Shown piece by piece: positions 1-64,000 of a stretch of 64,000 bases of DNA. Position numbers and translations under genes: made by a program. The stretch's first letter is position 1, and each line of letters begins with the position of its first letter. The notes under the pieces were generated by a model. That model was not told where the DNA came from and searched no databases. It saw only the letters and a program-made list of their open reading frames with translations. This DNA comes from Selaginella moellendorffii. Taxonomy: Eukaryota > Plantae > Lycopodiophyta. The stretch is taken from assembly GCF_000143415.4 (NCBI RefSeq), contig NW_003314352.1, forward strand, positions 550,278-614,277. The letters are read 5' to 3'.

Positions 1-1934
1 GTGCCTTTGTTAGTTAGCAACTGTATTGACATTCAAACAAGTTGAGTGGCAAGTTGAGTTAGTTGTGTTCCAAACGAAATTGCTTAATTGAGGTTGAGTT
101 TTGAGTTTTTCCTTGAAAAATGATTTAGTCGTGCATTATGCTAGCCTTACGAGTGAAAGAGTTAGTGATTGATATTGAAGTGATTGAATATTTATTGGAT
201 TTGAGTTGGGATATATCGATCATTGATGATTTTTTTTGTGCTTGTTATAAAGTGAGTTACGTTTTACTATAGATGAATTCATGGAGGATTGTTTAGTGAT
301 CACTTGTTGAGCATAACTTTGTTATGCTCCACTTTTGGATTGATGCAAATATGCTCTTCATTATATTTGGCATTATGAAGTTTGGCTATAGATATGTTGA
401 GGGGGATATTGTGGGTTGCACCATGATTTTTTCTTTAGCATTGAAGTTGATTCATGTGCAACTTGTGATCATTGCTAGGCAAAACTTAGCTATAGACTTT
501 TTTGAGTTTTTGGTTCCTTGAGTTTTCATGCTTGTGGTCCATTTGTTTGAAGTGGCTGGGGAAGGCATTTTGGCTCATAGCTTCGATGTTGTAGTTAGTA
601 TTTGCATTTAGCAATTGTTGATGATGATTAACTATCATCTAGGATAGTTGATTATCCTTGTCAAAAGGTTTTGCTTGATTGTTGTTGATATAGAATAGTT
701 CGCTATTCTTCGAGATGGTAGATTCTTTCTTTGACAATCATTATGTATCTCTTTATTGATGGGATGATTAATAGTCTTATATGATAGTTAGTGGTTCTCC
801 TTGGTAGCTTTTGGCTTTTCACATTATCACATGTTCTTTGTGGTTTGCTCTAAATTGGTCTCTTAGGTTCAAGACATTAGTAGGATGTTGTTGACACTTA
901 CTTGAGCAACTCTGTTTCCTTGGTATTGTTAACTGGGATCTATTCAAATTGGCTAATGCGATAGTTGGCATAAATGAGTGTTTGTTGATCTTACTACATT
1001 CATTTTGTTTTGTTGATTATTACTTAAGTTAATTCTGATAGATTGGGATGTTATTTCCTTTGGGTGATACATTCGCGACCATTTTGCTTGTCATTCAATG
1101 ATACTTTGTGTTTATTTGGTTCTTTTTGGTAAGTTGTTTAGCATACTATTGACAATCTTTGGTAGTTAAGTTTTATTATTGAGTTTCCTTGATAATACAT
1201 TGGCTATTGAATTTTGTTGGATGGTGAATTTTATATTTCCAAAAACATGATGATCTTGGTGGTTCATATACTGTAATACTAGTTTATCAGATGATAACTT
1301 ACTTGGAATACTTTTGTGTTCTAATTTAAGATTTAATCACTAATAATTAAGTCTCTAAAATATCATTGTCTATGATTTTGATATTGTCCATCTATTGATC
1401 TTTGAGTTTGGGCCAGTATAGGCAAACTAGCTTCAACACTTCATGTGCATGGTGAAATCTTTAGTCATGGGGTAGCTACTATCGACTGGTCACATCACCT
1501 GCCTCTCTGTTGATGTTCCTTATTCTGTTAAAAGAGCATGACCGTGTAAACAACATTAACTGCCTATTTATAATAGTCTATTTAAACTTTACCGATAGGT
1601 TTGGTTTCTTTGCTCAAGAGGGTTGGGGCCTCTGATTTCTCTATCTATATCCCTGTGTGTAGAGGTGTATCACACTTTTGTAAGCTGGGTGACACCTAGA
1701 GTAGCAAGGGTGGCTAACACCGTTAGTCATTTTTTTGTTGGTGATGGCCAGAAGGTGTCTAAGCTGGTAGTGCATCCGCGTTTAACAAAGAGGTTGCCTT
1801 CTAACTCATTTAAGTTGGTGCATTTCTCTTATAGTATGAATACCGTGAACTTTTTCTGGAGTTTCTTCCTTAGCGGTATTCTAGACTGGAGTATGCATCG
1901 ACGAAGACGTTAATTTTCCCTAAAGAGGGGAAAG
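1..1934 (+). mobile_element. Heavily decayed Ty3/gypsy-like LTR retrotransposon internal region ending in a polypurine tract
   Basis: The sequence is T/G-skewed and riddled with stops, with a faint RT-like remnant near 195-225. A purine tract AAAGAGGGGAAAG (1922-1934) is immediately followed by TGTCACG (1935), the usual PPT/3'LTR junction. Confidence 0.55.
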
Positions 1935-2379
1935 TGTCACGAATGTGACTTCGGGTATCGAAAGTTATCTGTCGGCTAGTCTTTTTGGATATTTTTTTCT
2001 TATTGCCACAACAGCAGAAGGTTAGTATTGCTAGACCCGTTATTAGTTCCTACATGGGCTAATTGAGAAATTGGTCAATGACCGTGCATTTAAATCGGAT
2101 GAACATAAGGTAGGAACCCTATGTGTTTCTTGTTGAGCATACTTGGCCTGGTTTGAGAAACTCCTGTCATTGGCTTGCACTTGCTAGTATCAAGAACCCC
2201 TGAGATATTAAAATTAATCCCTCAATATTCACTACATGATAGCTTACCGTGTGTGCCAAACAACCTCGTTATCATGCCCTTTGTATTAGTTGCATTTCAG
2301 TCCCAAATCCTATTTATGGAAAGTGTCTAGATTTGCTCATTTGTCATATCTACAGTATAAAGATTGACTTGCACAGTGG

Positions 2380-2944
2380 AGTACAAAATGGATGACTTGG
2401 TGTTGGTCCATTTTCCCCATCTTACGGTACGTGGTTTATCTAAAGGACTCTTTGCTTAGTGGAAAGGACCGTATCAAGTGTTGCGGCAAATGGGACCACA
2501 AGTTTATGAGGTTCAGCATGATGTCCAGCAGATCAATCCTCTAGAGATTGTGCATATGCAATGGTTGAAATGCTTCATACAAAGGGATCAGGAGCAATTA
2601 ATACCACCTACAGATCCACCAATGCCTCCTCCTGATGTTCCTCCAGATCCTAGCCCATCTATAAGAGAACTCTGATGGTCTTCCATTATTCCGAGAGGAG
2701 GGGATGATGTGAGGGCCAAGTGTACGGCTACGATGCCGTATACTAATATTAGTGTAGTGGGATTTTAGTAACTGTTAGATTAGTTTCAATCTGGACCTAT
2801 ATAAGCTAGGGTTTTTGGGCTAATTGATATGCACATTTTCTGTATTTCCTTTCCATATTCCAAGCACTCAAAAGCCTTAATTTTTGAAACTTTATAATAT
2901 TTATATTAAGCTTGTAAACTCAAAAATGGTCTACACTCATCACA
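2380..2944 (+). mobile_element. Ty3/gypsy 3' end: integrase GPY/F remnant, PPT and 3' LTR (about 2708-2944)
   Basis: Translation gives LSKGLFA*WKGPYQVLRQMGPQVYEV...IVHMQWLKCF (GPY/F motif). A PPT GAGAGGAGGGGATGA precedes an LTR that starts TGTGAG (2708), contains TATATAAG and ends CATCACA (2944). Confidence 0.7.
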
Positions 2945-3512
2945 GACATTTAATGTATGCATTTAATCTTCCAGAGGTTATATGGAAAATTTGTTCAAAG
3001 TTGGAACTTTAGTTGAATCCAAAGCCTTGGTTCATGCAGCCTGATTTCCTAGATTGCTTGTCCAGCTTGCAACGAGGGTTTCTTTTATAGGATGAATCAT
3101 ACAGATGTAGTTGAACTGGACATAAGTTTTTCCTGCATCTAAGTAGAACCTGCATCCGGCTGCAACCAATGCTGTGAGCAATTTTCCTATCCCATGATTC
3201 CCATCTCTAAAATCAGAATCATTGTTCAACATGGAAGAGAAGCACAAAGTTTGACTGGATGACTTTGATCCTTTGTTTGAGTCGAAACTGACGCGTATCC
3301 TGGATGTTTCCATAGCTTAACAATGTTGGTCTCACTCTCAGTTTCATGATCGAGAGAGTTTAGCACATAAATACAAGAGCATCATTCCATCTGAGCCAGC
3401 ATGCCGTCAGACTAGTCGTTGTTGAACATTTGTTATATAGAAGTCCAGATCATGGGTCACAAAGTCGTGATGGAAGTCTAATAAGCACAAAATTTCAGGC
3501 CTACATATCCAT

Positions 3513-4460
3513 ATGAGAAAGAACAAACCTTGCATCGTCTGGAGAAGAGCCATGTTGTGGCTCGCGATATTGCTCACATTTGCGACCGTTGGTGGTGGGA
3601 ATGACTCCACGATCCTCCTCCGCTTGAGAGAACATATGGCAGGTAATGCTTGGGATTCAAGCACAAGCAGCATCTGTGAATGGGAAGGCATTGCTTGTTC
3701 TAACCAGGGGCGGGTAGTTGGACTTCATTTACGGAATCTGGCATCGTTCCCGAGCTCTCTTCTGGCATCTGCTATCCAAGGACTGCTGGAGTTGAAAAAG
3801 TTGATCATTTCCAACACCAACTTCACGGGTTCTGTTGAGGATCTGTCGCTCCAAACATGCGCTTTGAACATGCTCGACTTGTCCGGTAACAGATTGGAAG
3901 GAGGCGTCCTGTTGCAGCTTCTTGCTGACTGCTGAGGCATGAAATCGCTGAATCTGTCCAACAATATGCTCAGTGGTGCCTTGCCACCGTCATTCTTTTC
4001 TCTATCATGCAGCTTGCAGCATCTGGATGTCTCCAAGAATTGGCTAACCGGCAGTGTCTGTAGAGCTTGTTCTTTCAGAACAACTCCTGACCGGTGGAAT
4101 CCCTGAGTCCCTCGGGGACCTCAGCAATTTGCTCTACATGGACCTCTCACAAAATGCCTTGCAGGGAATCATACTGGCTTCCCTCTCCCACCTCAACATT
4201 GGCCTATTCAACGTTTCTCACAACAATCTCTCAGGTTCGATTCCACAGACTGGCAAACTGACGACGTTCCCGGCCAGCAGCTATGCCAGGAATCCATACC
4301 TCTGCGGCTTACCTCTCATCACTGTGCAATGCAGCCCTAACCCCACCGAATGATGATCGCCGCGAGCAGCAGCAACACAATGCTGGCGATGGTGATGGAC
4401 TGCTCCCCTTGAGCATCGCCATGGGTGTCATCAGCTTCATCACATTTGGCATCTGAGAAA
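3513..4460 (+). pseudogene. LRR receptor-like protein pseudogene
   Basis: It has a signal peptide, an LRRNT cap (CEWEGIAC) and plant LRRs. An in-frame TGA at 3933-3935 is followed by further LRRs (MKSLNLSNNMLSGALP), then a frameshift near 4055 into the C-terminal FNVSHNNLSGSIP...FPASSYARNPYLCG. Confidence 0.85.
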
Positions 4461-5459
4461 ACCGCGCCATATGCAGTCTGGAGTACCTCTTGTATTATTA
4501 CGTGCTGCCTTGATACGAACATGAAATTAAATATAAAAATCTTGGATTATTATTATTTGTATCTGGGCGATATATTAATCATGGATGTTGTAGATGTCAT
4601 AAGTTTCATATTGTTTTTGGTGTTCCTAATGAAATTTAGTTCACATTCAATAGAAAGCCTCTCTAGGATTCCAAAGTATTTTAGAGATTGCATCCCTTTA
4701 ACCAAAGTCACTAAAAGAACTCCATCCACATCTTTGTTTATACTGTGTTGTAAACTAAAATTAAATGAAAAGAACAAAAGAAATCAAATGGATGCTAGAC
4801 TTACTTCATCTTCCATGGGAAAGTCTTGGAATGTCAATTCCTAATATGGACAAGGTGAGGGCTTCTGTAGCTGTTTTATTTGTTGTAACCACCTAATGCT
4901 TCTGCTTTTGGAATCCACGAGCACTATATCATTATTCCATAGTTCCGCTCTCTCCAATCCTCTAAATGCCAAGGTTTCTCCAATAACCCTTCAATTTCCC
5001 TTGCTAGATACTTTTGAAAAAGAAAAGACTAACATATTCAACAAGCTCACCAAGGATGAAGTCTTCATACTCAAATTTGTTGGTCAATGCACAGCTACAA
5101 GGACTGCAAGTGCAAGTAGCATCTAAAGAAAGATCACTCATCTAGTGTTTCATTTATGTCTTTCAATTTCCATGTTCTATCATCTAGCTCCTCTAGAAAT
5201 AGACAACATTGGTGTTTACAATATATGGTTTTAAAAGAGTGATTTTAATATTCTAAGACATAAGTATGTTTTTTATTTTTTATTTTTATTTTTAAAAAGA
5301 ATAAAAAAATAGAAAATGCACATTTAAAGTGCTTAGGATATAAAAATAAGTATATTAATTGGTTTAAACCCTTACTTATATACATGAATAGATGGACTAA
5401 ATTCAATCTTATATAGACAATCCACATGTTATATTATGTATGTTAGGCAAAAAAGTTTT

Positions 5460-6620
5460 GGAATCCTTGAAGAGATGGGTAACACTTTCTTACTCATGTA
5501 ATAAATAGCTAAAGCTAAACAAAACTAAATAAGAGTGGGCTTTGACAAAAAAAATTTAGCTATAGTTAAAAAAAGAGTTGTTAAATAAATGAGGTAAGTT
5601 AGCAAATTAGAAAAAGAAATTTTATGGCTTACAATATCTTGTATATTTAGTATGAGAGTTAATCTCATAAAAATCCAAGTTGTAACTGATTGGCTTGTTT
5701 CTTTGGTATAATTGGAGTTTTTTCACAATTTATAAAGCACTTTTTAGAAATAGTTATTCCCTTGGCCATCTTCTTTATAACATATTAAAGCATGCTACTA
5801 TTTGTTTGTTGAGATGAAAAGTGTCAAAATGGTGTTTCAACAATTAAAGCAATGTTAAGTCATTATCTAAGAGCTCTAATTTCTCTAGTCTTAACTTTGA
5901 TGGAAACTCTCATAGTCAAGTTCTTGATGGACAGGTTAAGCAATTATAACATTGAGCTAAACTATGGAACTCCAATTACTACTAAAGATTTCTCATTAAA
6001 ATCCAAGCTTTACAGGCTCTCAAAGACAAAGAGGTTTTTTAGGACCTCTTGCAAAAAATTAGAGCTCAAATTGAGTAGCTTGAGCTACATGTTCTTGCAA
6101 TCAACCACCTCCAGAGTGAGGAGATGGTCCAAGTGGCTAGTGATGGAAGGTAGTCATTCTAAAGAGATTAAACATGGATAGATTGATGGTATTCATTTGG
6201 TTATTTGAGCTCCACTCCACACTCAGCTATGCTCTTGGAATGGTGGTCTTGGATTAGTGGTATTGTGATACACTTTGATATCAAGCTTAACACAGAGAAT
6301 AATGTTGAAGATTTTAAATCTTAAAAAGCCTTTTATTGTTGAGATAGATAAAAGTGACGTTGTATTGCTTGAAGTTGGGCACCTCTGACATTTACAAGTT
6401 ATAAGTTTGATATTATACAGTAAAACTAGCTTACTTAAGACAAAAAGTTCTATGTTATAAACATTGGTGTGAAAGAATGACATTATCCATATAGATTGGA
6501 CTTCCATGTGGATTTAAACCATTAAATGTTTATTAAGATCCAATACAAGCATAGTGATAATAAGGTGGCTGATGTATTATGTAGGATTATAAATTCTATC
6601 TAATTCATGGCAATCTCTTA
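5460..6620 (+). mobile_element. Decayed gypsy RT/RNase H remnant
   Basis: NKVADVLCR at about 6560-6586 matches the RNase H C-terminal N(V)VADALSR motif. The region is AT-rich with many stops. Confidence 0.55.
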
Positions 6621-6760
6621 AATAAACTTAAAGAGTTTGTTAATTTCAACTCCTTTATCATTAATGTTTATGCTAAAGTTTTGTGAAGGGATACCCCTAT
6701 AGATTTGAGGGGTGATAAATTTGTGTTATTCAATATACTATATCATTTGCTTGTGGGCAG

Positions 6761-6930
6761 GGTTAAGCACACAGCATTCCCAGAAAAGCTTGAGGAAAGC
6801 AACGAGGTTTGTACTCACACCTTACCTCTTGTATACTGAGTTTGCATTGTATTTCAGGTTTCCTCTGGATAAAGCGGCACGGATTGCTGTAGAAAGCATA
6901 CAAAGGGCACTCAAATGTGCTAAAGTGTAT
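6761..6930 (+). pseudogene. Two exon-like fragments of a macrodomain C-terminus
   Basis: AG/GT-bounded segments encode VKHTAFP and FPLDKAARIAVESIQRAL, resembling the macrodomain IAFPAISxGxYG-YPxxxAAxIA segment. The two exons are out of phase by 1 nt. Confidence 0.55.
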
Positions 6931-8746
6931 GTTCAAGCAAGGTCATACAATGGCCCATTCACTAGCCTCCTGCTCTTGCTGTCCCGCTCCTCTACTGCCA
7001 CTATACACTGCACCTTCTTGTTGCCCTGGTCAGTGGTGTAGCTCACCATAGTTTTCTCTTGAATGGCAAATTAAGAAATAATTTCTTCCATTCAACACAA
7101 GCACTAGATACTTGGAAGCAATTGAACCCCAAGGATTAGTGCTGAAGCTCTGCATGTGGCCTGTATAGTTTCAAAAGGGCACTTGTGAAGGCTTTGTTAT
7201 ACACTTCTTTGGGGGTGAATGAAAAGTGAGGTCTGTTGCTCCAACAAGATATATAGCCATCATAATCATCAAAAGCAAGGAGGTCTGTTGCAGCTACCTA
7301 GGCTCTCTAAAGTGGACCTACAATTTCAAACACGAATAACAAACACATGTCTAATTCAGGGCAGCTTACCTTGCTGTCGGCTTGAAATGAATCTTACGGC
7401 CATGTCTTAGAATATTCTTAGAATATTATTGTGGTGAGTACAGGGCTAGAGAAAAGATTTGCAAATAACAACACTAACATTGTGATAAACAGCCACAAAG
7501 GAAAGAAAATAATATGGCTTTTTTACATGATACTACATAAACAAGAGAATGAAAATAAAATAACAGTATAACAATATAGTTATAGAACTTCTTCTTTAGG
7601 AATGTTGCCCAATTATAATTAAAACTTGGAAATACTTTTTTTAAGTCATTTACAAACTTCACATATAGCCTTTGCTATAAGCCATTCCACTAAACTAACA
7701 ACTCCTTAGCTATTTTATAGTGTATCTTCACCAACTTTATAGGTTGGACTAACTTCTTTAACATCAATTTTTAAGAATAACATTGCTAAAGTGCACACAC
7801 TTTAATCTTCCATGTGGAATGTTGAATGGATTTTAAATTAGAATGTTGGATAATCTTCAAATACCATAAAAATAACTTAGTATTACCACCTCCTTTCAAA
7901 GACCATTATGTATTAGATAGCTTAAGGAAAAACTTGTCACTAACTTTGTACTCCAATGATAATAATGCTCACCATCCAACCTTTTGTCTCATTCTTGAAT
8001 TTACCTTATGTTCAACTTTGCTAACTCAAGCTTATTTTATATATCCTTGAAGAAATTATAAGTAAACTGCATTCAAACATAAGTCAAACTCAAACCTATG
8101 GTAGACATACAATGCTATAAATGAAGATATATCAATAGCTAATTTTTTAGAATTATTATGACAAATAAGTACTTTTTCCCATATCAAGTTTCCTACAAAA
8201 AAAACCCTCAACATATCTTCTAATAGCTAATTCATGCACTTTATTTACTCATTTAATTATGGATGCTCACCACTACTAATGCTTAGTGTAGTCTCTAGCT
8301 TTTTAAACACTACTTGCCAAAACTTTGATATGAATTTAAGATATCATTCACTCACAATGTCACTCATCAAACCATAAATACTGAACAACTAATGTACATA
8401 AGTTCAAAAACTTTAATTGTTGTTTTCACCAAGAAGAAGTGAGCCAATCTTTATCAAATGATCCATAGCAACCCAAATAACATCATTTCTTCAAAAAGTC
8501 TTGAGCAAACCAATGATAAAACTCATCAAAATTTTATCTGAATTATTCAGATAACAAACTAGATAACAAACTTTGAATGATCAACTTTGACTGCTTGGTA
8601 AGTCAAACAACTGTATATTTACCTCTAAGCATCTAACTTTATCCCAAGCTAGAAAAAATGCCTTTTCATTAACACATATGTCTTTAGTACCCCTAAATGC
8701 CACTACTTATAGCAAAAGCACAATGTATTAAATTTGCTACTCATAC

Positions 8747-10323
8747 CTGTAAGTGAGACCAAGATGCTTGGCAGCTTCCATCTCCCTGACTTTGGAGTAT
8801 TTTGGGCCTTGAGTAATAATGCTGGCAGTCTTGCTGAAGGGCTGAGAAACAAGTTAGTTAAAAGGTAAAAAGATGAAATAAGGAAAGACAGTTACATGAT
8901 ATCCAACAGTAAAGGAACCATTAGCAAAACATATTTCTGAAAAGACAAAAGCTCAAGTCAAATGCCAAACACCCTTTGCTTTACCTCTGTGTATCTGACC
9001 TCTAACAGAATTACAATAGCATCATTCTTTCCGTCCACAAACCACTCTCCTATGTTCCCACATTTAATCACAAACTTGCAAGAGTTGACTTTATAAACAA
9101 GCTTGAGGTCCTTTTCCTGATAAAAAAATCTCAAACAACAAAGAAAAAGAGAGGTGAATTTGAAGCGCTATTACCTTGAAGTCCATCACCCTTATGCAGG
9201 GTTCCCTGGGACGTGCGGGCTTGCAAGACGTAACGGGTTTGGGTACTTGAGGGTTCCCATTGACTAAAAACGGTACTATGGTTATATAGCTGCAAATAGA
9301 TTATGGATGTACGGTGGGGGTGCAAACCATGCATTTCTTTGTCTTCAGACTCAAATATATGTTGATTTCCTCTTTGTCCCCTGTGGCGCTGTATAGCTGT
9401 CCACTCACCTCTTGAGTCACTCCATTGGCCACTTTCTGTCGCAGCAGCTCTCCAACAGGAACTACTGCGAATGTCCTGCATTCAACAGTCCCTGTACCGG
9501 CAATCTGGCGGCATGCTTCCTCGAGGCCCTGTACTAGTTCGCACATTACAAGCTCGTCTTTTGTGGATTAGAAGTAGTGCGTCAATCCGAGAGGTGAAAA
9601 CGCTTGTAAAATCGCTATCCATGTGACACTCTAGGTGATTTGACGCAACAATAAGATAGGTGTCTGCTGTAGTCAGCCGCTCCTGTGTGCACAAACTTTC
9701 AGAATATGTGGTAATAAAAAGGTTGACTGCTACTTTGCAGGGGGCTAGCATTTTTGAGACGGTAAAGAGAACTTAGACGGCTCAGCATCTCGTCCTTCCC
9801 ACTTCGACACAGCGTCACCGACGCAAGGGCCTCGCCAAACACATACACATGTGCGTCTCCAAGCACCACCTTCAAGGACATGTTTTGTGCACACCAATCC
9901 TATACTGAACACCAAACATTAACAGCAATCAAGAAGATGGATGGACACATATCCAGCAATCTGATGTTCCCACCTCAGCCCGCAGCTGCAAAAGAACCAC
10001 CGACATGTAAAAAACACCCTGTGTAACATATACTCACTTTGTGAATGCGAGCTCCAGAGCTTGTGGCGTACCGCACGTTGACAGGAGATGCTCGAATGTG
10101 ACCCATGAGTCGAGATCGGCATAACTTGAGAAGTTCAAGTTGTACGGAATAGAGGTGGTAATCTGTTACCTGCAGAAGAGATGCATGGAAAAACTCGCTC
10201 CTGCACTTTCTCTAGCTCCGCCAAGCACAGCGCATGTCCAGTCCTACCCTCGGGCGGCTCGACCAAAACTGCCTCTTGGCGCCTTTTATCAATCACCATT
10301 ACTGCAGTGATTTGTTGAATCAA
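8747..10323 (-). pseudogene. Frameshifted gene: unknown N-terminal region joined to a divergent macrodomain
   Basis: Exon 9116-8985 reads EKDLKLVYKVNSCKFVIKCGNIGEWFVDGKNDAIV, matching the plant macrodomain start KGDITKWxVDxxxDAIV. Exon ~8842-8747 contains IITQGPKY, matching IHTVGPIY. Upstream minus-strand ORFs 9881-9699, 9751-9482, 9546-9301 and 9481-9131 chain through frameshifts. Confidence 0.6.
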
Positions 10324-11054
10324 GCTTTAGAACTGTGTTCGCCATCAGCAACAAAGCCTAGATGACAGACAGCTTGTGGCCATTTTGGCTTGAAGAGTTT
10401 GTAAAATCATTACCAAGTGACCAAAATTGCCATGGACACAGCGAGAATGTTAGGCATGGATGTGATATTGCCACATGCAGCCATTGGACGTTGCATGATT
10501 CGACCCCTACAAGTGTTACTTCAAGCAAGGTGTGGATGAAACTCTTGGACATCTTGGACACACAGTCAATCTCACACAATTATCCAGTAGAGCCATGGCT
10601 ATGGCTTTGACAGCTGCAAACATCTAGTAGGTTTGAATGTCATGGACACTCACCTTGGTCGAAGTACACTCCACGCAGCATGTTTCGACAACTTTGAACA
10701 AGACTTTAAGGCTCCGGAGCTAGGAGCCCAAGACACTGGTAGCCACCTCAATCATGAACTAGAACCTAAGCTCTCATGCAGCCTGAGCAGCATAAGGATC
10801 CAGTGCAGCTCGAGCACAGCACGAGATCCATCCAGCAACCGAGCAGCCACTGCCGGATGAGGTGACTAACCTGGTTTCACCACACTTCGTACCGGGCAAG
10901 ATCGGTACTTATTTTGCATTCACTTCTGGCCTTGTTGTATAGAGAGACCTTATGAACTTTCTGAACAAAACTAATTTAGATCTAGCAGGAATTTTTGAAA
11001 TCCGATCAAGTTAGCCTTTTGATGCTTCTAAGTAATATTCCTTCTTACCATCTT

Positions 11055-12556
11055 CTAAAGTTGATTATTGTACCGACTTATGATCGAGATACACTGCGTG
11101 CGGTAGGAGCTCCCAAAGAGATTGTAATGGTTCAAGTAGTGGTAGAGCTTGTAGAGATGGAGCCGGTCTTCAAATCCCTTCTGCTTTGGCATCTCCTGGA
11201 AAAGAAAAGAACGAGACTGTTTAACACGCTTTCTCCTCAGCAACGATGAAGGGAATGACGACTTTTTACTTTGAAGTATGCATCGTAGAAGCTTGAGTTG
11301 AAACTCGCACACCACGACATTCCAAATTCCGCCTCGTTGTGACCATCTGGGAAGAAAAATTGAAAACTTTGAGAGGACGACGAGGATCTTACAGTAGCAA
11401 GCTGGATCGAGAATGACAGGCTTGCCATCCTTGTCGTAAGCCATGTTGCCACTCCAGAGATCTCCGTGAAGCAAGCACGGTTGCACGTCCTTCAAGTCTC
11501 TGAGAAGATATGGGATCTTCTCCAGCAGTTTTTTGCCTGGAAGACAAAATGGCGCTTCAGCACTCTACTTCACGTGGAAGAACCTTTCTCGTAGATTTGT
11601 TGGTCGCTGTAATTCGTCAAGAGTAGTTCCAGCTGGTGACCAATGCGGTGATCACGGAAGAACGTGATCCAGTCGGGTGTCCATGGATTCGGCTGCGGTG
11701 TGCTGATCACAGCAAAAACACAATGACAAAACACGAACTCCAAAAGCACTTGCCTGCCAATGGTGTTATCCATCTCAAATCCAAATCCCCTGTCAGAAAT
11801 CCCAGCCTTGTGCATTTTCCCAAGCATCCTCCCCAGCTCCCTCTGGAAAACTGAAAGTGTTTAAACAAAACAACTCTTCATCACCATGCACTGCTTTCTC
11901 ACCTGGCCATGAAGTGTCGATCCGCCAAACTCGATGTATTCCATGATGATGAAAGAGCCTCCTCGGGGCAAACTCCCTGCCTAGAAAAGAAAAAAAAAAG
12001 GTAGAAGCAAAGAAACAAGACAACTCTATGAAACAAAGTTGGAGAAAGAAGAAAGAAAATGTGAGACCTTTAGAGGCTTTGGCACGCGTACAGTGTTCGT
12101 CCGGTACATGGCATCCAGGCCAGCGGCCTCGGCCTCAAACATGGAAGAATCGATTCCTCTGTAGAAACAATCCATCCATCCATCCCGGTAAGAAACCATA
12201 GCTCTCAAGAGAAAAGAAAATAAGAGAATTCCGCGCCTGTTCGTTTTCACGAAGAAAGAGCCAGCGTCCGTGTCGTAGCGATTGGCAGCATTGATGCATC
12301 CGCCTCCCACAGGCGTAATCCTGGTGATCTTGGTGGCGCCGCCATCTCCAAGGATCCAATGCCGGATGGGATCGCCATCGCCATCGCCGCCGCTAGCCAC
12401 TGGGATCACCAATCAAGAGAGTGATTGACACCACCCAAATCGCAACGACTCACTGCTAGCAGAGGCCAAATGCCGCTGGGACGTCGATCTGGGCGCTGCG
12501 AATGGCGATGGCGATGGCGAGGGCGAGAAGAACCTTACTCCACATGAAAATGCCAT
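11055..12556 (-). CDS. FN3KRP: Fructosamine-3-kinase-related protein (protein-ribulosamine 3-kinase), probably plastid-targeted, multi-exon
   Basis: Motifs are VGGGCIN, FFVKTNR, MFEAEAAGL, FGFEMDNTIG, TPQPNPW, LLHGDLWSGN, DPACY|GHNEAEF and LYHYLNHYNLFG. Introns are short GT-AG, and the first exon (from ATG 12556) is Ser/Pro-rich like a transit peptide. Confidence 0.93.
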
Positions 12557-12598
12557 GAAACTTAGGGCATTCTCATCCGGCCCGGATGACGATCGGCT

Positions 12599-14491
12599 AT
12601 GATCCAGCGCGAATGGGCAAGCAACGCCGCAAGATCGAGACTGGCAGCTCCCTCCGTGGATCGGCTCGGCGAGGAGATCCGCCGCTGCGCCAGATCCAAG
12701 GCCCTAGCCGATGGCAAGCAAATCCACGCCGAGCTCGGCAAGCTGGGGCTGGATGGATCAACGTTTCTGGGGAATCTCCTCGTCCAGATGTATGGCAGCT
12801 GCCGCGATATCGAGGGCGCCGCGAGGGCTTTTTCCAGGATCAAGGAGCGCAACGTCTTCTCCTGGAACATCATGAGTGCGGCATTTGCCCAGAACGGGCA
12901 TTTTGGTGACGCGAAGAAAATCTTTGAGCGGATGCCTGAGAGAGACTCGGTCTCCTGGAATCTGATGATCACAAGCTTCGCGCAGAAGGGATGGGTACGC
13001 GAGGCCAGAGAGGTCTTCGATCAAACCCCGGATCACGACACCGTGACATGGAACGCGATGATCGCAGCGTATGCCCAGAACGGGTATTCCCAGCAGGCGA
13101 TCGATCTCTTTCGACTGATGCAAATTGAGGGCGTCGCGGCGGATCGCATTACATTCACGACCGCGATCGAAGCGTGTGCTGGCTGCCTCGCGTGGGCGTC
13201 CCTCGGCCGGATCATCCACGCGGAGGTTGCGAGCAGTGGCGTCTTGCTGGATCGCAAGGTCCACAACAGCTTGATCAATCTCTATGGCAAGGCCGGGCAG
13301 GCGATCGAGGCGGCCAGCGTCTTCCACTCCATGGCCGGGAGGGACGTGATCAGCTGGACCGCACTGATGATGAGCTTCTCGCAGCACGGCCATCTCTCGC
13401 AGGCGAGCAGCGTCTTCGATCGGATGCCGCAGCACGACAACCTCGCCTGGAACGCGCTCATCATCGACTTTGCCCGGATCGGTGACCTCTCCTCCGCGAT
13501 GCGTCTCTACAATTTCCTCCCGGAGGAGAGCCCCGTCTCCTCAACCACGATGATCGCAGCGTTCGCCCAGAACGGGCACTTGCAAGGAGCGAGAGACGTC
13601 TTCCACGCGCTGGCCGACCCGGATGTGGTGGCCTGGAACGCGATCATCGCGGCGGCGGTCCAGCACTCGAGCTTCCGCGAGGCGCTGGAGCTCTTCCGGG
13701 CAATGGTGGCGAGCGGCGCGTCCCCGAATCGCATCACCTTCATCAGCAGCCTCCACGCGTGCGCGCGCGAGGCCGTGCTGGACGCGGGCAAGGCCATCCA
13801 CGAGGAGATCTCCATCCGGGCCCTCGCCGCCGACGCCACGCTCGCCGCGATGCTCATCAACGTCTACGGCCGCTGTGGCCATGTCGCCACTGCGCGCAAG
13901 CTTTTCGACGACCTCCCGGAGCTGTGCGTGCTGCTGTGGAACACGATGCTCGCGGCGTACGCGCACGCCGGCCACTCCGCCGCCGCATTGGAGCTCTTCC
14001 AAGACATGAACCTGGCGGGCTTCCACGCCGATCCCGTGAGCTTTACCGTGCTTCTCTCGGCGTGCAGCCACGCGGGGGAGCTCCGCGACGCTCTCCGCTG
14101 CTTCGCAACCATGGTGGGCGATCACGGCATCGTCCCTGAGAGGGATCACTTCGGCTGCGTTGTGGATCTCATGGGGAGAACCGGGCAGCTGGAAAAGGCC
14201 GAGGATCTCGTCGCCAACATGCCGTTTGAGCCCGACTTTGTGAGCTTGACGAGCTTGGTGGGCGCTTGCCGGGTTCACCGAGATCCAAGGAGGGGTCGCA
14301 GGATCTCGGAGTTGGCACTCGCGTCGTCGCCCAAGAGATCGTCCGCGTATGCCCTCCTCTCCAGCCTCTTCGCCCAGGATCACGAGGTGGACGAGTCGAA
14401 GTCCTTGCTGCTAGTGGAGGAGACGATAGATCATTCGTTCTTCGAATACAAGCAAGTTAGAAGAAGCTCTTGTTATCACCAATGCGATTGA
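12599..14491 (+). CDS. PLS-class pentatricopeptide repeat protein with E domain (no DYW), intronless
   Basis: The 630-aa ORF has repeated xSWNxMIxAYAQNG motifs, LLSACSHAG, HFGCVVDLMGRTG and MPFEPD...LVGACRVH. Confidence 0.95.
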   Translation: MIQREWASNAARSRLAAPSVDRLGEEIRRCARSKALADGKQIHAELGKLGLDGSTFLGNLLVQMYGSCRDIEGAARAFSRIKERNVFSWNIMSAAFAQNGHFGDAKKIFERMPERDSVSWNLMITSFAQKGWVREAREVFDQTPDHDTVTWNAMIAAYAQNGYSQQAIDLFRLMQIEGVAADRITFTTAIEACAGCLAWASLGRIIHAEVASSGVLLDRKVHNSLINLYGKAGQAIEAASVFHSMAGRDVISWTALMMSFSQHGHLSQASSVFDRMPQHDNLAWNALIIDFARIGDLSSAMRLYNFLPEESPVSSTTMIAAFAQNGHLQGARDVFHALADPDVVAWNAIIAAAVQHSSFREALELFRAMVASGASPNRITFISSLHACAREAVLDAGKAIHEEISIRALAADATLAAMLINVYGRCGHVATARKLFDDLPELCVLLWNTMLAAYAHAGHSAAALELFQDMNLAGFHADPVSFTVLLSACSHAGELRDALRCFATMVGDHGIVPERDHFGCVVDLMGRTGQLEKAEDLVANMPFEPDFVSLTSLVGACRVHRDPRRGRRISELALASSPKRSSAYALLSSLFAQDHEVDESKSLLLVEETIDHSFFEYKQVRRSSCYHQCD

Positions 14492-14693
14492 TACCAAAAC
14501 TTTGTATAAGAGTTTGCTCTTGTGAAGATCAAGCACATCAACGCAAGAGAAAAGGCAAAACACCGAAAACTTCGGAAGTTACTTCTTTTGGGCGGGAACG
14601 CGCAACTCTCTTCTCGGTCAGCGTTTCACCGAGATCAACGTTCAATTCAAACAGGAATTAGGGTTCCTGGGTCAATGCTGTAGGAGAGGAAGA

Positions 14694-16288
14694 ATGGCGG
14701 GCGATGGCGTAGACGACATGGGCGCCAGGGGGATGGGGCGGCGGGGCATCCTCGCCGCTCTCTCCTACATGGCTTGCGCAGGTACGCCGATCGATGGATG
14801 AATGGACCGATCGATTCATCCTGTAGGTTAGGAGAGCTGATCTCTTTGTTTTTTTCTTCCATCTCTTGCAGTTTTGCTCGTCATGTTTAACAAGGCTGCG
14901 CTCTCAACTTACAGCTTTCCCTGTGCTAACGTGATCACACTTCTTCAGGTACTTCGGTTTCTTTTTTTCCTCCTGTGGACTGTTTGTGATGTTTCTTCCT
15001 TTTCACATTTTTCGCAAAGATCATCTGCTCGATCTGCCTACTTTACACTCTGCGATACTGGAACTTGATCACGTTTGAGAATGAGCCACTGGAAATTATT
15101 CTCGGGAAGGAAGGGTCGACCAGCAAGAGGCTTTTGGTTCCCATGAGAACTTTCAAGCGGACTCTACCACTGTCATTCTCGTATCTAATGTACATGGTGA
15201 GTGAGCTCGACTTTGTCAATCTCTTCTCAGTTTTCGCGCATGAACAGGTGATTGGAATGGCCTCACTCAGAGGAGTGAGCGTGCCAATGTACACAACGCT
15301 CCGGCGAACGACAGTCTTGTTCACAATGGCAATGGAGTACGCCATCATGGGACAGAGGCATTCGAGAGAAGTGATTTGCAGGTTTGGGTCTAAGATCTCG
15401 CAAGATAGAGAAAGGAAAAACTTTAAGAACTTTTGCCTCTTTCTTTTTGCAGCGTGGGAGTTATAGTCTTTGGAGCGTTTCTAGCTGGAGCCAGAGACTT
15501 CTCCTTTGATACCGCCGGCTATTCTTTGGTTGTCATCTCCAACGTAACAACGGCAATCTACCTAGCGGTGATTGCTCGCCTCGGTATGTTTGCGACTTTT
15601 TCTCCCGTTTTATGCTCATTGTCATACGATCAATCACTTTGCAGGGAAGGTCACAGGACTAAACAGCTTTGGCCTCATGTGGTGTAATAGTAAGCTCATT
15701 GGTTTTCCGTAAAGCTCTGTGTGTTTCTTTACACTTTTATTCTGAGCAGGCTTAGTTTGTTTACCAATACTTCTAGTCTGGACATGGCTAACGGGAGAGC
15801 TTCACTCAGCAACAGATTTTCCAGCTTTATACGAGCACGGATTCCAGGTTGGAGTTTCATCACTCGGTTTAAGCTGCTTCATGATTAGCTTTTGGTTTCC
15901 TCTCTCTCAGGCTGTGCTACTTTTATCATGTATTCTAGCCTTCGTTCTTAACTACACAATTTTCCTCAACACGTCTCTAAACTCGCCATTGACGCAAACA
16001 ATGTGCGGAAACATCAAGGTTCGCTTGCTACACATCTGTTACTTGGCAAACTTTCAAAGTTCTTTTTTGGTTTTTGATTTCGTTTGGCAGGACCTCGGCA
16101 CTATTTTTCTGGGATGGCTGCTTTTTGGAGGCCTGCCGTTTGACTGGGTGAGGCCATGTTTTTGTGCTCGTTTTTGTTCTCACTCGAAAATCTGTGTGGC
16201 TTTGTGCCAACAGCTAAACGTTTTGGGCCAAGCTCTGGGATTTTTGGGTTCTGGATTCTACGCTTACTGCAAGCTGCATGGAAAGTAA
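14694..16288 (+). CDS. Golgi nucleotide-sugar transporter (UGNT1/UTr7-like, SLC35D-type), multi-exon
   Basis: Motifs are ALSYMACAVLLVMFNKAALS, SVPMYTTLRRTT, AGARDFSFD, GLNSFGLMWCN and NSPLTQTMCGNIKD. It is a multi-TM protein with GT-AG introns. Confidence 0.9.
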
Positions 16289-16525
16289 GCAAGGCAAGAA
16301 GATCTTTCTTTCTTCGTTGTGTATACAGGCGAGATTGAGAGTTTCGCAATGGGGGACAAAGAAGCCCTTTTGTGAGAGCGTTTGACAATCGACTTAACAT
16401 TATATAGTCTGACACAAATCCAAGCTCCAATTTTTTTTTTCAGCTTGTTGAGGAAAAACATGATTTTGTTTTGGGTCATGCTAAGGTCATTTTCTTTCTA
16501 GATTTTATGTTTCAGGGCGGGAGCG

Positions 16526-17769
16526 ATGCACGAAGACAGCGAGAGAACAGCGAGAGCTCTGGATGCCATGGCAGCGATTGGGCTGCCCAGAAAATTTGTT
16601 CTCGGGGTTCTCACCGAGGCGCTCAAGGTCTCAAAAGAGCCACTTTTTTTTTTGTGTGTGTGCCTCGATCGTCGGCTTGCAGGTTTACAATGGATGGGCA
16701 TTCCTGGAGCAAAACCATTTCGAAGTTCTGGCCGAGCTTTGCCTCGACCAGATGGTATTTCCCATTCGTTTCTTCGTTTCTTCCCTTTGGTTTCGCTTCC
16801 ATGCTCATACCCGATGTTGCGCAGCAGGAAGCGGACACATTGGCGATCGAAAGCGGTACTTCCATGAAGAGCTCCTCGACTGGCACTGGTAAGAAAAAAA
16901 AAATCTCTTTTCTCTCTTTTCTCGAACAAAAGCATGACTGCCAGTGGTCGACCGGGGAAAGGAAAAGAGACCATCGCGATGTCGCGCATCGCCAGCGGCA
17001 AAGGCTGCTGGATTCAAAGCTTCCACTTCCAGTCCGGTGGAAGCTTCAAGAAAAGCTGCCGCTGGAGCCAAAGTTTCTTCCTCTCGTCTCAAACCGGTGG
17101 AAACTCAAAAGCCTGCCGTTTCTTCCTCTCCTCTCAAACCGGTGGAAGCTCAAAAGCCTGCCGCTGGATCTAAAGAGGAGATCGCTGTTCTTGGGGGAAG
17201 CAAAGCCTTTCCTCCGGCTAATAAAAAGCCTCGAACGAATCCGGAGCGTCTCGGGATCGTCCTGGAGCCATTCATCTTCCGGGCTCCAACAAGGAAAGTC
17301 TCTCCATACGGTAAACGAAAAAAGCGTAGCTTTACGACTATACGATCTCATCCTCGGCGAGTTTTGCAGGAGATTTTCCATCCGCTGTGGCTGATCCCAT
17401 GAATGGTAAGTTCGTCCCACTTTTTCTTTCGTTTCTAGTTGAAAAACGATGGTTTTTGCGCAGGAGCCGAGCATTCCAAGCAAATGATGGTCACTGGTAA
17501 GAGCATTGATCTTCATTCTTCCGCTTTTCATCTTGGAAAACGAAGCTTTTTGCGCAGGAGGCGAGCATTCCAAGCAAATGGTGGCCTTGAGCGTCCAGCC
17601 CCTCGCGGAGAACATACCCCCAGAGCAAGATCTGGCTCTGGCACCGGTTGTGAGCATGAGCGATCAAGCCAGCGAGCTCTCGGATGATCCAGAGCTTCCA
17701 TCGCGTGGATTCAGCCCGGATGCTTGGGCGCTCTCCTTGATCAACAGCCAATATGGCGATGACGACTAG
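16526..17769 (+). CDS. WIYLD-domain protein with a low-complexity C-terminus, multi-exon
   Basis: The spliced N-terminus RALDAMAAIGLPRKFVLGVLTEALKV|YNGWAFLEQNHFEVLAELCLDQM matches the WIYLD ubiquitin-binding domain pattern. Confidence 0.7.
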
Positions 17770-18530
17770 AGAATCTCTTGGGAGGGTCGACTTACGAACG
17801 GTTTTTGTATGTATGGATGTATATTCCTTGATAGCTAGAATAGTTCTAGAAGTCCAAGCTTTGATCAAAGCTACTTTAGCTATGATGGCTCTTTACCAAT
17901 GTTTTCTAGAATCATTATCAATGTCCATCGTTTCTTCTTCCTTCAGCTTAACGGCTTGGTTTGGGCGGATTATTCCAAGCGCACTGGAGGAAATGGAGGC
18001 AATGAGACCGCCACTACTTTTTATTAAACCCCCATTAATTAACTCTTAATTAGCACACTCTTTCTTCCTGTTTTTTACCGTAGCTAAACCCTAAACCCGT
18101 TCCATCCTGGCTTTATTTGTTTAAATTAGCGTAACTCTCAAAACCCTAGCGCAAGATCGGAGAGCGATGGTGCCGCGGCGCTGTGGGGATCTACGCACTC
18201 GCAGGTAGCAGCCGCTGTGCTGCATTTCCCCGACGCGCTCGCCGCTGGCGCTGGGATTTGGCAGCGAAATCAAGGCGCGCGCCACGAAATCCACCGGCAT
18301 TGCTCTCCTCGGCCCCGGCGCCTCCTGCTCCGCCGCTCCAGGGAACACCGCAAGCACCGGGGGAGTGGCATTTCGCCCGGATTCGACAATGCCGGGGGTG
18401 TACACCGCGGATCTAGCACTGACGGGGTAAGGAGTGCTTCTAGGGAAAATATTTCGGCACGGGCATTGGTTCTTGGCGCGGGGCAAGGGAAATATTTCGC
18501 GAGATTTCGTCCGTCCACACCGGGAAGGCC

Positions 18531-20282
18531 ATGGCTGGCAGCAACAGCGGCAACTACAGCATCCCGACCACGAGCTTCCCCTCGCATCAGCTCAGCAATG
18601 GGCTCTACGTCTCCGGGCGGCCGGATCCGTACAAGGAGAGGCTGCCAACGATGAGCTCCACAGCGATGCCATACACAGGTGGTGACATAAAGAAGTCTGG
18701 CGAGCTGGGCAAGATGTTTGACATACCCGTAGAGGCTCCCAAGACAAAGAAGTCGGGTCCAATTGGGAGTGGAGTTGGGAATCCACAGGCAAAGCAGCAG
18801 CAGCAGCAGCAGCAACACCAAGTGGGTTCCGCGGTGCTGTCGCGCTCACACTCCGGACCACTCCCATCTGGAGCACCTCGGACGGCTTTCCCCACCTCGG
18901 GCCCGATGAGCGCTAGCAAGTCCTACTCCCAAAGATCCAACTCGGGGCCCCTCTCCGGGGCGGGCTTTGCGAGCTCTGGCTCCAAGTCGGGGCCGCTCAC
19001 GGGACCACACGGCGCTGGTGGTGGCTTGAAGACGTCAGGGCCTTTGTCAGGCGGGACAACGCCCAACGTTCTGAAGACTTCCGGCCCACTTACGCCTAAT
19101 CTCCCTGCCACCGGACTCATCACCTCTGGGCCGCTCTCCTCCACCGGGGCTCCGCGCAAGGGGCTGTCCGGCTCCATGGAGCTGGGGGCGTCCGGGAGGT
19201 TCCCCAGGGCGTCGTCCATGCACGGCCAGGCGGTGACCAACATGAGCAACGAGCAGAGCTACTCGCTCCGGAGCAACTTCCCGAAGGTGATACTGTGGAC
19301 GGTCATCCCGCTCTTCATCATGGGGTTCATCGCGGGCGGCTTCATTCTCGTGGCGGTCCAGAACGCCATCCTGCTCATCGTGGTCGGGTCACTCTTTGTG
19401 GCCCTCATGGTTCTGCTCATCTGGAACACTTGCTGGGGAAAGAAGTCGGTGCTCGGCTTTATTGCCAACTTCCCAGACGCTCAGCTCGGGAATGCGAAGG
19501 ACGGGCAGTACGTGAAAATCACCGGGGTAACTCTGCTAAACTTTGTTCTTTCTTTTCTTTCATTTTCTTCTTCTGATGGTTTTCTTTTGTCCCTTTTGTA
19601 GGTTGTGACTTGTGGCAGTGTTCCTTTAGAGTCATCCTACCAGAAAGTAAATCGCTGTATATACACGTCAACGGGTCTTCATGAATTCAGAGGCGTCGAT
19701 TCAAAGCCGGTCAACGACAAGCAGAGGAGGTTTACCTGGGCTCTCCGACACATGGACGTGAGTTTTCCTCTTCCATTACCAGAGATTCCTGCTTATGAAC
19801 TTCCCTGTTTGCGCAGAGGCATGTGGTGGACTTTTACATCTCAGACTTTCAATCGGGCTTGAGAGCTCTGGTAAAAGCCGGCTATGGTGCCAACATCACA
19901 CCGTATGTCGAGGAGAGCCCCGTGGTGGAGGTCGCCCCCGCTACCAAGGAGCTGCCAAAGGATTTCGTTCGCTGGCTATCGGAGAGGAACCTCTCCCGGG
20001 AGGACAGGATAATGCGGCTCACCGAGGGGTAACAAGTCGACTCGCTTTGATCTTTCCTTGGGCTGATGGAATCGTTTGTTCCTGCGCAGGTATATCAAAG
20101 AGGGCAGCACCGTCACAGTGTTGGGGGTTGTCCAGAGGCACGAAAACGTCCTGATGATCGTCGCTCCTCCCGAGCCCGTGTCCACTGGCTGCCAATGGCG
20201 TAAGTTCCTCCTCCCGGCCAACTTGGACGGCCTCATTATCAGATGCGACGAAGTGTCCAGGGTGGACGGGATACCTCTGTGA
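18531..20282 (+). CDS. SHOU4/SHOU4L-like membrane protein (At1g16860/At1g78880 family), 4 exons
   Basis: Motifs are SHQLSNGLYVSGRP, YTGGDIKKSGELGKMFDIP, repeated SGPL, two TM helices, GQYVKITG|VVTCGSVPLESSYQK, DFYISDFQSGLRALVKAGYG and EGYIKEGSTVTV. Confidence 0.9.
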
Positions 20283-20636
20283 AGAAATGCGATCGCAGGA
20301 GATGGAGAGTGAGAGGGAGAGAGAGAGAGAGGGGAGAAAGTTTCCAGCCGAATTTCTCGTGTTCTCGAGGACGCTGCTCGCAACAACGAAGAACTAAAGA
20401 TTGGAAGAAAACGAGGAGCTGCTGAAAGCTTTGCTGCTTTCAATAACTAAATAGTGAGTTTGATTTCCTTGTGAAAGTCGATATGTCACCCTTTGTACCG
20501 AGTACTATGAATCAAAGTATATAGAAGGAAAAGATCAAAATTGTATTCTCTGGATCTTAGCTTGGCTGGAAGTTTCTCCAGCCAAAAAAAAAAAATTGGA
20601 TCTTGATGGATCTCTCACCATGAAAGAATGGATATC

Positions 20637-21086
20637 TCAATCTAGTATCGAAACTGTGTCGAGGACAAAAAGCTTGAGGAGGATGATGTAAACGAGTGGG
20701 GAGATCTTCCCCGCGGCCACCATGGCCTTGATCGCTACCGCGAGATCCCACTGCTCGATCGAGAGCCTCTCCATGCAGACCCTCTCGATTGCCTCCAGCA
20801 GTTCGCGTGATTCGTCGTCACCTTGGATGGAAGAGAGCCAGTGCCACTCCGCGCCCTGCTGATCGAGCGAGACCACCATGCTGGCGATGCTGGGCAGCAA
20901 GAACTCGCGCCGGAGTGCCAATTGCTCCAGGTGAAGGAGCGCGTGGTGATCGTGCTCGTGGCGGTGGCTGTGATCCGGCGAGTTGGGCGGCTTGTACACG
21001 GATCTCGCTGTTGGCGGGTAGCGCCCCATGAATCGCACCACGATCGCGCTGCCCTGGGTCATCGCCCTCTTGCAAAAGGTCGCCAT
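20637..21086 (-). CDS. Hypothetical protein with a His-rich segment
   Basis: This is a 149-aa ATG-initiated, GC-rich single-exon ORF containing RFMGRYPPTARSVYKPP followed by a His-rich run. No function was recognised. Confidence 0.5.
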   Translation of the reverse strand: MATFCKRAMTQGSAIVVRFMGRYPPTARSVYKPPNSPDHSHRHEHDHHALLHLEQLALRREFLLPSIASMVVSLDQQGAEWHWLSSIQGDDESRELLEAIERVCMERLSIEQWDLAVAIKAMVAAGKISPLVYIILLKLFVLDTVSILD

Positions 21087-21319
21087 GGATCTTGTGGCGA
21101 GCGGCTAAGAACTAGATGAATTGATTACTCGATCGAGCGATGGATCGCCAGCACGCGATCGATCGCATTTTGATGGGGGCACTGATCGATCGCGCACTTC
21201 TAGTCCAGGGCCGCAGCACGCGACTTCACCGGCGGAGCGACTTTTCCGCGTAGTCAACGGTCAAGGATACGGCCACGGTTGACCAGTTCTTGCCAGCGAG
21301 ATTGCTAGGTCGCCGGCCA

Positions 21320-22159
21320 ATGCTGCTAGGCGCGGGGCTTCCGCCGCCACTGCCTCTTCTCCATCGTCCTTGCGCGGCAGCCGCGGGATGGATGAGAAAT
21401 CTTCCTTTCCCGGGAATGCGAATGCGGGTGGCGGCTTCTTCGTCGCCCTTCGATGGCGACGACGCGAGGTAACGAGAAATTGTTGCGCGGCGGTTCTCGA
21501 TTCATTGATTGATCTCGGCAGCGTCCGGAGGAATGATGCTGCTGCCACCGGGCCTGGCGCAAAACCGCTGCCAGAGGTAAATATCTCGATCGAGAGTGGT
21601 TTTGTGATTGTCCTCAAAACTCACACGAATCCTTTCCAGCTCAATGCCGAGGAGGCTGTGCGGATCCAACTGGATGCATTGCTGGAGAACAATACTCCTC
21701 GCCAAGATCACGGGCTGGAGGTCAGAGTTACCTCTTTTCATCTTTTTTTCTTTGGCAAACGCATGGAGTGGAGGAGTTTCTAAAGAACGCTCTCGCAGGT
21801 GATGTACTTGTTTGCAAATGCTGAAGGAGATTTTGACGGTAGCCTTCCTTGCTACTTTGGATCCGCGGCTGACCTCTACCACTTTGGCCATTTCGCGCTC
21901 AAGTTCAAGACAAGGTGAGTGTACGCGAATGCTATCGTTTTCTCTGGTTTCTAAAAGGCTCCAGGCAGGCAGATTTCCGGAGCTTCTCAAGATGGAAAGC
22001 TACGAAATCGTGAATGCCAGCGACGGCAAAGTTGTGGCGAGCGTGAGGCATGGCAAAAGGCTGACTAAGTGGCTGTTCAGGATGTCCAAGGTCACAAGGG
22101 GTGAAATCAGCTACTGGCTTACAGATGGTCTTGTCCAACTTACAGAACCACAACAGTAA
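21320..22159 (+). CDS. Putative plastid-targeted protein (DUF4864/NTF2-like), multi-exon
   Basis: A transit-peptide-like start (MLLGAGLPPPLP...RMRVAASSS) precedes the spliced core AEEAVRIQLDALLENNTPRQDHGLE|VMYLFA...YHFGHFALKF...WLTDGLV. Introns are GT-AG. Confidence 0.7.
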
Positions 22160-22527
22160 TCAAACCAGGTTCGTCTTGTCATTCTCCTGATCTGCTTTGT
22201 CTAGAATGATTCCAAAGATGCAAAATATCGTTTTTTACACTGTCAATTTTCCTTCAGATTTGAGATTCTAAATCGCTGATTTTCTTTGCGTTTTCTTTCT
22301 TCGTTAGTGCTAAGGTGAAGCGACGTTGGCACATAAAGTCCAAGCATTATTTCGATCGCTCTTTCTCGCAGGTAAGGTTTTGGTTTGCCTCACAGCCTGT
22401 GTGTGTGGCTGCCAATCCAATCCTTTTAACGGCCAGATATTAACCTTTGGTGGAGCTTCTTGGAAGTTTGCTGCGGGGTAGCTAAATAGTCTCGATTTGA
22501 CGGACGAAGCCTGACAAAGGAGGAAGA

Positions 22528-23168
22528 ATGTTACCTGGTGTCGAGCTTGCGCGTCGAAGGCGGACGAGCAACTATTCGTGCGTGAGCTCGGACAGATCCA
22601 GTCGCTCGACTTCCAACATAGTGGCGACGAGGGAGAAGCAGCAGCAGCGGCAGCAGCAGAAGATTGGAGTCCCCCGCTCGTCCTCCGAGGTACAAAATCT
22701 TGTTTTGAAATCGTTCTCCTGACACTCTTCCAAATCATAGATTGAAGAAGCAGCTGCTAACGCTCTAGCAACACTGCAAGCGCGCTATCGTTTCCACCCA
22801 AGAGACGAGGCATCCAGGACCGCAGCAAACGAAGCTCGGGAGAGGTTGGAAGCCAGGCTCCGAGCACCGGAGTTGAGGTAAGTTGTTTTTCTCTCGTTTC
22901 CTCTCACGAGCTCGAGCGAATGCGCAGAATAACTCGGCATGGATCCAACACGGTTCCTACTCCAACACCAACAAAAAAGAAATTTGGCAGTGGCAAGCAC
23001 CAAATTCTCTCGCACAAGGATGAGAGGCCGGATTGCCCGATTTGCCTGGAAGAAATTGGGCGGACGAGCCTGCTACTGCCGTGTAGACACGGATTCCACA
23101 AGGAATGCATAGAGCCGTGGATCGAGCGAAGTAATCACTGTCCTTGTTGCCGCGCGAGTGTTGTGTGA
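22528..23168 (+). CDS. RING-H2 E3 ubiquitin ligase (RHY1A-like), 3 exons
   Basis: It has the MLPGVELARRRR N-terminal motif, EARERLEARLR, and a C-terminal CPICLE...LPCRHGFHKECIEPW...CPCCR RING-H2. Confidence 0.88.
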
Positions 23169-23403
23169 GATATTCGAGGAAGGAGAGAAAAAATTTTTGG
23201 TAAAACGTCGTAGTTTAGGTTATCCCACATGCCTTGTTGGAGGATGAATATAAATTAAGTCCCAGGGCTAATGTCTAATGTAAGTGGCTGATGGCGAGCA
23301 ATATGCTGTAAATCGGGTGGAAGAGTTTTCAACACCAAACCGTGTGAGGAATATTCTCAAGCAGAACCAGATTATTCTACTTTAAGATAAAACAGTCGTT
23401 AAT

Positions 23404-23477
23404 GGTTTCATGGTGTAGTTGGTCATCACGTCAGTCTAACACACTGAAGGTCTCCAGTTCGAACCTGGATGAAGCCA
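23404..23477 (+). tRNA. trnV-AAC: tRNA-Val(AAC)
   Basis: The acceptor stem is GGTTTCA/TGAAGCC, the D arm TGGTGTAGTTGG, the anticodon stem TCAGT-CTAACAC-ACTGA and the T loop GTTCGAA. A downstream TTTTT is a Pol III terminator. Confidence 0.96.
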
Positions 23478-24019
23478 GCTGAACTTTTTCTTGAGTACGC
23501 GTGTTGCACACGTCAGCCGATTAATTTCAGCGGGTTTTGATTTTAGGCATCTCGTGGAGGAGTGATTGGTTTCGAAGCGATAATGCGGATTGAGCATGGG
23601 CTTCTTTCAGTCGTAGAGCTCAGACATAGATGCACATATTCAATTTAGGTTAAGTGTTTTCTTTGAGAGTTCAAAAATTTTATAACCCAAAATTTTAAAC
23701 TAAAGTAAAAAGTAGATAATCGAGTATTTAATTTATAAACATGGTGGAGTGGTACCTCCCACCAGGGTGCCTCTTTGCATACATTGTGAGGGATAGAAGC
23801 GAGAGCAAGATTTGAATAGTAGAGTTAGATCAAGCAAAGGCTATTCAAAGTTGTAATTGTTGTTGTAATCAAAGTTCAAAGTTGTAATCATATAGCAATT
23901 TGTAAATCTTACCATCCCCAGAAACAAATCAGCACGATTAAGAGTTATTTCAACTTTTTAATTCAATTTATGAATTTTATTTTTGTGTTATGTTGACATT
24001 ATTTCTTGACAATTAACAG

Positions 24020-24380
24020 TATGAGATTGCCCTAATTTCAAACTTTTGAATTTCGCGCTTTGTCTGATCAAAGTTTCACGGATGCCAATGGCCAACAACG
24101 AGGGTCATATCATCGCAAACTGGCCGTCCAATGCCATTGATCAGAGAACGCAGCAGCCGGTGGTACGATCGATCTTTTACAAATTGCTTGTTCATAAAGA
24201 TCAAAACTCTTTCTGGATTGTAGGGAATGCCGATGATCGTTTTACGAGACGAAGAGAGCGAAGGCAATGGCGTGGATCCTTCGACCACATCGGACGGAGA
24301 CAAGTTTCACAGTTTTGGAGATCCCAGAGGCGATTGTTGCCGTGCAGCAACTGGACGGAGAAAAGGCAAGATTTGTCACA
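24020..24380 (+). pseudogene. Truncated duplicate of internal exons of the 25824-27198 gene
   Basis: IKVSRMPMANNEGHIIANWPS and GMPMIVLRDEESEGNGVDPSTTSDGDKFHSFGDPR are nearly identical to 26520-26850. The 5' exons and the last exon are missing. Confidence 0.8.
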
Positions 24381-24579
24381 GTCTTTCTCTCGAGACATTA
24401 TTTCGATCGCCCTCTTTCTCCCATGTAAGGTTTTGGTTTCCCTCACAGCCTGTGTGTGTGGCTGCCAATCCAATCTTTTAACGGCCAGGTATTACCCTTT
24501 GGGTGGAGCTTCTTGGAAGTTTGCCGCGGGTAGCTAAATAGTTTCGATTTGACGAACGGAGCCTGACAAAGGAGGAAGA

Positions 24580-25099
24580 ATGTTACCTGGTGTCGAGCTT
24601 GCGCGTCGAAGGCGGACGAGCAACTATTCGTGCGTGAGCTCGGACAGATCCAGTCGCTCGACTTCCAACTTAGTGGCGACGAGGGACAAGCAGCTGCAGA
24701 AGATTGGCGTTCCCCGCTCGTCCTCCGAGGTACAAAATGTTGTTTAGAAACCGTTCTCTTGACACTCTTCCCAATCATGGAAGCCAGGCTCCGAGCATCG
24801 GAGTTGAGGTAAGTAGCCATAGCTTGTTTTTCTCTCGTTTCCTCTCACAAGCTCGATCGAATGCGCAGAATAAATCGGCATGGATCCAACATGGTTCCGA
24901 CTCCAACACCACCCAAAAAGAAATTTGGCTCCAAATTCTCTCGCACAAGGATGAGAGGCCGGATTGCCCGATTTGCCTGGAAGAAATTGGGCGGACGAGC
25001 CTGCTACTGACGTGTAGACACGGATTCCACAAGGAATGCATGGAGCCATGGATCGAGCGAAGTAAAGACTGTCCTTGTTGCCGCGCGAGTGTTGTGTGA
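24580..25099 (+). CDS. Second RING-H2 copy with exon-2 deletion (rearranged paralogue or pseudogene)
   Basis: Exon 1 and the RING exon match 22528-23168. The exon-2 acceptor and most of exon 2 are deleted, and exon 3 carries a net 10-bp deletion. Confidence 0.55.
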
Positions 25100-25458
25100 G
25101 ATATTCGATAAGGAGAGAAAAAAAAAATGGTAAAACGTCGTAGTTTAGGTCAACATGCCCTATCCCACATTGGAAGGATGAATATAAATTAAGTCCAAGG
25201 GCTAATATGTAATGTATGGTCGCGGCTTACTTACACTCGTCACGGGATATAAATTGGTTGGATGGGGGACATATTTTTTGCTGTAGTATGAATTGCTTTT
25301 TTTGATCATGTGGGAGATATTAATCATTTAAATGTATGTTGCAAGGATTTGGAGACGAGAAGCTCTAGTTGCAATTATCAGGCCGCGAGATTCATGGCGA
25401 CCAAACCGTGTTTAAAGTCTAGCAGATTATCCTAGTTTAAGATAAAACTTTTGTTAAT

Positions 25459-25532
25459 GGTTTCATGGTGTAGTTGGTTATCACGTCAGTCTAACACACT
25501 GAAGGTCTCCAGTTCGAACCTGGATGAAGCCA
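25459..25532 (+). tRNA. trnV-AAC: tRNA-Val(AAC), second copy
   Basis: It is identical to 23404-23477 except for one D-loop base (GGTTATC vs GGTCATC), and the cloverleaf is intact. Confidence 0.96.
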
Positions 25533-25823
25533 ATTAAACGTTTTAGCCCCTTAGCGGCTTTTAGGGCTGACGTGGACTCCCGGCAGTTAACTGTTAGATG
25601 AAGGATCAGTTCAATGCAGAGGGGAGAGAAGGGGAAAGGATCGTCTCTCTGTCTCCTCCGCGATCTCTTTCGATCCGTGGAGGAGTGATTGGAATTTGGA
25701 AGCGATAATGCGGAGGAGGAGGAGGAGCTCTCGATTGAATCCGGGAGCACAGTCGTCTAGATCATGATTCAGGCCAGGTCTCGCAGGCTTCTTTCACTCG
25801 TAGAGCTCAGACATCCATGATAG

Positions 25824-27198
25824 ATGCCTCCGTCTCTATGGATCGGCAGCGCCCGGCGGAGATGGGCGAGCTTTTGGAACCGGATGGTATCATGGGATCT
25901 GGATCATCACATCTTGGGCAACGATCACTTGAATCCGCCTCCGCCGCCACATATGATCATCCCCACCTCCAACAATAACCAGCACCATGTCGTCCTCAAG
26001 CACAAGTACGTTGTGGCGCTCTTTCTCTTCCTTGTTTGTGTAGACCTGGTGAGTTCTTGCGAAAGTTTAGGCCACAGTTGTTCTGATGATCGATCGATTG
26101 ATTCGGTCTTGGCAGATTGAGATTGTGGGAGTTTTGTGCTACCAGCTTTTCACGGCCAGCTATTTCCCATGGCACTTGTATCCCATGATGCTCAACCGGG
26201 CGATGGAGATAATCGCGCTCATTTGCTCGCGGGGATACATCCCATCTCTGGTAAGATTTACAAATCGCTATACGATTCATATCCATCAACGTTGAATAGC
26301 CTTTGCTTGATCTATTGATCAGTACTCTGCTGCTCAAATCTTGCTCTCGCTTCTATCCCTCGCGGTCTACGCGAAGAGGCAGCCTTGCGGGAGGTACCAC
26401 TGCGCCGTGCCCCTTGTTCTCTACAGCATCCTCTTGTCGTACGAGGTACGAGATTACCCTAATTTCAAACTTTTGAATTTATCTCCCTTCGCGGGTGTCC
26501 CAGACCTTTGTCGCGGTTATGGTGATCAAAGTCTCACGGATGCCAATGGCCAACGACGAAGGCCATATCATCGCAAACTGGCCGAGCTTTCAGGTGTCCC
26601 CGCTCTCCAATGCCATTGATCAGAGGACACAGCAGCCGGTGGTACGATTGATTCTTCCACGAATTATTTGCTCATCGATCGGGAAGAAACTATTCTGGAT
26701 TGCAGGGAATGCCGATGATAGTTTTACGAGACCGAGAGAGCGAGGGCAATGGCGTGGAGCCTTCGACCACATCGGACGGAGACAAGTTTCACAGTTTTGG
26801 AGATCCCAGAGAGGTGATTGTTGCCGTGCAGCAACCGGACGGAGAAAAGGTAAGATTTCTCACGATGTTTCTCTCGACACAAGCTCTGTTTTATTGTTTT
26901 TCTTCAGTTGGCAATTGCGAAGATCTGCGACGAGCAATTTCGTGAGCAGCCCACGCCTGCCGCCACGACTCCATCACCGCAGCCGCACGAATTCGATCGC
27001 GATCAGGCAGCCACCTCCACCGCCGACGAGGAAAACATCCAAATCTGCCACGAGCTCGCGTATGACGAGGAGCAGCTCCACCAGCTTCCCGGGATCCCTC
27101 TCTCGAGCAACAGCCTGCTCGAGATTATGAGAATGGAGGACGCGCTCCACCACCAACACCACGAAGATCGCCAAGATCTCGAATCCAGACTCTCATAG
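25824..27198 (+). CDS. Hypothetical multi-TM membrane protein, ~6 exons
   Basis: GT-AG-bounded exons join in frame. Hydrophobic helices (YVVALFLFLVCVDL|IEIVGVLCYQLF; ILLSLLSLAVY; VPLVLYSILLSYE|TFVAVMVIK) are followed by a polar tail ending at TAG 27198. Confidence 0.7.
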
Positions 27199-27391
27199 AG
27201 TCGTTTGTGACTCAACACACTGATTGTTGTGATATCCCGCATGAATTCTCTAATCTCTGTCCAGTTGATCAATCCTCTCTGCCGGTTATTTCGAAAAAAA
27301 GAGAGGGAAAAGAAACTACTCTTTTCTCCGCGAATTCGAAAACCATGTACAACTCTGCGAGTGATCAACGGCTTTGGAATCTGGATGGAGA

Positions 27392-30300
27392 TCAAACCCT
27401 TCCTCCCTCTTTGATATCCTCGAGCCTCTGGCACACATCTCTCATGCACGGCCTCCTCACTGGAACGTCTTGCGTGCAATCCAGCGCCAGCCTCAAGAAC
27501 TTGGCGAGACCATCGTGAGACCCCGCCGTCCTGGCCACGAGCGGATCAAGCAGCCGCGACAGCCGATCCCGCCGGTAACACTCCACCGCCCACTCCACCA
27601 AGTTGCTGTAACACTGATCCTCAAACTCCTCCACATTGTGATGAAGATCGCGACCACTGTCCTCCCCGGCCATGATATAGTTCCCAGCGTCGAGCATTGG
27701 CCTCCGCCCGGACAAGAGCTCCAGGAGGACGACGCCGTAGCTATACACGTCGCCCTTGACAGTAGCCCGCCACGTCTGGCAGTACTCTGGCGGGACATAC
27801 CCCAGTGTCCCGGCCACGATGGTGCTGACGTGGGTCTCCTCCTGCCCGGCCAGAGCCCTGGCCAGGCCAAAGTCCGTGACACATGGCCGGAACCCCGCAT
27901 CCAATAGGATATTACTGGCCTTCATGTCGCGGTGGATGATTGGCGGGGAGCAGCTGTGGTGCAAGAACTTGAGACCCCGTGCCGTACCAATCGCCACGTC
28001 GAGCCGGGCCAGCCAATCGAGGCCGCCCGCGCCGCCAGCGTGGCGGCGGCAGCCGTACAGCCAGTCCTCCACGCTGCCGTTGACCATGAGCTCGTACACG
28101 AGCAGCTTCTGCGCGCCGTACGAGGAATATCCCATGAGCGGGACGAGATTCTCGTGGACGATGTGGCCCAGGGTGTGCATTTCGGCCTGGAATTCCCGCT
28201 CGCCGGCTGGCCCTTCCCGGATGAGCTTCTTGATCGCCACCGTCGATCCGTCGGAAAGCCGGGCCTTGTACACCACGCCAAAGCCGCCACACCCCACGAT
28301 GTTGGAGTCGTGGAAGTTGCCCGTGGCCGCCACCAGATCCTTGTACGTGAGCTGCTTGGGGAGATCCATGGTGAAGAGCGACACGGCGTCCATGGCGGCC
28401 GAGTGATCGAAGCGCGCCGACGAGGATTTCATCATCTTGAAGCCCTGCGAATCGAGCGCCGCCGATCCTCCGCCTCCTCCTTCTCCTCCGCCGCCGCCGC
28501 CGCTGCCTCTCCGGGTCATCCAGCAGATCGCCGCCAGGCCCATGGCGATCACGCCCAGCGCGCACGCCAGGCTGATGCCCAGGATGGTGGAGGCGTGCAT
28601 TGGCGCGGGGACGCCGCGCGAGGACGACGAGCTAGGGTTCCTGGGAGATCCGTCGCAGAAGGGGATGGCGGTGCTGGGATCGCTGGTGCCGGTGAGCGCT
28701 GGGACGTAGCACAGCTGGGAATCACCGATGAAGGAGTCTTGATCGAACGTGGCGAGCTGCCCGGCGAAGGGGATCGGCCCCGCGAGGCCGGGGTTGTAGG
28801 AGACATTGAATTTGTTGAGCGAGGTGAGGCGCGTGAGCGAGTAGGGGATCTGGCCGCTCAGCCGGTTGCTGGACAGATCGAGGCTCTGGAGGCACTGGAA
28901 CTGGCCGAAGCTGTCCGGGATGGCGCCCTCGAGCGCGTTGTGCGAGAGATTCAAGCCCGTGAGCTTGAGGTTGCTGAGCGATCCCGGGATGGCGCCGCTC
29001 AATCGGTTCTGGTAGAGGAAGAGGAGGCTCAGCCGATCGATGCCGCCATAGCTCGCCGGGATGCTGCCCGAGAGGCGGTTCTCCGAGAGCTGGATGTAGC
29101 CCATGGATTTCTCGGTGGGGATGGTGGAGCACACCGAGTAGATGAACTTGCCGCGCAGGAGGAGGTTCCAGAAGAGCTGGCAGCGATCGCGATCCAGGAC
29201 CTTGTAGACGAGGCTGAATGGGGGATAGTTGCTGGGCAGCCAGCGGCGAAGAACAGCGCACTCGCCGATCTCCTTGGGGACCTGGGGGAGATTCGCGATG
29301 TTGTCATCGAAGGTCGCCTTGGCGGCCTTGCCCATGGATTCCAGCTCGGGCGGGAGCTCGCCGCCGATGGAGTTCTTGGCAGCATTGAGCCAAAGGAGGC
29401 TGGAGCAATTGCCCAGCTCGCGAGGGATCGTCCCGGAGAGCATGTTGTTGGCGAGCATGAGCCACAGCAATCGCCCCAGCTTCCCTAGCGATGGCGGGAT
29501 GGAGCCCGTGAGGCGATTCCCGGAGAGATCCAGGAACTGGAGCTGCGAGATCTCGCCCAGGCTCGGCGGGATGGATCCCGTGAGGCGATTCCCGGCCAGG
29601 AGCAAGAACTGGAGCTTCGCCAAGCTGGTGGCGTTGAATCCGCTGGGGATGACCCCGGTGATGCGGTTGTCGCTGAGATCCAGGTGGAGGAGCTGGCGAT
29701 GGCTCGTGGCGATCCACTCCGGAATCCCGCCGGTGAAGCCATTGGTGTGGAGGACCAGGAACTGGAGCTTGGCGAGCTTGGCGATGACGGCCGGGATCTC
29801 CCCCGCGAGGAGGTTCTCGTTGAGGATCAAAACCCTAAGCTCGCTGCAGTTGGCGATGGATGCCGGGAGCTCGGTGATGTTGTTCCTGCCGAGAACGAGG
29901 AAGCGCAGTGAGCGCAACAGCCCTATTTCCGGGGGGATGCGCGTGAAGTGGTTCTGCGAGAGGAAGAGGTTCTCGAGATCGGCGCTGCGGAATATCTCCC
30001 GCGGGATCTCGCCGGTGAGATTGTTGAGGGAGAGATCGATGTTGCGGAGGCTGGGGACGAAGAGGCCGCCGGGGATGGATCCGACCAGGTGATTGTTGGC
30101 GAGGTTGAGGTCCGTGAGGGATGCGAGGCTGCCGCTGGCGAGCTCTGGAGGGATCTCGCCGACGAGATTGGTGTTCTCCAGGCTCAAGACCTCCAATGCC
30201 GCGCAGCCGCCCAGGGAGCTAGGGATGGATCCGTGGAACTGGTTGCCGGAGAGATCCAGGCGCTCCAGCGCCTGGCATTGCGAGAAGAGCTCCGGGGGGA

Positions 30301-30816
30301 TTGCGCCGGTGAGATTGTTGGAGGAGATGTTGAGGAACTGGATGCCGGGCGAGAGGATTCTTGGAAGAGAGCCCGAGAGGGAATTGTTGGAGATATTTAG
30401 GGTTCTTAGCCCGCCGAGGTTGCCGATCGCGTCCGGGATGCTGCCGTTGAGGGAGTTGGCAGCCAAGATCAGGGATTCCAGGTCCGCGAGGAGGCCGATG
30501 GCATCGGGGATTGGGCCCGTGAGGCGCTGGTTGGAGAGATCGATCGAGATTACGTGCTTGGCCACGCAGCTGACTCCTTGCCACTCGCAAGGGCTTCGAT
30601 CGTCGGGTTTCCAGCTCTGGAGCGCGCTAGGGTTTGCTAGGAGGAGAGATCGCTTGAAGCGGAGCAAGATCGCCATCTCCTCCTCCAGGGAGATGGAATT
30701 TCCTGGGCAAGAATACGAGGTGTGTGAGCGAAGAAGATGCCATGGCCGGGCATTTTTTCCGTACCTTCGTGAGCCATCGCTAGGACAAGGATGGCGAGGA
30801 GGACGAGAGCCGCCAT
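27392..30816 (-). CDS. NILR1: LRR-X receptor-like kinase with island domain, NILR1/At1g74360-like
   Basis: A signal-peptide exon (ATG 30816) is joined in frame through a 62-nt intron (30764-30703) to the 1094-aa ORF. The island reads ECAVLRRWLPSNYPPFSLVYKVLDRDRCQLFWNLLLRG. A TM helix and an intact kinase follow (GCGGFG, VAIKKL, HRDMKASN, DFG). Confidence 0.9.
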
Positions 30817-33439
30817 GGGGTAAGCCACGCTCCTCGCTTTCTTTCGATTGGAATTCGCTGCTACTTGAGTTATGATCCTGTGTGATCCATTCTCTCGATT
30901 TTCCTGTTTTTGGTGTTGATCTTGTTAGTGTAGCTTGTGATGATAGTGGATCTTCGTGAGCTCTTTGGGGTGGTACTTCGCATCTTTGATGAGTGGCTGT
31001 CTGTGCTCTTCTGTTCCAGGGAGGAAGAACGAAGGGGATTGGGGGATTGGATCAAGCGAAACGCGATCTCTTCTTCCTCTCTTCGCAGTGCGTGCGTGAC
31101 GTGAGAGCGAGACAGGGACGGAAATGAAAAGAGAACGATGGGCTTCACGAGAGATGAACCGCAGCGCCAAAGAATCCCTTCTTTTGCTACCTGGACGCTC
31201 GCTCTCTCTCTCTCGCTCTCGCTCACTCGCGGTCGCGGCTCGAGAGCTCTTTCTTCCTCCACTCTGCCGGCCAAACCAGGTAATCTCGTTTTCGTCTTCC
31301 GTCTCACTTTGAATCACACCTCTCAGTCAAACTATGCTTGCGCCCGCAAGAGCTGATCAGAGAGCAAAGCTAGCTACAAGGAAACAAGCGGAAGGACGGG
31401 CCGGGGTTAGCTGAAGCTGGATAGAAACAACGGGAAAGACAAGGGACAACGAGCAAGAAGGCAAGTTCCTCTTTTTTATCTTTTCTTTTGCGTGGGCTTC
31501 TCTGTTTGTGTTTTTCCTTGCGCTTTTTATTCCTCTATTCGCTTTTGTTTGCACTCTTTGGTCTTGCGACTTTCGATTGAATTGTCCGCGCCAGTAGCAG
31601 CAGCAGTCGCTGCAGTATCAATCGACCGTCAAGCAGTTTTTACCGCCGTACTATGGCGACGACAGCTCAAGGTCTGCGCAGGCAAATGAATTGGAGAGAC
31701 GCAATCCATGAGCATCAGCAAGGGCCAAGCGAACAGATATCTTATAATGCTGGTGGTGCTTGGCGAGACTGTCTCCTCTCCTCCTAAAGCTGCAAGCCAG
31801 GTCTGTGAACTTCTTTTTTCTTCTTTTATTCTTCTATTTTTCCTCTCTCTTCTCTTTTTGTTTCTTCTTTAATATCTCTGCTGCTTGGTAGGCTCGGATC
31901 CCATGGATCGAACTTGGTAGAAGACGGGAGTTCTTTGTGGATTGCTGATTTGTTTATGCCTTTCTTTGGTGGGTGCTGCAGGATCGAGGAGTCTAAAAGA
32001 TGAAAGGAAAGGGAAAGGTATGAGAAGGGCCACATTAGCTACATGCGCGCACACGGTGGGTCAGACTGTTTCTCAGATCTTTGCATGGGGTGTTCCTTCT
32101 GTAAAGTGTTTGGTCAAACAGGGCAAGGACAGGACAAAGAAGAAATCCAAAAGTTTGAAGAGACTGGAGTAAGACGAAACCCAGAGCATTCAATGAAACA
32201 AGTTGGAATGGTGAATGGTAAAGTAGGAAACACAATAGATGAATTCCTGGTGATGTTGAAATATTCAATAAACTTCATATTTAATATTATTATTATTTAA
32301 ATTTTGATTAATAAAAATATAAACTGTAGCACATTAATCTTTCATTTGAAAATGCCATTTCATTATTTATTTGAGGAAATTTTATTAAAATTGTAAGGTT
32401 ATATTTTATTTCTCTCAAAGATTGCTCGTTAATTTAGTTTTTAGAATAATCAACATCTTACTTAGTTTTATAAAAAAAAAATTACTAAAATAATAACATT
32501 TGTTTTTATCAGTTACAACTTGGGTTGCTTTAAAAAACATTTCACTATAAATGTAAATATAATTTGAGCCACGTAAAAATATAAAGAAAACAAATATATT
32601 CTTGTTTATAAAAAAACTTATTTTACCTTTATTTGGAAACAAATTAATATAGTAAGCTATATTTACTAATACATTCACCGAAATTAAAATATAAACACCT
32701 CAAATTTTCCATTGCTTAACCTAAAAAATAATTTAAATATTAAACAAATGCATATATTCATAATAACCTATATAACTATTATTGCCAAGTCATAGATTAA
32801 CAGTATCACCCACTAAATTTCTTTTTATGATTACATTTAACTTAAATATATAAATGTCAAAAGTGTTTTACATTAAAAAAGTTTCAACACCTCCCATTGG
32901 ATTTGGAATGCAAAACATCTTGCTAGATTACTAGAAAACTCAAGCTCTTGGCAATGGCCCTTTCCATGAAAGCATGGGCCATGCTCCTTTGCATTGTTAT
33001 TTATGCTTAAAATTTGTGAAAGAGTTACAGAAATCACTTTTGCAGGTATGCCTATCCCATTCTGTGAGTATAAGAAGGGAAGAAAACCTCTTAAGGCTAG
33101 ATCTCCATAGCCATCACCTCCATCCCAACTCCCTCCAGCTGATCCCAAGATTTCAGCCCAAATGACATCATCCTTATAGCTTATCCTAAGGATGGTACCT
33201 CTTTGGATTAGTGGCGCTTAAGGGTGGGGTGTTCATTCCCAGTATCGAGCATGCAATATCACCTGAGACTTGAGTGTCCTACAGTTTTAACAACAAGTCC
33301 CAATTCAAGTAGTTCCAGTTAAAGCTTGGTTTATGACAGAGCTTCTATTGCATTATTAATATTGGAAAGAAACAAAGTGTTGCTGCATTTTTATAACCAT
33401 ACTCGCAGAAAGAATGACTGAAAGGGACAGAACACAGTG

Positions 33440-33720
33440 CCCGGGAGAGAAAAGCTGCAATCTCTTCACAAGACGTAAACTCTTGGTTTCTCTCCAGTAC
33501 CATGCTCAAAGCTCCTGCATAGAGTGGAAAGAAAGTGTTCGAAGAGATGCCTACGCACAACCTGGCGTCGTGGAAGTCGATACTAGCTGTGCAGCCGTGT
33601 AGTGTCTATCAAGCAAAGTTTCTGTTCGATGCGATGCCAGAGCAAGACGTTGTCTCCTGCAACTTATATGCTCAGCATGGCCGACTGGACGAAGCTCAGA
33701 GCGTCCCTCTTGCAGATTCA
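33440..33720 (+). pseudogene. PPR gene fragment
   Basis: VFEEMPTHNLASWKSIL, AKFLFDAMPEQDVVSCN and YAQHGRLDEAQ are short, truncated PPR motifs with no full gene around them. Confidence 0.7.
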
Positions 33721-33889
33721 CAATGTTATAGTGGTCATTATAGACAAACCATCTCGTCGAGTCAGTCAGACAGACCTGGTGGAGCGTGGGATCGTGTGGC
33801 TGCGCCCGATGAGCAGCGATTCGAGCCTTGTTCCTGGAGCGCCGAATATTTGTTATAAACAAAATTATAAAGGTAAAAACATTAAAAGA

Positions 33890-35116
33890 TCATCCTTTGA
33901 TCCTCATAACGTGAAGAGCCATCCGGGAGGTTGGAATGACAACGGGCCACTCATCCGCAATGATCTCCCTCTCGGTGTCGCTGTATGCCCGGAGCTGGAG
34001 GAGATCATGCTCGATCATCGAGTCCAGGCCAGGAACATCGGCCAGAGAGTCATACGCGATGACACCGTCGCGGGAGTCGGCCATCTTCTTCACCAAGCGA
34101 GCCCAGTCGTCTTTTTTCCACTTCGGCGGCTCTCGAACACCTACCTTACGCATCCCTTCCGGACGAAATCCCTCCATGACACGGTACGCCGCATCCATGA
34201 ACAGCCGCTTCTTCTCTCGCTCCCAGCGATCCCGGAGACGCTCGCCGGTGGCCACAGCGCGGTGTGCCAGGCGCACGATTCGGTGCAAATTGAGTATAGC
34301 GCCTCCAACGTGAGCGAACACATCATCCCACACAGCTTCGGCTTCCTTCTTGGACGATGCCGGCACGCGCTCCAGCATAAACGCCTTGGCTTCTTCTTCA
34401 GCCAGGTGGCCGACACCGAAGACGCTGACGCCGTGGCCTTGGAATGCAGCCGAGGAGAGCAGCCATCTCCTGAAGAAGCTCTCAGACGAGGCCAGCACAA
34501 TGTGCGCTCCACACTCCTGCTTGGAGATGCGCACAAGGAAGCGGAAGAGCGTCTCCAGCTGGGCTTCTCCATCGGGCAGTGAGTGCCATGCCGCTAACGC
34601 ATTCGCCTCGTCGATGAAGATGGTCGGAAACCCTTGCTTGTATGCATCCACCAAGGTGGTGGAGCACTGCTCCGGCTCCACCAGATGACGTCTCTCCAAG
34701 CAGTATGATTCCAGCCAGCGCATTGTCATGGACAATCCATCCTCACTAGCACTGCCCTTGCAGTGCTCTACGTTGCCTCCCAGGACTTCGATCCCCAGCT
34801 TTACTTTAAGCTCCATGCTATCAACCATGCTACCACGAAGGCTTGCCGCAAAGCCTGCTGGATCTACGTTGGGCTTCTCGCGCATGTCGATGTAGGAAGA
34901 GACCCCCAGAAACTCGCCATGGGCTTGCCGGCGGCGGTACTCCCTGAGCAGCGCCGTCTTACCCGAGTCTTTCGGGCCCGTCATGATCACCATCTGCCCC
35001 GGCTCCGCCAACACCTCCGGCGTCAAAAGGTCGTCAAGATCCGACAGCTCGCGCCTCCTGTTGAAGAAGCTGGCAGCCAGCAGATCCTTCTCCAAGGGAC
35101 GCACTGCTCGCGCCAT
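33890..35116 (-). CDS. Intronless P-loop NTPase, STAND/ATPase_2 (archaeal-type ATPase)-like
   Basis: The 408-aa ORF has FFNRRRELSDL (hhGR/NRxxE), Walker A GPKDSGKT, Walker B TIFIDEAN, a sensor-like IVLASS, VGHLAEEEAKAF and VGGAIL. Confidence 0.85.
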   Translation of the reverse strand: MARAVRPLEKDLLAASFFNRRRELSDLDDLLTPEVLAEPGQMVIMTGPKDSGKTALLREYRRRQAHGEFLGVSSYIDMREKPNVDPAGFAASLRGSMVDSMELKVKLGIEVLGGNVEHCKGSASEDGLSMTMRWLESYCLERRHLVEPEQCSTTLVDAYKQGFPTIFIDEANALAAWHSLPDGEAQLETLFRFLVRISKQECGAHIVLASSESFFRRWLLSSAAFQGHGVSVFGVGHLAEEEAKAFMLERVPASSKKEAEAVWDDVFAHVGGAILNLHRIVRLAHRAVATGERLRDRWEREKKRLFMDAAYRVMEGFRPEGMRKVGVREPPKWKKDDWARLVKKMADSRDGVIAYDSLADVPGLDSMIEHDLLQLRAYSDTEREIIADEWPVVIPTSRMALHVMRIKG

Positions 35117-35153
35117 CTTTAAAATGAAAGAATTTTAGGGCGCAATGGAATTC

Positions 35154-35175
35154 TAGGGTTTATGGTGTAGGGTTT
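35154..35175. promoter_or_regulatory. Two telo-boxes (TAGGGTTT) in the 64-bp divergent spacer
   Basis: TAGGGTTT, the reverse complement of AAACCCTA, occurs at 35154-35161 and 35168-35175. Confidence 0.55.
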
Positions 35176-35180
35176 ATGAA

Positions 35181-37484
35181 ATGGCCGCGACAGCGGCAGC
35201 AAGACGGGCATCCGGATGGCAATGGCGCCGTCCCAATGCCAATGCAGGGCTCCAGGCAGTGGTGGAAGCCAAGGCGATGCCCATGGTCATCACGCGCAGC
35301 TACGCCAAGACCCCGCCCAAGCCCAAGCCCCAGCCCGCCTATCTCTTCGCCAAGAACATGGAAGAGGTGGACTACTGCCCGCGCACCTCCGCCGCCCGGC
35401 TGCGCACCACCAATCTCATCTCCTACCTCTGGATCAGCAGCTACCGCAGCCCCGACAAGACGCACCACAATCTGGAGCGCTTCCTCCACAGCCCCGACCT
35501 CTGGCACTGCGCCTACCAGCGATCCTGCTACAACCGCGGCCTCTGGTCGCCCACCAGCCGGATCGACCAGGAGACCCTGGCCGACCTCGACAACCTCAAG
35601 CGCGCGGTCATGGACGGCACCTTCGCCTGGGGCGGCAAGGAGCAGATCTTCGTCTTCCCGCCGCCCAAGCCCGGCAGCGACCCGCCCCCAGTCCGGCAGC
35701 GCGACGACCCCCGCGGGGATTTCCAGGACGAGATTGTCCAGGAGGTGCTCATCTTCGTGCTGGAGCCGCTGTTCGAGGTGAGGCTCTCGCAGCGCGCGTT
35801 TGGGGGGCGGCCGGGGCGGAGCGCGCAGTCGTGCCTGCGCTACATCCAGGGCAACTTCGACGGCGTGGTGTGGACCGTCAAGGGCGATCTCACCAAGCTC
35901 TACGACGATCCACAGCCGGAGCTCATCACCCGGGTGCTCGCCAACGTCGTCCAGGACTCGAGGGTGATCGAGCTCATCGCCAGCGGCCTCCGGGGGAGGC
36001 TCCGGCTCGAGGTTCCCATCCCGCGGCCGGTGAGAGTCTCGTATCGCCAGCTAAAGCAGCTGAGCGAGGATAAGAAGCCCAAGCGGTGCCCGTTTTGGCT
36101 GGACACCGTGCTCGGCTTCGCTCCGGTCGAGGCGCAAAAGTCGCCCAAGTGGGGATACTGCCACAAGCTCGCGCCTCTCCTCGCCAACATCTACCTCAAC
36201 GAGCTGGATTCGTGGATGGAGGGCCAGATGACCGAGTTCTTCCGCCCCCACGATCCAAACTTGGGCGTGGAGCCGGACGAGTCCCCGCAAGGAGATTATC
36301 TGTGGCAGCACAAGAAGGAGCCGGACAGCAGCGACGACGAGGAGACTTACAGGAACACGCCTTACATCGAGCGGCGGCACTACGAGGATTCCTCGTCGAG
36401 CAGCGACGATGAAGAAGGTGGCGATGGAAAAGGTGGCGGTGGCTCCCCGCCGCCGAATCCCCGGCTGGAGCAGCAGCTGGCGGTGGTGGCCGGGAAGGAG
36501 CTCATGTCGGACAACTCCAAGCGCATGGAGTACATCCGCTACTCGGGGCATTTCCTGATATCGGTGCGCGGCACGCGGCATGACGCGCTGCGCGCCGTGG
36601 AGCGCTGCCGGGCCTTTTGCCGCGAGACCTTCTTCACGGAGCCGGACCTGGACCCGCCGGTGCACATCACCCGCCGGACCTTCTTCCTGGGCCACGAGAT
36701 CTTCCGCCGCCGCCTCATCATTACCCGGCGGCAGCTCTTCTCGGACAACAGGTACCGCACGCTCAAGCTCCACAAGACCATCCTGTGCGTCAAGGCGGAC
36801 ATGCAGTACTGCCTCCACAAGCTCCGCGAGGTCGGGGTGCTCAAAGGTGACGACCACCCGCTGGCGTGCATGAGGCTCTTCCACACCGAGCAGGCGCAGA
36901 CCAACGCACACATGAACAAGCTCCTCCGCGCGCTCTCCGACTGGTACAAGTACGCCTTCAATCGCAAGGCCGTCTGCGGCCTCATCGGCTACGTCTTCCG
37001 ATCGTCGCTGGCGAAGATGTACGCCGCCAAGTACAAGCTCCGCTCGCAGGCGAAGGTTTACAAGACGGCCAGCTCCGACTTGAGCTACCAGCTCAAGGAC
37101 CGCAAGGGCCGGACGCCGCAGTACCGGCAGGCGGTGGTGTCGGGCATGAAGACGGGCATCGAGCCGATCGAGTTCCGGTTCCTGGACCGGATACCCGAGG
37201 CGGTGTTCTCGCCGCTGCCGCGGAACTGGATGCCGGTGCACGAGCGGCTGCTGCGCGAGTTTGCGAGCCTCAAGGAGCCGCAGACCATGGAGGCGGAGCT
37301 GGAGGCGATGCGGGACAAGGAGCCGGCGGCGGTGAGGGAGAGGCTGTCGAGCATCGTGTGGGAGTTTTACCGGGGCGGGACGGCGAGCATGGCCAACTTG
37401 GACGAGGACCTCGCCAAGAAGAAGCTCCGGCATGTCACTCCATACCTCTCGGAGCACGACCATGTCCCTCCTCCACCTCTCTAG
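35181..37484 (+). CDS. nMAT2: Nuclear-encoded group II intron maturase, type I (nMAT1/nMAT2-like), probably mitochondrial
   Basis: RT-like blocks are FQDEIVQEVLIFVLEPLFE, FGGRPGRSAQ, VKGDL and WLDTVLGFAPVEAQKSPKWG...APLLANIYLNELD. The catalytic motif is degenerate (YIRYSGHFLI). Domain X reads DWYKYAFNRK...RSSLAKMYAAKYKLRS. The N-terminus is Arg-rich like a mitochondrial presequence. The family call is firm; nMAT2 versus nMAT1 is tentative. Confidence 0.9.
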   Translation: MAATAAARRASGWQWRRPNANAGLQAVVEAKAMPMVITRSYAKTPPKPKPQPAYLFAKNMEEVDYCPRTSAARLRTTNLISYLWISSYRSPDKTHHNLERFLHSPDLWHCAYQRSCYNRGLWSPTSRIDQETLADLDNLKRAVMDGTFAWGGKEQIFVFPPPKPGSDPPPVRQRDDPRGDFQDEIVQEVLIFVLEPLFEVRLSQRAFGGRPGRSAQSCLRYIQGNFDGVVWTVKGDLTKLYDDPQPELITRVLANVVQDSRVIELIASGLRGRLRLEVPIPRPVRVSYRQLKQLSEDKKPKRCPFWLDTVLGFAPVEAQKSPKWGYCHKLAPLLANIYLNELDSWMEGQMTEFFRPHDPNLGVEPDESPQGDYLWQHKKEPDSSDDEETYRNTPYIERRHYEDSSSSSDDEEGGDGKGGGGSPPPNPRLEQQLAVVAGKELMSDNSKRMEYIRYSGHFLISVRGTRHDALRAVERCRAFCRETFFTEPDLDPPVHITRRTFFLGHEIFRRRLIITRRQLFSDNRYRTLKLHKTILCVKADMQYCLHKLREVGVLKGDDHPLACMRLFHTEQAQTNAHMNKLLRALSDWYKYAFNRKAVCGLIGYVFRSSLAKMYAAKYKLRSQAKVYKTASSDLSYQLKDRKGRTPQYRQAVVSGMKTGIEPIEFRFLDRIPEAVFSPLPRNWMPVHERLLREFASLKEPQTMEAELEAMRDKEPAAVRERLSSIVWEFYRGGTASMANLDEDLAKKKLRHVTPYLSEHDHVPPPPL

Positions 37485-37664
37485 CTTCGTATGCTCGATC
37501 GATCATAGCAAATGTGTACATTTATGCCTTGAAGGACAATTATTTACAAAAAAAAGGAAGAAAAATCAGGTTTTTACGATCTTATCTTTAGAAATAGAAC
37601 TAATATAAGTTGAGGATGGGAAAAATATTTGGGAGAATAAGGGCATGCTATTCTTCTGTTAGCA

Positions 37665-39021
37665 ATGGCGAGTGATAGCAAGTGTGTAGATGTGGAGGCT
37701 TGGGGGCGCAAGCCGGGGGTCTATCTGTACACCTTGAGGAATGGAGGCATCACTGCCAGGATCACGAACTGGGGAGCGACCATCGTCTCGCTCTGCCTCA
37801 GGGATCCTTCAGGTTTGAGAATAATCCTTGGTTTTCTCTCTAGATTTGAATTTTGCAGCTGGAGAGGACATTGATATCGTTCTGGGATTTGATTCCTGCG
37901 ATCCTTACATGGTATCTTCTCTTCTTTGTTGTTTTTTTCGCCCTTCTTCTTCTTCTTCTTCTTCTTAGAGTCGTCGTTTTTCCAGGATGGAACCTCGCCG
38001 TATTTTGGATGCATTGTTGGTCGCGTAGCGAACCGGATCAAAGACGCATCTTTTTCCATGGATGGAGTCACGTACACTCTGCCTGCCAATAACAACATGA
38101 ACACTCTTCATGGTACGCTTGCTCTTTTCTGCCTGGACTTTCCTCACTGTGAAGTTTGTGTGGGACAAAAACAAAAAAACAAAAAAACACCATCCACACT
38201 GCACAGGTGGTGAAGTTGGATATGACAAAGTGCTGTGGCAGTCGCAAATTGTCAAGGAATCTCAGGTCCCAGTGGTCGAATTTACGTACCACAGCAGCGA
38301 TGGCGAGCAAGGTATAGCTTCCTCGCTTTCGACTTCCTGTACAGCTTTAAAGCTTTCTCTTCCTTTTCGTGAAGGATTCCCGGGCGAGCTGGACGTTTCA
38401 GTAACTTATGCTCTTCACGAGAACGAGCTGCGCGTGGAAATGAGAGCTGTGCCGGCGAGCAAGCAAACTCCGGTCAGCCTTGCGCAGCACACGTACTGGA
38501 ACCTGGCGGGGCACAAGAGCGGCAGCATCCTCGACCACACCATTTGCATCTCGGCCTCTCGCTACACTCCAGTGGACGACTTCCAAATTCCCACTGGCGA
38601 GCTCGCCCCCGTCGCAGGCACCGCCTTTGATTTCCTGCAAGAGGCCAGGATCGGTTCCAGGATTGATCAAGTCGAGGGGGGATACGATCACAACTACGTG
38701 CTGGATCAGAAGCAAGGACCTGGGCTTTGCTTTGCTGCCAGGGTGAGAGATCCATCCAGTGGAAGAACGATGGAGCTTCTCACGGACGCGCCGGGCTTGC
38801 AGTTCTACACGGGGAACTTCTTGGTGGCAGAGGCTGGAAAAGATGGAGAGGTTTACAGGAAGCACGCCGGGCTTTGCCTCGAGACGCAGGGATTTCCAAA
38901 TGCCGTGAACGACGCAAGGTTCCCGAGCGTGATGGTTTCCCCCGGGGAAGTTTACAGGCACCAGATGGTGTTTAGATTCTCCGTGACACAAAAGGAAAAA
39001 ACAAAGTGTTTGCTCGAGTGA
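37665..39021 (+). CDS. GALM: Aldose 1-epimerase (galactose mutarotase), multi-exon
   Basis: Motifs are [34 protein letters not shown]|[27 protein letters not shown] and [12 protein letters not shown]. Confidence 0.95.
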
Positions 39022-40225
39022 TTGATAGCAGCTTTCGGCCGACGTAAGATCATGAGCTTTAAATTCTCTGGTCCGAGGATAAAAACACGAGGAACTGGCT
39101 AACAACTTGGCTGCTGCAGTGGAGCATTCAAGGTACTGGGAGGAGAGGATTGATTGATAGTGTCATTCCATCCACACAGCAGATAATAAGTTTACAGAGC
39201 AAGACGATTGATCCTATAACAAACATAGCAACGAACACAGAGAGAGAGAGAGAGATCACAGTGGAATTTATAAAGAATCCATAGCTTAGAGAAAATGTTA
39301 CAGCTTGATCTCAAATTCATGGGTGTCTCTGACCATGCTCTTTTCGTTTTTGGTGTCTTGTGGAGCCATGATGTTTTGCAGTACTTGTCTTTCAAGTTTC
39401 ATGTGGAGGAAATAAGAGATTTTGACAAGACATTCAAAGAGCGAAAGGGGAGACGAGATCCATCCCGCGGGGCCCTAAGTGAGAAGATCAAAGTTTGGAA
39501 ACCAATGCGAGAATTGCTGCTCGCTCGCCTGTTCTCTCACGCTTTGACGAAAGAGTTTAGCAATGGACGGGTGGGGATGCGCTTAAACCCAACGGCTGGG
39601 ATGGAGTCTCGTACGGATGAGATTGAGAAATTAATGAGCCAGCGAGGAAGCGCGTCGGTCTCGTCTGGTGTTTTTTACCAGCATGTACGGTAATAAAGCG
39701 CAGTTTCCCCCCCTAAATTTGGGGGTGCCAATCACTGCCGCCAAATCCACCAACTCGCACTTACGCCCGCCCTCTGGTAAAAAATAAGTGCCCCCATTTC
39801 ACTAAAACAGCTTTTAACCTTGTCCTTTCATCGTCAATGTTTTGAATGTCCGCCATAGCCATCAATCTTTGGGGGCCTGGCTTGGCTTTGCCGCGCGACA
39901 CGGGCGGCGCATCGATCGATCGCTAGCGGCTGGCAGCGAAGCGAGAGGATTCTCCGTGTTTTCTTGCTCGCGGCTGCCAATGGGGGTGGATTCTAGGACA
40001 AAGATGATCCTGCCCAGTCGATGTCTGTGCTGTGCTTGCGAGCGCCAATGCGTGGCGGGCGCAGGCGCTGTTCTTGGCCATGGGTGCACAGCTGGAATCG
40101 CAATTCGAGGTTCGTGATGTGATGTTTCCAGGTATTTCGACTCCCTTGGCGCCGCTGCGCGATCGACGACCCCGGCACTAGCAGCATTGGATGAGGCGGC
40201 GGAGTAGAATCTAGCGCAGGAAGAG

Positions 40226-43200
40226 ATGAGAATTTCCAGGATTGCCTTGGTCGTCGTCGCGATAATCTCCGGCCTTGATCCTGGATCCGCGCAGTCGAGC
40301 GGCGCCGAATCGGACAGGGAATCGCTACGAATCTTTCTCCAAGGCGCGCTTCCAGCGCAACCGGCATTCAATCTCTCCGGCTCGCCCTGCCGCTGGCCGG
40401 GCGTCAGCTGCTCGGACACGGATAGCCGGGTCACTCGCATCGATTGGCAGGGCTGGGAGTTGCGAGGATCCATCCCACAGGACTCCATTGGCAGGCTCGA
40501 TTCGCTGCTCTACCTCAATCTCTACAACAACTCCATCTCGGGCACTCTCCCGCCGGATCTATGGGACCTCCCGCAGCTCCAGTACCTCAACCTCTCCAGG
40601 AACCTCCTCCAGGGATCCATGTCCATCGCGCTGGGTCGGCCATCGGGGCTCTTCTTCCTGGATCTCTCGCAAAACCATCTTGCCGGCCAGATTCCTCCCA
40701 GCATTGGGCTGCTCAAGAGCTTGGTGATGTTGAATCTCAGCCGGAACGACTTCCAGGATCTGGTCCCAGGTGCCATCTTCGGCTGCTCGTTCCTGCGGAC
40801 GCTCGACCTCTCCTACAACAGGATCTCGGGGGTCTTCCCGTCGGGGCTCTCGCATTTGGTCCAGCTCCAGGCTCTCTACCTCAACAACAACATGCTGAGT
40901 GGAATGGTGCCGCCGGAGACGAGCCGGCTACACTACCTCGCGGTGCTGGATCTCTCCGAGAACCACTTCACGGGGCCTTTTCCCCGAGTGGACGGGCTCA
41001 GGAAGCTGGAGGTTCTCAACATCTCGGGGAACTTTTTGGGTGGGACGATTCCAACGGGCACTTTCCGCATCCCCGGATTGAGGAAGTTCTCGGCCAGGAG
41101 CAACTTTTTCGTGGGGAGTTTACCAACACCGTCGCTCATGCACAGCACCTTGAGCTACATCGATCTGGGGCAGAACAACTTGTCAGGAAATGTTTCTGTG
41201 GGGATCTGGAGTATGAACTCGGTAGAAACTCTGCGGCTGGACGGAAACAGCTTGTCTGGGCTTTTGCCATCGCAGGTCGGTGCTGCATTGAAGGAGCTCG
41301 ACCTCAAAAACAACGAGTTCAGCGGCCCCGTTTCTTCCGACTTGGGAGCGTTCCAAAGTCTTGCGTACTTGGACTTGTCAACAAACAGGCTGAGTGGGCC
41401 TCTACCGGAGAAGTTGACCGGGTTCCCGTCCTTGGTCCATCTCGGGCTGGACAACAATCCGTTTGTGGAGAGCAGGTTCCCAAAGCTTCAAGAACTCAAA
41501 AAGCTCGAGTACTTGAATCTTTCCGCGACTCAGCTCACCGGAGGCATTCCCGAAGAGATTGGCAATCTCCAGACGTTGAAGCAGCTGGACCTCTCGCACA
41601 ACGAGCTCAACGGAACGCTTCCCGAAAGTCTGGGAAGCCTGGTGGGATTGACTTCGCTGGACATGTCGTACAATCAACTCAATGGCTCCATTCCCAACTC
41701 CATGGCCAGGTTGACACAGCTACAGCACTTGAACTTTTCGTACAATGATCTCAGTGGAGATGTTCCCGGCTGGCCCTTCATGCTCCCTTCAGGCTTACTG
41801 GGGAACAAGGTACTACTTGCCAACTTTCCTCTCTGATAATTTCTTTCGTTCTTTTCTCCGTAGCCCCAAAAGCTGATCTCTTTTTCTATGACAGGGACTG
41901 TGTGGGCGTGTGCTGAATGTGCCTTGCCCGCGAGAAATAGTACCGTCGTCGGGCCACAGTCCATCAGACAACAGCGAGCACAACATCCGGGACTCACCAC
42001 ACAGGAGGCATTTGCGAGTCGCAGTCATAGTCGGCATTGTCACGGGATCAGCAGCTGCAATCCTCTGCGTCGTGGCCGGACTCTGCTACTGCCGGGGCAG
42101 CGTCAAAGTTTTCAACAAGAAGCAAGAGCCAACAAAGGAGGAGCGCTTCATCTCCATGTCGGGCCCCTTCTCGTCCGAGATGGATCCATCAGTGTGGGCG
42201 GCGGGGGTCCGGGATCCACACACCATTCCAGTGGTGATGTTTGAGAAGCCGCTACTCAACCTCACATTCTCGGATCTCGTCCAGGCCACCGCCAACTTTA
42301 GCAAGGACGCGCAAGTCCCCGACGGCGGCTGTGGCCCGGTCTTCCAAGGCGTCCTCCCAGGTGGAATCCACGTTGCGGTGAAGATCCTCGGCGAGGGGAT
42401 ACCATCCGAGGACGTGGCATCCGCTTGTGCACAGCTAGCAGCCATCGGCCGGCTCAAGCATCCCAACGTGGTACCGCTGCTGGGCTACTGCATGGTCGGG
42501 GTGGAGAGGCTGCTGGTTTACGACTACGTCCAGGACGGGGGCGACCTGTATGGCCGGCTCCACGAGCTGCCCGAGGGTATGCCCAACACCGAGGACTGGT
42601 CAACGGACACTTGGGAGCACGGGCAGGAGGGGACTACTAACGCGGCGGTGCTGGCCGTGCTGCCGTGGTCGGTCCGCCACCGCGTCGCGCTGTGTACCGC
42701 CCGGGCTCTGGCGTTCTTGCACCACGGCTGCAGCCCCCCGGTGGTGCATGGCGACGTGAAGGCGAGCAACGTGCTTCTGGACGCAGAGTGTGAGGCTCGG
42801 CTGGCCGGGACTGGGCTGGCGCAGCTCGTGGAGATTGGGACCGGAGAGGCCGGCTACGTGCCGCCGGAGTTTGGCAGCAGCAGCTCCAATGCCGGAAACA
42901 ACAACAGCAACAGCAACTCCGGCTCCTCCCGCGAGATGTCGCCGAAGGCCGACGTTTACTCGTTCGGGGTGGTGCTCCTGGAGCTTGTGACGGGTAAGAG
43001 GCCCGTCGGGGACGACTACCCGGGAGGCCACGGCAACCAAGGCGGGGTTGTGCAGTGGACGAGGTGGCTGGTCAAAGAGAAGCGGGGTTTCAAGGCTCTG
43101 GACGTGAGGGTGATGCAAGGGGACGAGGACATGACCGAGATGCTCGAGGCTTTGAGAGTGGCCTACTTGTGCACGGCGGAGACTCCCAGCAAGAGACCCA

Positions 43201-43283
43201 CAATGCAACAGGTTGTGGGGCTGCTCAAGGACTTGCGGCCATCGACCTCGATCTCCGGAGAGCTGGTTGGAGGGTCCTTCTGA
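40226..43283 (+). CDS. LRR receptor-like kinase, At2g24230/At5g58150-like (probable pseudokinase), 2 exons
   Basis: It has a signal peptide, a CRWPGVSC cap, many LRRs, an intron at 41810-41894 (GNK|GLCG), a TM helix, SGPFSSE...IPVVMFEKPLLNLTFSDL, and a kinase domain containing NTEDWSTDTWE. Confidence 0.92.
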
Positions 43284-44189
43284 TCCACGTACAGGTGCTT
43301 TTGGCGGTTCTTGCTGAGGTCAGCTAGCTTTGTTTTCTTCTCGTTTTGCTATTTGTTTTGATCCCGTGCGTCCTGTTACAGGAGATCCGGATCGATAGCA
43401 ACAAAAACAAATGACACTACTGAAACCCAACAGTGATCTCTCTAGAACAGGAGATGATTCCTCTCCGCGGAAACTCTTAACTGGCAGCTAAGGTAGCAGT
43501 AAAATATGATTTGTTCTTCGCGAGTCCTCTATCTATTCCCAGTGGATCGCACGTCAGTACAAAAGAATGCGCTCCTTCCGAATTCGTGTCCCCAACAAAA
43601 TCCAATTGTTGCTTAAACTTCCATCTTCGAAACGACGAAATCGAAAGAGAACTTCTCAAACGCGGCCCCACGCGTTGGGCCGTCCCGCTGCACGAAGCCT
43701 GCACGTCACAGGTTATTCCGCTCGCTCTCCGGCATATTCCGACAAAATCTGACGGCATATCCGTGGGATGCCGCACATTCCGCTTGCCGGCTCACGGCCG
43801 TCAATGAAAATGACCTAATAAAACAGGGCGCGTTCCAATGCAGCGTGGAAGGAAGAAGTTTAGCCGCGTGATTGTTTTTTGTGAAATCGTCAAATCCACT
43901 CCCTCTTGCACGGGTAATTCCCTTCTTATAGCTGTGATCGCGATATAGAGCCCACAGCAGTAGAAAGACCCCACGAATTTTTCCACATCCCAGCGATCTA
44001 GAAATCCATGGTGGCGCAAAAATGACTTAGTCCCTCCCGCACTGTGGCGACGCCGCTAAAGTCGCTGCATCCATGCCAATTCTTCTCTCCTCGCGTTTCT
44101 CAGCACGAATCGGTCGCAGGTTTTAGCTGGTCCTTCTTAGTCCTCTCTAGGCCATCAGCACTTCATAAGCACCAGCATCATCGATCAAA

Positions 44190-47100
44190 ATGGCCTCTTC
44201 GCAGCAGCAGCAGCAGCAGCAGAGCACTCGCACAAATAGCTTCCGCAATCCCGCGGCCGCTCCAAACAGCACAGGTCCTCAGCTTCGATCCTCCAGCGGC
44301 CGCTACCGGTATGCTTCACGCGACGAGAGCGAGATGTCCGATATCATGTCCACCGCCGACTTCCCCGTGAGCGGGGAGTTCCTGAATCCTTACACGGTGC
44401 ACATACCCCCGACGCCGGACAACCAGCCTATGAACTTCTCGGGCCCGACAGCACCGCAGCAAGCGTCCCAGCAGTTCGTCTCAAGCGCCATCTTCACCGG
44501 AGGATACAACGCCATCACCCGCGGCCACATCATGGAGAAGCACCCCGAGCACGGCCAGCAGCTCCTCACCGGGCCTTCCACCTGCGGCGTCCGGGGCTGC
44601 GACCAGCTCGCAATGAGGGACGAGCAAGGCAACGAGATCCATCCCTGCGAGTGCGGCTTTAGCATCTGTAAGGAGTGCTTCATCGACGCCGTCTCCAACG
44701 GTGGAATCTGTCCCGGCTGCAAGGAGGTGTACAAGGAGGAGGAGGAGGAGGATGACGAGCGGGAGACGGAGTCCAAGACCAAAGCTCTCACTCCCACTTC
44801 TGGCGCCTCTGCCGCCACCACCACGGCCACTGCCAAGGCCGATCCCCGGAGGCTTGGATCCCGGAAGAACACCATGATCGTGAAGCAGTCGGAGTTTGAC
44901 CACGCCCAGTGGCTCTTCGAGACCAAAGGTACCTATGGATATGGAAACGCTCACTGGCCACCCAACGATTATAACTTCGGCCCGGATGCCGATCCACCTG
45001 CCTTTAACGAGCGGTCCAAGCGCCCCCTGGCCAGGAAATCTAGCATCCCAGCCGCCATCATCAGCCCATACAGGTACTTTGCTCGATCCGCAAACTTTGT
45101 CTTTTGTCTGCTAACATTTTTTTTTTCTGGACTCCAGGTTCTTAGTGCTCTTCCGGATGGTTGTCCTGGTCCTGTTCCTCATGTGGCGAGTGACGAATCC
45201 AAACCGTGACGCAGTGTGGCTGTGGGGTATGTCCGTCGCCTGTGAGATCTGGTTTGCCTTCTCGTGGCTGCTCGATCAGCTGCCAAAGCTAGTTCCGGTT
45301 AACCGGCACACGGACTTGGAGGCGCTCAAAGAAAGGTTTGAGAAGCCGGGTCCGAACAATCCCAAGGGACGGTCTGATCTTCCAGGCGTGGACCTGTTCG
45401 TCTCTACTGCTGATCCCGAGAAGGAGCCACCACTCGTCACTGCCAACACTATCCTGTCCATTCTAGCCGCAGAATACCCCGTCGAGAAGACCGCCTGCTA
45501 TCTTTCTGACGATGGAGGAGCACTGTTAACCTTCGAGGCACTAGCCGAGGCCGCCAGTTTTGCTCAGACCTGGGTCCCCTTCTGCCGCAAGCACGTGATC
45601 GAGCCTCGCAATCCCGAGACGTATTTCGCGCTGAGAGGCGATCCAACCAAGAACAAGTCGCGTCCTGATTTCGTAAAGGACAGGAGACGAGTGAAGCGTG
45701 AGTACGACGAGTTCAAAGTCAGGATCAACGGCCTACCTGAGGCGATCCGGCGGAGGTCCGATGCCTACAATGCGCACGAGGAGATCAAAGCCAAGCGAGC
45801 ACAGATCGAGAGCGGCAGAGACGTGACAGAGCCTCTCAACATCCCAAAAGCGACCTGGATGTCCGATGGCACACACTGGCCAGGAACTTGGACGGTGACG
45901 TCGTCGGAGCATGGTCGAGGTGATCACGCTGGTATCATCCAAGTAAGTTTTTTCGCCACCTTTTGTTTTTCCTTGAAAAGTTGGCTGACTCGATCTGTGG
46001 CTGTTCCCAGGTGATGCTGGCTCCTCCAAGCAGTGACCCAATCCTCGGCACCCCCGATACTTCTACCATCATCGACACCACCGGCATCGACACCCGCCTT
46101 CCAATGCTGGTCTACGTCTCTCGAGAGAAGCGCCCCGGCTACGACCACAACAAGAAAGCCGGAGCCATGAACGCGCTCGTCCGGGCCAGCGCCATCATGT
46201 CCAACGGAGCCTTCATCCTCAACCTCGACTGCGACCACTACATCTACAACGCGCTCGCTATCCGTGAGGCGATGTGCTTCATGATGGACCGCACCGGCGA
46301 CCAGATCTGCTACGTCCAGTTCCCCCAGCGGTTCGAGGGGATCGACCCCAACGACCGCTACGCCAACCACAACTCCGTCTTCTTCGACGTCAACATGCGA
46401 GCTCTGGACGGAATCCAGGGCCCCGTCTACGTTGGCACCGGCTGCTGCTTCCGGAGAACCGCCCTCTACGGCTTCGACCCCCCAAGAGTGAAAGACCGAG
46501 GCTGCTGCGGCGGAGGAAGGAAGAAAACATCCAAGACCAAGAGCATCGAGGACGACGACGTCGAGCTCCAGCTCTTGCCAAAGCGGTTCGGCAACTCGGC
46601 CGGTTTCGCTGCTTCCGTCCCTGTTGCCGAGTTCCAAGGCCGGCCTCTAGCAGAGCAGGGTGCGAAGAACGGTCGACCACCTGGAGCTCTTCTCGCCCCC
46701 CGCGAGCCTCTCGATGCCACCACGGTCGCGGAGGCCATTCACGTTATCTCGTGCTTCTACGAGGGGAAGACCGAGTGGGGGCAGCGAGTCGGATGGATCT
46801 ACGGCTCGGTCACCGAGGACGTGGTCACCGGCTTCCGGATGCACAACCGCGGGTGGAGGTCGATCTACTGCGTCACCAAAGTCGACGCCTTCCACGGCAC
46901 AGCTCCCATCAACCTCACCGATCGTCTCCACCAGGTCCTCCGCTGGGCCACCGGCTCGGTCGAGATTTTCTTCTCCAGGAACAACGCTCTCTTCGCCAAC
47001 ACCCGGCTTAAGTTCCTCCAGAGGATCGCCTACCTCAACGTTGGCGTCTATCCCTTCACCTCGATCTTCCTCGTCGTCTACTGCTTCCTCCCAGCGCTGT

Positions 47101-47711
47101 CGCTCTTCACAGGAGAGTTCATCGTCCAGACGCTGAGCACCACCTTCCTGGTCTACCTCTTCGTCATCACGCTCACGCTGTGCCTGCTAGCGGTGCTCGA
47201 GATCCGGTGGTCGGGTATCACCCTGGACGAATGGTGGCGGAACGAGCAGTTCTGGCTGATCGGCGGAACCAGCGCTCACCTCGTGGCGGTCCTCCAGGGG
47301 CTGCTCAAGGTGGTCGCAGGCATTGATATCTCCTTCACGCTCACGTCCAAGGCCGCTGGAGACGAGCAGGACGTGTATGCCGACCTCTACATCGTCAAGT
47401 GGTCGGCGCTCATGATCCCGCCCATCACGATCATGCTCACCAATCTCATCGCCATCGCCGTGGCGGTGTCGCGTGAGATCTACTCCGAGGTCCCGCGCTG
47501 GAGCCAGCTCCTGGGCGGGGTGTTCTTCAGCTTCTGGGTGCTGTGCCATCTCTATCCCTTCGCCAAGGGCCTGATGGGCCGCAAGGGCAGGGCTCCCACG
47601 ATCGTCTTCGTCTGGGCGGGGCTCCTGGCTATCATAATCTCGCTGCTGTGGGTGTCGCTGAGGAACCCTAGCGGCGCCAACAACATTGGAGGGGGATTCC
47701 AGTTCCCATAG
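44190..47711 (+). CDS. CSLD: Cellulose synthase-like D, 3 exons
   Basis: It has the [13 protein letters not shown] start, a Cys-rich Zn finger, [42 protein letters not shown] and QVLRW. Introns are 45074-45137 and 45943-46010. Confidence 0.97.
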
Positions 47712-47969
47712 CCATACCCGAGACAATGCAGCTCCATTCTTCGCCCAGTTGCCGCCGCGGCTGCTCCACGGAGCATTGTAGATCGAGAGAGAAGGACTGG
47801 ATCGATTCGGGGCGATCGATCGATCGATTTTTTGGACGCCAATGCGCGCCGCGAAAGAAAAAAAAAAAACTTTGTGAATAAAGGAACCCTAAATCCAAAA
47901 TGGGTTGAGGTCGAAGAGTTAGGGTTTTCCGGAGCGCAGAGCTAGGCGGGAGAACGCACGCGGCGAGAG

Positions 47970-48719
47970 ATGGTATGTTTTCCTTGTGCTGATCGATCGA
48001 TCGCGCGTTTCTTAGGGTTTTTTTCGCGCAGCTTCCGCTTTCGCTGCTCAAGACAGCGCATGGGCACCCAATGGTGAGTGATGTTCTTCGTTTCCTTCTT
48101 TGTCTGAAAATTCGCTTGGGTAGCTAGTGGAGCTCAAGAATGGAGAGACTTACAATGGGCATTTGGTGAGCTGCGATAGCTGGATGAACATCCATCTACG
48201 AGAAGTTATTTGCACTTCCAAGGCGAGTGATGTTTTCTCCTTCCTTTCTTTTCTCATCCTTCTTCTCTCCAGGATGGAGACCGGTTTTGGAGAATGCCCG
48301 AGTGCTACATCAGGGGCAACACCATCAAGTATCTTCGTGTTCCAGACGAGGTGAGCGATTTCCATTCGCGTTACTGCCGAGCTTGTTTGTGAGGGAGAGA
48401 TCCTCACTCACTTCGTTTGAACCAGGTGATTGACAAGGTCCAAGAAGAAACCAAGCGCTCTGGTAAATCTTCCTCTTCTCCTGGTTCTAGTTTTCTCACA
48501 GATCTGGCTTTACAGATAGAAAGCCCCCGAGCGTCGGGCGTGGCCGCGGAAGAGGGGAGGTTGTAGGACGAGGCAGGGGGCGAGGGCCGCAAGAAGGAGG
48601 CCGAGGAGGCCGTGGAGCTCCAAGAGGAGGCCGAGGTACCAAGTTTGTCTCTGCGAATAAGAACCTTTTTTCACTTCGTTCTTTGCTTTGTTTTTGTAGG
48701 TGGTCGGGGTCGTGGCTGA
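47970..48719 (+). CDS. LSM4: Sm-like protein LSm4, multi-exon
   Basis: The spliced product reads M|[14 protein letters not shown]|[33 protein letters not shown]|[26 protein letters not shown]|VIDKVQEE, with an RG/RGG-rich tail. Confidence 0.95.
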
Positions 48720-48863
48720 TGATTCACATACGTCGCAAAGATCTGGGAAAAGAGAGACTTGTGCATGAAAGTTTTGTAGAGCTCCTCTAAGATTTGAAGA
48801 TTTGAGAGCTACTATTTTCAGTGTATCACCATATCAATTTTATTGGCATCTACAAAACTTTGA

Positions 48864-50343
48864 TCATACTTCAAAGTGATAGTCTTCCAGCCAGATAAGC
48901 ACTTCGTTTCTCTGCAATGAACAAGCAGAAAAAATATGAGATTTCCAAGTGATAAATCTTACTCTTAAGAAAGCTGGAGTGCTATCGGGATCGTTGTAGC
49001 GAGCAAGCAAGTAGCCATCCGCAGGCTTAAGATCATCTCTGCAAAGACTGTCTCTCAAGAGCTTTTGCTTTTCCATGACGAGTTCTTCGGTGACTGCGCC
49101 GCTAAACTTGATCGCAGCAGCGTAGACTCTGCTCACTTCACGTAGAGTTAGCTCACTGGAGTTTGGAGGAGGCAATCTAGAACAATTTAAAGATCAGTAA
49201 TGCTTTACTTGGTTCTACTTACTTCGGGAGCTCGCAATTCAACGGCAAGACAATCTGGATCACGTCGCTGCAATCCTGGCTCTGCCTCGCTGTAAAAACT
49301 GGTGTGGTCATTTTCATCTTCTCCTCGCGTTGGTTCTTTCCAAAGATGTACCTGTTCTCGCGACGTGAAGCGCTTAACTTGCTTAGAATAATAATTTACC
49401 CGGCAACGCTGTTGAAACCGCTTGAGCTAGCCAGTCCATCAGTCGTGGTTTCGACTACTAGAAATGCGTCATACTTCCGAATCTACATTTGTTTTTCAGC
49501 AGTCAGTATTAGAAAAAAAAAGGGGGAAAAGAACAGAACCTCGTAATACTTGGTTCTCTTCAAAGCCGTGTATTTTGGAGTTTCCAAGCCGGGTGTTTTG
49601 AAAGGTCGCATCTATTACAAAAAATCATAAAAGAATCGTCATAGAATAGAGAGCTTGCCTGCTTCAACACGTCCATGACGGCCTCAAACGAGAAATAGTC
49701 ATTGTTGTCTACAGAATCCCAGTAGTCCTGTTCTACAACGAGATGAAGTGCCTGTGAAACGAAAAAGCTCGAAGTTACCACATGGCTGCGAAATCTTCCA
49801 GTGCTCAAGTTGACTCCCATGACCGAAACTCCTGTAATCAGCAGCACTGGCTTCCATGGCAACAGTTTGAAGGTCATGTTCATTGTCCATCGTGTCGTGA
49901 TCTCGTCCTGTTTTGTCTGTGGAAAATCGAGAATACAGCAGCCGAGTCAAGCCTAGAAAACAATGGCCTCGTCAAACCTTCTTGGCCTCGTGAAGGATAA
50001 ATTCGACGTTGAAAACCACGCGGAGGAGCTGGAGGTTGAAAAGGTACCCGCTCAGAGTGTCATACTTGGTGATGGGATCTCTAAACTCCACTCGCTCCTC
50101 GTAGCGGGTCCTGTCGATTCCCTGGTCGTCAAACAGGTGTGGCAAATCCTTCTCCAGGAACCCGACCAAACTTTCCGCATCAGTAGCAACAGGAGTGGCA
50201 GTAGCAGAGACTCGCCTAGACAAGCGGGGCACCGATACTCTGCTGTGGAACTTGGACGGCTTCGCTCCAGGCAGCTTGGGAAACTTACAGCAGCTACGAC
50301 CACCAGAGGCAAAAAACTGTGAGGGAAGAAGTCCCGTCGCCAT
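48864..50343 (-). CDS. SOUL heme-binding family protein with N-terminal SnoaL/DUF2358-like domain (HBP5/At5g20140-like), plastid-targeted, multi-exon
   Basis: After a transit peptide come DLPHLFDDQGID, VEFRDPITK, EITTRWTM...LPWKP and DYWDSVDNNDYFS. SOUL motifs are GFNSVAGYIFG, MTTPVF, AAIKFSG, LARYNDP and RNEVLIWL. Confidence 0.9.
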
Positions 50344-50690
50344 AGCCACCTTTAAGCTGAAGTTAGCATTTGATGAAAGAAAAAATTTATGTAGACCTCT
50401 CAATCTTCAATCTTGGCCATATGAGAGACACCTTGCAGAAAACTACATGTTACTGAAAACTCCAAAGCCTGCATTTAGCATTTAAAAGACGTCAGAGGAA
50501 AATTCTGAGAATGAAAGTTCTACGAACCTCTTTCCTCGTTTTGCTCTTCATTCACTTTGAATCCATGTAGAAACTACATCGTACGCAGTTCCTGGAAAAC
50601 AATTCTTTGTCAGCAAGATAAAGGACCATATTCTGACGAACCTGTTTGCCTCGTTCACGATCCAATTCTCTTTCGTGATATTGCCATGAA

Positions 50691-52478
50691 CTATACCATC
50701 GTTGCAGTCATCAGCTGATTGGAGAGCAGCAAGTATGGAGCCACGCCAGTCTCGTCGTCTTTCAGCCCAAAAAACCTCTTTGAAACTCTCTCCCCGCGCT
50801 GGAACTCTCCATGCGTCTCACACCCTCCAAGCACGGCAGTCCACTCCACAGCATTGGGCTCAAACGGCATCAGCTCGACGAGCTCCTCGGCGTCGTTCAA
50901 TCGGCCAGCTCGTCCCAGGAGATCCAGCATGCAGCAGTAGTGATCCCGCGTCGGGAAGCTGCTAAAGTCGGCGGTGATAGAGTGGAAGTGGCTGCGACCA
51001 TCCTCGACCAGTCCAGCATGGCTGCAAGTCGAGATCACGCACAGGAACGTCACAAAGTCGGGGACGATCCCGTCCAAGTTGAGCAGCCAGTAGAGCTCCA
51101 AAACTCTCCTCCCCTGACCCTTTTGAGCGTAGGACGAGATCATCGCGTTCCAAGTCTCGATCGTCTTCCTCGCCGCCATCTCGTCGAAGATCTCTCTCGC
51201 CTCCGCCAGCTTCCCGCATTTTCCATAGAGGTTGAGCAGCGCGGTCTTGACGATCGCGCACTCACCCAGCTCCTCCACGCCTTGGACGATCCAGTGCACA
51301 GTTCTTCCCTCGTCGAGCCTCGTGAGGTTCGCGCAGGCGTCGAGAACCGTGACGCACGAGATCTTGTCCGCAGTCACTCCTTCCACATCCATCTCGCGGA
51401 AAACTTCGATCGCGAGAGAGTACTCGGCGCTCTGGATCATCGCTCCCATCATCGCATTCCACGACACGAGTGACCTCCCCGGCATCCGCTGGAAAAATCT
51501 CTCGGCCTCGGGGAGCTCTCCATTGGATCCACACGCCACGATCATGCTCGTCCAGCAGACGTGATCCCTGGCGCTGGAAAGCCCGTGGAAGAGCTCCCTC
51601 GCTCGATCGATCTCGCCATTTTCAGCGAAGGCCGCGATCATCGAGGTGTGGAGAATCACATCACCGCCGGAGCTCACCGAGTCATACACCTCCTTGGCGC
51701 TCGCGGTGGATCCAAACTTTCCATACATACTCACGAGCGAGGTAGCGACGAGAACATCCGCGGCCAGGCAAGCGGTAGCGGCGCGCGAGTGAAGATCTTT
51801 GCCGAGCTCCACCGCCAGCGCGGAGGCGCAGGCATCGATGCACGACACGAATGTGATGTGATCCGGCGGCACGTCCATCCGCCGGAACAACGCGATCGCC
51901 TCCGCCGCACGGCCCGCCCGGACGAGCGCGGTGATTATCGTGTTCCAGGATACCACGTCGCGGCGCGGCATCTCCTGGAACAGCGCCTTCGCGTCGTCAA
52001 GATACCCGGTCTGGGCAAATGCTGTAACAATGATGTTCCAGGAGATGCTGTTCTTCCGGATCTCCGGCATCCGGTGGAAGATCGCGCGCACCTCGGCAAG
52101 ATCTCCACCTTGCGCGTAGGCGAGCATCAGCAAGTGCCAGGAGACCGAATTGGGCTCCGCGATGGAGTCGAAGACGCACCGAGCGGATGCCGTGCTGCCG
52201 CAATTGCCATACATCTGGACGAGGAGATTCTGGAGGAAGATGTCGCGCTCCAATCCGGTGTTGACGATGTGCCGGTGGATTCTCCTCCCCTGATCCAGGG
52301 CCTGGCGACTGCCGCATTGGCGGAGGAGCGATGCAAACGTGTTCTTGTCCGCGGTCTCGCTGCGATCCAGGAGACCGAGGCTCGCGGTGAGATGATCCTG
52401 GTGCTTCTTGCCGCCGCTGGAAACGATCCTGGGAGGGATTCTTGCTGCTTGGAAGCGAAACCTTGTCCATTGCTTCAT
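50691..52478 (-). CDS. PLS-class PPR protein with E domain (no DYW), intronless
   Basis: The 595-aa ORF has NLLVQMYGNCG, xSWNxxxxAFAQ repeats, CSHAGLV, HYCCMLDLLGRAG and MPFEPNAVEW. Confidence 0.95.
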   Translation of the reverse strand: MKQWTRFRFQAARIPPRIVSSGGKKHQDHLTASLGLLDRSETADKNTFASLLRQCGSRQALDQGRRIHRHIVNTGLERDIFLQNLLVQMYGNCGSTASARCVFDSIAEPNSVSWHLLMLAYAQGGDLAEVRAIFHRMPEIRKNSISWNIIVTAFAQTGYLDDAKALFQEMPRRDVVSWNTIITALVRAGRAAEAIALFRRMDVPPDHITFVSCIDACASALAVELGKDLHSRAATACLAADVLVATSLVSMYGKFGSTASAKEVYDSVSSGGDVILHTSMIAAFAENGEIDRARELFHGLSSARDHVCWTSMIVACGSNGELPEAERFFQRMPGRSLVSWNAMMGAMIQSAEYSLAIEVFREMDVEGVTADKISCVTVLDACANLTRLDEGRTVHWIVQGVEELGECAIVKTALLNLYGKCGKLAEAREIFDEMAARKTIETWNAMISSYAQKGQGRRVLELYWLLNLDGIVPDFVTFLCVISTCSHAGLVEDGRSHFHSITADFSSFPTRDHYCCMLDLLGRAGRLNDAEELVELMPFEPNAVEWTAVLGGCETHGEFQRGERVSKRFFGLKDDETGVAPYLLLSNQLMTATMV

Positions 52479-52519
52479 TCATCTTCTTCTTCCATAAACC
52501 CTAAATATTGTCTCCAGCC

Positions 52520-53665
52520 ATGGCGGAGCTGCGCGAGCGATTGTGGCGCCCCGCCGCGCAGCGGAATGTGAGGAACGTCTGGTCTTCGATTGCGGCGGCG
52601 CGATCGTCGTGGTCGGCGGCTTCCAGCAAGGGCCTCTCGGCAGCCACTGGATTCGTCAATGCTTTCCTCACGCAGGGGTAGTTCTTCCAATCTGGATCGT
52701 GCTTGCTCCAATCCTTCTTCGCAGATATTTGGTGTCCATGGATTTGGGAGTGCTGGAAGACATGCCTGGCCTGCGATCGGCATCGAGCGAGAAGCTCCTG
52801 TGCCAGCAGGTTTGAATCAAATCGATCTTTTCAGGAAGATTTATTTTTCTTTCATTTGCAGAGATCAAACTGCCAGGAGCTCGTCTCGGCGTACCAAGAG
52901 CTGGTGTGAGTGGATTTTTTCTCCATAGCTTTTGGTTCTTATGCTTGTTTGAGCAGGAAGATGCCACTTCCAGGTTGATTTATGCGGCCAAGTCCATGAG
53001 AACCTACGTGAAGGATTCTGGAAGCGTAGCTACATTCTCGCAAGAGAAAGCTTTCGACGGTGACAATGGCGATGGCGATGGAGCTCCCGTGTTCTCAATG
53101 CTCACTATCAAATGCTACGGTTTGTTTTCTCGATTTCTTGTGTCCGTATTGATCCTTTTGTCTTTGCAGAAGATTTAGCAACGGAGATCACTGCCATGTA
53201 CCTTAGAGAACTAAAGATCAAGGTGACGTTTACAATGCAATGGCTTGCTGATCTTACTTATCAACTTCTTCAGTGGCGCATTGCTTCCAAGCTCTTGGGT
53301 TTCCAGGACAATGAAGTTCTCTCCACAGAGAATCTGAGAGCTCTTCATTGCTTGATGTTCTGCGAGCACGAGTTATCGATAGCTGGACACTGCACAAACC
53401 ACGATTTACCAAGCTCAGCTCTTGACCTTCCCGGAACCAAACTCGAAAGAGAAGCTCTAGAGGTAACTTGCGAGTGTTTTAACCTTCGAAAGGTGCCAAC
53501 CAGCTCTTTATAGGTGTGTTTAACTTCTTGGCTTGCCGAGGCTCAAGTCGAGAAAAACAGGTATGCAAAGCCATGAAAGCACTTTTCTCCTAATTACTGC
53601 AGCTTTACAGGGTCGAAGAAATGCTGGCTATCGTGAATGACGAGATGTCCAAGGATAAAAGATGA
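52520..53665 (+). CDS. Probable conserved plant hypothetical protein, multi-exon
   Basis: In-frame GT-AG exons encode LWRPAAQRNVRNVWS, MDLGVLEDMPGLR, KSMRTY...GDGDGAPVF and LASWLAEAQVEKNR, with the stop at 53665. Confidence 0.75.
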
Positions 53666-53746
53666 GTACAAGGTACTCGGACCTTCCTTCAAGCTTAAAA
53701 GACCGCCTATTCTTTGATTGTGGCGCAGAGATGAGCGCCGTCGAAA

Positions 53747-54319
53747 ATGTGGAGCAACGTGTTTATGGTTCTCTGGCAGATCGTCGCCACTCTCTTGTCA
53801 ATGCGCCAACGCCACCACCATCCAATAAGCCGCTGCTTCCTGTGCGTTCACAATCCAGGTACCGATGAGTCTACAACACTGTGTAGGAAGAAAGCTTGCT
53901 TTTGCTCCCAATGTCTCGAGCAACCAAACGAGCTCTCTCCGTCCTCTGGCGAATTCGACGATGGCCTTGAGACGATCCCGTCCTCATCCTGCTTTCCAGC
54001 CGGTTCCAAGTCCCGGAGAAGAGCGATCAAGCTCGTCACCAAGCGCTGCGTCAACTGTTTGATGGGTTACTCGGCCGACTGTCTAGCATTGTGCTGCTGT
54101 CCGCTCTCGATCCCACACTTTCTCTTCGTCACGCTTCCCGTGCTACTCTACCGCCGGATCTGCAAGCTTACAACGAAAGCCAAGTCGGTGTCAGCGTACC
54201 AGAGGCTGGGCATCAATCCCGACGAGCTCAGGAAACCCAAGGACTCACTACTCAAGGAGGACGAGATCCCTTTCACTGGTTTTGGAGGCGAATACTGGAA
54301 AGAGAATTTCGAATCTTAA
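53747..54319 (+). CDS. Hypothetical Cys-rich membrane-associated protein
   Basis: The 190-aa ORF contains ADCLALCCCP plus a hydrophobic helix, a motif seen in a small plant protein family, and ends FGGEYW. The start codon is uncertain. Confidence 0.55.
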   Translation: MWSNVFMVLWQIVATLLSMRQRHHHPISRCFLCVHNPGTDESTTLCRKKACFCSQCLEQPNELSPSSGEFDDGLETIPSSSCFPAGSKSRRRAIKLVTKRCVNCLMGYSADCLALCCCPLSIPHFLFVTLPVLLYRRICKLTTKAKSVSAYQRLGINPDELRKPKDSLLKEDEIPFTGFGGEYWKENFES

Positions 54320-54416
54320 GAAACGCATAAAGAATATTGTCTTTAAACTTGAAGTTTCAAAATAGTTAATCAAAATATATCTCAAATACAAATTTTATCC
54401 CCATCTTGATTGTCAT

Positions 54417-54454
54417 TCCCTAAACCCTACTCTAAACCCTAAACCTTAAACCTT
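54417..54454 (+). repeat. Degenerate interstitial telomeric-like (CCCTAAA) repeats
   Basis: CCCTAAACCCTACTCTAAACCCTAAACCTTAAACCTTA lies at the boundary between the genes and the TE block. Confidence 0.55.
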
Positions 54455-54999
54455 ATACATTTTCATGAAAATAACATAAATATTATATAATTCTTGCTGT
54501 ATTACATAAATAAGTTCATATGGAATTATAATTTTTAAGAAATCAGAAATAAATATTTCTTTTTAATAATGAAATCTGTATATGACTAACAAACTGACAA
54601 ACAAAAATCAAACATATCATAAAGTTTGTAAACATGTTTGATTATTGTTCATAAAAAATTTAAACTAAAAATTAATTAAATTATTTTAAAGAATATTTTA
54701 TACATAAGGTATAATATATAAAAGGAAAAACATAATTAATTTTTAATAAATATATTTAAGAGATTTTTAAGATTTAAATTTCATGTATTGACTTCTAGAC
54801 CTCCAACTTCAACATTAGAAATAATTTATATAAAATTAATATTAATATAATATAAATAATAAAAATGTTATATGTAATTAAAATTTAATTAAAATTATTG
54901 ATTAAGTTGGTAAATTATAAAAGGTATTTTATAAATTTTTTAATCAATATGAATAATATATATCTTAATTAATAATAAAAGTGTTAACTGTAATATGTA

Positions 55000-56040
55000 A
55001 ATAAAAGGTTAGAAGGATATAAATGCCCCAACGTTTTTAATATCAAATTCCATATAATAATATTTCACCATAAAAACCAAAACATTCTATTGTTTTAAGT
55101 ATTTATCTTAATGCCTTCAAACTCCTTCAATTATACTCAACTCTTTTGGCAGTATTAGATCATAACCATATAGAAGTTTATATGGTAAAACATCAATAAA
55201 ACTCTATACTTTTATAACATATATATACCAAAGAGATAGCAAATAACTATTTTAATTTGAATATTCAAAGCTTACATACTTCACAACCATCCCTTTGAAA
55301 GTCCAAATAAATTATTCTATTAAACCATCCATTTGTGGATGATAAACACTCATGAAAGTATTATAAATCCTTAACCAAGACATTAAAACATGAAATGCCT
55401 CAACTAGAAATATGAGGCTATTATCCAAGAGAATCTACTCTGAATAAAAATATTGGATCACCATTCAATTGAAAAGAAAGTATCTAATAATAGTTACATA
55501 TGCACTAGCAAGAGCATTGATTTCCACTTAGCAAGTCAAGTAGTTGGAGGCAATAATGAGTAGTATTAATGAGCAGTAATAATGAGCAGTTCATTATTAG
55601 CAGTTGACTATAGAAAAAAACCCCATCAAATCAAATGCTACTAACTTAAATAAACGAGAAACTATATAACTATCTTTCTTTAACATGAAGGGGAATATTA
55701 TAAGTTTGACACCAAACATAGCTACATATAAACAAAAATAATATTATATCATATCTTTGGCTAAGATAAAGACCTGTATAACTTTCAAGTCACATGACAA
55801 TATCACATGTACTCATCTAAAATAAAAGAGTCATAGTAAGTATAGAGAAATAAAGTGTGAAATAAAAATTGAAGGCCCTATCATGAATACTTCAGATTTA
55901 TAGCTTAATCTTTGAAGCTTTACAAACTTTATTAAGAGAAGGTAAATTTTATTTGCACCTTGTGGACAATAAATATCAAATATAACAACTATCAACAACA
56001 CTAAATCCTCATCCAAAAAATCCACTTAAGTAAGGGCATC
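55000..56040 (-). mobile_element. Decayed gypsy integrase remnant
   Basis: The minus strand reads SVYHPQMDGLIE at ~55315-55350, matching TAYHPQTDGxxE, and an LLDLLSG/DYLTKW-like stretch lies near 55520-55550. Confidence 0.65.
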
Positions 56041-56089
56041 ACTATTAACTTGTAAACTCCTAAATTTAAACTTCCCAGGAGATCATCCT

Positions 56090-57600
56090 TAAAACTCAAG
56101 AAAATTTAACCTTAAGTATCCCAAAACCATTAACCAACTAAAAAAAAGTGCATTTTATTCATGAGCCCTTTCCTTTTATATTTTAACCCAACTTAGTATT
56201 ATTTAAACTTAAACCCCAAATATCCAAATACCCTTAATCAATTGATAAAGAGGGTATATTTTTATTTATAGGCCCTTTCCTTCTACATTTGAACCCTTAT
56301 AAATCAAATTTAAGCCATTTTGCTTACAAAGTTATAAAACTCTTTAAATAATGAACAACCTTGAAATTATATATCTAAAGCTATAGAGCTCACTAAATAG
56401 TATGGCTAACTAAATTCTTCCACTTTAATAATGAAGTAATTGCAGCATAATCACCTTTTAGTAATATTCAAGAATTATACAAATATACATAAAACTCTCA
56501 AAATCCTAAACTGCTACTAAACACTCCTTTTATGTTATGAAGTAATTTATCTCTACTAATAGCAGTATATAATTGATGTATGTAATGGGATTATGCTAAC
56601 CAAACATAAATATGCTCTCTTGCATCAAAACACCTTTGAGACTGATATAAAAACATCAATATGCAAAATGAAAGGTTAAATGTAGTTAGGATATAGAGTC
56701 ATCACCAACTCTTTGAGATCCACAAAAACCCATTCACAGTCTTTAAATAAAATGAAAGATAATATTAACAACTTCAACACACTCACAATGGCATAGTATG
56801 ATTAAAAAAATTATCAATAAAATGATTGATATATTGCATCTTACCTAAGAAGCACTACACATAATTTACACATCAAATTAAGGAACTTCAAAATAATCAC
56901 AAGTTTATTAAGACCAATTTGCAAACTTTCATACCCTATGACTTCCATGGCAAAATCAAATTGATTTAATTTGCACCGACTAGTGTGCATCTCAAATAGA
57001 GTGGTATCCTTATAAACAATGGGCATTTTGTCTACCAGCTTGGGAAAAAAGTAGCCATAAACTTTGCAAAGAGAACAACTTAAAAAACAATTTATGGGGT
57101 TTAAATATATAAAAGAAAATAGCATATGAATAAAAATGCACCCTTTTTTTTTAATTCGTTAGTCTTGGGATACTTGAGGTTAAGTGTCCTTGTGTTTGAT
57201 TAGTATGAGCTGGATGACTTCTCGAAAAGTCTAGATTCAAAAGTTTATATTTGGTATTAGAGCAGTCTTTAGTCCAACTCTATTGGTTGATTTAGGGGCA
57301 TCATACTATATGTTGAAATTGATATTTAGTAGGTTTAGTTTTCTCCCAGTTTGACTCGAGAATTAAGGTGTCAAGAGGGCATAGCTCTCAGAAGAGCTGC
57401 ATTCTCAACTTCCATTCATGAGGGTGTGAACTTGTGGTGGGTTATAAGTAACCAAGAAAACAATGTAAGAGACAATCCATTGGGTTCAAGTATATAAAGG
57501 AAAAAGGCCTATAAATAAAAGTGCACTCCTTTTTCCAATTTATTAAGGGTCTTGGAATACTTGGAGTTTAGTGTTTTTGGGTTTGAATAGTACTGACCTC
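56090..57600. repeat. Two pairs of ~100-bp related units in inverted orientation
   Basis: 56100-56190 is the degenerate reverse complement of ~57085-57190, and 56210-56300 is that of ~57480-57590. Confidence 0.55.
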
Positions 57601-58422
57601 CTAGAAAGTTCAAATTCATGAATTTATATAATAAAGTACTTAAGATAAATTATGTCTTTAAACCTAAATACTGTAAGCCACAAATTTTTCATTTCCAATT
57701 TGCCAGCTTACCTCGTGTATCCGACCAACACTGCTTTGGCTTTAACTAAGTTCCCTTGCCAAAGTTCCCACCTATTGTACCACCTCCTACTTGGTTTTAC
57801 TTGGCTTTAACTACTCATTGAACGAACAACAAAGTGTTAACCATCCGTCTACAGATTCCCAAATCTCTCCCAATCCCCCTCTCCGGGTTAGATTGAACTT
57901 AAAGTTCAGCTACACTCCCCGTAACCAAGCACACCAAGCCTCCAGATTCCTAACATCCTTTGATACAACAAGACTTGATCATGAGACCCTCTAACTCCCA
58001 AGCTTTGGGTGCCACACTTTGGGATGCCGGGGGGAAACACCGTGGCCTAATAGCCCGGTATAAGTACCTCTACCTCCCCACTTCCATCCCGAAGGGAAGG
58101 CCTAAACCCCTAGGAAGGGTGAGGACTAATGAGCCACAAAGTACTCAAGTGGAGCACCACTCCACATGAACCAAGAGCACCACAATTGGTTTCCCTTTTG
58201 AGAATAGGAGCTGCTCTTAAGCACTTCCTTGGGTGGCCCCTCCGGCACCACTCGAGTCCATGCTCACTCCCAATCTCAACCTCAAGTCAGTTTGGAAGCA
58301 CCACTAGAGAGTTCCTTCAACACTGGTTCCTAAACCTCACTATCCCTACTATACTTTTGGAACCCCCTATAGCCCCCCGGGAGAAACATGCTTTGGGCTT
58401 TCACCCCTCGACCTGTATTAGT

Positions 58423-58720
58423 ACTCGGACTTGGTCTCAAACTCAATCTTGGACTCGATATCGGACCCAACTTCAGACTCGGTCTAGGACCCGACTTCGG
58501 ACTCGGTCTCGGGCTCGATCTCAGACTCAACCTCAGACCTGATCTTAGACTCGACCTCGGACTCAACCTCAGACTTGGTCTCGGACCCGATCTCGGATCT
58601 CGGACTCTGTCTCGAACTCGATCTCAAACTCGGTTTCGGAGTCGATCTCGGACTCGATTCTGGACTCCATCTCGAACTTGATCTTAGAGTCAATCTTGGA
58701 CCCGATCTTAGACTTAGTCC
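58423..58720. repeat. Degenerate hexamer/12-mer tandem minisatellite (ACTCGG/TCTCGG)n
   Basis: This is ~300 bp of CTCGG/CTCGA/CTCAG-cored units with 6-bp periodicity. Confidence 0.85.
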
Positions 58721-58859
58721 CATCCGATAAACTCTTTATCATTTTGGTCGTGCTTTCGGGGATCTTTTAGCCTACAACACCTCGGGGAGTTGGTTCCTTA
58801 CAAATACACACTTTAATGGTTTCAGCTTGAAACCAACTTCTTGCAACTCATTTAACACC

Positions 58860-60005
58860 TTGTGAACATCATAAACATGCTCCTCCTATATCCCCTCTAA
58901 ATGGATCAACAATCATTTTCAACATATCACAAAGAATTTTATCCATCATCCACTGGAAAGTCACCAAAGCATTATTCAAACCAAACAACATTATTAAGAC
59001 TTTGTACAAATCAAATAGTGTATGAAAAGTAGTTTTTGCAATATTTTCCTCAACCATCGGCACTTGCCTATACCCAAAAACAACATTTAACTTAGTGATA
59101 AGAGAGGTGCTGTTTCATAGTGTTGTGCTAATCAAAGAACATTGTCAAGGATAGGTAAAACAAGTGTGTGCACAAGTCCTATAAAATCTTGATGAAGTGT
59201 TTGCCACAACTCAATAAACTCTAACATACTTAGTTTTGTATGAAGTAAAAATCTCCAAAAGAAAATCATAAATTGTATAACTAACTCAAATGGCCCTTGA
59301 TAGAGATAATGCAATTGCTAAAAAGCATTATCAATGCATATTTAAGGATGTTCGGGAGAAGGTTCTAATCTGCATGAGTAGCTATGCTCAAATTATTGTA
59401 CTATTGCAACACTATTTGTTGGAGACATGTGGAAAACTTGCACAAACACCAAACATTATCCAAAAGGTGGTAATCACTAAACATTGATTGAACCAATGAT
59501 ATACATCATCCAGGATTCCTATGAAAGAACTCTACAAGGATTGACAATAAGAGTAGAAGGAGTTACACCACATGCCATGAATGGCATTATCAATTGAGTT
59601 TGATAGTTCAATTGCAATTGCATAATATCAAGTAATTACACTAATTATTACCTCAAAGTTAAAGGAGGAAGAGGCTATTGATTTGCCATGAAAATGAATT
59701 AAAAGAAAAAAAATAAGAAATTGAAAAAGTTACAAGATTAAGAAAGATTTAGACAATGCAAAAACTAAATCTAAACCAAAAGCACAAATTCAAGTACTCC
59801 TTAGGGACAATCAGAATTAACTATACTAGTATGAGTATATGAAATATGAAAATGGAATATAGAAATATGTATATTCGATAAACTCAAAAACCCTAGCTTA
59901 TATACAAGAGCAAATGGTCAAAATTGAAACAAATCTGATGGTTATCAAAATCTCATTATATTAATATTAATATACAACATTGTAGCTATATATTTGGATC
60001 TCATA
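58860..60005 (-). mobile_element. Decayed gypsy element: LTR (~60005 to ~59800) plus RT remnant
   Basis: The RT remnant reads KTTFHTLFDLYKVLIMLFGLNNALVTFQWMMD (59063-58869). The reverse complement of 59845-60005 aligns with the LTR at 2708-2860. Confidence 0.75.
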
Positions 60006-61927
60006 AGATGAATAAAACTTTATATTACTAAAACAATTCACAAAAAAGGTTTTATGAACTTTTCACTTATACAAAATATTTTTCAGATAATTGAGTTTAA
60101 AAAAACTTTTAAAAATATTAAATTTGAAATACTGGACTATAACTTTGAAATATAAATTCTAAATAATATAATTATTCATATTATTATGAAAAATAAATTA
60201 TTACTTCTATGATTATTAATTGAAGGAAAAAACACAAATTTAATGAGATTAATTACTAATCTTTATTTATTTTAATTAAAATAAATATAGTAAAAGAAAT
60301 AATGTTATATATGATATCATTTAATACAGTATAATTTATAAAGGCATCTGTTAATCTTGTTAGGAGCAACTTTTAGGCAGGAGTATATTTTTTAATTATT
60401 TTTTAAAAATAAAATTATTTTATAATAAATTTATTTATAAAATGACTGTGGAGTAAATAAAAATATCAAAATTAATATTTATTATTTTAAAATAAAAATA
60501 AAATAATTTACTAATAAATATTTAGAAAAGAATATAAGAAAATTAAATAAATACAAATAACTAACTAATACTATAATAGTCTAAATGAACTTCAAATAAT
60601 AAATAACTTTTAATGATAAAATTAGTGTATTGTTTTACTAAGGATTTTTAATAAAAGAACAAGTTAACTATTATAAAATTATATAGTTAATAAATCCATT
60701 TTTAAAATATTTATAACTAAATATATCTTCTTTTCTCTAAAACTTAAGTCCATATTGTGCAATAAAATATTAATGTTTATATTTTTCTCTCACTTTACAT
60801 TGTGGTTTGATATTATTTCTATAGAATTACTTATAATTAATCTCACTTAAAATTAATACAAATATATAAATTTTCAAAGAAAGAAAGGAGCTTATTTTCC
60901 AAGTGTGGAGTGTTTATCGAGCTCCTTGAGATTGATAACTTGGAAGTTTTTTATTTGGTCTTGGCTGTTGTGGTCGTTAAAGACAATCGATCTATCAATC
61001 ATGCTAGAGTTTGTTTTATATCTATTTTTTAGTTTTTATCGTAGAAAAGATAAATTTGATAAAACTAATGAGATATTTAGTAATTAACTCCTTATTTTCT
61101 ATTGCTTTAAATTTAAATCCTATAGTCTATGCTTAATATCTATGTGTACTATGCACACTCTTTACAAAGTGAGGGGTAATAAAATAAAAATATATTTGTA
61201 ATGAAACTAATGAGATATAAATAGTATATATTTAATTAATGTTATTTTTTCATATCTTAAAAAATTAATATTTAAATGTTTCAGAAGAGGTACGTTTGGA
61301 AAACATTTCTTGTTATTAAGTAAAAAAAAGAATTTATCCATAATAAGAACTGAAAGACAATGAAAATATCTGAATTACTCAATAAATTTGGCACACACTT
61401 TACCATTAATATCATAGTATAAAAAATGATAAAATATTATAATTTTTTTCAATATTTTATTTGATTTTTATTAGATTTTCTTCTTTTTCTTTTGTACTTA
61501 GTAATACAAGTTTTTCATATTGTACTTATCTACGTTATAAAGTCATTTTGCAAAAAAAATTGTATGATGTTATATACTTAATTTTGTAGATTATGCACTT
61601 AATTAAACTTTAGGATATGGATATGACTTTTAAAGAATAGGGAAAACAAAAGAAGTTAACTAGTGAATTTCTTGATATATCTTTAATATTATTTTTAGCT
61701 TTCCTAGGATCAATAAATAAAAAAGAAAAAGAAAAAAGAAAAACATAGTTTGTTGAATATTTTTAATAAAATTTCTCACTAGCTCCACAATCAAGAATTT
61801 GAATGAAAGTATTCCCATCCTTTACATCTTATAATGAAATGTATAATATTGTGCACATACAGTTAATAGTTCACTAAATTTTGGTTTAGAAGTAGGAAAG
61901 AAAATTTGGTTGGTTTATGAGCAAATA

Positions 61928-62467
61928 AGCTGGACACTGCAAAAATCATGATTTACCAAGCTCAGCTCTTGACCTTCCCAGAACCAAGAATCTCTAGAGG
62001 TAGCATGGGAGTGTTTTAAATTTCAAATGGTAATAGGTGAGGCTTTCCCTTAATCACTACAGAGTTAAGAACTGCTGGCTATTGTGAATGATGAGATGTC
62101 CAAGAATAAAAGATGAGTACAAAGGTATCCTTCAAGCTTAAAAGACTGTCTATTCTTTGATCGTGGCGCAAAGTTGAGCCGTTGGAGAATTCTGGTTCTA
62201 TGGCGGATTATTGCCACTCTCTTGTCAACGCGCCAATGCCACCACCACTATCCAACAAACGGTTGCTTCCTGTCCGTCCGCAATCCAGGTACTGATGAAC
62301 CTTGCTTGTGCTCCAAATGTCTTGTCTGCTCTCTGTCATCAGACGAATTGGATGATGCTCGTGAGATGATCCCGTCCTCATCCTGCTTTCCAGGCGCGTC
62401 CGAGTCCCGGAGAAGAGTTCATCACCAAGTGTTGTGTCAACTGTTTGAGGGTTACGCGGCTGATTGT
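61928..62467 (+). pseudogene. Degenerate direct duplicate of 53380-54085
   Basis: AGCTGGACACTGCA...CCAAGCTCAGCTCTTGACCTTCC, GAGATGTCCAAG..TAAAAGATGAGTACA, CAATCCAGGTAC and ATCCCGTCCTCATCCTGCTTTCCAG are shared with the original, with internal deletions. Confidence 0.85.
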
Positions 62468-62471
62468 GGGC

Positions 62472-63163
62472 TGTGACACCATTACGGCTGAGTCACCGAG
62501 AGGCAACGCTTGTGTGTGTGTTCGTTTTTCTGTGGTGTTTTTGGCGCTTCAGCTTTATAGAGTCGTTCTCTCCTAGCGGTGCTCTAGGGGGTAAGACTGT
62601 CAGATTTTCTGAAATCTGAGTGCATTAGCCGTTCAGTATTGGGAAGCAGTGCACTCTCGATGTGAACGAGTGAGTGGTAGTCTAGACTGCTACAAAAGAT
62701 GGAGAGATCAGTTAGTAAAACTCTTACAGTGCGTGTTCTTCACAACTCTGACTCACATAATCTGACGCAGCGGTTCAATTTTACTTAGGCGATGGATCTG
62801 TTGGACGCGCTCCAGTAGTCAACGCTCGCAATTCCACTCCCGTCACCTACACTGAGACTCCAGGGATCCCTACACAGCACTCGATCCGGACCCCAGGGAA
62901 ACCTGGTGGAGGGAGAGTTGTAGCTGAGCACCAATGCTTTGCTGGTAATTTGGCCTTGAATTTGATTGTATTATAACTTAAGGCCATTAAATAAGGAGCA
63001 TCTATTTATACAAGATAAGGTAAGTTCTTACGCTTCAGAAGTGGGATTTGCTTGAGAATTTCATTAAACTTCCACCAAGCCAGCACAAGTTTTGCCAATT
63101 GCCTAGCATTTGCTACGCAAATTTCTATTTAAATTTAATGGTTCAGTTTGAATACTTTTAACA
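62472..63163 (-). mobile_element. Putative solo LTR
   Basis: The segment is bounded by TGT...ACA, abruptly truncates the duplicate at 62467, and has a TATA-like TATAAATAG on the minus strand (~63003-63011). No target-site duplication was found. Confidence 0.4.
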
Positions 63164-63371
63164 TCCAGATTAAAATTTATTACCTAAATTTAATCTGGAA
63201 AGTGTACATTTAATTTAAGTATAAAAGGTATTGCTTCTTTATCCTTTAGACAATTAAATAATCAAGCTAAAAAAACGTGCACGAAATATCCTCTTTAGAT
63301 TTTCTTATTCTCACTATGCACTGACGAAAATAAGAAGTGACAATATCTCCGCTGAACGAGCTTGCGCTTGC

Positions 63372-64000
63372 TTAGAACACGTCCGGGTTGTAGCGATTCG
63401 GGATGGAGCTGTTGTCTTGGGCTCTTCTCAGGTGGACGGTGAGCGCGTAATTGTTAAGCTGTGGACATGACACAAAAGGATTATTCATGCCACGAAAGCA
63501 ATGAGCGATGGTTTGGCTTACCTCTAGAGTCCTCATTTGTTCCTGGTACTGTGTCACGAGTTGCTTCAAATGCTTCACCTCCTTCCCCTTCTCGTCGATC
63601 TCCGCCGAGTAGCGCTCGTGTTGGATGGCCACTGCCCGCTTGAGGATTCCATTGTCTTTCACCATCACTTGCAGCTGCCCCTTGAGCGTTTCATTCTCCT
63701 AGAAACAAATGGAAACAGGCAGCAGTGGCTTAGCGAGCAGCCAGTGAAAGAGAAAAATCCACACCTTTTGGATGGCTTCCACTGCAGCGGCATTTCGAGT
63801 CGTGACGGCCTTCTCGAAAGACTCCAGTGCTCTGGTTGCGCGCACGCGAGCGTCTGTGAGGTCTGTGGCACTGAGCATCTCCCGCACGAAGAGCTCCACC
63901 CATTCCAATCCTTCGCTGCTCGCTGGCTGTTCCTGCTGCTGGTGGGCCGACGCTGCTGGCGCGTGCTGCGAAGCACTGCTCACCGCTGGCCTCTCGTTGG
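63372..64000 (-). CDS. Ubiquitin system component CUE-family protein, 3' part (runs off the window)
   Basis: The spliced product reads EWVELFVREMLSATDLTDARVRATRALESFEK, ENETLK..ILKRAVAIQHER, QYQEQMRTLE|LNNYALTVHL...PDVF*. Confidence 0.88.

What the first reader, a model, noticed from the sequence alone, without database searches (positions are those of the whole stretch)
33890..37484. Standalone intronless STAND/ATPase_2-like NTPase fused head-to-head (64 bp) with a nuclear intron maturase
Seen in sequence: a single-exon 408-aa NTPase with hhNRxxE, Walker A GPKDSGKT, Walker B IFIDEAN and a GG motif, but no TIR/CC, LRR, TPR or WD40 partner domain. Its ATG is 64 bp from the maturase ATG, with two telo-boxes in between. 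Established knowledge: plant STAND NTPases are usually NB-ARC NLRs, whereas the ATPase_2 type is best known from prokaryotes and some fungi/protists. Inference: this may be a horizontally acquired or lineage-restricted ATPase that captured the maturase promoter. It could be co-expressed with the maturase, or even act with it in organellar intron splicing, or be an uncharacterised immune-type NTPase.
Basis: partly seen in the sequence, partly recalled or inferred. Interest (0 to 1): 0.72.

Follow-up and report, generated by a model that had tools for sequence, protein, structure and literature searches.

The report
Known spikemoss ATPase beside intron maturase
A small stand-alone ATPase gene sits back-to-back with a mitochondrial intron-splicing gene in the spikemoss Selaginella, but the ATPase belongs to an already described family scattered through this genome and the pairing looks like an accident of tight gene packing.

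Summary
In this Selaginella moellendorffii window, a 408-aa intronless ORF (33890-35116, minus) passes Pfam's ATPase_2 threshold and has the quoted motifs. It has no partner domain. Its ATG lies 64 bp from the ATG of a 767-aa type-I nuclear intron maturase (35181-37484, plus), with two telo-boxes between. These are two divergent genes, not a fusion.

The functional reading does not hold.
- The ATPase folds like the solved archaeal ATPase_2 proteins 2qen and 2fna (NTPase, lid, winged helix).
- It sits in a Selaginella-only paralogue clade, inside a fern and green-alga clade. Recent transfer into Selaginella is excluded.
- Armaleo et al. 2019 already report seven "archaeal ATPases" in Selaginella.
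- Four ATPase paralogue loci and one maturase paralogue locus lack the pairing. Only the allelic copy keeps it.
- In four spliced RNA assemblies the maturase is well covered. The ATPase gives three low-depth scraps in two runs.
- The ATPase has no room for a presequence, and its allelic dN/dS is 0.64 against 0.15 for the maturase.
- Telo-boxes are common in the window (13 against 1.7 expected), and CDS gaps under 100 bp are frequent in this genome.

Earlier notes from this scan describe other members of the family in the same genome.

Verdict: a known family in an incidental head-to-head pair. Low interest.

The parts
33890..35116 (-). Intronless CDS of a 408-aa ATPase_2 ('archaeal-type') P-loop NTPase: NTPase domain, helical lid and C-terminal winged helix. 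It is the allele of SELMODRAFT_405930.
   Evidence: ORF; Pfam PF01637 at 48.2 bits against a cutoff of 33.2; 98% identity to P0001; AlphaFold model with pLDDT 86 and pTM 0.85; best PDB matches 2qen and 2fna.
35048..35068 (-). N-terminal FFNRRRE motif (residues 17-23). R20 and E23 are invariant in the family. The database gene model, which starts at M42, lacks this motif.
   Evidence: The motif is kept in both alleles and in L007.
34955..34978 (-). Walker A motif GPKDSGKT (residues 47-54).
   Evidence: G47, P48, G52 and K53 are invariant.
34601..34621 (-). Walker B motif IFIDEAN (residues 166-172).
   Evidence: D169 and A171 are invariant.
34301..34306 (-). GG motif (residues 271-272) in the helical lid, invariant across the family.
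35117..35180 (.). 64-bp divergent spacer between the two ATGs, carrying telo-boxes (TAGGGTTT) at 35154-35161 and 35168-35175. It differs by one SNP in the allelic copy.
35181..37484 (+). Intronless CDS of a 767-aa type-I nuclear intron maturase (nMAT1/2 clade). It has a degenerate RT region, domain X and no En domain hit, and its N-terminus is Ala/Arg-rich and looks like a presequence.
   Evidence: ORF; Pfam and NCBIfam; 99% identity to P0155, which NCBI names 'nuclear intron maturase 2, mitochondrial-like', and 35% to angiosperm nMAT1; N-terminal composition.
36540..36551 (+). YSGH (residues 454-457), read as the RT block-5 position where active RTs have YADD. This implies a catalytically dead RT.
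   Evidence: local context IRYSGHFLI. Assigning it to the YADD position is my own reading from knowledge of group II intron RTs; it was not aligned here.
36783..37067 (+). Domain X (maturase domain), residues 535-629.
   Evidence: Pfam PF01348, E = 4.8e-10.
35172..37505 (+). Extent of the maturase RNA contigs. Near-full-length contigs in X1 and X5, shorter contigs over most of the gene in X6 and X7; the leftmost contig ends at 35165-35175 in each run.
   Evidence: table 8. Contig ends are only suggestive of a transcript start.

Best explanation
The locus holds two independent nuclear genes of Selaginella moellendorffii that happen to lie head-to-head in a gene-dense genome. The 408-aa protein is one paralogue of the already described eukaryotic 'archaeal-type ATPase' family (Pfam ATPase_2). 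It is a minimal nucleotide-switch module: a P-loop NTPase domain with intact Walker A and B motifs, a helical lid with the invariant GG motif, and a C-terminal winged helix. This is the same three-part layout as PABY2304, SSO1545 and Orc1/Cdc6. By inference it binds and hydrolyses ATP, and uses the winged helix and lid for nucleotide-dependent binding of a partner or nucleic acid, or for self-association. It has no presequence, so it most likely acts in the cytosol or nucleus. It arose by duplication within the Selaginella lineage from a gene inherited vertically in the green lineage. The neighbour is a type-I nMAT, a mitochondrial group II intron splicing factor with a dead RT. The two genes share a 64-bp telo-box-bearing spacer that must contain or abut both core promoters. 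Their RNA output is very unequal and the arrangement is not conserved beyond the allele, so the pairing has no demonstrated functional meaning. Shown: gene structures, family membership, fold, phylogenetic placement, lack of the pairing at paralogues, and RNA coverage. Inferred: ATPase activity, localisation and promoter sharing.
For: Family and fold: Pfam ATPase_2 above its gathering score. A confident model has as its two best PDB matches the solved ATPase_2 proteins 2qen and 2fna, followed by Orc1/Cdc6. All 14 family-invariant residues are present. Phylogeny: the window copy groups with Smoe413500, inside a Selaginella-only clade (100/99), inside a clade with Adiantum (98/96), which groups with chlorophyte and Chlorokybus sequences (100/99). 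Literature: Selaginella has 7 'archaeal ATPases' (PMC6652019), and Selaginella has 8 nuclear maturases, four of them type-I (PMC3927076). No conserved link: the ATPase paralogue loci L002, L003, L004 and L006 have no maturase; the maturase paralogue locus L005 has no ATPase; the fern gene has no called neighbour within 10 kb. Only the allelic copy L001 keeps the pair. Expression: the four runs are shown to be RNA because they splice out three GT..AG introns of the neighbouring aldose epimerase. The maturase has near-full contigs in two runs and most of its length covered in the other two (depth 3-55), while the ATPase has three fragments at depth 2.6-5.5 in two runs and none in the other two. 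Constraint: allelic dN/dS is 0.64 for the ATPase and 0.15 for the maturase. Context: telo-boxes number 13 against 1.72 expected in the window. Seven of 29 adjacent CDS gaps in six Selaginella loci are under 100 bp, including another head-to-head pair at 79 bp.
Against: A 64-bp ATG-to-ATG spacing forces the two promoters to overlap physically, so some shared regulation is hard to avoid. Many homologues carry N-terminal extensions that look like organelle presequences, so the wider family may be organellar, which would fit a link to a mitochondrial splicing factor. Contig depth is a poor measure of expression, and the runs were chosen by a query dominated by the maturase. Synteny in other lycophyte genomes could not be examined. 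The dN/dS values rest on only 17 and 21 substitutions.
Confidence: 0.8

Rival explanations
1. Functional coupling: the ATPase and the maturase are co-regulated from one bidirectional telo-box promoter and act together, for example the ATPase acting as a cofactor in mitochondrial group II intron splicing.
For: The 64-bp spacer with two telo-boxes is nearly identical in both alleles. Many family members have presequence-like N-terminal extensions. Another paralogue lies 55 bp from a PPR-E gene.
Against: This copy has only 16 residues before the conserved domain, with 8 acidic residues in its first 40 and an upstream in-frame stop, so there is no presequence. RNA coverage is very unequal. The pairing is absent at every paralogue locus examined, on both the ATPase and the maturase side. 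Telo-boxes are common in the window. PPR genes are abundant here, with two in this window alone.
Confidence: 0.05
2. Recent horizontal acquisition by Selaginella from a prokaryote or fungus.
For: The gene is intronless. The Pfam family is mostly archaeal. The distribution across eukaryotes is patchy, and the literature favours HGT at some depth.
Against: The nearest relatives are Selaginella paralogues at 34-41% identity, then a fern, then green algae, with strong support. Some paralogues and the fern gene have introns. GC content (0.62) matches neighbouring genes. Any transfer must be ancient, pre-dating vascular plants.
Confidence: 0.03
3. An uncharacterised immune or surveillance-type minimal STAND NTPase: a NOD module without a sensor that works with partners supplied in trans.
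For: It has a STAND-like N-terminal motif and a GG motif. NLR and Apaf-type NOD modules appear among the lower-ranked fold matches. There is a lineage-specific expansion with tandem duplicates. Constraint is relaxed. An earlier scan note reports a satellite of truncated copies elsewhere in the genome.
Against: There is no sensor or effector domain. PADLOC gives no credible hit (best E = 0.012, 12 bits). The best fold matches are ATPase_2 and Orc1/Cdc6, not NLRs. No induction or genetic data exist.
Confidence: 0.08
4. A decaying paralogue: the gene is barely transcribed and drifting towards a pseudogene, so it has no function at this locus.
For: Only low-depth RNA scraps were found. Allelic dN/dS is 0.64. 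The closest homologue from another sample, L007, carries an in-frame stop.
Against: The ORF is intact in both alleles and keeps all family-invariant residues. The model is confident. The dN/dS rests on about 17 substitutions and does not differ clearly from moderate constraint.
Confidence: 0.12

Closest known systems
Eukaryotic 'archaeal ATPase' family (Pfam ATPase_2, formerly Arch_ATPase) described in Galdieria, Asterochloris, Coccomyxa, Klebsormidium, Selaginella (7 members), Rhizophagus and Puccinia (Armaleo et al. 2019, PMC6652019; Schonknecht et al. 2013 as cited there)
   Same: Same Pfam family and same organism. The taxa recovered here match the published list (Coccomyxa, Rhizophagus, Selaginella paralogues). 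The gene is almost certainly one of the seven published members.
   Different: This work adds a fern (Adiantum), Chlorokybus, Cyanophora, further chlorophytes and two chlamydial MAGs. It also shows that the green-lineage members form one clade, which argues for vertical descent within plants. The published thermotolerance and desiccation role is speculation and was not tested here.
Archaeal ATPase_2 proteins of solved structure: P. abyssi PABY2304 (PDB 2qen) and S. solfataricus SSO1545 (PDB 2fna)
   Same: They are the best structural matches over the full length (E = 9e-10 and 1.5e-8; TM by target 0.63 and 0.53), with the same NTPase, lid and winged-helix layout.
   Different: Sequence identity is only 12-14%. 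The plant protein has a longer insert between Walker A and Walker B, where model confidence is low (residues about 100-160). The function of the archaeal proteins is also unknown.
Orc1/Cdc6 AAA+ initiators
   Same: Same three-domain architecture, and next-best fold matches.
   Different: No sequence-level match. RMSD is high (10-16 A). There is no evidence for DNA binding or a replication role.
Plant NB-ARC NLRs and other STAND NTPases
   Same: A P-loop NOD-like core with an N-terminal h-h-N/G-R-x-x-E type motif and a lid motif. NLR NOD modules appear among the lower-ranked fold hits.
   Different: No NB-ARC Pfam hit and no TIR, CC or LRR domain. It is a bare module.
Type-I nuclear maturases nMAT1/nMAT2 of angiosperms, and the Selaginella nMATs of Guo and Mower 2013 (via PMC3927076)
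   Same: Domain X, a degenerate RT, no En domain hit, intronless, and 35% identity to angiosperm nMAT1.
   Different: It has a long acidic, Ser- and Gly-rich insert between the RT-like region and domain X (read). No published link to an ATPase_2 neighbour turned up in the few full-text searches run.

Membership tests
Pfam ATPase_2 (PF01637, 'archaeal ATPase') | Whole-protein score above Pfam's gathering threshold | tested here: met
   48.2 bits against 33.2, residues 17-264 on profile positions 1-213 of 225.
Pfam ATPase_2 (PF01637, 'archaeal ATPase') | Intact Walker A (GxxxxGKT/S) and Walker B (hhhhDE) | tested here: met
   GPKDSGKT at residue 47 and IFIDEAN at 166; invariant in the family alignment.
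Pfam ATPase_2 (PF01637, 'archaeal ATPase') | Fold of the solved members: NTPase, helical lid and C-terminal winged helix | tested here: met
   Model with pLDDT 86; the top two PDB matches are 2qen and 2fna, aligned over the full length.
Pfam ATPase_2 (PF01637, 'archaeal ATPase') | ATP binding and hydrolysis | not testable with these tools
   Needs a biochemical assay.
STAND NTPases (criteria of Leipe, Koonin and Aravind 2004, recalled from memory) | N-terminal hhGRExE-type motif before the P-loop, plus a GxP-type motif in the helical domain | tested here: inconclusive
   FFNRxxE is present, with R and E invariant. The lid has an invariant GG but no conserved proline.
STAND NTPases (criteria of Leipe, Koonin and Aravind 2004, recalled from memory) | Fusion to effector and/or sensor repeat domains | tested here: not met
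   No further Pfam domain. The model is fully accounted for by three domains.
Plant NB-ARC NLR | NB-ARC domain with TIR, CC or LRR | tested here: not met
   No NB-ARC, TIR or LRR hit at E up to 1.
Known anti-phage defence system proteins (PADLOC) | A significant match to a defence-system model | tested here: not met
   Best match PDC-S01, E = 0.012, 12.4 bits, P-loop region only.
Type-I nuclear intron maturase (nMAT1/2 clade) | Domain X plus an RT-derived region, without a D/En domain | tested here: met
   PF01348 at 40 bits; TIGR04416 at E = 1.5e-15 and RVT_1 at E = 0.077, both well below their curated cutoffs; no endonuclease hit. Best named relatives are nMAT1 and nMAT2.
Type-I nuclear intron maturase (nMAT1/2 clade) | Mitochondrial import and a splicing role | not testable with these tools
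   Only the composition of the first 40 residues is available (11 Ala, 6 Arg/Lys, 1 acidic). No targeting predictor was on hand.
Functionally coupled bidirectional gene pair | Head-to-head arrangement with start sites under 1 kb apart | tested here: met
   64 bp from ATG to ATG.
Functionally coupled bidirectional gene pair | Correlated expression | tested here: inconclusive
   Contig coverage is very unequal in four RNA assemblies, but contigs cannot measure expression levels or correlation.
Functionally coupled bidirectional gene pair | Arrangement conserved in paralogues or orthologues | tested here: not met
   Present only in the allelic copy. Absent at four ATPase paralogue loci, one maturase paralogue locus and the fern locus. 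Other lycophyte genomes could not be examined.

The most novel reading that the evidence does not exclude
The green-lineage ATPase_2 family, most of whose members carry presequence-like N-termini, is an organelle-associated nucleic-acid-handling NTPase. On this reading, the telo-box spacer co-regulates this copy with a mitochondrial maturase as part of a mitochondrial-biogenesis regulon, which would reveal a new ATP-dependent cofactor of plant group II intron splicing.
Probability: 0.04. Interest if true: 0.6.

Novelty: already known. Interest (0 to 1): 0.15.

Why it matters
As it stands it matters little. The gene is already in the databases (SELMODRAFT_405930). The seven-member Selaginella 'archaeal ATPase' family is published, and so are the Selaginella nuclear maturases. 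Three things here are useful. First, a corrected start codon restores the conserved N-terminal motif. Second, the green-plant members (alga, lycophyte, fern) form one clade, which favours vertical descent with losses over repeated transfers. Third, the maturase adjacency is shown to be incidental. The function of eukaryotic ATPase_2 proteins is still unknown, and that is the real open question.

Tried and rejected
1. The word-index homology searches with the single protein and with the 18-sequence profile returned only 2-3 proteins, because P-loop words swamp the index. The exhaustive HMMER search was needed.
2. The search for related loci on prokaryote genomes with the alignment failed, because no stretch was conserved enough. 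Archaeal and bacterial outgroups were therefore not added, and the tree is rooted at the midpoint only.
3. The 715-aa gene 55 bp upstream of paralogue P0005 was tested as a possible cryptic maturase. It is a PPR-E protein.
4. Retrocopy origin: there is no poly(A) remnant or other signature 3' of the stop, and several paralogues are also intronless. This is not supported, though not excluded.
5. The PPR-like remnant ORF 33535-33858 gets only E = 0.24 in Pfam and is not supported.
6. Direct sequence search of the PDB gave nothing.
7. Complex prediction was not run. The two proteins together (1175 residues) exceed the limit, I do not claim that they bind, and adjacency alone is not reason enough.
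8. Absence from seed plants and bryophytes is not proven. The statement rests on those hits plus the taxon list in PMC6652019.
Full report
**Organism and observation.** The window is nuclear DNA of the lycophyte Selaginella moellendorffii. The 408-aa ORF is 98% identical to SELMODRAFT_405930, and the 767-aa ORF is 99% identical to a protein that NCBI names 'nuclear intron maturase 2, mitochondrial-like'. The motifs FFNRRRE (residue 17), GPKDSGKT (47), IFIDEAN (166) and GG (271-272) are present. The spacer is 64 bp and carries TAGGGTTT at 35154 and 35168. Pfam places the small protein in ATPase_2 (PF01637) at 48.2 bits, above the gathering score of 33.2, and finds no TIR, CC, LRR, TPR, WD40 or NB-ARC domain. 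The large protein has domain X and weak RT matches.

**Gene model.** The database model starts at my residue 42 and so lacks the FFNRxxE motif. Both alleles keep an open frame from M1 (the second allele has a two-codon indel near the start). The closest foreign homologue, L007, also has the motif. An in-frame TAA lies seven codons upstream of M1 (read). M1 at 35116 is therefore the best start, and only 16 residues precede the conserved domain.

**What the ATPase is.** An 18-sequence alignment shows conservation along the whole length, with 14 invariant positions that include both Walker motifs and the GG motif. AlphaFold2 on that alignment gives a confident model (pLDDT 86, pTM 0.85). Its two best PDB matches are the solved ATPase_2 proteins PABY2304 (2qen) and SSO1545 (2fna). 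Orc1/Cdc6 proteins follow, and NLR and Apaf-type NOD modules come further down. The protein is thus a bare three-domain nucleotide switch: P-loop NTPase, helical lid and winged helix. PADLOC gives no credible defence-system match.

**Distribution and origin.**
- An exhaustive phmmer search of 1.84 billion representatives found only 239 proteins at E up to 1e-3.
- The named hits are Selaginella paralogues at 34-41% identity (413500/432191, the tandem pair 409440 and 440391, 425160/424095, 413311, 415937/406758), the fern Adiantum, the green algae Coccomyxa, Nannochloris, Myrmecia and Tetradesmus, the streptophyte alga Chlorokybus, the glaucophyte Cyanophora, the fungus Rhizophagus, and two chlamydial MAGs.
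- In a maximum-likelihood tree, the window's protein pairs with Smoe413500 inside a Selaginella-only clade (100/99). That clade lies inside a vascular-plant clade with Adiantum (98/96), which groups with the green-algal sequences (100/99).
- This is the signature of vertical descent in the green lineage followed by duplication in Selaginella. It rules out a recent transfer into Selaginella.
- The literature already covers this family. Armaleo et al. 2019 list Selaginella (7 members) among the eukaryotes with 'archaeal ATPases' and leave open whether there were several transfers or one ancient transfer followed by losses (PMC6652019).
- The HGT origin claimed for Galdieria has since been questioned (PMC6629376).

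**The maturase.** It belongs to the type-I nMAT clade. Its best named relatives are angiosperm nMAT1 at 35% identity, and a Selaginella paralogue, P0156, at 40%. Where I would expect the RT YADD motif it reads YSGH, so the RT is probably inactive. Its N-terminus is Ala/Arg-rich, with one acidic residue in the first 40. According to the review PMC3927076, Guo and Mower found eight nuclear maturases in Selaginella, four of them from the type-I lineage.

**Is the pairing meaningful?**
- The allelic copy on GL377569.1 keeps the pair, the same neighbours, and a spacer that differs by one SNP.
- Nothing else keeps it. Paralogue loci L002, L003 (a tandem pair), L004 and L006 have no maturase by gene calls or by tblastn.
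- The maturase paralogue locus L005 has no ATPase.
- The fern homologue has no called neighbour within 10 kb.
- Some paralogues and the fern gene have introns, while three paralogues are intronless like this one. Being intronless is therefore not special here.
- Telo-boxes are strongly enriched across the whole window: 13 against 1.72 expected, and no shuffle out of 100 reached 13. Their presence in the spacer is the norm for promoters here.
- In the six Selaginella loci fetched, 7 of 29 gaps between adjacent coding regions are under 100 bp, including another head-to-head pair at 79 bp.

**Expression.**
- Four runs from four studies are shown to be RNA, because their contigs splice out three GT..AG introns of the neighbouring aldose epimerase.
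- The maturase has near-full contigs in X1 and X5 and most of its length covered in X6 and X7, at depths of 3-55. The leftmost contig ends at 35165-35175 in each run, right at the second telo-box.
- The ATPase gives one 206-nt fragment in one run and two fragments in another, at depth 2.6-5.5, and nothing in the other two runs.
- Contig depth is a poor measure, but tight co-expression is not what is seen.
- Between the alleles, dN/dS is 0.64 for the ATPase and 0.15 for the maturase, from small counts.

**Localisation argument.** Many homologues have N-terminal extensions of 40-130 residues that look like presequences. This copy has none, and it has 8 acidic residues in its first 40. That speaks against a role inside mitochondria alongside the maturase. 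This is sequence reading only; no targeting predictor was available.

**Earlier scan notes.** Two notes on other pieces of this genome describe further members of the family: an intronless ATPase_2 gene with a presequence (s1-431196), and a silent satellite built from truncated copies (s1-422230). I did not test them. They fit the picture of a dispersed family.

**Verdict.** The classification as a stand-alone, STAND-like ATPase_2 is right. The family is already published for this species. Recent HGT is excluded. Interest is low. The remaining open question is the function of eukaryotic ATPase_2 proteins in general.

Noticed in passing
window 34994-35116 (-); L001 7872-8000: The public gene model of SELMODRAFT_405930 starts at Met42 and omits the conserved FFNRxxE motif. 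Both alleles keep an open frame from an upstream ATG, so the annotated protein is N-terminally truncated by 41 residues.
   Followed up: yes
L008 2333-3808 (Chlamydiales MAG contig JBIOJV010000067.1); also P0104 (Anoxychlamydiales MAG): Two chlamydial MAGs encode members of this otherwise eukaryotic clade, grouping in a 99/95 clade with an unnamed protein. The contig looks truly bacterial: compact genes, ribosomal protein L28, a TnpB-like gene and a lipoamide dehydrogenase-type gene. The chlamydial protein has a roughly 79-residue N-terminal extension aligned with the presequence-like region of eukaryotic homologues. This is a candidate host-chlamydia gene transfer.
   Followed up: partly
window 2807, 18086, 18141, 29830, 30628, 47920, 48013, 52496, 54422, 54434, 59888: Telo-boxes (AAACCCTA) are 7.5-fold enriched across the window (13 against 1.72 expected) and often occur in close pairs. 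One lies 18 bp upstream of the ATG of the PPR gene at 50691-52478 (-).
   Followed up: partly
L007 1-1428 (Logan contig of SRR15179106): The closest homologue outside S. moellendorffii (47% identity over residues 8-404, uninterrupted by introns) carries one in-frame stop after about residue 111. It may be a pseudogene, an allele or an assembly error. The organism is unknown.
   Followed up: partly
L004 5798-9308: Paralogue SELMODRAFT_425160 lies 55 bp downstream of, and on the same strand as, a 715-aa PPR-E gene for which the stored annotation has no Pfam hit. That PPR gene is itself head-to-head with a transporter gene, 79 bp away.
   Followed up: partly
L005 8001-14249: The locus of the maturase paralogue P0156 contains a second, shorter maturase copy (393 aa) and two Dabb-domain genes in opposite orientation. 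This suggests a local inverted duplication.
   Followed up: no
window 36300-36480 (+): The maturase carries a long acidic, Ser- and Gly-rich low-complexity insert (about residues 375-430) between the RT-like region and domain X, and reads YSGH where I expect YADD.
   Followed up: partly
window 37637-39200 (+): RNA contigs confirm three short GT..AG introns of the aldose 1-epimerase gene (37810-37855, 38112-38205, 38309-38371). This gene has much higher contig depth than either gene of the pair.
   Followed up: partly
window 33535-33858 (+): An ORF just 3' of the ATPase has PPR-like wording (FEEMP..., FDAMPEQDVVS...), but Pfam gives only E = 0.24. It may be a decayed PPR fragment or chance.
   Followed up: partly
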